A stretch of DNA of 28,411 bases, from positions 1-28,411 of the IMG/VR virus record IMGVR_UViG_3300045988_034311; one strand, 5' to 3'. This document shows positions 1 through 28,411 of the stretch, piece after piece (within the stretch, counting starts at the first letter, position 1; each line of letters starts with the position of its first letter). This stretch comes from a virus. The notes under the pieces are model-generated. The model had not been told where the DNA came from and made no database searches. It saw nothing but the letters and a program-made list of their open reading frames with translations. Both the position numbers and the translations under genes were made by a program.

Positions 1-119
1 ACTTTTTTGTGATGACCGGTACTGCTTCGGCTGCCTTGAGAGCAGTGTCATAGTATTGTGTTTTACGCATTTCGATACTCCTCGTTTATGGTATAAGATC
101 AAGCCGTTTGCTTGATATA
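1..119. repeat. Terminal direct repeat, left copy (identical to 28293..28411)
   Basis: Read by eye, bases 1..119 match 28293..28411 exactly. The repeat covers the 5' end and upstream region of the minus-strand gene 28060..28362. Confidence 0.95.
98..116 (-). promoter_or_regulatory. 7-bp-stem hairpin at the predicted 5' end of the transcript from the 113..151 promoter
   Basis: atcaagc (98..104) pairs with gcttgat (110..116) around the loop cgttt. It lies between the predicted -10 and the RBS GAGGAG of gene 28060..28362 (equivalent to ATG at position 70). Confidence 0.3.
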
Positions 120-151
120 TATAATATATCACATATAGTGGGATTAGACAA
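113..151 (-). promoter_or_regulatory. Leftward sigma-A-type promoter, member of the conserved early promoter family
   Basis: Minus strand reads TTGTCT (151..146), a 17-nt spacer, TG-A-TATATT (131..123), then ATATATATCA. The 21-mer TGATATATATAATATATCACA (113..133) recurs at 24670..24690 and 27956..27976. Confidence 0.5.
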
Positions 152-1010
152 TCAACGGCACGCCATCGCCGCCATCTTCGGGGGAAAATTCACGCTCCAA
201 CGCTTCCACTCCGCCGGTGGCACCCCAATACGCACGCCTCGCACGCAGAACGGTCGCCACGTCGGCGGACACGGAATCGGGAAGCCTATGGGCCATCCAA
301 TTCGACAGCTGCGCTTCGCTGCGCTGCTCCTGCCTATGGCCCCTCCAATTAATCGGGTTGGCCAGCCACACGGGCAGAGTCCGCACGTACTGCAACGGCG
401 TACCCTCGCACGATTCCACGAAACGTTTCGCCGCTTTCATAAGCGCGTCGGCCCCAACCTCGTCGTAAGCCGTATTGAAATACATGAGGAATTCGTTAGA
501 GACTCTGCATTTCTTCGGCCACAAGTCCATAAGCGCCTTGAGCGTTTCCGATGAATGGCAGGCGACTGTGTTTTTTTCTTCTTCGCGCGGGGATTGTTCT
601 TGGGTTTTGTTCTTATGGGTATTGTTAGTCAAAAGCAGGTTTTGGGGTGGGTCAAAAGCAGGTTTTGAGGGGTCAAAAGCAGGTTTTGGGGTCGGTGCAG
701 GGTCATAACCCTGTTTTGGGGTGGGCTTCCACAGCGAGACGTGATACCGGTTGGCCCTGCCATCGGACTTGACCCGTCGAATGTACCCCAGTTGCTCAAG
801 CCTGTTGAGGCTCTTGGATACCGTGGGCTGCGAGCAACGCGCGATCTTCGCCAGCCGCTCCAGACTCGGCCAGCATACGCCGGTGTTGTCGGCGTGACGT
901 ATCAGCGCCATGTACACCAGCAGGTCGTAGCCGCCCAACCGGTCATCATCCACCGCCCAATTCGGCAGCATCGAAAAACCCGAGTTCTGTGCTATACTCG
1001 TATCGGACAT
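144..1010 (-). CDS. Replication-initiator-like protein with an N-terminal winged HTH (HTH_36-like), a Pro-rich repeat linker and a C-terminal domain of unknown function
   Basis: 288-aa ORF with RBS AAAGGTGGA upstream of the ATG. The N-terminus (LPNWAVDD...YDLLVYMALIRHADNTGVCWPSLERLAKIARCSQPTVSKSLNRLEQLGYIRR) looks like phage or plasmid replication wHTH proteins. The linker is encoded by the iteron array. Confidence 0.7.
   Translation of the reverse strand: MSDTSIAQNSGFSMLPNWAVDDDRLGGYDLLVYMALIRHADNTGVCWPSLERLAKIARCSQPTVSKSLNRLEQLGYIRRVKSDGRANRYHVSLWKPTPKQGYDPAPTPKPAFDPSKPAFDPPQNLLLTNNTHKNKTQEQSPREEEKNTVACHSSETLKALMDLWPKKCRVSNEFLMYFNTAYDEVGADALMKAAKRFVESCEGTPLQYVRTLPVWLANPINWRGHRQEQRSEAQLSNWMAHRLPDSVSADVATVLRARRAYWGATGGVEALEREFSPEDGGDGVPLIV
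628..725. repeat. Iteron-like direct repeats (candidate origin of replication) inside the initiator gene
   Basis: gtcaaaagcaggttttgggg at 628..647, gtcaaaagcaggttttgagg at 651..670, gtcaaaagcaggttttgggg at 672..691, and a degenerate copy gtcataaccctgttttgggg at about 701..720. Spacings are 23, 21 and 29 bp. A T-rich stretch at 566..627 flanks the array. Confidence 0.6.
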
Positions 1011-1027
1011 ATTTCCACCTTTCTGTT

Positions 1028-1060
1028 AGCGCCTCCCTTCAGTTTTCTCGGGGAGGCGCT
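1028..1060 (-). promoter_or_regulatory. Perfect 10-bp-stem hairpin in the predicted 5' UTR of the initiator gene
   Basis: agcgcctccc (1028..1037) pairs with gggaggcgct (1051..1060) around a 13-nt loop. The arms carry an SD-like GGGAGG and its complement CCTCCC. It lies 18 nt upstream of the start codon region. Confidence 0.45.
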
Positions 1061-1111
1061 TGCTTTATTCCTGTTCGTATTTTATTTAATGTTGGTGAGC
1101 CCGGTTCAGTG

Positions 1112-1151
1112 CTCATATATATATTATATAGCTAGCATATGCTAGTTGCAA
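1112..1151 (-). promoter_or_regulatory. Leftward promoter for the initiator gene
   Basis: Minus strand reads TTGCAA (1151..1146), a 17-nt spacer, TATAAT (1128..1123), then ATATATATGA. It follows the same layout as the three other leftward promoters. Confidence 0.5.
1132..1145. promoter_or_regulatory. Perfect 14-bp palindrome ctagcatatgctag, candidate operator
   Basis: The sequence is self-complementary. It fills the 17-nt spacer between -35 and -10 of the leftward promoter and abuts the shared TTGCAA hexamer. Confidence 0.45.
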
Positions 1152-1174
1152 TCAAGGATAATCTGAGGTATATT
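1146..1174 (+). promoter_or_regulatory. Rightward promoter, possibly producing a leaderless mRNA for the 1181 gene
   Basis: TTGCAA (1146..1151), a 17-nt spacer, then TATATT (1169..1174). The ATG at 1181 lies 7 nt after the -10. TTGCAA is its own reverse complement and is also the -35 of the leftward promoter. Confidence 0.4.
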
Positions 1175-1180
1175 AAAATC

Positions 1181-1363
1181 ATGTACGCTAAAGACTTCAT
1201 CGCAACGACGGAGCAGTACGCGGAACGCTGGCACCTCAACGTGCAAACGGTACGCAGATACTGCCGTGAGAAACGACTGCCATACATCAAGGTAGGCAAC
1301 CGCTACTACTTCAACCCCAACATCACACCACTACCAGTAGGAGAAACGATCACCGATGAATGA
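1181..1363 (+). CDS. Small excisionase/MerR-type HTH DNA-binding protein (HTH_17-like)
   Basis: MYAKDFIATTEQYAERWHLNVQTVRRYCREKRLPYIKVGNRYYF matches the Xis-type HTH pattern. It is the first rightward gene. The start could instead be ATG 1139. Confidence 0.6.
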   Translation: MYAKDFIATTEQYAERWHLNVQTVRRYCREKRLPYIKVGNRYYFNPNITPLPVGETITDE

Positions 1364-1811
1364 CCCAAGAATCACGCTACCGCTCGCACGCTTGGCGGCA
1401 GACCCCGAACGCAAACAGACCCGCAACGGCACCCCATACCTGCTTATCCGAGTCGCCGCCACAGGCGGACATGTGGACAAGACCACGAAGCAATGGGTGG
1501 ACCACGACACCATGTGGGCCACCATCTTCGAGTATGACCTGCGACTGGCCGAAACCTACGAACGCATGTTGCGCAAGGGCACACCAGTCCGCGTCGAAGG
1601 CGTCCTCAAGTGGAAGACCGGAACCGACAATAATGGTCAGCCGCGCACCGACTTCACCATCGAACACGCGATCATTAGTCTCGCCATGCTCAAGGCGAAA
1701 ACCCAGCAGGCTCAGCAAGACCAGCAGTCCGGCACTCAATGGCCGGGAACAGACCAGTTCGGCCCGACCGACTCATCCAACCAGACCGACAACGAATGGA
1801 GCGTGTTCTGA
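1356..1811 (+). CDS. ssb: Single-stranded DNA-binding protein
   Basis: 151 aa with an OB-fold-like N-terminus (ITLPLARLAADPERKQTRNGTPYLLIRVAAT...), a Gln/Gly-rich linker and an SSB-like C-terminal tip DNEWSVF. It overlaps the upstream gene by 8 nt. Confidence 0.75.
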   Translation: MNDPRITLPLARLAADPERKQTRNGTPYLLIRVAATGGHVDKTTKQWVDHDTMWATIFEYDLRLAETYERMLRKGTPVRVEGVLKWKTGTDNNGQPRTDFTIEHAIISLAMLKAKTQQAQQDQQSGTQWPGTDQFGPTDSSNQTDNEWSVF

Positions 1812-2056
1812 TGGCTACCAACGTCACCGAGAAAGACAAGACGCTCAACGAGATCATCGACTGGTGCGAACAGTTAGCAGCGGAAGGCCTGAGACTGGCG
1901 AGCGTTCTTCTGATGCAGCATGACATGGACTCATATGGTGTCGTGCGTGGACAAGTCAACGCATACGAAAAGACGGCCGACCACTGCCGTTCCATGCTCG
2001 GCTATACCGGCAACATGCCCACGGAAGTACCGAATCAAAGCGAGGACACGAAATGA
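1811..2056 (+). CDS. Hypothetical protein
   Basis: The ATG overlaps the ssb stop (TGATG). 81 aa with coding-like composition. No motif recognised. Confidence 0.5.
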   Translation: MATNVTEKDKTLNEIIDWCEQLAAEGLRLASVLLMQHDMDSYGVVRGQVNAYEKTADHCRSMLGYTGNMPTEVPNQSEDTK

Positions 2057-2436
2057 GTGACAAAGTCAACCATCCAAAGTATTACAAGGACAGCCCGTTC
2101 GAGTGCATCGAACTCAGCCGAATGCTCTCAAGCAACTGGGGTCAAGCCGTGCAGTATTGCTTCCGATGGCAGCACAAGAACGGCGTCAAAGACCTCAAGA
2201 AGGCGCGCTGGTTCATCAATGACGCAATCACACATAATGTGCCGTTCTTCGCCGCGTGCTGCAAACAGAACGCCGACATACTCGAAGCTCAGGCAATCAG
2301 GCTTCTTGGCATCCTTCAGGCCGAGAACTGGGCTGATCTTGAACATTTCTGGCGGAAACTCAAGTGGGGAGACCGCGTGGACGTGCTCGAAGTCCTCACC
2401 GAAAAGATCAATGAAATCGAAAAGGAAGGAAAGTAA
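2053..2436 (+). CDS. DUF3310-family protein
   Basis: VNHPKYYKDSPFECIELSR...GQAVQYCFRWQHKNGVKDLKKARWFINDAI matches the DUF3310 signature (HPxHY ... KY..R...K.. DL.KA.WY). ATGA start/stop overlap with the upstream gene. Confidence 0.7.
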   Translation: MSDKVNHPKYYKDSPFECIELSRMLSSNWGQAVQYCFRWQHKNGVKDLKKARWFINDAITHNVPFFAACCKQNADILEAQAIRLLGILQAENWADLEHFWRKLKWGDRVDVLEVLTEKINEIEKEGK

Positions 2437-2441
2437 TCATC

Positions 2442-2705
2442 ATGAAAGGAGCAACCGTGTCTAAAACTCAGCAAATTCTTCTAATGCGGCAGCAGGTTGC
2501 CGATCTATGCCATACCAGCGAAAAAACCATAAGACGCCTAGAAGCAGCCGGGGAGCTTAAAAGCATAAAGCTTGGAAAGCCTAAGACTGATCGCGTTCGC
2601 GATAATCGGCCTGTTCGATTCCGCATCGGCGACGTGGCAGAGTTTCTAGGTGTCACCGTCGAGGACGTAAGGGAAGCTCTCACCGAACTCGTAGACCAGC
2701 GATAA
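2442..2705 (+). CDS. HTH DNA-binding protein (HTH_17-like)
   Basis: QQVADLCHTSEKTIRRLEAAGELKSIKLG...VRFRIGDVAEFL. An alternative GTG start at 2457 has a better-placed AAGGAG. Confidence 0.55.
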   Translation: MKGATVSKTQQILLMRQQVADLCHTSEKTIRRLEAAGELKSIKLGKPKTDRVRDNRPVRFRIGDVAEFLGVTVEDVREALTELVDQR

Positions 2706-2779
2706 AGGAGAACATCAATGTTCGATGAAATCATAGATCAAGCCATCGAAGACGCCACCACCGATTGAAAGGAATCATC

Positions 2780-2914
2780 ATGACCGGATATCTCGTAACG
2801 GACGAACAACTGCGTTACGCAATACACTCGGCCATAAGAGCTCTGGACCTTAGCAAGCAAGATGAGAGAATTACACCATCAAATCAACGGGCAAAGTCTC
2901 AGATAAAGTTCTAG
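2780..2914 (+). CDS. Small hypothetical protein (44 aa)
   Basis: RBS AAGGA lies 6 nt before the ATG. It sits in the AT-richer patch. The ORF is below the length cut-off of the supplied track and was translated by hand (MTGYLVTDEQLRYAIHSAIRALDLSKQDERITPSNQRAKSQIKF). Confidence 0.35.
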   Translation: MTGYLVTDEQLRYAIHSAIRALDLSKQDERITPSNQRAKSQIKF

Positions 2915-3075
2915 AATTATTGGCCTCATTGAAGATCGCCGAGAACGCCAAACAACATTCCAGCCGCGAAACCGATATGAGCGAGCACCCATTTATCCGA
3001 CTCGAACCAAACGAACTCGTTAAGATGATCTGCTCGGCCTATCAAAAAAGGTAAAGAATACTAGGAGGATTAACC

Positions 3076-3687
3076 ATGAAATTCACGAAACGTGCCTACG
3101 TCAAAGTTTGGCAGAACTGCCCAGAAGATGAACGCGAAGACACCACCATAACCCTCTATGACTACGAGGACGCGAACGAACTCAACAGTATCCCGGTCGC
3201 CCTGCTCTACCTGCTGGAACGTTATGCGTTCGTCAACAGTATGAACGAATTCAACATTCTCGAATGCTGCCTCACAGCTGAGTCATTCGATCTCATAGGC
3301 TTCGTCAAAACATACCGGGCCATGCTCAGCAAAACCGAAGACTTCTGGACGTCAATGAAGTTCATCACCGCCAGCCCGAAACCAGTGGACGGCATCCCAC
3401 CCGTCTCATACTGCCCACGTTGCGGAGCATTGATCTGGCCAGACACCACACAACACTACACCAACGGACAAGCAGAAAACGACGCAGAATACTACAAGCG
3501 AATTCTCGAAATCTACAAGAACAACCCAGACCCGCTGTTCTGCCACAATTGCGGGCAACGCTTCAAATACGTCGGCCAAGACCAACTAGCCTACAAGCAT
3601 CAAAGCAACCGTGCTGACATCCTGCGCACGCTCAAGCTCAAGGCGGAAACGCAACCAACGTTCGATCTGGCGGAGATCAACCAATGA
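3076..3687 (+). CDS. Hypothetical protein with a C-terminal split zinc ribbon (CPRC ... CHNC)
   Basis: Strong RBS AGGAGG before the ATG. 203 aa and visibly less GC-rich than its neighbours. The two CxxC pairs lie about 50 aa apart. No family recognised. Confidence 0.6.
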   Translation: MKFTKRAYVKVWQNCPEDEREDTTITLYDYEDANELNSIPVALLYLLERYAFVNSMNEFNILECCLTAESFDLIGFVKTYRAMLSKTEDFWTSMKFITASPKPVDGIPPVSYCPRCGALIWPDTTQHYTNGQAENDAEYYKRILEIYKNNPDPLFCHNCGQRFKYVGQDQLAYKHQSNRADILRTLKLKAETQPTFDLAEINQ

Positions 3688-4133
3688 CCGGCGAACCATA
3701 CTCATTCAGCCTGTTCATTCCCGGCATCCCAGCCAGTAAAGGCTCCTACCGTCCAATCACCGGCAGGAGCCGCACCACCGGCAAACCCGTCACCCGTCTC
3801 ATACCAATGGACAAAAAAGAACGCCCGTGGCGCGACCATGTACGCGACACCATCCTCAGCCACGAACACCCAACCATTCCCCACGACTCATACGTGACCG
3901 TAGAAACAACGTTCTACCTGCCCCGCCCCAAAACCATCCCACCAAGAAAACGAAAACACCCCACAGTCAAACCAGACATAGACAAACTCCAACGCGCCCT
4001 ATACGACGCCATCACCGAAACCCACATCTGGCACGACGACTGCCAGATCACCGACGTAATCAGCCACAAACGCTACGCCGATGACACCCCTACCGGCGTA
4101 TTCCTCACGATCACATGGGAGCCGAACCAATGA
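3684..4133 (+). CDS. rusA: RusA-family Holliday junction resolvase
   Basis: F.IPG.P.SKG ... KPDIDKLQRALYDAITETHIWHDDCQITDV matches the RusA signature. ATGA overlap with the upstream gene. Confidence 0.8.
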   Translation: MTGEPYSFSLFIPGIPASKGSYRPITGRSRTTGKPVTRLIPMDKKERPWRDHVRDTILSHEHPTIPHDSYVTVETTFYLPRPKTIPPRKRKHPTVKPDIDKLQRALYDAITETHIWHDDCQITDVISHKRYADDTPTGVFLTITWEPNQ

Positions 4134-4306
4134 ACAAGCCAAACGAATTCGACTACTTCCGCAACACCAACAAGCCGGAGAAAAACACGCCCGGCTACAA
4201 GCTGGGCCGTATCCTCGGCGTCCTACTACTCACCCTAGCCGTCCTCTTAATCACTACAGGCACCATAGCCCTGCTTAAACTCCTGATAACCTACATCCTC
4301 GCCTAA
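4130..4306 (+). CDS. Small membrane protein (one TM segment)
   Basis: The ATG overlaps the rusA stop. The C-terminus is hydrophobic: ILGVLLLTLAVLLITTGTIALLKLLITYILA. Confidence 0.5.
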   Translation: MNKPNEFDYFRNTNKPEKNTPGYKLGRILGVLLLTLAVLLITTGTIALLKLLITYILA

Positions 4307-4316
4307 AGGAACCATC

Positions 4317-4466
4317 ATGCCTCTCAGCCAACGCAAAACCGAACTAGCCCTCCACTGGCACTGTAAACACTACGACATCGAATACATCGCCACCCTACTC
4401 AACACCACCCCGGAAGAAATACAAACCATCATCAACCAACACCAAACACAAGCTAAACCCAAGTAA
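4317..4466 (+). CDS. Small hypothetical protein (49 aa), possibly HTH-like
   Basis: RBS AAAGGA lies 6 nt before the ATG. Hand translation: MPLSQRKTELALHWHCKHYDIEYIATLLNTTPEEIQTIINQHQTQAKPK. Confidence 0.4.
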   Translation: MPLSQRKTELALHWHCKHYDIEYIATLLNTTPEEIQTIINQHQTQAKPK

Positions 4467-4481
4467 GCATAAAATACCCCT

Positions 4482-4871
4482 ATGAGCAACGTAACCCGAG
4501 ACGCGCACGGCAGAATCACCGGAGGCGTAAACAATCCGACCGGAAAAGGCGGCTTCCAAGAACGCCCGCAAGACCGAGGCACTTGGACAAAAGACACCAG
4601 CCCAACCCGATGGATAAGGGAATACGGGAAACTCTCCGCCAAGGAATTCGCTGAGAAAGCCAAAGACCCGAGCTTGACCATGATCCAACGTATCGCAGTC
4701 AAACACATTCTTGACGCGGAGAAGAACCCGAAAGTCGCTACCGACCTGATCGACCGTTTGGACGGTAAGCCCCACCAGTCCACCGACGTGAACGTGACCG
4801 GCTACGAGCCGCCACGCATCGTGTTGGAACCATTCGACGATAACCCCGAAAACAAGAAAGACGGTGAATAA
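4482..4871 (+). CDS. terS: Putative terminase small subunit
   Basis: It sits just upstream of the large terminase. The Gly/basic N-terminus (NPTGKGGFQERPQDRGTW) and DLIDRLDGKP resemble small-terminase sequences. No strong RBS. Confidence 0.5.
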   Translation: MSNVTRDAHGRITGGVNNPTGKGGFQERPQDRGTWTKDTSPTRWIREYGKLSAKEFAEKAKDPSLTMIQRIAVKHILDAEKNPKVATDLIDRLDGKPHQSTDVNVTGYEPPRIVLEPFDDNPENKKDGE

Positions 4872-5119
4872 TGAGTAAACCACGCTTGCAAGTCCAGACC
4901 ATGAAAACAAGTGATCTGATCCCATACGCTCGAAACGCGAAACAGCATCCAGACGAGCAGGTGGCGCAGATCGCCGCGTCTATCCGTGAGTTCGGTATGA
5001 ACGACCCGGTGGCTGTCTGGCATGACAAGGACGGTACGCCGGTCATTATCCTGTATGAGACCATCGTCTACCCGCTTATTACCCGCCACGTTATCAAGTG
5101 GGCGAAGACTCTAGACTAA
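4871..5119 (+). pseudogene. Truncated ParB-like nuclease N-terminal domain (remnant of a ParB-domain, possibly methyltransferase, gene)
   Basis: LIPYARNAKQHPDEQVAQIAASIREFGMNDPVAVWHDKDGTPVII is the conserved N-terminal ParB-N motif block. The sequence diverges just before the expected GHGR-type motif and stops after 82 aa, 4 nt before terL. Confidence 0.55.
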
Positions 5120-5123
5120 AAGT

Positions 5124-6383
5124 ATGAAGATAGCTAAACCGTACCGTGACTTATGGTGGTGGCTCCACTCGGAGACGCCACCATACCGGTATTACTGCTA
5201 TTCCGGTGGCCGAGCAAGCGGCAAGAGTACAAGCGTGGCGCAAAGTCTCATACTCCGTGCCGCAACCCAGCCCATCACGGTATTGTGCGCCCGCGAATTC
5301 CAGAACTCCATCACTGATTCCGTGCATAAACTGCTGGCCGACATTATCGAATCGTTCGGCGTCAAGGGCTTCGAGGTCACGCGCGACTCCATCCGCCACA
5401 TCAACGGGAGCCTATTCATTTTCCGTGGCCTGCACAACAATCTGCAATCGATCAAGAGCATCGAGGGCGTGGACGTGTGCTGGGTGGAGGAAGCGCAGAC
5501 CATCAGCAAGGAAAGCCTGACCACACTCATACCGACCATACGCCGACCCAATTCCACTCTGATCTTCACTTGGAACCCGCTGACCAGTCACGACCCGGTG
5601 TGGACGTACTTCATCACCGGTGATTCGGAGGAACGCCGCCGCCAGACCTGCCACTGGCACACCACCTACAATGACGTGCGCCGCCTGTTGAGCCAAGACG
5701 TGCTGGATATGATACGCGCCGACCAACAGTCTGCGGACTACGCGCACATCTGGCTGGGCTTACCGTACTCCGATACCGATAACCAGCTAATCACCGATAC
5801 GATGATAGGCGAAGCCGTCCAACGTGAACCATTGGACGGCCCGGTAACGTTCGGCGTGGACGTGGCCCGATACGGCACCGACCGAACCGCGCTCTGCATC
5901 AAACAGGGCAACCGAATCACCATATTGGAATCGTGGACACACAGCAGCATCGTGAATACTGCGGAACGCATCAAACTCCGTGCAACCCAGTACAAGCCAG
6001 TCGCCATCCGCGTGGACGATACCGGCGTGGGCGGAGGGTTGACAGACCTGCTCAAGACAAACGGCCTGCCCGTTGACGCCATCAACTACGCCGGTAAGGC
6101 GAAAGACGCGCAGTATCCGAATATTGCTAGCGAACTATGGTTCGACTTCGCCACCATGCTCCCCACATTGAGCATCAACCCTAATCTTGATGACTTCGCC
6201 AAACTCTCCACCGAGCTGACCACCAGACGGTGGAAAATCACCAGCCGAAACCAACGCCAGATCGAAAGCAAACAGGACTACAAAGACCGAGAGAACTTGG
6301 GCAGCCCCGACCTTGCAGACGCTGTACTGTTGGCTTGCTATGAACCGCCGAAGCTACCTTCTTGGGACGTAGCCGTTTGCTAG
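5124..6383 (+). CDS. terL: Terminase large subunit (Terminase_3 / PBSX-like)
   Basis: Walker A is SGGRASGKST and Walker B-like is VDVCWVEEAQ. The C-terminal nuclease region includes FGVDVARYGTDRTAL. 419 aa. Confidence 0.9.
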   Translation: MKIAKPYRDLWWWLHSETPPYRYYCYSGGRASGKSTSVAQSLILRAATQPITVLCAREFQNSITDSVHKLLADIIESFGVKGFEVTRDSIRHINGSLFIFRGLHNNLQSIKSIEGVDVCWVEEAQTISKESLTTLIPTIRRPNSTLIFTWNPLTSHDPVWTYFITGDSEERRRQTCHWHTTYNDVRRLLSQDVLDMIRADQQSADYAHIWLGLPYSDTDNQLITDTMIGEAVQREPLDGPVTFGVDVARYGTDRTALCIKQGNRITILESWTHSSIVNTAERIKLRATQYKPVAIRVDDTGVGGGLTDLLKTNGLPVDAINYAGKAKDAQYPNIASELWFDFATMLPTLSINPNLDDFAKLSTELTTRRWKITSRNQRQIESKQDYKDRENLGSPDLADAVLLACYEPPKLPSWDVAVC

Positions 6384-6441
6384 GTTTAAGCCATGCACCC
6401 CGGTAGACTAGACATAGGGTCTTAGATGAATCGAGGAAACC

Positions 6442-8529
6442 GTGAGCTTAATCAGCAATCTCCGCGACGGGTTTATGAGCGCTTTCGACCGCAACCACGC
6501 GCCGAGCATGTCCCCCACACCAATGGGCGGGAACATCTGGCAACCGATGGGCGGCAACACCATCCCCATGCACGACACCTACGACAACGTATTTCCCTAC
6601 GTGAACGCCATCGCGCAACGGTTCAGCACGGTGATTCCCTACGCCGTGGACTCGGAAAACCGGCGTATCGACCCGGCTCCAGCACCATTGGCCGCACTTT
6701 ACGCTCCCAACGACACCTATTCGTGCTTGGAGTTTTTAAAGATCGTTTGCGCCAGCATCCTCACTCAATCTCACTTGGATGTGCTGATCTGGACAGACAA
6801 CGGGCCGGGCGGAGACATTACAGCCGACAACATCCTCGGCTATACGCTGCTGCCGTCGAACAGCCGACAGTATAATTCCACGCGCTCGGACTGGTATCAT
6901 CGCGTCACGATGGACTTGGGTGATGGCGAACGAGTCTACGAATTCTCTCGAAACGAAACAATCGCCCTCAGCTACTCGCAGCACCCGAACGATACCACTC
7001 GGGGCATTGCACCGGCCATGACGGTGAAGAAATGGGCGAACGTGGACGATATGATCGCCGACTATGAGCGTGGTTTCTTCGGCAACAACGCCGTACCCGC
7101 TGGAATGCTCGGAATCGTGTCCGAAAATACTGAGGACTTCCAGCGCAACCGCGACCGCCTCGAAAACGCATTCCGTGGTGCAGGCAACAACAACGGAATC
7201 GTATACAACATGATCCCGGTTGACCCGATGACCCATAAGCCCAGCACCACCAGCAAACTCGTATGGGTACCGTTCCAGAACGCCAACGACAGTCTGGACT
7301 TGCAGACCGTGAACGACGTGGTAAACAACCGATTGTCGAACGCTCTGGCAGTCCCGGACATTATTCGCGGCATCGACAACGGGCAGACCTACGCCAACGC
7401 CGAACAAGCCGAACGCGCGTTCATCGAAAACACGTTGAAACCGTTGTGTATGACGGTGTGGGATAAATGGCAGTTCGAGTTAGACCGCATCACAGGCGGC
7501 TTAGGCTACGGCATCACGTTCGATCTCAACCTGCCGTCCCAAACCGACGTAGAAAAGGTGCAGGCCGACACCCAGAAGGTTCGTATCGACTCGCTCACCA
7601 AAGTCCTGAACATGGGGGCCAGTCTTGAATCCGCCGTGGACGCGCTCGGCCTCCCCGACTCGTACAAGCGTCTTGACCTGCACCAGCAAACTCCGACACT
7701 GACTATCCCCATAGCCGCAAAACGATATGCGCGGAATATCAAACCGCAGGAAACGGCCACCGAGAACCGTATTCTCCCGGCGACGCGACGCTACGTGAAC
7801 CGAGTAATCCGCATGGCCCGCCGCTCCCAGAACGGTTTGCGTGATGATCTGGAAGCCATCGGCGACCAGTGGATAAACGACGTGGAAGACGAGTTGATGG
7901 CAAATCTCGCCGCCTACGCGCGACGCACCGGCTACGAGTTGGAGCAGGTCATTACAGCGTGGGCTGAGGTACACCCGGAAAGCGCCATTGCCGTGGAGGT
8001 CGAGGGCTACACCGCCGATGACTGGCGGCAACTCTACTTCTGGAGCGAACTGCCAGACACCGTGCGTGAAGCATACTTGGAGCATTTACAGAGCGTGGCC
8101 AAGTCCACCAGCAAGACCATCACGAACGACGTGCTCGAACTACTGAACCGTGCCGACGTGGAACAGTGGGACGCCGAACGCCTGCGCGAAGCCCTCGAAC
8201 GAATGGGCAACGATCACGCCGAACTGATTGCCCGGTGTGAGACGGTGCAATCCCAACGGCTCGGCAGCCTGTACAGCGCCCGCAACCTCAGCGAAACACT
8301 CGGAGTCCGACTAGCCAAGGTTTGGCGTACCAGCGGCGACGAAAAAGTATGCGAATTCTGTCACCACATGGAAGGCAAACGAATCGCGCTCGATGACACG
8401 TATCTGGCCGAGAACGCCAGCGTCGAGATCGGCGACCGCACCTACGTGAACAACTTCGAGAGTATGCAGACGCCGAACGGACACCCGAACTGCCGTTGCT
8501 ACGAGGATTACGAGGTGGTCGAATCATGA
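6442..8529 (+). CDS. Portal protein fused to a C-terminal MuF / SPP1 gp7-like head-morphogenesis domain
   Basis: GTG start with RBS GAGGAA. The N-terminal ~460 aa are portal-like (FFGNNAVPAGMLG...ANAEQAERAFIENTLKPL). The C-terminus carries the MuF signature VWRTSGDEKVCEFCHHMEGK...PNGHPNCRCY. Confidence 0.8.
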   Translation: MSLISNLRDGFMSAFDRNHAPSMSPTPMGGNIWQPMGGNTIPMHDTYDNVFPYVNAIAQRFSTVIPYAVDSENRRIDPAPAPLAALYAPNDTYSCLEFLKIVCASILTQSHLDVLIWTDNGPGGDITADNILGYTLLPSNSRQYNSTRSDWYHRVTMDLGDGERVYEFSRNETIALSYSQHPNDTTRGIAPAMTVKKWANVDDMIADYERGFFGNNAVPAGMLGIVSENTEDFQRNRDRLENAFRGAGNNNGIVYNMIPVDPMTHKPSTTSKLVWVPFQNANDSLDLQTVNDVVNNRLSNALAVPDIIRGIDNGQTYANAEQAERAFIENTLKPLCMTVWDKWQFELDRITGGLGYGITFDLNLPSQTDVEKVQADTQKVRIDSLTKVLNMGASLESAVDALGLPDSYKRLDLHQQTPTLTIPIAAKRYARNIKPQETATENRILPATRRYVNRVIRMARRSQNGLRDDLEAIGDQWINDVEDELMANLAAYARRTGYELEQVITAWAEVHPESAIAVEVEGYTADDWRQLYFWSELPDTVREAYLEHLQSVAKSTSKTITNDVLELLNRADVEQWDAERLREALERMGNDHAELIARCETVQSQRLGSLYSARNLSETLGVRLAKVWRTSGDEKVCEFCHHMEGKRIALDDTYLAENASVEIGDRTYVNNFESMQTPNGHPNCRCYEDYEVVES

Positions 8530-8666
8530 CGTATGACATCCATTGCAAACGCTGCGGACGCTACCTAGGCTCCTGCGCCCGCGACACCATGGTTACATTG
8601 AAGTGCCCGAACTGCAAAGGCTTGGACACGTATCGCATCGTGCTACTATGGGGGTCAGAACATTAA
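8526..8666 (+). CDS. Com-like zinc-ribbon mini-protein (46 aa)
   Basis: ATGA overlap with the portal stop. Hand translation: MTYDIHCKRCGRYLGSCARDTMVTLKCPNCKGLDTYRIVLLWGSEH. The CxxC-16 residues-CxxC spacing is broadly like phage Mu Com. Confidence 0.5.
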   Translation: MTYDIHCKRCGRYLGSCARDTMVTLKCPNCKGLDTYRIVLLWGSEH

Positions 8667-8720
8667 GCCCATTAAGGACGTTCGACCGCACCACTACCCT
8701 ACTAATCTGAAAGGGCCACG

Positions 8721-10547
8721 ATGAAGACTCGTAAGAGCTTCGCCAACAGCGGTGCCCCAGAAACCAATGGCCGTACCCTCACCTTCCTCGCCAACAGCGG
8801 CAAAGTGATGTGCGACGGACTCACCGTAGACCTCAAGACACTCAAAGCTCCGCTTATCGACGGCAGCCTGAAACTGGTGTCCGACCTCACCGAGTCCGAC
8901 AAACTATCCCTCCCGTTGTTGATCGACCATATGCCCAGCATTGAATGCCAAGCGGGTGCAATCACCCGACTTTGGATGACCGACGCCGGGATGATGGCCG
9001 AAGCGAAACTCAGCGAGGTAGATCAGGGCGAACGTATCCGCCAGCTCGCCGCCGACGGATGTTTGACCAATAGTTTCAGTATCACCGTTGAATTCAACCA
9101 GCGTCCCGGCAAGGACGGTATTATCCACGATGGCGAATTGCTGGAAATCAGCGTCGTGTATCGTGGGGCCGACCCAAGGGCCGCTTTCACAGCAATTAAC
9201 AGCCGCAACAACAACACGAATGGAGACACCATGAACCCGGAACTCCTTAAGAAGTTGGCGCGTACCATCGCCCAGTTCAAGCTCACCCCGGACGAGGCGG
9301 AACAGCTCACCACGTCCATCGGTGAGATCATGCAGGGCGCGCTCGATGACATCACCGAAGCCATCGGCGAACAGTCCGACTCCAACAATGAGGAAAACAC
9401 CCCTGCCCCGGAGGAACCCGTGCAGACTTCCAGCGGTCGCCAGACCATCATCATCAACAAAGCCAATCACGCCGCCCACCAGTCGGGTACCGTGAAGTTC
9501 TCCCACGACCGTAAGACGTGGCTGGACTCCGACGACGCCATGATCGCGTTCGAACGTGCCCTGATCGACACCGATAACAAGGGTGTCGAAGCGTTCCACC
9601 GTGAGTGGGCGGACACCGTGAACCGTAACATGTCGGACACCGCATCCTTCGGCGTTGACGCCACCAACGTGAACAAGTTCATCCCGACCGAAGCCATCAC
9701 CACTATCTCGGACGCGCTGAACACTCGCGGCTCCGGCCTGTGGAACCTGCTGCGCAAAACCGGTCTTGACCGTCTGACCATCGGCGGCAATATCGCCGGT
9801 CTGACTGAGGAGACCCGTGCTCACGGCTACCCGGTGAGCGAGTACGGCAAGCAGAAGAAAGAACAAACGCTTTCGTTCGTGAAGCGTGAACTTCAGGCCG
9901 ACTACACCTACAAGTACTTCAAACTGAACAAGGGCGATATCCGCCGCACCCAGCGTCCGGGCGCTCTGCTCCGCTACGTGCTTCAGGAACTCCCGAACTA
10001 TATTATCCAGACCATCGAACGTCAGATTACGCTCGGCGGTTACGAGGACATGGCTCACTTCCGTTCGGTCGTGACCGACGCGGGAGACAATTCGTCTTCG
10101 TCCGAGTGGAATGGCAACCGTTTCGCGCTCTCCTACACCATGACGAATGATGCCCCGCTGATGGACTTTGTTCGCGCCTCCCACATGGTTCGAGCTCAGG
10201 GCAACAAGGTACTCCTGTGCAACGCCGACACCGTGGCAGACCTGCTGATGTCCGCTAATGCGAACGGCAACACGTACATAGCTCTCGGCGGTGACGATAC
10301 TCTGGCCCGCGCCCTCGGCGTAAACCAGATCATCACCCCTGAATGGTGGACTGACACGGACGACACCACCACTATGGGTGTCATCATGTCCGCATCCCAC
10401 TACGCGGTGGTTGGCGATACGTCCATCGAGGCGTTCACGAACTTCGCGCTCAGCACGAACACCAACGAGTATCTTCAGGAAATCTACGCTGGTGGCGGTC
10501 TGGACGCGGAGAAGTCCGCCGTGGTCATCAAGCCGAAGGGCAAGTGA
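8721..10547 (+). CDS. Prohead protease - scaffold-like linker - HK97-fold major capsid protein fusion
   Basis: Residues ~60-165 match the S78/HK97 protease pattern (LLIDHMPS...NSFSITVEF...GELLEISVVYRGADPRA). An acidic helical linker follows, then a ~320-aa capsid-like C-terminus. No separate protease, scaffold or capsid ORF is present. Confidence 0.75.
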   Translation: MKTRKSFANSGAPETNGRTLTFLANSGKVMCDGLTVDLKTLKAPLIDGSLKLVSDLTESDKLSLPLLIDHMPSIECQAGAITRLWMTDAGMMAEAKLSEVDQGERIRQLAADGCLTNSFSITVEFNQRPGKDGIIHDGELLEISVVYRGADPRAAFTAINSRNNNTNGDTMNPELLKKLARTIAQFKLTPDEAEQLTTSIGEIMQGALDDITEAIGEQSDSNNEENTPAPEEPVQTSSGRQTIIINKANHAAHQSGTVKFSHDRKTWLDSDDAMIAFERALIDTDNKGVEAFHREWADTVNRNMSDTASFGVDATNVNKFIPTEAITTISDALNTRGSGLWNLLRKTGLDRLTIGGNIAGLTEETRAHGYPVSEYGKQKKEQTLSFVKRELQADYTYKYFKLNKGDIRRTQRPGALLRYVLQELPNYIIQTIERQITLGGYEDMAHFRSVVTDAGDNSSSSEWNGNRFALSYTMTNDAPLMDFVRASHMVRAQGNKVLLCNADTVADLLMSANANGNTYIALGGDDTLARALGVNQIITPEWWTDTDDTTTMGVIMSASHYAVVGDTSIEAFTNFALSTNTNEYLQEIYAGGGLDAEKSAVVIKPKGK

Positions 10548-10741
10548 TGAACGCTGAAATGTACGCACGAGTCGGCGGCAAGGCGCTGCCAAAAGACAAC
10601 ATGAAGGCGGTTAAGGTCATCAACTTCGTTGATGAGGAGGGTCAGCCTGTCGGTAAGGCCGCTCACGTTGACCCGACGTCCGGCACAGTAACGCAAGTAG
10701 TGAACGCTCTGATTGCCGCAGGTTTGATGGCGTCCGCCTGA
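10547..10741 (+). CDS. Small hypothetical head-associated protein
   Basis: TGATG overlap with the capsid stop. 64 aa, followed by a strong terminator. Confidence 0.45.
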   Translation: MNAEMYARVGGKALPKDNMKAVKVINFVDEEGQPVGKAAHVDPTSGTVTQVVNALIAAGLMASA

Positions 10742-10777
10742 CACGCTACCCTAAACAGTAGCGGGACTGCACCGCAA

Positions 10778-10821
10778 AGGCCCTATCTCCTACAATGGGA
10801 GGTAGGGCCTAACTCATTTTT
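10778..10821 (+). terminator. Rho-independent terminator after the capsid module
   Basis: aggccctatctcc (10778..10790) pairs with ggaggtagggcct (10798..10810), giving a 13-bp stem with one G-U. The loop is 7 nt and is followed by aactcattttt. Confidence 0.7.
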
Positions 10822-10835
10822 CGGAAGGAGCGATC

Positions 10836-11498
10836 ATGGACATCGACGCCAGCGTAATCAATCAGGTGGGAGACGCGAACTACACACGGTGGAAGGATGC
10901 CGCGCTCGCAGACCTCGCCAACATTCTATGCCAAAAAGCCCTATCCCAGCTTACGGATGATTACGTGGGAATCGTCGTAGGGGATGGCTGCCATGTGGCC
11001 CTACTGGCATGGTATTCGGAAGTGAGCAACGTGCAGACCACCGACGGGGTCAAACTCGATTTTCACGTGAACTACGATATGAGCGACGGGTGGAAGCCAG
11101 AAACCAAGTACGCGAACTACCTGACCATCACGGAACGTCTCACGGCGGGCACGGCAATAACCGTGACCGGAACACACGGGTTCGCGAAACTCCCCGCCCC
11201 ATTATCTTCTGTGTTGGCTGCAATCATCGAGGCAGACCAGAACATGCTTGACCAGACCGACCGCATCACCTCGAAGAGCATCGAGGATGTGAGCGTGAGT
11301 TACGCCACGGTCAACGAGACGACTATGGAACGTGCGTTAACTCCGTACCGCTCGCTTATCAACAAGTGGTCGCTATGCCGGAACGGCGTGGAGTCGGGGG
11401 GCATCTTGTCCATGCCGCGCAAGCACTGCAATTTGCCGTGGTGGCTCAACTCGCAGGACTATGTGGGAGGTGACTACGCTTATGGCAACGCTCTGTGA
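10836..11498 (+). CDS. Putative head-tail connector/adaptor protein
   Basis: RBS GGAAGGAG. It is the first gene after the capsid. The motif ITSKSIEDVSVSYA resembles gp6-like connector proteins. Confidence 0.4.
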   Translation: MDIDASVINQVGDANYTRWKDAALADLANILCQKALSQLTDDYVGIVVGDGCHVALLAWYSEVSNVQTTDGVKLDFHVNYDMSDGWKPETKYANYLTITERLTAGTAITVTGTHGFAKLPAPLSSVLAAIIEADQNMLDQTDRITSKSIEDVSVSYATVNETTMERALTPYRSLINKWSLCRNGVESGGILSMPRKHCNLPWWLNSQDYVGGDYAYGNAL

Positions 11499-11853
11499 CC
11501 CGTTCACACTGTTCCCGAACCAAGTCCAAGCGGCGACGCTTTGGCGGTACACGGCTCCCGGTCTGCCTAACGAACAATTGGCCGACTTGCAGGTGATTGT
11601 GAAGCACTCCACCCAGTCCGACCAGCCGACCGAATACGGTTCGCGTATCAGCAGCCGCCGCTTCCACATTCAGACGGACACGGTTCCCGAGAGTCTGCGG
11701 GCGAACATGGAACTATGGCCCGATCTGATGTTGGAACTCTCAGATGGCAGAGTGTACCAAGTCACGCAGGCCAGCCGGGGCGATGACATGGATATGGGGG
11801 AAACCCGGTTCATCACCGTGTATGGGACACCGTATGGAAGGGACAGCATATGA
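11482..11853 (+). CDS. Putative head-closure / head-tail joining protein
   Basis: ATG 11482 is preceded by GGGAGG. Size and position fit this role. The ORF track start at 11461 is also possible. Confidence 0.45.
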   Translation: MATLCDPFTLFPNQVQAATLWRYTAPGLPNEQLADLQVIVKHSTQSDQPTEYGSRISSRRFHIQTDTVPESLRANMELWPDLMLELSDGRVYQVTQASRGDDMDMGETRFITVYGTPYGRDSI

Positions 11854-12173
11854 GCTACCGGTTACAGTTGTCCGCTGATTGGACACGCAAACTCTCCACC
11901 CAACAGTTGAACAAGGGCGGCGTGAGAATGATGACCGACATTCTCAAGATGGCACGGGAGAACGCGCCGTACAAGTCCGGCGCTTTGCGTAACAGTGGCC
12001 GTTTCCAACAGGTCTCCACGCTTAAGTGGCGTGTCACGTTCGGCAACGATCGTGTCCCTTACGCTCCTCTCCGCGAACGTGTGAACCATCTCCACCCGAA
12101 TAAGGTACGCTACCTCCAGCGAGCGCGGAACACCGCCGCCAGCCGTGTGAAATCGTACTTCGATCTAGGATAG
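11850..12173 (+). CDS. HK97 gp10-like tail component
   Basis: KMARENAPYKSGALRNSGRF...YAPLRE matches the gp10-family pattern. ATGA overlap with the upstream gene. Confidence 0.6.
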   Translation: MSYRLQLSADWTRKLSTQQLNKGGVRMMTDILKMARENAPYKSGALRNSGRFQQVSTLKWRVTFGNDRVPYAPLRERVNHLHPNKVRYLQRARNTAASRVKSYFDLG

Positions 12174-12183
12174 GAGCGACATC

Positions 12184-12612
12184 ATGATTGATCTGGCCAT
12201 GTGTATGACCCTCCAAAACGAGGGTTTCGGCACTTACGGAAAAACCCTGTTCTTCGGCACTAGTCCCGTATTGGACACGGGTAGCGTCACGAACGCCGAG
12301 GGCATCTGGGTCAACGCGAACACTGTGGGCATCAATGGCGACCTGTACACGGATCAGCTCACAGTCAGCAGCCGATACTTCGACGTGATCGAACAAGGAA
12401 AGTTGATGCTCCGACTCCTGCACTTCGTCAACAATCGTCTTCATGACTATTGCAGGCTGACCTGTAACCCCATTGCCGATATTGACTTTGTATCAATCCG
12501 CGTGCATCCGGCGACAGCCATCGACATGGACGCCATCGACGGGGAAGGACGCTGGGTGAAAAGCATCCGATTCAACATTGACTACAAGCTCTCCAACGAA
12601 ACGGTAGAATAA
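12184..12612 (+). CDS. Putative tail terminator / tail completion protein
   Basis: RBS AGGAG. It sits immediately before the major tail protein. 142 aa. Confidence 0.45.
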   Translation: MIDLAMCMTLQNEGFGTYGKTLFFGTSPVLDTGSVTNAEGIWVNANTVGINGDLYTDQLTVSSRYFDVIEQGKLMLRLLHFVNNRLHDYCRLTCNPIADIDFVSIRVHPATAIDMDAIDGEGRWVKSIRFNIDYKLSNETVE

Positions 12613-12665
12613 GAACCGTCCATTAGTCGCGCGCGTGCAGTCCCGCCCGACGAAAGGACAATAAA

Positions 12666-13493
12666 ATGGCCTCCTACCCCCTCATCGGCAAAAAGACCGT
12701 ATACATTGACGATCTTGTAATCAGCCCCGACTTTGTGCAGGATGAAGTGGGCACTATCACCCTGACCCCCGGCACCACCGAGGTTGCTTCCCAGTCCGGC
12801 ACCATCAACGTGCCGAACGGTTCCTACGAGGAAATGAGTTTCGAGCTAAAAATCATCTGCCCGAGCGTCCGCTTCCTCGGAATGCTGTTCCCGGAGCTGT
12901 ACCATAACGCGAAGTTCAAGCGCGTTATCTCCGGTTCGATGTCCGAAACCGGTCAAGTTCGTTTCGGAGCCAACGAATGCGTGTCGAACACTCCGCGTGA
13001 CATTATCATTCACAACGTGTGCGATGGACACAGTTCGGCTCAGGACTTCCGTATTCCGCAGGCGCTAATCAGCGCGGGCGGCGAATTCACTCTGAGCCTG
13101 TCCGACCCGTTCGTGGTCACACTGTCCGGCTCGATGACCTCCGGGGCCAACGGTGCCGTGGTCATGGGTGAGCTTGATCTGGATAACCCGTCGTACTACG
13201 ACGAGGATTCCGGCACCATCAAGACGGAGAGCACTCAGATTACCTCGCTTACCGCGTCTCCGGCGAACCTCTCCGGTCGTGTCAACGATCATGGGACCGT
13301 GCACGTCGTGGCGTCTCCGAATGGTGCCACTGGTACCATCACCGCCACCGTGGCTGAAACTGCTAAGGCTTCCGCTACGGACAACGGGGACGGCACTTGG
13401 GATATCGAGTTTAAGCAGACCGGTACGGGTACCGTCACGTTCAAGAGCGGCAGCGTGCAGACCGTGGTTAACTTCAATATTGCCAGTGCGTGA
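12666..13493 (+). CDS. Major tail protein with a C-terminal Ig-like (Big_2-like) domain
   Basis: Positioned between the terminator-like protein and the chaperones. The C-terminal ~85 aa (ITSLTASPANLSG...GTGTVTFKSGSVQTVVNFNIA) look Ig-like. A hairpin follows. Confidence 0.65.
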   Translation: MASYPLIGKKTVYIDDLVISPDFVQDEVGTITLTPGTTEVASQSGTINVPNGSYEEMSFELKIICPSVRFLGMLFPELYHNAKFKRVISGSMSETGQVRFGANECVSNTPRDIIIHNVCDGHSSAQDFRIPQALISAGGEFTLSLSDPFVVTLSGSMTSGANGAVVMGELDLDNPSYYDEDSGTIKTESTQITSLTASPANLSGRVNDHGTVHVVASPNGATGTITATVAETAKASATDNGDGTWDIEFKQTGTGTVTFKSGSVQTVVNFNIASA

Positions 13494-13503
13494 GCATAAG
13501 TAA

Positions 13504-13533
13504 CGCCCGCCACCAGAATTGTGGTGGCGGGCG
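13504..13533 (+). terminator. Perfect 12-bp GC-rich hairpin after the major tail gene
   Basis: cgcccgccacca pairs with tggtggcgggcg around the loop gaattg. No clear U-tract follows, so it may attenuate or stabilise rather than terminate. Confidence 0.5.
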
Positions 13534-13594
13534 CAGGATGGAAAGGTTGCAAGAAAAGCAACATGATTCATGATACCACCCGATTGGAGCAATA

Positions 13595-13948
13595 ATGACT
13601 ACCCCGGTTTTGAGCATCGACACCCGCGAAGCGTTCCGCACCCTTACCGTGAAAATCGACGGCACCGTGTACACCATGCGCCCGCTCGGGTCGAAGGACA
13701 TGTTAACGATTCTGGATAATGCTGAGACGATTGACAAGCTGAGCGCGGGCGTGGCGAACCGTGAGACTTTGGAAACCGCCGAAAAGATCATCTTCCCCTT
13801 GGTTGAATCGCTTATGAGTCCCGCTGATAAATTCTCCGAGTGGAAGGTGAAGACGCAGGAGCGTAGCGACCTCGCCTATCAGCGTGCCATGACCGCGTTG
13901 TCCGGGCTTATGGCGAAGAACATCACCGTTGCCATCAAGGGCGAGTAA
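13595..13948 (+). CDS. Tail assembly chaperone (gpG-like)
   Basis: Its position between the major tail and tape measure genes. 117 aa. Confidence 0.6.
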   Translation: MTTPVLSIDTREAFRTLTVKIDGTVYTMRPLGSKDMLTILDNAETIDKLSAGVANRETLETAEKIIFPLVESLMSPADKFSEWKVKTQERSDLAYQRAMTALSGLMAKNITVAIKGE

Positions 13949-14277
13949 TGAAGTCGTGGGATAGTCTGCTCACTCCCTCCGAACGGGAGAAGATGCGGAA
14001 GTTCAAGCAGCAGGAACAAGCACGCCGCCCGCTGCCGTCCGTCCGTATCCTCGCTGAACTCGGTGACATGTATGGGTGGCAGGCTATCCGCGACGTGCTG
14101 GAAAACAAGGTTGACCCCGACCTTATGATGCGCCTTCTCCGGGAGAGCCGGAACGTTCGTCGCAAGCATCTGGCCGACCAGTATCTCATGATGTTTGAGA
14201 GCATCGCCGCCGCTTTTACCAAGCATGGCGACCGCAAGATTAACGCGATCATCGAACAACTCGGGAAGGACGTGTGA
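13948..14277 (+). CDS. Second tail assembly chaperone ORF (gpT-like position)
   Basis: It lies in the -1 frame relative to 13595..13948. Its own ATG overlaps the upstream stop (TAATG). That frame is open upstream back to 13867. Confidence 0.5.
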   Translation: MKSWDSLLTPSEREKMRKFKQQEQARRPLPSVRILAELGDMYGWQAIRDVLENKVDPDLMMRLLRESRNVRRKHLADQYLMMFESIAAAFTKHGDRKINAIIEQLGKDV

Positions 14278-16322
14278 TGGCCGACTCAACACTGACTTTA
14301 GACGCTGAGATCAACACTGGCGATTGGAACGCTGGCGTCAAAGATATTCAGTCCGGGAGCCGTCAGATCGAACAGTCCGCGCGGCAGGCCGATGAAGCGT
14401 TGGGTGACGTTGACAAGTCTGCTAGCAAGTCTTCCAGCGGTTTCGGTAAGTTCGGTGCCGCCGCCGGTGCCGTTGGCGGTCTCGTGTCTTCGGGTATCGG
14501 CATGGCAGTGGACGCCATCGCCGATCTTACCGGGGATATCGTGGAGGCGTCAGACTCGGCGGACAAGTTCAAAAGCACGTTGAACTTCGCCGGACTGGAT
14601 ACTGGGACTATTGACGCGCTCACCGCCAGCACTCAGGCATACGCCGACCAGACCGTGTATTCCATCAGTGATATTCGCAATGTAACAGCCCAGCTTGCCG
14701 CGAACGGAGTGCAGGGTTTCGACCAGTTGGCTGAAGCTGCTGGCAATTTGAACGCGGTCGCCGGCGGTTCGGCGGACACGTTCAGCTCGGTGGGTATGGT
14801 GCTTACGCAGACCGCTGGCGCTGGCAAGCTCACCACGGAGAACTGGAACCAGTTGGCCGACGCCATCCCCGGTGCATCCGGCAAGCTTCAGGAAGCGATG
14901 CTGAAGAATGGCGCTTACACTGGAAACTTCCGTGACGCGCTGGAGAAGGGCGAGATCAGCGCGGATGAATTCAACCAAGCCATTATGGACTTGGGTATGA
15001 CTGACGCCGCGAAAGAGGCCGCTACCAGCACCAGCACCATTGAAGGCGCGATGGGCAACCTCGAAGCGTCCGTGGTGGGCGTGGGTACGACGATTCTTGA
15101 CCAGTTCAAAGGCCCGTTGACATCGGGCATTAGTATGGTGGCTCAGGGTATCAGCGGGCTTAGTGGCGTGTTTACCGGTCTGGTGCAAACTATCGGACCG
15201 ATTCTCTCGCAGATCGGCACAACGTTCCAGACTGCTTTCGCGCCCATCGCAACGATGATTACCACGCAACTGCTCCCCGCTTTGCAGCCGCTTATGGCAG
15301 CGTTGCAGAATCTCGGGAGCGCGATCATGCCCGTCATCATGACCGCGATCCAGACTATCGCGCCCGTGTTGGCAACCGTGGTGAGCAACGTCATCCAGAC
15401 CATGACAGTCATATCCACGGCAGTGACTCCCGTAATTAACGGTATCGCCAGTGTGATTCAGGCCGTGCTGCCAGTCATCCAGTCAGTCTTCCAGACATGG
15501 GGAGCCAGTATTCAGGGCGTCATCAACGCGGTTTTCCCGTTCATCCAGACCGTCGTAACTTCTGTGATGAACGTAGTCAACGCGATTATCAGTACCGTTC
15601 TGGCGGCTATCAACGGCGACTGGTCTGGCGTTTGGGAAGGAATTCAGAATATCGTTTCTAGCGTTTGGGACGGTATCCAGAATATTGTTTCTGGTGCCAT
15701 CAATGAAGTGTCAGGCGTCATATCGAGCGTGCTGAGCGGCATCAGCAGTATTTTCAGCAGTGTGTGGAACGGTATCAAGGGAGCAGTAAGCGGCGCGTGG
15801 AGTGGTATCACTAGTGCCGTCAGCAGTGGCGTAAGCTCGATGATGAATTTTATTACCAGTATCCCGAGCCGTATCATGGGCGTGTTCAGCGGAGCCGGAT
15901 CATGGTTGCTGAGCGCCGGGCGTAACATTATTCAGGGTCTTATTAATGGCATTACGAACGCCATCGGCGGTGCCATCTCAGCAGTCAAGAACGCTGTTGG
16001 CGGTATCATCGACGGCGCTAAGAGCCTGCTGGGCATCGCGTCACCGTCGAAAGTGTTCGACCGTGAGATCGGTCGGATGATTCCGGCTGGTCTTGGCCGT
16101 GGCGTATCGGAGAACGTGCGTGCGGCCACTCGTCCGGTGGAGGACATGGTGAATTCGCTTCTGCCGTCGTCCATCGTGACTCCAATGCCGGTCATGTCTA
16201 ACCCGGTGCCCATGAACGCGACTAGTGGCCCGCGTGTGAGCGCGCCTATCACGGTTAACGCGCTTGACCCGAACGCGGCGGCACAAGAAACCGTTAGGGT
16301 GATTAATTTCCACTACGTGTGA
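14277..16322 (+). CDS. Tape measure protein
   Basis: 681 aa, Ala/Gly/Ser/Val-rich with long hydrophobic repeat stretches. It is in the canonical position. RBS GAAGGA lies 6 nt before ATG 14277 (GTG 14274 is also possible). Confidence 0.85.
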   Translation: MADSTLTLDAEINTGDWNAGVKDIQSGSRQIEQSARQADEALGDVDKSASKSSSGFGKFGAAAGAVGGLVSSGIGMAVDAIADLTGDIVEASDSADKFKSTLNFAGLDTGTIDALTASTQAYADQTVYSISDIRNVTAQLAANGVQGFDQLAEAAGNLNAVAGGSADTFSSVGMVLTQTAGAGKLTTENWNQLADAIPGASGKLQEAMLKNGAYTGNFRDALEKGEISADEFNQAIMDLGMTDAAKEAATSTSTIEGAMGNLEASVVGVGTTILDQFKGPLTSGISMVAQGISGLSGVFTGLVQTIGPILSQIGTTFQTAFAPIATMITTQLLPALQPLMAALQNLGSAIMPVIMTAIQTIAPVLATVVSNVIQTMTVISTAVTPVINGIASVIQAVLPVIQSVFQTWGASIQGVINAVFPFIQTVVTSVMNVVNAIISTVLAAINGDWSGVWEGIQNIVSSVWDGIQNIVSGAINEVSGVISSVLSGISSIFSSVWNGIKGAVSGAWSGITSAVSSGVSSMMNFITSIPSRIMGVFSGAGSWLLSAGRNIIQGLINGITNAIGGAISAVKNAVGGIIDGAKSLLGIASPSKVFDREIGRMIPAGLGRGVSENVRAATRPVEDMVNSLLPSSIVTPMPVMSNPVPMNATSGPRVSAPITVNALDPNAAAQETVRVINFHYV

Positions 16323-16347
16323 CAAGCAGCGCGGGTAGACTGAAGGT

Positions 16348-17241
16348 ATGGCTATCTTCACTCTTGACCCGCGCGACGTTCGTCTGACCCTGAACGGGTT
16401 CCCCTTGTATGGGACTGACTCATACGGGTGCGAGTGGCACGTGACGTTTCAGAATGTTTCGGGCTTGTTCGACGGCGTTGGTTCGACCTTGCAGACCAAG
16501 GACAAAGCGTGGTCTGACGGTTGGTTCAGCAATATCCCCGTGGCTCAGGGGCGTTCAATCTCCATTGAAGGCCATATCATCGGCAAATGCACGGAAAACT
16601 GCATCAACGCTTGGGATGCGTTCAAGCGTGCGTTCAACATCACCAGCCAGTCGCTTGTAGTGCAATTGGGGAACATCAGCCGTCAGGTGCAGGTCATGCA
16701 ATCGTCTTCCGCTCCATTGGTGGAGTGGGCTGGTGTCAACATTCTCAAATTCAGTATCGGCCTGACCGCTTTGGACTCGTATCTTTACGATACGCAGTCC
16801 GTGAGCGGCAATACCGGGTTGCCGCGCAGTCAGGGCGGTATGACGTTCCCCTATCACTTCGAGAACATCGACACGGGCACGGGTTCAACGTGGGTATGGT
16901 CTGGAACAACAGTGTCGGGTAGCGTGCGCCTCACGAACACGGGTAGCGCTCCGAGTCCGGTGACGATTCGTATCGACGGGCCTGTGGTGAACCCTCAGGT
17001 TGAGCATAGTCCGAGCGGGCACATCATGGCGTTCGACCTCAGTTTGGGCGATGGCCACTATATCCTTATCAACGGCGACACCCACGAGATTCTTATCGAT
17101 GGCACCGACCCTGCGCGTGGCAGTGTGACCCGACGCGAATGGAGCTACGCGGAGATCGGGGAGAACATCTGGATGTTCAGCGCCGAGGGACCCTCGGATA
17201 ACGCGCGTATGTCGGTCACGTTCAATCCCGCTTACATTTAA
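16348..17241 (+). CDS. Distal tail protein (Dit-like)
   Basis: It immediately follows the tape measure gene. 297 aa with a siphovirus tail-family-like N-terminus. Confidence 0.6.
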   Translation: MAIFTLDPRDVRLTLNGFPLYGTDSYGCEWHVTFQNVSGLFDGVGSTLQTKDKAWSDGWFSNIPVAQGRSISIEGHIIGKCTENCINAWDAFKRAFNITSQSLVVQLGNISRQVQVMQSSSAPLVEWAGVNILKFSIGLTALDSYLYDTQSVSGNTGLPRSQGGMTFPYHFENIDTGTGSTWVWSGTTVSGSVRLTNTGSAPSPVTIRIDGPVVNPQVEHSPSGHIMAFDLSLGDGHYILINGDTHEILIDGTDPARGSVTRREWSYAEIGENIWMFSAEGPSDNARMSVTFNPAYI

Positions 17242-17252
17242 GGAGGCGTCGA

Positions 17253-18413
17253 ATGCCATTACTTGCTAACAGGTTGCCGCAGTCTAACGGTTTTTCCTCG
17301 GATACGGCGCGCGTGTTGTGGCAGCGTTCCGGCTTGCAGTTCGTGGCCGTCACGTTGGATGACGGTACTGTGATAGCGGAACTTCCAGACCTTCAACTGA
17401 CTCATTTGACGTACCGTTTCGAGGAAACGACCAGCGAGACGGCTACGCTCCCGTGGCGAAACGCTCCCCGCAATTGGGATGAAGCCACCACACCGTATCA
17501 GGCCGCCATACTCCTAGTGCGCGAATCCACCGTGTTGTGGGGCGGTATCGTAGTCAAACGCGAACGAGTCATGCGCGGCGACGGGTTGACCCTGACACTG
17601 GCGACCGTCGAACACTACTTGGATAACGTGTACGTGCAGGATCACACCTATACGAATCGTGACCAGTGCGATATCGTAAAAGACCTCGTAACCAGTACGC
17701 TTGAAAACCATCGTTTCAATCTTGTTGTCGAAGCGTCACCGAGCAGCATCAAACGTGACCGCACGTATGAAGCCGAGAGCGACAAGACACTGCTAAGCGT
17801 ATTGCAGGAGCTTGCCAACGTGTTGAACGGGCCGGAATGGTGTACATCATGGCGGGCCATCAATGACGGGCATTATGAACCTGTGATGACGGTAGCCGAC
17901 CATATCGGTTCCACCACGCCAAGCACCACGTTCGATGAAAGCGTTATGACCACGTTCACCCTATTGGAGGATTACACCAACGGTTATGGTGCCAACGCGG
18001 TTATGGCGGTGAGTACGGCTGACGCGGGCGACCGTCCGCAATCCGATTGGATGATCGCAGACCAGCCCCACCGGCCTCGGCTCGAATATGTGTTCCAACC
18101 GTCAACCAGCATCAAAAACAAGAGCACGTTGAACGAACACGCCAAGTCCTCGCTGTTGCAGATGCAGGACGGTACTCAGACCATCACTATGGGCTTGAGT
18201 CTGCTGTCCGCTCCAATGGTGTATGAGGAGTGGAACCCGGGCGACCTTATCGCATGGACTGTGGAGGAAGACGCCGAACATTTCCCATACCATAACCACG
18301 GTACCGCCCGTATCATCGGGTATGAGATAGATTTTAGCGGAGCTTGGACTATTACCCCGACGTTGCAACAGGAGGACACTAATGCCGAGCAAATTCAAGT
18401 TCAGTCTAGATAG
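17253..18413 (+). CDS. Tail-associated / baseplate hub-like protein (short Tal-like)
   Basis: RBS AGGAGG. It sits after Dit. 386 aa. Confidence 0.5.
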   Translation: MPLLANRLPQSNGFSSDTARVLWQRSGLQFVAVTLDDGTVIAELPDLQLTHLTYRFEETTSETATLPWRNAPRNWDEATTPYQAAILLVRESTVLWGGIVVKRERVMRGDGLTLTLATVEHYLDNVYVQDHTYTNRDQCDIVKDLVTSTLENHRFNLVVEASPSSIKRDRTYEAESDKTLLSVLQELANVLNGPEWCTSWRAINDGHYEPVMTVADHIGSTTPSTTFDESVMTTFTLLEDYTNGYGANAVMAVSTADAGDRPQSDWMIADQPHRPRLEYVFQPSTSIKNKSTLNEHAKSSLLQMQDGTQTITMGLSLLSAPMVYEEWNPGDLIAWTVEEDAEHFPYHNHGTARIIGYEIDFSGAWTITPTLQQEDTNAEQIQVQSR

Positions 18414-19086
18414 CGCCGACGCGACCGCACGCCAGTTCTTAGACATCAAACGCCAGTTGCAGGAATTGCCGCCGAGTATCGTCAACAGCGTTAAGCCTAT
18501 GGTCGATCAGATCACGGAGATGTATGAGGAAGTGCAGACGCTGACGAACAATCTTGACGAGCGTGTGCAGGAGAGCATCAACCGCAACAGTTACACCCGT
18601 GCCGAGATCGACGCTAAAACACAGGAATGGAACTGGGGGGTATTGACGCCGAACCGTGGTGGTACTGGTACCGGCAACGCCTACAATAACTTGTTTACGT
18701 CCGGCCAATGGCGCGCCGCATGGATATTGTCTAACGGCACTATGGGCACGGCGCAGTCGATTCGTGCGGTCAAAACCGATATCGTGGATGCAGACGATTA
18801 CATTCCCGTTGAGGCTCTCCGTAAGGTGAAGTGGTGCGTCTATCGGATGAAGGATGACAAGAACCTGAACTTTGATGACGCTCAACCGTTGGTCGGTATG
18901 ATCGCGGACGATATGGACGAAAACGGGTTGGGTTTCTTCTGCGAATACGATGCAGACGGCACTCTGGTGGGCATCAACTATCCCATGCTCGGGGTGGCGG
19001 CACTACGGTTGGCTCAACTGGTGGCGGACGAATTGGACGCGCTCAAGGCTAAGGTTGATGAACTATCCTCTACCACGATAAAATGA
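18382..19086 (+). CDS. Tail fibre protein with a C-terminal S74-type intramolecular chaperone domain
   Basis: The C-terminus AQSIRAVKTDI...LRKVKWCVYRMKDD...VGMIADDMDE...VGINYPMLGVAALRLAQLVADELDALKAKVDEL matches the endosialidase-chaperone (Peptidase_S74) pattern. RBS GGAGGA. Confidence 0.65.
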   Translation: MPSKFKFSLDSADATARQFLDIKRQLQELPPSIVNSVKPMVDQITEMYEEVQTLTNNLDERVQESINRNSYTRAEIDAKTQEWNWGVLTPNRGGTGTGNAYNNLFTSGQWRAAWILSNGTMGTAQSIRAVKTDIVDADDYIPVEALRKVKWCVYRMKDDKNLNFDDAQPLVGMIADDMDENGLGFFCEYDADGTLVGINYPMLGVAALRLAQLVADELDALKAKVDELSSTTIK

Positions 19087-19111
19087 GTGTAGACGATTCG
19101 GAGGATTGATT

Positions 19112-19990
19112 ATGGCTATCATCATGCACCCGCTTACCGCTAAGAACGGTTCCCCGGAGTATACTGCGGACGATTACCGTCACGCCATCAACCCTCTATT
19201 AGTTCCGTCTGATGGTAGCGCGTTCAACGGGTTGTCTGGTATCCGTTACGGTTCCCCGAGTCCTCTGGTCACGGTGAGCGGTCTGACCGTTACGGTCAAA
19301 CCTCATTGCGGTACTATCAGCCCGTGGGATGGTCTCGGCGCGTACACTTACGCCATCACCACCAATACGACCGTGAAACTCGCAAACTCCACCAATAGTT
19401 ACAAGGTTGCGGTTACTGTGGAAGACCCCTCGCAGTCTCATGGTACGACTCCGCGCGGAAAGATAGAAGTGTTCCCTGCTGGTACGCCTGACTCGAATAT
19501 CAACGGTCTGGTGATTGCCAAGGTTAACGCCGGGGTCGCGTCGGATACGGCTCCGATGATTCGTAATAACGCGGTTCTGATGGCGCGTGATCTTACCCAG
19601 CTCAACACCATTGACGCGGTGGACGGGCAGGAGGCTATTACGATGGCCGATAATGCCCATTATGTAAGAAACGACAATGCGTGGGAGTCGTCCGATACTC
19701 CGCAGGAAATGATTGTCTTCGCTCACTCAAAGGTTATCAGACGGTCGAGCTCTACGCAGAACCCAGAACTATACTCTGCGAGTGAATTGGAAACTCTCGC
19801 GCAACAGCACGGCGTCACCGGGAATCTTAATAACCCGTGTGTAAGTGTTATGAACGGAGACTGGAATACTACTAGCATCTGGATTAACGGGGTCATGAGA
19901 CAGAACAACACTATCGTACTTAGTCTCAGTAATACACTGAATGCCAATACGCCGCTACGAGTCAACTCTCTCATAGGGTTCGCGCAGTAA
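19112..19990 (+). CDS. Minor tail / candidate receptor-binding protein
   Basis: RBS GGAGGA lies 6 nt before ATG 19112. It is the last tail gene before the lysis cassette. 292 aa. Confidence 0.5.
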   Translation: MAIIMHPLTAKNGSPEYTADDYRHAINPLLVPSDGSAFNGLSGIRYGSPSPLVTVSGLTVTVKPHCGTISPWDGLGAYTYAITTNTTVKLANSTNSYKVAVTVEDPSQSHGTTPRGKIEVFPAGTPDSNINGLVIAKVNAGVASDTAPMIRNNAVLMARDLTQLNTIDAVDGQEAITMADNAHYVRNDNAWESSDTPQEMIVFAHSKVIRRSSSTQNPELYSASELETLAQQHGVTGNLNNPCVSVMNGDWNTTSIWINGVMRQNNTIVLSLSNTLNANTPLRVNSLIGFAQ

Positions 19991-20151
19991 TACGCCGACC
20001 GAACCGGTCACACCGGCATACCACCTTCGGCTCGCGCCTCGACGTTCTTCGGAATCGGAACGACGAAGCTCACCAATTGCTGTTCTTCACATGATAAACG
20101 ACATACTCCCCTATCCCATGAGCATTATCATCATTGTCTAAGATAGAGACT

Positions 20152-20520
20152 ATGACTGATATTCTCACGGCAATCATCGGCGTAGGCGGCGTAGCCCTCG
20201 GAAGCCTCATAACATGGGTAGCCAACCGGCGTTCAGACCTGACCAGCGCGTATCAGGCACTGGTTTCCGCGCAGGGGGATATGAAACGGCAGATCGACGC
20301 GCAAGACCAGAAGATAGACGCGCTAATCAAGAACCGTGATGAGTTGCAATACACTCTCGACTTGGAGACGGGTTATATTCGCGCGTTGGGACACTGGCTG
20401 TCAAAGTTCTGTGAGATCATCGAGCCGGAATTTTTGGCGAGTCATCCTAAACCGTCGTTGCCTGATGATCTACGCGACCGTATTGCATCGCTTGAGGAAC
20501 TGGCTGGAGATAATGAATAG
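20152..20520 (+). CDS. Membrane-anchored coiled-coil protein, lysis-associated by position
   Basis: An N-terminal TM segment (ILTAIIGVGGVALGSLITWVA) is followed by a predicted coiled coil. The start is uncertain (ATG 20152 or TTG 20134). Confidence 0.4.
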   Translation: MTDILTAIIGVGGVALGSLITWVANRRSDLTSAYQALVSAQGDMKRQIDAQDQKIDALIKNRDELQYTLDLETGYIRALGHWLSKFCEIIEPEFLASHPKPSLPDDLRDRIASLEELAGDNE

Positions 20521-20582
20521 CCGAGCCTAATACGCATTATCGGTAATAATAATCTCGATTCGTTCGATGCTAAGATGATCCT

Positions 20583-20714
20583 ATGAGACGTTTCAAACGG
20601 TGTGTGATCCTTGCATTGTTACTCGCCGCCGTCTCGTTGATAGTCCACGTCCTGATAACGGCCTACGCCGTTTTATACATGGCGTGGCTAGTCTTCTACA
20701 CAATCAGCCTATAG
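20583..20714 (+). CDS. Small hydrophobic protein (43 aa)
   Basis: Hand translation: [43 protein letters not shown]. It ends 11 nt before the endolysin start. The RBS is weak. Confidence 0.35.
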
Positions 20715-20725
20715 GAGGAATTTCG

Positions 20726-21883
20726 ATGGCTTTGAACGGTATCGACATCAGCAATTGGCAGGCTGGTATCGACCTGTCTGCCGTACCTTGTGATTTCGTC
20801 ATCAGCAAGGCGACGGAAGGATGCTGGTACGTGTCAGCGGATTGCGCTCGACAAGTGGAGCAGGCGTTAAGTCTGGGAAAGTGCGTGGGCGTATACCATT
20901 ACGCCAACGGAGGTAACGCCATCTCCGAAGCCGACTACTTCGTGAACAATTGCGCGAATTGGGTCGGCAAAGTCGTATGGTGCTTGGACTGGGAAGCACA
21001 GGGTAACGGACTGTTCGGGTCTGGCGCGTCTGCACAGCAGTGGATTAGATCGTTCTGCGATCGCGTGTACGAGCGTACAGGCTCCCAGCCTATCGTCTAC
21101 GTGCAAGCGTCGATGCTTAGCGACGTTCAGAACATTGGCGATCGTGGATTGTGGGTGGCTCAGTACGCGAATATGAACGCTACGGGGTATCAGGATACGC
21201 CGTGGAACGAGGGCGCGTATGCGTGCGCGATCCGCCAGTATTCGTCCAATGGACGCCTACCCGGATACTCAGGCAGTCTTGACCTCGACAAGTTCTATGG
21301 TGACGTGAACGCTTGGAACGCATATAAGGCGGGTCATTCGAGTGTGACCAACGTGCCGACACCTTCCACTCCCGCTCCGTCCACTCCCGCTTCAGGCACG
21401 TACACCGTGCGCTCCGGTGACACGCTGAGCGGTATCGCGTCGATGTATGGGACTAGCTGGCAGGTGCTGGCGCAGATCAATAATCTGTCTAACCCGAATC
21501 TGATTTATCCGGGGCAGGTGCTGAAGATCAATGGCACCGCCAATACTGTCCAGCCCGGTAGCGGCACGTATACGGTGCAGTCGGGGGACACGTTGAGCGG
21601 TATCGCCGCCAAGTACGGGACTTCGTGGCAGACCCTCCAGCAGCTTAACGGTATTGCCGACCCGAATCTGATCTATCCGGGTCAGGTGCTGAAAGTGCCG
21701 GGCGGTGCACCGTCCCCGTCCGTTACACCGGCACCGTCCGTTACAACGTACACTATCCAGCCCGGTGACACGTTGAGCGGTATCGCCGCAGCGTACGGTA
21801 CCAGTGTTTCCAGTCTGGTGGCGTTGAACGGTATCGCCAATCCTGATGTGATCTACGCTGGCCAGACGATTCGCGTCAAGTAG
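20726..21883 (+). CDS. Endolysin: GH25 muramidase plus three LysM repeats
   Basis: RBS AGGAGG lies 7 nt before ATG 20726. The N-terminus [13 protein letters not shown]...FVISKATEG...GVYHY...LDWE...LDLDKFYG is GH25-like. Three copies of [18 protein letters not shown]...N......IYPGQVLK are present. Confidence 0.9.
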
Positions 21884-21905
21884 ACTATTCGATAGGAGGT
21901 TTGTT

Positions 21906-22181
21906 ATGAGTATTGATACTGGTGAACCGGTCAAGGACACCGTGATTACCAACGAGGTGCCGGACGGTAATGATGATTACGTGCCGACGTTTAACGCCGC
22001 GACTCGCAAGTGGGCGTATCTGGTTTCCGGTCTGGTTGGTATCGCCGGTGCGGTGCTGAGTTTCGTGAGCGCCGTGCCGGACGTGCCGTCATGGGTGGCC
22101 GTGATGGGTGGCGCTTGCGCTCTAATCGGCTCCGGCGTGGCTGGCATGTTCGGCGTCCACTACGCAGGCATCTCCAAGTGA
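21906..22181 (+). CDS. Holin (two TM segments)
   Basis: RBS AGGAGG. 91 aa with two hydrophobic helices (WAYLVSGLVGIAGAVLSFVSAV and WVAVMGGACALIGSGVAGMFGV). It lies directly after the endolysin. Confidence 0.65.
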   Translation: MSIDTGEPVKDTVITNEVPDGNDDYVPTFNAATRKWAYLVSGLVGIAGAVLSFVSAVPDVPSWVAVMGGACALIGSGVAGMFGVHYAGISK

Positions 22182-22189
22182 GGTAAATT

Positions 22190-23495
22190 ATGACAATCGC
22201 ATCCGACTTGTTCCGCACTATCACCGTTAAGATCAACGACATCAGTCAGCAACTCCCCTAGATCGTTGTCAATCAGGCGGATGATAACGGCAAGATCATT
22301 CGTTTCGTCCCAATGGATCACGGGCAGAAAGTCACTGGGTTCACCGGCGCTCGCCTGTATTATCCTCCACGCTCTGACAACCAGTATGGTGATTACGTGA
22401 CCGGTGTCGAGTCTGACGGTGCTTGGGACTTCACTATTCCCGTGGGAGTCTTGAGTGTGGGACGGGTCGGATGCAACCTCGCTTTCATCGACGGGGACGG
22501 CGAGACGTATTCCCGTAATGTCGTGTTTCTGGTCGAACCCGCAGTGTCTGGTGTTTTCGACCCGGAGGATGGTCAGCAAACCCGTATCGACAAGATCATC
22601 GGCACAGTGCAGGATACCGCTGATACGGTTATCAGAAGCGTTAACAAAACCGCTAGTGACGCTGTGGAAAGCATCAGTAAGGCCGAGCAATCCATTAACG
22701 AGAGTGTGACGGCTGCGCGTGGTTCAGCTAATGCCGCAGCGAACAGTGAATAACAGGCGTCCGCTTCCGCTAGCGCGGCGCAAACCAGTGAACGGAACGC
22801 CGCCAATAGTGCCACGCAAGCCTCGCAGTCCGCTACGGCGGCGAAGCAAAGCAAGGATAACGCGGCAGAGAGTGAACGGAACGCCGCATCGAGCGAACGG
22901 AACGCCGCATCGAGCGAACGGAACGCCGCATCGAGCGCCGAACAGGCTGCTAATATTGTTGCGTCTGTTTCCGGTTCCGTCACTCAGGCCGAAAACGCCG
23001 CACGGTCGGCTTCGCAATCTGCGAGGGCTGCGGCTGGTAGTGCGAGCGAGGCCGGTGTGAGTGCTCAAGCTGCGGCTGATAGTGCGAGCGAGGCCGGAGA
23101 GAGCGCGACTGCCGCGAAGGTTTCGGAGACGAATGCCGCGTCCTCGGCTTCCGCCGCGAAGGTTTCCGAGACCAATGCGGCCGATTCGGCCACTGCCGCT
23201 CAACAGGCCGTGGAAGGCTTCGGTCTGGAGGTCGGCACGACGACCACGGGCGAACCGGGAACGGATGCCGCGGTCGAGGAGCGTGTCGGCAAGCTCGAAG
23301 CGGGCGGTGTGGAGCCGGGGCGAACCCGAGGAGCCCGCGGATGAATGGCCGGAATGGGTGCGCCCCACCAGCAAGGACACGCAGTACCATAAGGGCGACA
23401 AGGTGATGTTCAACGGGCGGCACTACGTGTGCCAGAAGAATAACGTCAGCTCGTCGCCGGACGAGGATGCGAAGCGCTGGACGCTCGTGGAGTGA
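22190..23495 (+). pseudogene. Disrupted BppU-N-like / Ala-Ser coiled-coil / CBM5_12-like fibre protein gene
   Basis: One frame runs from ATG 22190 (RBS GAGG) to 23344 but holds TAG at 22259..22261 and TAA at 22751..22753. The BppU-N-like motif (ITVKINDISQQLP*IVVNQADDNGKIIRFVPMDHGQKVTGFTG) spans the TAG. The C-terminal W..W....YHKGDKVMFNGRHYVCQ......P......W module is in the +1 frame, and the join is at the G4 run 23317..23320. Confidence 0.6.
22871..22933 (+). repeat. 21-bp tandem repeat x3 (encodes SERNAAS x3)
   Basis: agtgaacggaacgccgcatcg at 22871..22891, and agcgaacggaacgccgcatcg at 22892..22912 and 22913..22933. A partial copy lies at 22787..22804. Confidence 0.9.
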
Positions 23496-23559
23496 CAGCC
23501 GGTAACACGTAACCTCGTGGTAGACTGTTATTGCTCCTTTCGAGCGATGGTGTGATGAC

Positions 23560-23602
23560 CGAAAATAAAAGAAAACGGCACCGGTGTTGATCGGGGTGCC
23601 GT
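23560..23602 (-). terminator. Rho-independent terminator for the leftward operon
   Basis: acggcacc (23575..23582) pairs with ggtgccgt (23595..23602). On the minus strand this is followed by the U-rich tract complementary to gaaaataaaagaaa. Confidence 0.6.
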
Positions 23603-23609
23603 ATTCTCG

Positions 23610-23647
23610 CCCGGCACTGGTCTTGATGACTGGTGCCGGGTTCTTTT
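23610..23647 (+). terminator. Rho-independent terminator for the rightward operon
   Basis: cccggcac...gtgccggg is an imperfect hairpin (23610..23640), followed by ttctttt. Confidence 0.6.
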
Positions 23648-23650
23648 ATG

Positions 23651-23980
23651 TCAATTACTCAGCAAGTATTCTCGGTTCCGGTATTCGCTGAGTACGGGAA
23701 CGGTTTCGGGGTGATCGTTGTACGCGCTGACCAGCCAGCCGTTCTCATACGATTCCTTGGGATGCTGGTGGATACGCCCGTGGCATCCCATTGTTCCCGA
23801 ACCGCAGACGGTAATAAGATTGCTGGGTAGGTTCAACCCGTCCCAAGCGTGGGAGCGCATACGCCTGTGGTGCAGGTTGAACGCGGAGGCGCTTAACGTT
23901 TTCCCGCAGATGAAACATCTGCCGTGGTCACGGTGGAATACCTTTATACGGGTTTCGGTATCCGGGTCTGTTTTGCTCAT
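23651..23980 (-). CDS. HNH endonuclease
   Basis: RCFICGK...LHHRRMRS...NLITVCGSGTMGCHGRIH carries the HNH and zinc-ligand pattern. 109 aa. Confidence 0.8.
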   Translation of the reverse strand: MSKTDPDTETRIKVFHRDHGRCFICGKTLSASAFNLHHRRMRSHAWDGLNLPSNLITVCGSGTMGCHGRIHQHPKESYENGWLVSAYNDHPETVPVLSEYRNREYLLSN

Positions 23981-24264
23981 TCGGATACTCCTTCGCAGTG
24001 GAAGAAGTACATGGTTATTGGGGCGACTACTTTGAAGAAATATTGCCTATCGGTGTCTGTCTTGCATTCATGAATGGCCGTGAGCTTAACGCCTTCAACG
24101 CTGCCCAGAACGTCGTAGAGTTTGAGGAACGCTTTGGCGTCTTCAATCCCGATCTGGCCGAACGTGAGTTCCTGTCCGAGTCCTTGGGTGTCGATGATTT
24201 CCTGTGCTTGCGGGGCCTTCTGCAAGAGGTTGATGATTGAGGTCAGATAGTTGATGGTGTTCAT
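23977..24264 (-). CDS. Hypothetical protein
   Basis: RBS AAAGGAG before the ATG. 95 aa. ATGA overlap with the HNH gene. Confidence 0.55.
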   Translation of the reverse strand: MNTINYLTSIINLLQKAPQAQEIIDTQGLGQELTFGQIGIEDAKAFLKLYDVLGSVEGVKLTAIHECKTDTDRQYFFKVVAPITMYFFHCEGVSE

Positions 24265-24320
24265 TGTTGCTCCTTTGGTGTGATGATTAATCTAATGGTG
24301 CAATTTTTTTAGACTATGTT

Positions 24321-24650
24321 CTAGTCTTTGGTCAGGATGTCATAGCCTAGGTGTTCGGCTAGTCGCATCCGGTATTGTTTTTGTGGTTTGCGGCGTCCGG
24401 TTTCCCACATGGCTACCACGTTTGGGCCTGCGACGCCGATTCGTTCGGCTAGTTCCGCTTGTGAGTACCCGTGGCGTAGCCGCCAGTATTTGATGCACTG
24501 GCCGATGGTCACCCTGTCGCTGATGTTCGCGTAGTCAATGGGAATGTTGCCGACGGTTTGCCGTGTGAAGAACTGGCCGGTCTGACTGTCCTGTTCCACT
24601 GTGACTTCTTGACCGTTGATTACGGTTTTGATCTTGTTTTGCTTACGCAT
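24321..24650 (-). CDS. XRE-family HTH transcriptional regulator (Cro/CI-type) with a ~50-aa N-terminal extension
   Basis: IKYWRLRHGYSQAELAERIGVAGPNVVAMWETGRRKP is a classic HTH_3 motif. RBS GGGAGG. It is preceded by the best copy of the promoter/palindrome motif. Confidence 0.8.
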   Translation of the reverse strand: MRKQNKIKTVINGQEVTVEQDSQTGQFFTRQTVGNIPIDYANISDRVTIGQCIKYWRLRHGYSQAELAERIGVAGPNVVAMWETGRRKPQKQYRMRLAEHLGYDILTKD

Positions 24651-24665
24651 GTTTCACCTCCCTAC

Positions 24666-24708
24666 AATGTGATATATATATTATATCACATTGTTTGTGT
24701 TTCGCCAA
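24666..24708 (-). promoter_or_regulatory. Leftward promoter with a 27-bp palindrome (aatgtgatata-tatat-tatatcacatt)
   Basis: Minus strand reads TTGGCG (24708..24703), a 17-nt spacer, TG-A-TATAAT (24688..24680), then ATATATATCA. The perfect 11-bp inverted arms are 24666..24676 and 24682..24692. Confidence 0.55.
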
Positions 24709-24964
24709 ACAGTTCACTAATGGCTTCGCGCCCGTCGTCGGTCAGAGCGAACCGCCAGCAATGGCGATGCCGACTGTTCACACCCTCCCTATCGACACGG
24801 TACACATGACCGGAACGCTCAAGTTCGATCATGCGCGACCTCAATCCCTGCGGAGTATCGTCATACTTCGCCAAGACCGCCATGCGTTCGATTTCCTCGT
24901 GGGTAAGCGGACGTTTCGCCATCCAAAGAATCAACAGCACATGAACCTGTTGCAGGCCGAACAT
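24686..24964 (-). CDS. Small winged-helix DNA-binding protein (PadR/MarR-like fold, tentative)
   Basis: VHVLLILWMAKRPLTHEEIERMA...GLRSRMIELERSGHVYRV resembles a wHTH recognition helix plus wing. TAATG coupling to the upstream gene. Confidence 0.5.
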   Translation of the reverse strand: MFGLQQVHVLLILWMAKRPLTHEEIERMAVLAKYDDTPQGLRSRMIELERSGHVYRVDREGVNSRHRHCWRFALTDDGREAISELFGETQTM

Positions 24965-25329
24965 TACGCCACCGTCGTTTCAGCTGAATGGCGGAGGAAC
25001 GCGGCCACTCCAGCGGCTACGATCCATCCGGCCACCCACTTGACTCCGAACCGTACCCGGTTGATCTTGGCTGCCATCGCCCACACCGGGAGCGACACCC
25101 ACGGGCTAAGACACCAACCGCAATAGGCGAGTTCCCCGAGACTATCCGCGTAATCCTTGGCCCACGTGGGGAGAGAATCGGGCAGGTTCTCGGTCTTTAT
25201 GGTCAGCTTGCGGCGGAGCGAGGAAAACACGTAGCCGGGGCCTGGGGAGAGTTGCACCACGGTGGTGGCGTATCCCGCTGTGATTCCGGCGGAAAGCACG
25301 GCTGTCCACCAGTTCGGTTCAGTCTTCAT
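24964..25329 (-). CDS. Integral membrane protein with a CGWC motif (DUF1360-like, tentative)
   Basis: ATG 25329 is preceded by AAGGAAG. The hydrophobic segments are WWTAVLSAGITAGYA, LAYCGWCLSPWVSLPVWAMA and WVAGWIVAAGVAAFL. The longer ORF-track start (25632) lies in an out-of-frame overlap with the previous gene. Confidence 0.5.
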   Translation of the reverse strand: MKTEPNWWTAVLSAGITAGYATTVVQLSPGPGYVFSSLRRKLTIKTENLPDSLPTWAKDYADSLGELAYCGWCLSPWVSLPVWAMAAKINRVRFGVKWVAGWIVAAGVAAFLRHSAETTVA

Positions 25330-25657
25330 TGGTCTTCCTTTCATTGTGGCGACGCCAGCAGTGATAACGCTTGTCGTAATCCGCGTACAGGTCCTCATAC
25401 AGGCTCTTCGCTTCCTTGGTGGCTTCATCATGGGTGAACCCGTGGTGTTCCAAGGCGTATTGAGCGGCACCGACCCAGATCGAGCGCCGAACGTGCTGAT
25501 ACCAGCGGTCGAACAGCTTGCCGCACACTTTGTCGTGCTTGTTGTCTCCGAGGAAGTCGGCCACGCTCTCCACCACGAACTTACGCAGCGTGTTAACGGT
25601 GATACGGTTACGATCGAACAGCTCCAGCACATCGCTGGTGAGGGTATCAGGCTTCAT
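25319..25657 (-). CDS. Hypothetical protein
   Basis: ATG 25657 is preceded by AAGGAGGAAA. 112 aa. It overlaps both flanking genes by 11 nt. Confidence 0.55.
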   Translation of the reverse strand: MKPDTLTSDVLELFDRNRITVNTLRKFVVESVADFLGDNKHDKVCGKLFDRWYQHVRRSIWVGAAQYALEHHGFTHDEATKEAKSLYEDLYADYDKRYHCWRRHNERKTNED

Positions 25658-25970
25658 CGGTTTCCTCCTTTTCTTCGGTTTCGTCATCGTCCACCAGATA
25701 ATCGTCAAGGCTGATGTCTTGCGGCTCGAAGTAGATCAACCCGTCCAGCAAGATCATCGGATAACGCACGATTACGCCTTGGTCTTTGGCGATGGCGCGT
25801 ATCGCCCTGGCGGTAGGGCTGCCCGACGATACGATGCGGAGCCTACGGCCCATCTGCTGTGCATACACGTGGCACGTGCTCAGATAAGCGGCGTCCTTCC
25901 GGTTGCACGTGGGACATCCGTCGAACAGGGCGAACATGTCAGGGCTTTCAAGAATCGTTGCAGACTTCAT
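25647..25970 (-). CDS. Thioredoxin-fold (glutaredoxin/NrdH-like) protein with a CPTC motif and an acidic C-terminal tail
   Basis: FALFDGCPTCNRK is followed about 50 aa later by VRYPMILLDG (a cis-Pro-like position). The tail is DDYLVDDDETEEKEETDEA. TGATG-type overlap with the exonuclease gene. Confidence 0.4.
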   Translation of the reverse strand: MKSATILESPDMFALFDGCPTCNRKDAAYLSTCHVYAQQMGRRLRIVSSGSPTARAIRAIAKDQGVIVRYPMILLDGLIYFEPQDISLDDYLVDDDETEEKEETDEA

Positions 25971-26878
25971 CAGAACGTCACCCCCAGAGCGTCGGCCAGC
26001 ACATCGGATATATGGAGCGTGGCCAACTGGCTACGCTTATGGTTCTCAATCTGTTCGGTGACGTCCTTGCGGTACACGGGAATGACCTGATGGTGTGCGG
26101 CTCCTACCACGCGCGGGTCGAACATCGAGAAAAACAGGACTTCCAGCGAATCGCATACGACGAAGTATTGGAGCACCTGCGCCTTGTATTGGTCGGGGAT
26201 GAAGTCGAAGCCGGTCGCCTTGCCGTCCAGCGTGTACTCGGGCAACACCTGTTCGATGACGTCCACCAGTTCAGGTTTCAGGTTGGCGATATGGGATCGC
26301 ATGGCGTCCGTGTGCATCATCCACGGCACCACGGTCTGCAAGTGGTATGCGGAGCCGAGCGACTTGCATTCGATGGCCCACGTCGGCTTCTCGCTGTTCT
26401 CGTAGGCGTCGGGACTGCACGCGATACGGTCATCATCGTCACTCTCCCAGATGCCGCAGTCGGCTACGCAATCGCCGGGGTCGAAGCCAAGCATGTTAAG
26501 AGTGAGCTGGATGTTCTCGGGTTCGAGACGGTGGCCGCGTTCCATCGGCGGTTCACCGTCCGCTGGTTCGGCCCACAGTTCGGCGAGGAACTTCCAGAAG
26601 TCCACGCCGACCTTCAGCCGCTTGTTTTTCGCTTCGGCGTCCACGATCTTCTCGTCGTAGTTCTGAGCCTTCGCGTAATACTCGTTGGCCTTGTCAGGCG
26701 TCTTCGCCTTCTTGGCCTGTTCCAACGCTTTGTCTCGGTACTCCACGAGTCTTTCCACGTCGGTCTGGGTGTAGTGTTCCAATGCGAGTCCGCCGCTTTT
26801 GGTGCCGGTGATACGGCCCATGCGTTCGTCGAGCCATGCTTCGGTTTCGGTGGCTTGCGATACATTGATGATCTTCAT
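25970..26878 (-). CDS. YqaJ-like PD-(D/E)XK recombination exonuclease
   Basis: ATG 26878 is preceded by AAAAGGA. EAWLDERMGRITGTKSGG...ACSPDAY...WAIECKSL...IPDQYKAQVLQYFVV matches YqaJ/lambda-Exo-like motifs. It partners the ERF gene. Confidence 0.8.
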   Translation of the reverse strand: MKIINVSQATETEAWLDERMGRITGTKSGGLALEHYTQTDVERLVEYRDKALEQAKKAKTPDKANEYYAKAQNYDEKIVDAEAKNKRLKVGVDFWKFLAELWAEPADGEPPMERGHRLEPENIQLTLNMLGFDPGDCVADCGIWESDDDDRIACSPDAYENSEKPTWAIECKSLGSAYHLQTVVPWMMHTDAMRSHIANLKPELVDVIEQVLPEYTLDGKATGFDFIPDQYKAQVLQYFVVCDSLEVLFFSMFDPRVVGAAHHQVIPVYRKDVTEQIENHKRSQLATLHISDVLADALGVTF

Positions 26879-26900
26879 TGTGGTTGTCCTTTTGGTGTGG

Positions 26901-26928
26901 GTTGGGCGGGTGACGAGTCCCGCCCAAC
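26901..26928 (-). promoter_or_regulatory. Perfect 10-bp GC-rich hairpin just upstream of the exonuclease RBS
   Basis: gttgggcggg (26901..26910) pairs with cccgcccaac (26919..26928) around an 8-nt loop. Confidence 0.35.
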
Positions 26929-26999
26929 CGAATGCCACGACAGAATTTGTGTATGTAAACGCCGTGGCGGATTTGTTGTTTGTCGATATTCAGTTATGG

Positions 27000-27085
27000 T
27001 TCCCTCCAGTCGACATGGTGAACGTGGATGTCCGCGAAAAACATCCCAATGGTTTGTTTTTTGTTGGACTGTCGGCTGGAGGGAA
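27000..27085. other. Long-range 15-bp inverted repeat enclosing a 56-nt segment in a 212-bp non-coding gap
   Basis: ttccctccagtcgac (27000..27014) pairs with gtcggctggagggaa (27071..27085) with one mismatch. An inner hairpin ggatgt/acatcc is also present. Confidence 0.35.
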
Positions 27086-27090
27086 GTCTT

Positions 27091-27315
27091 TTAGTCGCGT
27101 GGGGCGAACCGCACGATCAGCCATAGGCCGGTCAACAGGTAGATGACGCTCACAAGGACGGTGGCCGTCTGCGAGTCCGCCGTCCGCCACGTGAACAGCA
27201 GGGTCATGCTGCTCACGAATCCGATGATGGCGAGCATGGTCTTGATGAGGCGGAGCGTGTAGTTCGGCTTCCTGACTTCGTGGTTGCTGTCGTGGTTGTT
27301 CTTCTGTTGATTCAT
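27091..27315 (-). CDS. Small membrane protein (two TM segments)
   Basis: 74 aa. The helices are MLAIIGFVSSMTLLFTW and ATVLVSVIYLLTGLWLIV. RBS GGAGGA before the ATG. Confidence 0.55.
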   Translation of the reverse strand: MNQQKNNHDSNHEVRKPNYTLRLIKTMLAIIGFVSSMTLLFTWRTADSQTATVLVSVIYLLTGLWLIVRFAPRD

Positions 27316-27335
27316 TTCATATCCTCCAGTTCATT

Positions 27336-27929
27336 TCACATTCGGTTGATGGCGTTCATCAGATTCCGGAAATCGGTTTGGGTGAGTACACGCCATCCCT
27401 TGACCTGACGGTTCAGAGTGCCGTTGATGAACTCTCCGCGCGCTTCGGACGGGATGTTGTGGACGTCCATCGCCTTGACTAGCTCGGCGTACTGTTCGGC
27501 GCTGATGGTACGGTCGGCAGTATCGTAACGCTGTTTCGCATACGCGCCGTCGTCGTCCTTGTCTGGGAAGATGCCCAACACCGCGTAGAGACTGTAGCGG
27601 CGGGCGTAGGTGATCGCGCTGCCGACCTGCTGGGGGTCGCCGGTCACGAAGAACGGGTAGGAGCAGGCCACCATCTGTTCTTCATCGTCGAATATGATGG
27701 TTTCTACTGTTCCGATGACCTGCCGCGCTTCTCCCGTGTTGTCGAATGTGACGCGCTGGCTGAATGCCAGCCCGTGCTTCTCGAAAACGGGTTTGATGGT
27801 TTTGAGGATGGTTGCGAGGTTGAGGTACTTGTAAGTCCGGTTGCCTGCCTGTGCGGTTTCGTCGGTCACGAAGTTGGGGACTTCGTTGAGGACTTTCATG
27901 AACTTGTTGCTTAGGTTGTTGGTTGCCAT
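27336..27929 (-). CDS. erf: ERF-family single-strand annealing protein
   Basis: YKYLNLATILKTIKPVFEKHGL...GSAITYARRYSLYAVLGI is the ERF signature. 197 aa. RBS AAAGGAA. Confidence 0.85.
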   Translation of the reverse strand: MATNNLSNKFMKVLNEVPNFVTDETAQAGNRTYKYLNLATILKTIKPVFEKHGLAFSQRVTFDNTGEARQVIGTVETIIFDDEEQMVACSYPFFVTGDPQQVGSAITYARRYSLYAVLGIFPDKDDDGAYAKQRYDTADRTISAEQYAELVKAMDVHNIPSEARGEFINGTLNRQVKGWRVLTQTDFRNLMNAINRM

Positions 27930-27955
27930 CTCAATGTTCCTTTCTGATAGTGTGA

Positions 27956-27996
27956 TGATATATAAAGTATATCACATGTTGTGTGTGATATTACAA
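27956..27996 (-). promoter_or_regulatory. Leftward promoter upstream of erf, member of the conserved family
   Basis: Minus strand reads TTGTAA (27996..27991), a 19-nt spacer, TG-A-TATACT (27974..27966), then TTATATATCA. Extra TGTGAT half-sites lie at 27951..27956 and 27984..27989. Confidence 0.45.
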
Positions 27997-28059
27997 ACTG
28001 ATGCCTGTATTTTTTCATCATTGCTGGGGGTGGGGCGGCCGCGACAATCTAGGCAGCCT

Positions 28060-28362
28060 TCACGCCTCGCTTTTACGGACGATACGGAACTGCCTTGCAT
28101 AATCCACAAGGCCCTTGCCGTGACATTGGAGTTGCAATGCTAAAAAGCGTTGCGCGCCCTTAAGAGTCTTCCAGCTCTTGCCATAGGCAAACCATGCTGG
28201 CCACCACGTCGCGGCCGGTGGAAACGGATCATCATACGAATCCGCCGTGGTGTATCCCTCGATGTCGTATTCCACGCCCTCGATTCCCGCACACTTTTTT
28301 GTGATGACCGGTACTGCTTCGGCTGCCTTGAGAGCAGTGTCATAGTATTGTGTTTTACGCAT
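28060..28362 (-). CDS. Hypothetical protein (Trp-rich, 100 aa)
   Basis: RBS GAGGAG before ATG 28362. It is the first gene downstream of the 113..151 promoter across the circular junction. Its 5' 70 nt are duplicated at 1..70. Confidence 0.55.
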   Translation of the reverse strand: MRKTQYYDTALKAAEAVPVITKKCAGIEGVEYDIEGYTTADSYDDPFPPAATWWPAWFAYGKSWKTLKGAQRFLALQLQCHGKGLVDYARQFRIVRKSEA

Positions 28363-28411
28363 TTCGATACTCCTCGTTTATGGTATAAGATCAAGCCGTT
28401 TGCTTGATATA

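Follow-up and report, generated by a model that had tools for sequence, protein, structure and literature searches.

In phage lambda, PR and PRM start transcription 82 bp apart from separate -35 elements, with three conserved operators bound by CI and Cro; the lambda cI mRNA is leaderless, and the O initiator has the origin inside its gene. Known countertranscript RNAs include pMV158 RNAII, ColE2 RNAI, P22 sar and lambda oop. Divergent promoters can also overlap physically: polymerases are mutually exclusive at the overlapping divergent PM and PCR promoters of EcoRV (PMC5333194), and at the overlapping divergent sigma-A promoters Pc and Pr of pLS20, one polymerase excludes the other (PMC4207663). 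In bidirectional promoters of the Warman/Grainger class, which share a -10, competition is seen only at high activity (PMC12825309). In mycobacteriophage BPs, a 12-bp palindromic operator lies between the -35 and -10 of PR (PMC4557955).

Here we analyse positions 1011-1180 of a phage genome, a locus that resembles the EcoRV and pLS20 pairs in that divergent sigma-70/sigma-A promoters overlap in their core elements, which here fall on the same base pairs (1146-1151). We conclude that 1011-1180 is probably an early promoter hub consisting of a promoter pair on one shared -35, a leaderless gene on the right, an incidental palindrome and a hairpin that most likely acts as a terminator on the opposite strand.

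Genome organization and host

The window, that is, the whole 28,411-nucleotide stretch that was analysed (IMG/VR record IMGVR_UViG_3300045988_034311), corresponds to one complete circular phage genome of 28,292 unique bp, the first and last 119 bases being identical. Its only divergent intergenic region is 1011-1180, from which two gene arms depart:

1010 through position 1 to 23651, - strand: left arm, with a lambda-O-like initiator, Erf, a YqaJ/RecE-type exonuclease, an XRE protein and an HNH endonuclease
1181 to ~23500, + strand: right arm, with a 60-aa HTH_17 protein, SSB, DUF3310, a MerR-like HTH protein, RusA, terminase, a portal fusion, a protease-capsid fusion, tail proteins and an endolysin
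144..1010, - strand: lambda-O-like initiator gene (rep), gene 1 of the left arm, with iterons inside the gene at ~628-720, the repeats being visible in the sequence
1015..1020, - strand: Shine-Dalgarno sequence AGGTGG of the initiator gene, read from the sequence, its position kept in the alignment of relatives

The initiator gene matched Pfam HTH_36 (E = 4e-17) and PHROG replication initiation/O-like families (E = 4e-26). Profile searches detected no integrase among any ORF of the genome, and no CI-sized repressor was found in the genome nor any CI-like repressor gene at the hub, confirming that the phage carries no recognizable integrase or CI-sized repressor, as had been proposed from the sequence at the outset. 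Several small HTH proteins are encoded.

The nearest cultured phages were the Bifidobacterium asteroides phages BlindUri1 and BlindBasel1, with TerL 50% identical, and the best cellular match to the endolysin came from Alloscardovia (Bifidobacteriaceae). An actinobacterial host is likely, and this small gut phage probably infects a member of the Bifidobacteriaceae. A large protein search with the initiator returned close relatives only (78-92% identity); no close relative of the initiator or of the HTH_17 protein was present among cultured phages, and no prophage relatives were detected in the bacterial genomes scanned with the initiator protein. The phage family to which the 28,292-bp genome belongs is very abundant in the human gut.

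Two conserved promoters on one -35 element

Scanning viral contigs with the initiator protein yielded 70 related loci (81-95% protein identity). The intergenic regions of 66 of these, together with the window, made up a hub alignment of 67 sequences, against which the following elements were assessed:

1146..1151, no strand assigned: palindromic -35 hexamer TTGCAA, common to both promoters, with the dyad centre between 1148 and 1149; invariant in 67/67
1169..1174, + strand: rightward -10 TATATT, with a 17-nt spacer (1152-1168); spacing 17 in 67/67
1123..1128, - strand: leftward -10 TATAAT, with a 17-nt spacer (1129-1145)
1113..1122, - strand: ATATATATGA block directly after the leftward -10, with the predicted start within it at ~1116-1114

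Because TTGCAA is its own reverse complement, a -10 placed 17 bp to either side completes a promoter in each direction. Both promoters fit the sigma-70/sigma-A pattern (-35 like TTGACA, -10 like TATAAT, 16-18 bp between them) and both were recovered by a generic promoter scan, the leftward with 10/12 and the rightward with 9/12 matches; their predicted start sites lie ~65 bp apart. In the whole genome, 1146-1174 was the sole good + strand promoter-like site in any intergenic region.

Conservation was concentrated in the core elements. In the rightward -10, T1, A2, T3, A4 and T6 were invariant among relatives and position 5 was T, C or G (TATAYT, with TATAGT in one), while the leftward TATAAT was identical and exactly 17 nt from the -35 in 65 of the 67 sequences, the exceptions being one TACAAT (ATTGTA) and one 16-nt spacer. 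Across the 55 distinct hub sequences from the 67 phages, mean major-base frequency was 1.00 for the -35 and 0.98 for each -10, compared with 0.89 for the right spacer and 0.77 for the left. Some of this conservation is attributable to shared ancestry, given how closely related the phages are (rep 81-95% identical); past the leftward -10, however, several indels occur in the leader, indicating that the fixed spacings reflect more than general similarity. Each element that the original prediction had placed in this region (TTGCAA, both -10s, the 14-bp palindrome, the 6-nt gap and the 10-bp stem) was found in position, and its proposal of divergent promoters with 17-nt spacers on one palindromic -35 was borne out by the invariant -35, by spacings kept in 65-67 of 67 sequences and by hexamers that are more conserved than spacers. 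From these patterns, we hold with good confidence that two sigma-70/sigma-A-type promoters stand back to back on a single palindromic -35.

Related elements recur elsewhere in this phage family. In most relatives a further leftward promoter likewise uses TTGCAA as its -35, as does the leftward promoter of BlindUri1, and the hexamer appears to be the preferred -35 of the family. The hub's combination of -10 and ATATATAT(C/G)A block recurred at two other leftward promoters, near 128 and near 24685, and in variant form near 27971. In BlindUri1, the -35 is not shared and the two promoters are ~600 bp apart, so sharing is not ancestral to all bifidobacterial relatives.

A leaderless HTH_17 gene

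The rightward promoter faces a short gene:

1181..1363, + strand: leaderless gene for a 60-aa HTH_17 (MerR/excisionase-type) DNA-binding protein, gene 1 of the right arm; Pfam HTH_17, E = 2.5e-8

Only 6 nt (AAAATC) separate the rightward -10 from ATG 1181. This gap was 6 nt in relatives, or 7 nt in six sequences, and A/T-rich, and no Shine-Dalgarno sequence precedes the HTH_17 ATG in the window or in relatives. The window also contains an upstream in-frame ATG (1139); there are relatives with an in-frame TAA between it and the ATG equivalent to 1181. The protein has no internal Met, and its domain begins at residue 9. BlindUri1 encodes an unannotated 56-aa HTH_17 homologue at the same position (pairwise E = 7e-9), and there a TGtTATAGT ends 6 nt before the ATG. 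In Bifidobacterium pseudolongum, leaderless starts make up ~15% of the mapped start sites (PMC4782308). A leaderless start for the HTH_17 gene, with ATG 1181 assigned as the predicted start, is thus well supported by sequence comparison, in agreement with the leaderless rightward mRNA originally proposed: the -10 lies 6-7 nt before the ATG without a Shine-Dalgarno sequence, an upstream stop in frame is found in relatives, and the arrangement recurs in BlindUri1. For annotation, this fixes the start of the leaderless HTH gene and identifies the same gene as missing from the BlindUri1 record.

We also considered an AlpA/Q-like antiterminator role for the HTH_17 protein, since the AlpA site lies in a promoter spacer. 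In AlpA the HTH is accompanied by a segment that reaches into the RNA exit channel, with cited residues extending to at least 142 (PMC9371919). This role was rejected, as the HTH_17 protein is just 60 residues long and its match is to HTH_17 rather than to Phage_AlpA.

The palindrome in the leftward spacer

The original prediction assigned operator function to a palindrome between the leftward -10 and the shared -35, and regarded the region as a compact genetic switch:

1132..1145, no strand assigned: perfect 14-bp palindrome CTAGCATATGCTAG in the leftward spacer; conserved operator function improbable

In such a switch, a phage DNA-binding protein bound to the palindrome would pick one of two mutually exclusive operons. 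The proposal was reasonable, because spacer operators are known: the palindrome occupies the classic operator position, as in mycobacteriophage BPs (PMC4557955). Most class-A relatives keep TAGCA-nn-TGCTA, and any of several small HTH proteins of the phage might supply the binding protein. The comparison with relatives nevertheless argues against it. The perfect 14-mer was confined to the window among the 67 sequences. Five relatives had a perfect 12-mer and most retained 5+5 arms only (main class, TAGCA-ca-TGCTA), whereas ~18 of the 67 had a TATYACGRCGACACCRC spacer devoid of dyad symmetry and two had a spacer with a direct repeat of ATGCTAC. Spacer substitutions were commonly found in one arm without a matching change in the other, and the left spacer was the least conserved segment of the hub (0.77). 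HTH_17 variants did not track spacer class: one identical HTH_17 protein sequence occurred with all three spacer types, and the palindrome was missing in about one-quarter of the relatives that encode the same HTH protein. The genome contains no second copy of the palindrome, and its single perfect 14-bp palindrome is at chance level (one observed versus 1.9 +/- 1.2 in shuffles). Operator-like palindromes of the form TGTGATATA..TATATCACA, lying over the -10 and strongly conserved, do occur at other leftward promoters, including that upstream of the XRE gene, and are absent from the hub. The 14-bp palindrome is therefore probably incidental, and the idea that it is an operator, being private to the window, present at chance level, in the least conserved segment and without covariation with HTH_17, was not sustained.

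Gene content points the same way. The left arm encodes rep, Erf and the exonuclease and the right arm SSB and RusA, functions that should be needed together, and nothing in the two arms suggests bistability. Compared with a lambda-type lysis-lysogeny switch, the left gene here is a replication initiator, there is no integrase or other lysogeny gene and the hub has no conserved operators. We consider a compact switch very unlikely. With replication and recombination functions in both arms and no conserved operator, the hub is better read as a ratio-setting or simply compact device than as a bistable switch.

Polymerase competition and recurrence of the geometry

In the ratio-setting reading, the rightward promoter would start at or next to A1181 and produce the leaderless HTH mRNA, with SSB and the remaining right-arm genes downstream, while the leftward promoter would start near 1116 and produce a leader of ~106 nt followed by the lambda-O-like initiator. 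Region 4 of sigma in two holoenzymes should be unable to share the same six base pairs, so that a given template would fire in a single direction at any moment; such exclusion, with precedents in EcoRV and pLS20, is a physically sound expectation. Two strong early promoters competing on each template could then set the ratio between the arms.

We asked how often this geometry occurs elsewhere. The pattern ATTATA-N17-TTGCAA-N17-TATAYT was present in at least 116 stretches of a viral contig collection, compared with 21 for the same hexamers at 21/21 spacing and 17 at 14/14. Among the matches listed for the 17/17 pattern, 32 of 80 loci were relatives of this phage, and 38 were distinct unrelated matches; 11 of these 38 were flanked on each side, within 70 nt, by a Shine-Dalgarno sequence and an ORF start, an arrangement found in 0/19 matches of the 21/21 control and in 0.4% of random windows. 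Several unrelated hubs placed an RHH_3 regulator opposite a TnpB-like or GIY-YIG gene. The enrichment over controls, together with the divergent gene starts, indicates that the 17/17 geometry recurs as a design.

These counts bear on a simpler explanation, in which both promoters are real, the shared -35 is a by-product of genome compaction, and occupancy is too low for the arms to be coupled. This explanation draws on the compact genome, in which some genes are fused, on the use of TTGCAA as -35 at other promoters where it is not shared, and on BlindUri1, which manages without sharing. In E. coli, five tested bidirectional promoters showed no competition at basal activity, and because competition there was restricted to strong bidirectional promoters, sharing may have no regulatory effect (PMC12825309). 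Against this, the exact 17/17 spacing was kept in 65-67 of 67 sequences despite indels nearby, the geometry showed an excess of at least threefold over the spacing controls among unrelated phages, where it was tied to divergent gene starts, and early phage promoters are usually strong, which is the condition for competition. Compaction without coupling is thus possible, but we think it doubtful.

A conserved hairpin and a candidate antisense RNA

The leader of ~106 nt predicted ahead of the initiator gene (start ~1116) contains two hairpins, and a promoter scan located a further promoter-like site just inside the gene:

1028-1060 plus 1061-1070, + strand: GC-rich conserved hairpin with a T-rich tail, read as an intrinsic terminator of + strand RNA
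1096..1115, - strand: small hairpin UGAGC...GCUCA at the predicted 5' end of the leftward transcript, seen in the leader fold
971..998, + strand: candidate antisense promoter TCGAAA-16 nt-TGcTATACT (extended -10 at 990-998), inside rep codons 5-13, with a predicted start at ~1005

By eye, the 1096..1115 hairpin reads TGCGC...GCGCA in relatives, which would be a change on both arms.

The larger hairpin has a 10-bp stem (1028-1037/1051-1060), which is 8-11 bp long across relatives. Its loop exceeds 8 nt, which explains why a generic scan missed it; one relative retains stem and tail with a loop of only 3 nt, suggesting that the loop is dispensable. Rfam searches of the hub and of the intergenic region in BlindUri1 gave no credible match. 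When pairs were counted over 51 distinct hairpins, pairs 1-8 were almost always Watson-Crick, with compensated changes from CCTCY/GGAGG to CCTTT/AAAGG and from C-G to T-A at pair 8. The remaining variation was strongly asymmetric: the non-Watson-Crick cells of pairs 1-11 comprised 89 G.U on the + strand and 0 A.C, a count to be read with the pyrimidine-rich loop beside the G-run in mind, since composition alone would give T opposite G at pairs 9 and 11. In 63 of the 67 sequences, the hairpin folded more stably as + strand than as - strand RNA (on average, -20.2 against -16.8 kcal/mol), and a tail of T(A/G)CTTTATT or TACTTGTTTTT followed the stem in all 67, on the + strand only, including three with a large deletion just beyond it. 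The hairpin at 1028-1060 therefore looks like a + strand intrinsic terminator.

The original prediction had instead interpreted this hairpin as part of the leader of the leftward transcript. Its existence stood, as it is real, conserved and covarying; the leader role now looks the less likely one, since the + strand is the more stable and carries the T-run. A hairpin acting in the leftward mRNA, by stabilising the message or tuning initiator translation, would account for its location inside the predicted leader, 8 nt upstream of the Shine-Dalgarno sequence and with constant spacing to the start codon; the leader itself has a stable predicted fold (z = -4.2), and the eight core pairs are Watson-Crick on both strands. 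However, the 89 + strand G.U cells would all be C.A mismatches in leader RNA, with none in the reverse sense, and neither the greater + strand stability nor the + strand T-tail fits a leader element. The relative with the 3-nt loop, in keeping stem and tail, is likewise against it. We regard a leader element as rather unlikely.

If the hairpin is instead a + strand terminator, what it terminates may be a short RNA antisense to the initiator start. TGcTATACT, within initiator codons 5-7, lies 30 nt upstream of the hairpin and has four copies in the genome, the other three being leftward promoters. The antisense TG and -10 positions 1, 2, 3 and 6 were invariant in the 67 sequences, which is weak evidence because synonymous variation in rep is low in general. 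At codon 7, the first base varied (Ala/Thr/Ser/Pro), whereas the two bases that form the TG never did, and rep codons 5-7 are all minor codons (joint probability 0.0015). AT-rich rare codons are common near start codons and have other known explanations. The predicted RNA (~1005-1068) spans the initiator start codon (1008-1010) and the Shine-Dalgarno sequence (1015-1020) and folds well (z = -5.5). Such a countertranscript would start at the extended -10 promoter in the first initiator codons, end at the 1028-1060 hairpin and pair with the initiator Shine-Dalgarno sequence and start codon, in the manner of plasmid copy-control RNAs. The strand asymmetry of the hairpin, the T-tail, the minor codons and the invariant TG all support this antisense reading, which is the one we favour, and we give nearly an even chance to the hairpin ending a countertranscript of ~65 nt that pairs with the initiator ribosome site.

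The same terminator evidence (G.U asymmetry, stability and T-tail) would equally suit a + strand terminator that serves no dedicated small RNA and shields the hub against stray antisense transcripts arising in the left arm, of which symmetric AT-rich leftward promoters would be one source. Weak + strand promoter-like sites do lie opposite the palindromic leftward promoters, and symmetric -10 regions often fire in both directions (PMC12825309). Yet the best upstream + strand site (112-139), considered as a feeder of the terminator, was rejected because it is not conserved in relatives, and an extended -10 made of three minor codons precedes the hairpin by 30 nt, so that its transcript would cover precisely the initiator ribosome site. 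Insulation without a dedicated RNA is, in our judgement, unlikely.

Discussion

Taken furthest, these observations would make shared palindromic -35 pairs a distinct, recurrent class of phage promoter that couples operons without a regulator, joined in this phage by a countertranscript that throttles the initiator; we put this forward tentatively, as a possibility that we consider less probable than its negation. If it were true, one polymerase would occupy each template and two operons would be coupled by competition without a regulator, and the hub plus the countertranscript would amount to plasmid-style replication control in a virulent phage. The antisense RNA, if real, would bring the kind of initiator control known from plasmids to a phage whose origin is lambda-O-like. 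A shared -35 layout that is fixed across an abundant gut phage family is also a simple natural system for studying regulator-free polymerase competition.

The hub resembles lambda PR/PRM in that back-to-back early promoters stand beside an O-like initiator with an internal origin and one of the two transcripts is leaderless. Unlike lambda, it contains neither conserved operators nor a CI-like repressor gene, and the genome encodes no integrase. What it has in common with BPs OR is the placement of a 12-14-bp palindrome, in an actinobacterial phage, between the two core hexamers of an early promoter; a known repressor binds the BPs site, and similar sites are present elsewhere in the BPs genome (PMC4557955), whereas the hub palindrome is unique and not conserved. 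The predicted RNA would share with pMV158 RNAII, ColE2 RNAI, P22 sar and lambda oop a short antisense form, a start in or near the 5' end of the target, coverage of the ribosome site and an end at an intrinsic terminator. It differs from them in lacking sequence or Rfam similarity and in being known here as a prediction, and its target would be a phage O-like initiator, where the known RNAs target a plasmid Rep or an antirepressor.

Among overlapping promoters, those of EcoRV overlap partially and are arbitrated by the C protein (PMC5333194), in contrast to the hub, which is perfectly symmetric and has no conserved site for an arbitrator. In pLS20, the -10 and -35 of one promoter are the -35 and -10 of the other (PMC4207663), whereas in the hub the -35 alone is shared. 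The hub and the Warman/Grainger class have in common a sequence symmetry through which one short element serves both directions. In that class, the shared element is the -10, starts are 10, 18 or 23 bp apart and the outer -35s are separate (PMC12825309). We considered and rejected classification of the hub as a shared -10 bidirectional promoter; its -10s are separate (1123-1128 and 1169-1174), its shared element is the -35 and its starts are ~65 bp apart, making it the mirror image of that class. Overlapping divergent promoters and the shared -10 class are already established; in the literature that we searched on divergent and bidirectional promoters, we found no description of a conserved, perfectly symmetric pair that shares a palindromic -35 alone.

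A candidate operator at leftward promoters

A long palindrome (TGTGATATA..TATATCACA) spans the extended -10 element at three leftward promoters of the window besides the hub, the divergent intergenic region in which two back-to-back promoters share one -35 hexamer:

24664-24694, minus strand, the clearest case, immediately 5' of the XRE gene (24650..24321)
113-133, minus strand
27956-27976, minus strand

In most relatives, which are phages with a related initiator gene (rep), the promoter after rep combines TTGCAA-18-TATAAT with the same palindrome. Judged from sequence, this element appears to be the phage family's genuine conserved operator, to which the XRE protein possibly binds. At the hub, conservation is higher in the rightward spacer (1152-1168) than in the leftward one: T1152, A1160, T1162, T1164 and G1168 never vary, and A1161 and A1166 hardly do.

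The two arms of the hub

The leftward transcript of the window has one small predicted structure at its start:

1096-1115, minus strand, small hairpin at the predicted 5' end

By eye, both of its arms differ, reading TGAGC/GCTCA in the window versus TGCGC/GCGCA in most relatives. The initiator start codon (1008-1010) is ATG in 39 of 67 sequences and GTG in the remaining 28, a variation that falls within the stretch with which the predicted antisense RNA would pair.

On the plus strand, no further convincing sigma-70-type promoter besides the hub was found in intergenic sequence between 1146 and 23641 of the window, which also carries the following feature:

10778-10810, plus strand, strong terminator 3' of the capsid gene

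The tail and lysis genes may be reached by read-through or by antitermination, or they may be expressed from a late promoter of non-canonical type.

The first right-arm gene of the window, an HTH_17 gene predicted to be leaderless, has a counterpart in Bifidobacterium phage BlindUri1 (MT006234.1), where the divergent promoters are separated by a GC-rich gap of roughly 600 bp (~15305-15830):

15922-16092, unannotated 56-amino-acid ORF, homologue of the HTH_17 protein
15785-15815, plus strand, strong terminator closing the gap

Because of this homology, an extended -10 (TGtTATAGT) 6 nt before the ATG and the absence of a Shine–Dalgarno sequence, the ORF is, on sequence criteria, a leaderless gene missed in the public record. 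The gap contains no annotated genes and looks structured; an Rfam search of it returned no credible match, and it may encode an unknown non-coding RNA.

Two relatives (L032 and L035) carry a 9-nt tandem duplication at the 5' end of the HTH_17 gene (MYAKYAKDY...); small insertions are therefore tolerated at the leaderless 5' end.

The same hub in unrelated contigs

The ATTATA-17-TTGCAA-17-TATAYT arrangement also occurs in seven unrelated viral contigs (L094, L107, L139, L140, L146, L167 and L169), flanked on one side by a ribbon-helix-helix gene of roughly 52 amino acids and on the other by a TnpB-like (OrfB_IS605), GIY-YIG or other gene, each with a leader of only 17-40 nt.

Follow-up and report, generated by a model that had tools for sequence, protein, structure and literature searches.

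The region from position 22190 to 23495 of the window, by which we mean the whole 28,411-nucleotide stretch of viral DNA analyzed here, is best explained as a pseudogene, what is left of an accessory cassette of two genes that ends the late operon (probability roughly 85%). The first ancestral gene would have encoded a side fiber with an Ig-like N-terminal anchor, a helical stalk, and distal receptor-binding modules, and the second a separate protein of ~144 amino acids (aa) ending in a CBM5_12-like module. A deletion between two 12-nucleotide (nt) copies of a microhomology fused the first gene to the final third of the second, keeping the frame but destroying both, with the receptor-binding end of the fiber and the N-terminal half of the small protein gone. 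Further damage to the chimera consists of an amber codon in place of an invariant Tyr at codon 24, an ochre codon in place of Gln188, and one additional G. The phage would make no fiber and would adsorb via its core tail tip, like its fiber-less relatives (roughly 75%). The features of the locus are as follows.

21906..22181, + strand: holin-like gene of 91 aa, intact in the list of open reading frames (ORFs) and used as the anchor of the family census
Within 21906..22181, + strand: left boundary of the accessory cassette, given by the holin 3' end ..TCCAAGTGA
22180..22192, + strand: SD-like GAGG (22180-22183) and ATG (22190) of the fiber pseudogene, read from the sequence
22190..22609, + strand: N-terminal virion-anchor domain, codons 1-140, a predicted Ig-like beta-sandwich broken by the TAG at codon 24
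22259..22261, + strand: first lesion, TAG at codon 24 in place of an invariant Tyr codon (TAC/TAT; DNA alignment, 18 relatives)
22610..23266, + strand: alpha-helical stalk rich in Ala, Ser, and Gln, containing repeats of 7 and 14 residues (21 and 42 nt; TRF; repeat families D1-D3)
22751..22753, + strand: second lesion, TAA at codon 188 in place of a Gln codon (CAA/CAG; DNA alignment)
23267..23278, + strand: deletion junction, the 12-nt microhomology GCCGCGGTCGAG (AAVE) common to the fiber gene and the downstream small gene
23279..23495, + strand: 3' remnant of the small gene, comprising the end of a coiled coil and the CBM5_12-like module, with the original TGA at 23493-23495
23317..23320, + strand: third lesion, a G4 run in place of the G3 of relatives (aligned DNA of L014 and L017)
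23496..23563, + strand: right boundary of the cassette, where the holin 3' end recurs in degenerate form ahead of the conserved anchor TTGCTCCTTTCGAGCGATGG
23609..23641, + strand: intrinsic terminator at the end of the late operon, which runs rightward, with a 14-bp stem and a T run

Translation from the ATG at 22190 confirmed the three lesions where the first-pass annotation had placed them, with TAG at 22259, TAA at 22751, and an additional G at 23317-23320. In the DNA alignment, each departs from all or the closest relatives. Both stops had been regarded as C-to-T changes of Gln codons. The TAA is indeed derived from a Gln codon, which relatives show as CAA or CAG, but the TAG is not: a Tyr codon, TAC or TAT, stands at this position in 18/18 relatives, so that a C/T-to-G change is required. 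Tyr24 is invariant, or almost so, in 120 proteins. The third lesion is a 1-nt insertion, the window reading GCCGGGGCG where L014 and L017 read GCC-GGGCG. With it, the CBM remnant falls out of frame, the fiber frame ends at the TGA at 23342-23344, and the +1 frame continues from the G run as ...EPEEPADEWPEWVRP...TLVE to the stop ending at 23495. The translated product would be a 23-aa peptide at most, and the fiber is presumably not expressed. Bypassing all three lesions yields an in-frame chimera of 434 aa. The identical three lesions occur in the ENA contigs L022 and L023 as well as in the JGI/IMG contig represented by the window, thus in three assemblies, which may be re-assemblies of one sample. 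The source sample is ENA SAMEA3664923, with assemblies ERZ28662012 and ERZ27261271.

The region had been described as a single gene with three parts. The first two parts form one gene in relatives, but the third, the sugar-binding module, lies in a separate downstream gene. Because the CBM is part of another gene with its own start, the single-gene description is wrong and a deletion chimera is what the window carries; of the three segments that the first-pass annotation had joined, only the CBM segment is encoded by a separately initiated, conserved gene. The small gene was present as a separate unbroken ORF of ~144 aa in about 57 holin-anchored relatives, and L011, L016, L017, L019, and L126-L129 carry the CBM module at the C-terminal end of a gene distinct from the fiber gene. 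The remnant in the window is 87 to 88% identical to the C-terminus of the small gene in L017/L014. With the sequence between the microhomology copies, the fiber has lost its distal domains and the small gene its first 85 or so codons. The junction ..GGATGCCGCGGTCGAGGAGCGTGTC.. in the window can be compared with its parents, ..GGATGCCGCGGTTGAGATTGAG.. on the fiber side (L090) and ..ATGGCCGCGGTCGAGGAGCGTGTC.. on the small-gene side (L039/L014). This fusion junction is private to the window lineage, and no unbroken copy was found in IMG/VR and JGI metagenomes with an exact or a fully degenerate pattern. An unbroken in-frame fiber::CBM fusion of different origin is present in P0074. Since this fusion exists, such chimeras may be functional, and the window version may have worked before it acquired its lesions.

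The C-terminal ~40 residues, W..W....Y..GD.V.FNG..Y.C, resemble the CBM5/12 module (PF02839), which binds chitin and other carbohydrates, although the window module is a frameshifted fragment lacking the N-terminal half of the small gene. The claimed likeness to CBM_5_12 was recovered in a weaker form, the window scoring 19.2 bits against a cutoff of 26.2, which unbroken relatives reached or approached with 26.2 and 25.2 bits. Precomputed Pfam annotation labels unbroken copies of the small gene as CBM_5_12 (weak). The small gene also matches PHROG 18593, which is labeled as of unknown function. An XkdX-like N-terminus of the small gene was considered and found no support from Pfam or PHROG.

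The N-terminal domain of the fiber is 93 to 97% identical to its unbroken homologues. The AF2 model predicted strands at residues 25 to 115 and a single long helix at 133 to 250, with a mean pLDDT of 70, values of 85 to 92 in the helix, and only 60 to 80 in the sandwich. The label BppU-N-like, which the first-pass annotation had attached to this domain, proved weaker than claimed: several signals are consistent with it, but all scores were nonsignificant. Pfam BppU_N (PF10651) gave no match to the window domain up to an E value of 10, and the relative P0134, 49% identical, was matched over its full length at 16.3 bits, below the cutoff of 23.1. Alignment with ORF48 of TP901-1 in hhalign placed columns 12-121 in register with ORF48 residues 8-126 across the entire domain (E value of 0.0024, probability of 12%). 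A search of the PDB with hmmsearch returned the ORF48 structures 3uh8 (E value of 0.18) and 4v96 (E value of 1) as two among five nonsignificant matches. Foldseek with the domain model returned generic Ig/FN3/PKD folds only and did not single out BppU. The N-terminal domain is possibly related to BppU_N, judging from these profile comparisons.

In its predicted layout, the window fiber may resemble TP901-1 BppU (ORF48), in which an N-terminal beta-sandwich of ~120 to 140 aa precedes a helical linker. In BppU this domain opens a baseplate-attached adhesion protein, and the same layout is proposed for the window fiber; a fiber function and attachment to the baseplate are what we infer for the first gene. 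The two differ in genomic setting. BppU belongs to a Dit-Tal-BppU-BppL module, whereas the window gene lies 3' of the holin and no BppL-type partner was seen. The baseplate arrangement Dit-Tal-BppU-RBP is likewise not that of the gene in the window. The repeats of the stalk were borne out by TRF, which detected a 21-nt unit repeated 3.8 times at 22859-22937 and a 42-nt unit repeated 2.2 times at 23108-23199. PHROG tail fiber families match residues from about 140 to 345. The stalk ends in the motif TTTTGEPGTDAAVE, which in relatives is followed by the distal receptor-binding part. The three lesion-bearing assemblies differ by one 21-nt repeat unit.

The pseudogene lies 3' of the endolysin and holin genes, and Dit is encoded at 16348-17241. 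The first-pass annotation regarded a location after the lysis genes as unusual; it is the usual place of the cassette in the family and no anomaly of the window genome. Directly 3' of the remnant stands the terminator, past which the leftward early genes begin (HNH, HTH_3, YqaJ, and ERF). The holin-like gene is unbroken and 81 to 99% identical across 74 IMG/VR loci. At the right boundary (window positions 23496..23563), relatives read ..CTCCAAGTGATAGACTGG.., and in relatives with an empty site the TGA of the holin is joined straight to the sequence at window position 23517. Empty sites thus represent the loss of everything between two copies of TCCAAGTGA. Relatives, including those reduced to a scar ORF, retain the start of the fiber gene, ATG 22190.

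A census of the 74 holin-anchored IMG/VR loci, 71 of them informative, revealed how often the cassette has been damaged. It was absent altogether from 9/71 loci, and about 44/71 carried only a scar of 13 to 17 codons of the fiber gene together with an unbroken small gene. Two deletion types account for the scar ORFs, M(M)TIA joined to LLEVNQAIMQGA and MMTIASDLFR joined to QGA, each followed by a stop. By this comparative evidence, the fiber gene is missing in 53/71 informative genomes (roughly 75%). It was retained in the other 18, and 12 of these 18 alleles contain stops, frameshifts, or deletions of their own. In-frame stops of both kinds occur in relatives at codons 7, 20, 21, 24, 91, 109, 188, 252, and 256. 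Additional broken alleles from other sequencing runs carry TAG at codon 20 (ERR14022635), a +T frameshift (ERR11478529), or a stop at Q252 (ERR12340435 and ERR12540974; the protein cluster has 37 member sequences). At least four independent deletion types are present in the family. Some frameshifts in metagenome-assembled relatives could represent assembly errors from strain mixtures. Unbroken homologues are numerous as well, with >600 matches on 30- to 34-kb contigs, the best of them 80 to 88% identical, and unbroken fiber alleles include L003/L090, L005/L091, and L011/L080. In relatives the first gene encodes 400 to 780 aa, with a stalk of variable length and interchangeable distal receptor-binding modules.

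At these loci, ten flanking genes showed at most one internal stop in about 150 copies, compared with damage to 12 of the 18 fiber alleles (Fisher P of about 1e-13). As judged from these sequences, the damage is gene specific and recurrent, and the gene appears dispensable across the family. Relatives thus provide a loss series that starts with an unbroken gene, continues with independent lesions and then scar ORFs, and ends with clean absence. A decaying accessory adhesin was one of four options in the first-pass annotation and is the one that agrees with this series, all stages of loss being seen in relatives; switching and suppression or readthrough are not supported. Unbroken homologues exist, the lesions are lineage-specific departures from them, and the gene can be dispensed with, as is characteristic of a pseudogene. 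The same gene is missing or damaged in the majority of related gut phages, so that the window locus is an ordinary pseudogene of a family that sheds it repeatedly. The N-terminal domain yielded a dN/dS of about 0.08 at a dS of 0.45, and the window allele was not elevated. This pairwise ratio was discarded as uninformative about any relaxation of constraint in the window allele, since at a dS of 0.45 old divergence swamps the terminal branch. Across the family, the low dN/dS together with unbroken flanking genes indicates that the losses are recent and recurrent.

As a counterpoint to a simple pseudogene, the window allele carries three disabling point lesions beside few private missense changes and has a normal dN/dS. 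Disabling hits in excess of simple neutral decay hint at selection for a knockout, ordered truncation, or a calling problem. A refinement of the pseudogene explanation, not a replacement, is that knockouts have been favored repeatedly in the gut and that the gene persists via other lineages; we give it a little less than an even chance. Costly adsorption in structured or mucus habitats, decoy binding, or a host defense that senses the protein could be the cause. In favor of such selection are the numerous independent types of lesion, although the gene is otherwise under strong purifying selection, at least four independent deletion events, more disabling hits in the window than its missense background predicts, and the wide spread of lesion-bearing alleles (the P0083 cluster, with 37 member sequences; occurrence in two runs). 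Experimental precedent exists in lambda (PMC2762979). Relaxed constraint could mimic the pattern, however, in a Gln-rich target whose CAA and CAG codons are one transition from a stop, and metagenomic counts ignore phylogeny, so that some lesions may be shared through descent or recombination, such as the Q256 stop of L075 and L097. The phage family is very common in the human gut, where knocked-out lineages circulate widely. On a further reading, somewhat less likely than not, the cassette would exemplify in nature a "disposable" adsorption organelle on which selection fluctuates, the loss of its fiber being actively favored in the gut. If so, the multiple hits in the window would reflect stepwise selection against making a harmful truncated anchor.

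By analogy, the closest precedent for the window locus is the frameshift in lambda stf. The gene is unbroken in Ur-lambda and frameshifted in laboratory lambda (Gallet, Shao and Wang 2009; PMC2762979), and 19 of 21 large-plaque clones carried stf mutations, 15 of which were frameshifts (PMC2762979). Both loci encode a dispensable accessory fiber, adjoin a small companion gene, and were inactivated by frameshifts or point changes in an otherwise unbroken genome. The likeness drawn here is one of behavior rather than sequence. Here the host is probably an actinobacterial, Gram-positive one, the gene lies 3' of the lysis cassette rather than beside the tail-tip gene, and the alleles come from natural metagenomes and include clean deletions and a fusion to the neighboring gene. 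Loss is repeated as for lambda Stf, and complete-looking genomes and recurrence across runs suggest that the phages are viable. In its position, the window gene resembles TP901-1 nps, annotated as a fiber-like structural gene that adjoins the holin and lysin genes outside the tail module. The nps gene has been reported as nonessential for infection. Compared by description, NPS forms the collar/whisker at the head-tail junction, whereas the window protein was more likely located on the baseplate.

A consensus or assembly artifact, in which the true phage has an unbroken 434-aa chimera or a fiber plus small gene and the stops and additional G stem from errors or a minority variant, is improbable. 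The G4 run is a classic type of error, but it is the sole lesion of this type; the two substitution-type stops lie in nonrepetitive sequence and are atypical of short-read assembly errors. The three contigs (28,411 nt for the window/JGI, 28,347 and 28,390 nt for ENA), whose differences are assembler-like, may re-assemble one sample, yet all three lesions are identical in them. Furthermore, searches of 5.8 billion proteins, of IMG/VR, and of JGI metagenomes turned up no unbroken version of the allele or junction, and analogous lesions are present in many relatives from other runs.

Recoding, that is, suppression or readthrough of the amber and ochre codons plus a +1 frameshift at the G run to give a low level of the 434-aa adhesin, is very improbable. 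It would fit the return to frame once all three lesions are bypassed, as well as the lone in-frame stop in otherwise open genes of L075, L097, and L126-L128. The dN/dS of lesion-bearing alleles, which is not raised, also accords with it, but this pairwise measure is dominated by old divergence and blind to recent loss of constraint. The suppression proposed in the first-pass annotation is contradicted by several findings. No tRNA was detected in the 28.4 kb at hand, the full genome being about 28.4 to 30 kb, and TAG and TAA are the ordinary terminators of 15 other window genes (stop usage in the window is TGA 21, TAA 9, and TAG 6), with in-frame stops confined to the fiber gene. Lesion sites vary, both kinds of stop fall at differing codons among relatives, and the TAG replaces an invariant Tyr. 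The G run is G3 in relatives and lacks a conserved slippery or stimulatory motif. Relatives also have frameshifts and large deletions, and most are without the gene. Reassignment of a stop codon was rejected, given two kinds of stop in one gene, no tRNA, and six genes ending in TAG.

A fiber switched on and off in the population by reversible slippage, whether at the G run or at other short runs, is scarcely credible, since the run is only 4 nt long and unconserved (G4 in the window, G3 or different sequence in relatives), two upstream nonsense codons keep the gene off whatever its state, the receptor-binding part is deleted, and no invertase or shufflon lies nearby, although one lesion does alter a homopolymer by a single base, L129 carries a T3-to-T4 frameshift, and loss-of-function mutations in lambda stf fall mostly at homonucleotide runs (PMC2762979).

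The region should be annotated as a pseudogene or chimeric remnant, neither a recoded nor a phase-variable adhesin, and its CBM fragment should not be called part of a fiber. Host-range predictions based on the fiber would fail for most members of the family. The pattern of loss across the family is more useful than the window locus itself. Its natural series of unbroken, point-inactivated, fused, scarred, and empty loci could be used to test the "disposable side fiber" idea from lambda (PMC2762979), using phages that infect an important group of gut commensals.

Invertible receptor-binding protein genes were also considered. Bifidobacterium prophages possess a Rin-type shufflon; a shufflon of the Rin/Min/Cin type was rejected for the window, in which the downstream sequence has no recombinase, inverted cassettes, or suitable inverted repeats. 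Neither megablast nor tblastn, with the region and the repaired protein, returned homologues in cultured phages, and GTDB representative genomes contained no prophage copy of the fiber. A scan of these genomes with the endolysin gave distant relatives only, the best from Alloscardovia at 48%, and the host call therefore remains indirect. TerL provides the sole link to phages of Bifidobacterium asteroides, at 50% identity, and the phage is probably a small siphovirus of Bifidobacteriaceae.

Re-translation and repeat searches reproduced the first-pass description of the broken fibre gene, which lies 3' of the holin (21906-22181), with its start at ATG 22190, two internal stops, a +1 shift and tandem repeats of 21 nt and 42 nt. 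Translation from ATG 22190 placed the following elements:

22180-22183, + strand, Shine-Dalgarno-like GAGG preceding the ATG
22259-22261, + strand, in-frame TAG, codon 24
22751-22753, + strand, in-frame TAA, codon 188
23342-23344, + strand, TGA ending the fibre frame

At the G run (23317-23320), the +1 frame carries on as ...EPEEPADEWPEWVRPTSKDTQYHKGDKVMFNGRHYVCQKNNVSSSPDEDAKRWTLVE to a stop, reaching 23495. The two internal stops had been attributed to C-to-T changes in Gln codons. In a DNA alignment with 18 IMG/VR relatives, this origin was borne out for TAA 22751, where relatives have CAA or CAG, but not for TAG 22259, where all have TAC or TAT. Since Tyr24 is also invariant in protein alignments of fibre relatives, TAG 22259 is a transversion at a conserved Tyr. 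The G-run site reads GCCGGGGCG in the window versus GCCGGGCG in L014 and L017, the two related phage contigs of the same sequence type, and therefore one G was inserted in the window.

The window corresponds to a 28,411-nt contig from JGI/IMG, and the same three lesions are present in two ENA assemblies (28,347 and 28,390 nt), which may be re-assemblies of the window's own sample, so their independence is not strong. The two substitution-type stops lie in nonrepetitive sequence and are unlikely to be assembly errors. An intact version of the window allele was found in none of the collections searched. One of the two ENA assemblies lacks one 21-nt repeat unit: the window and ENA contig L022 each have 3.8 copies of the SERNAAS repeat (22859-22937) and L023 one unit fewer, through either a true change in copy number or a difference between assemblers.

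The gene had also been read as a single gene in three parts. The third part, the CBM5_12-like module, belongs in relatives to a separate gene. In L011, L016, L017, and L019, it forms the C-terminus of a small gene of ~144 aa (MFETFQTI..GGYDL..RIKTLYAMGELTEDEMKQLL ... EERLSKL ... PGEPEEPADKWPEY...) that starts just past the fibre stop codon. It likewise sits in a separate gene in Logan contigs L126-L129, and the small gene is intact in ~57 holin-anchored loci. Against a Pfam CBM_5_12 cut-off of 26.2 bits, the relatives' small gene scored marginally (26.2 and 25.2 bits) and the window fragment 19.2 bits. In the relatives' fibre genes, ...GTDAAVE is followed by IQKxGTKYTANFTIPRGDKGE... and then by a distal module that varies among several interchangeable types, whereas the window goes from AAVE straight to ERVGKLEAGG..., the small gene's ...RIAAVEERVGKLEAGG.... 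GCCGCGGTYGAG is present in both parental genes, and the window keeps a single copy of it at 23267-23278; the window allele is therefore a deletion chimera of the two genes. From the fibre it has lost the receptor-binding end, and from the small gene ~85 N-terminal codons. The join preserves the reading frame, and the three point lesions are superimposed on it. Allowing all synonymous variants, the window junction was absent from every other contig in IMG/VR and the JGI metagenomes. Homologous protein P0074 (298 aa) is a different, intact in-frame fusion of the fibre region to the CBM gene (junction AAAN/ANQDAMLPD), showing that this kind of deletion recurs. In L013 (4634-4843), a MADISTG... 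ORF is joined to the CBM module's final ~35 residues, another deletion fusion.

To survey the family, the holin was used as an anchor that is neutral as to the state of the fibre gene; it retrieved 74 IMG/VR loci, 71 of them informative. Nine had an empty site, the holin stop running directly into the conserved sequence found at window 23517; among these was L025, whose holin is 99% identical to that of the window. Approximately 44 loci carried only a scar ORF of 13 to 17 codons followed by an intact small gene. Each scar ORF is a fibre gene reduced to its opening and closing codons, and the two types, M(M)TIA/LLEVNQAIMQGA (~31 loci) and MMTIASDLFR/QGA (~11 loci), both ending in a stop, therefore represent two separate near-complete deletions. 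The fibre gene was retained in 18 loci. Six look intact, comprising three long forms (L080, L090, and L091) and three "short forms," and 12 carry lesions of their own.

Lesions in the 12 broken fibre genes
L055: stop at codon 7
L086: TAA at codon 21, also a frameshift
L072: TAG at codon 21, also a frameshift
L046: stops at codons 91 and 109
L075, L097: stop at Q256
L063: stop in the short-form tail
L026, L040, L071, L081: frameshifts
L078: out-of-frame deletion reaching into the small gene

Other sequencing runs contained further broken alleles: a TAG at fibre codon 20 (ERR14022635), a T3-to-T4 frameshift (ERR11478529), and a stop at Q252 in two runs, which stands for a cluster of 37 member sequences. 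Early nonsense mutations cluster within the first 24 fibre codons in five alleles (L055, L126, L086, L072, and the window at 22259; codons 7, 20, 21, 21, and 24). This may simply reflect mutational target, because Q20, Q21, and Y24 are the only Gln/Tyr codons there that are one step from a stop.

The scar ORFs of L032-L095 (about 42 loci) lie ~10 to 60 nt past the holin stop and retain the fibre start and the fibre stop just 5' of the small gene's ATG; they may preserve translational coupling to it. The cassette formed by the fibre and small genes ends in a degenerate duplicate of the holin 3' end (window 23496-23563; L041 5780-5850), as in ATCTACACTGGCGCCTCCAAGTGA, encoding IYTGASK-stop versus HYAGISK-stop in the holin. 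Cassette-less relatives (L025 5265-5300) match exactly a loss between two TCCAAGTGA copies, which suggests that recombination at this duplication adds or removes the cassette.

Ten flanking genes by our count (three tail genes, a 128-aa gene, endolysin, holin, small gene, HNH, HTH, and two further early genes) were single-frame and stop-free in the same loci, with at most one internal stop in ~150 copies. Apparent endolysin stops sat 5' of the true start or in secondary LysM alignments. The difference between 12 of 18 fibre genes and ~1 of 150 flanking copies broken (Fisher p ~1e-13, counts not phylogenetically corrected) shows that the damage is specific to the fibre gene. The only possible lesion noticed in any flanking gene was one internal stop in the L009 (IMG/VR 3300029647_000008) homologue of window 18382-19086 (tblastn, 79% coverage).

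Across alleles, dN/dS of the N-terminal domain was ~0.08 at a dS of ~0.45, and that of the window allele was not elevated. The fibre gene has thus long been under purifying selection, and its inactivations are recent. The losses may be merely tolerated or may be actively favoured. The window holds three disabling point lesions versus only a few private missense changes, and lesion-bearing alleles circulate widely. There is also a precedent in lambda, whose side fibres are rapidly lost in structured medium, with stf mutations in 19 of 21 clones, 15 of them frameshifts (Gallet et al., PMC2762979). The lambda study also asks how common "disposable" fibres are, and the present family looks like a natural case, although the Gln-rich fibre sequence is also a large target for nonsense mutations and the lesion counts carry no phylogenetic correction.

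The first-pass suggestion of a decaying accessory adhesin was thus right, given the 12 broken genes among 18 retained, the nine empty sites and the ~44 scar loci. Suppression or readthrough of the stops is unlikely: no tRNA was found in the window, where TGA, TAA, and TAG terminate 21, 9, and 6 genes, respectively, and the fibre stops are of two kinds at nonconserved positions, one replacing Tyr. On/off switching at the G run is also unlikely, as the run (G4 versus G3) is not conserved and two stops lie 5' of it. A shufflon was excluded, with neither a recombinase nor inverted cassettes. As a decaying gene, the window allele is a further example of an already known kind of event, and the family-wide pattern of loss matters more than this allele alone.

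Among 5.8 billion proteins searched, more than 600 were fibre relatives, the best of 80 to 88% identity and 250 to 780 aa, on contigs of ~30 to 34 kb. The stalk region matches PHROG tail-fibre profiles. AlphaFold modelling of a close homologue (30-sequence alignment) gave strands at 25-115 in an Ig-like sandwich (pLDDT 60 to 80) and a single long helix at 133-250 (pLDDT 85 to 92); Foldseek matched the model to generic Ig, FN3, and PKD domains only. The proposed BppU-N likeness found no Pfam BppU_N match for the window's own N-terminal domain but weak, consistent sub-threshold agreement elsewhere: a relative of 49% identity matched full length (E 0.008, 16.3 versus 23.1 bits), and the family profile and TP901-1 ORF48 (residues 8-126) aligned in register (hhalign E 0.0024, probability 12%). 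A PDB sequence search up to E 10 reported just five sequences, ORF48 (3uh8, 4v96) among them. We regard the relation as a lead that falls short of BppU_N membership. Only 44 of 1.84 billion representatives matched the domain at E up to 0.001, which makes for a narrow family. We infer that the gene product was a side fibre anchored to the baseplate, built from a coiled-coil stalk and distal modules that could be swapped. The common short form (P0079-P0119, 301 or 308 aa; L007/L028, L013/L068, L014/L039) ends ...AAGERVFYAYPYPPDSGCCVIEYPAFLGYNGNTGVYINLETEE-stop, and after it comes a second ORF, which opens with MADISTGRQRGIVPFVDETTGRLPDQYLP... and extends into stalk sequence resembling that of the fibre; the arrangement looks like a single fibre divided between two genes, with a Cys-containing docking domain.

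The window also encodes TerL, a portal-MuF fusion, capsid protein, tape measure, Dit, and further tail genes, a GH25-LysM endolysin and the holin, and, beyond a terminator (23609-23641), leftward early genes (HNH, HTH_3, YqaJ-like, and ERF). The host probably belongs to the Bifidobacteriaceae: TerL shares 50% identity with its counterparts in the Bifidobacterium asteroides phages BlindUri1 and BlindBasel1, and the best cellular relative of the endolysin is from Alloscardovia (48%). No prophage copy of the fibre was found in GTDB representatives. With the side fibre dead, the 294-aa tail protein (19106-19990) would be a likelier core host-range determinant because of its variable C-terminus; in most relatives, only ~66% of this protein aligns. 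Endolysin modules have been exchanged between phages sharing holin or fibre (20600-21883 in the window, compared with L001-L006 and L126-L128): the window has GH25 and three LysM repeats, Amidase_2 is found in L126-L128, and L001-L006 and L012 combine a different catalytic domain with the LysM tail only. Two intergenic regions of the leftward early arm (24667-24700 and 27956-27986) share a 31-nt AT-rich repeat that contains a palindrome (TGATATATA..TATATCACAT); both copies are candidate operator or promoter sites.
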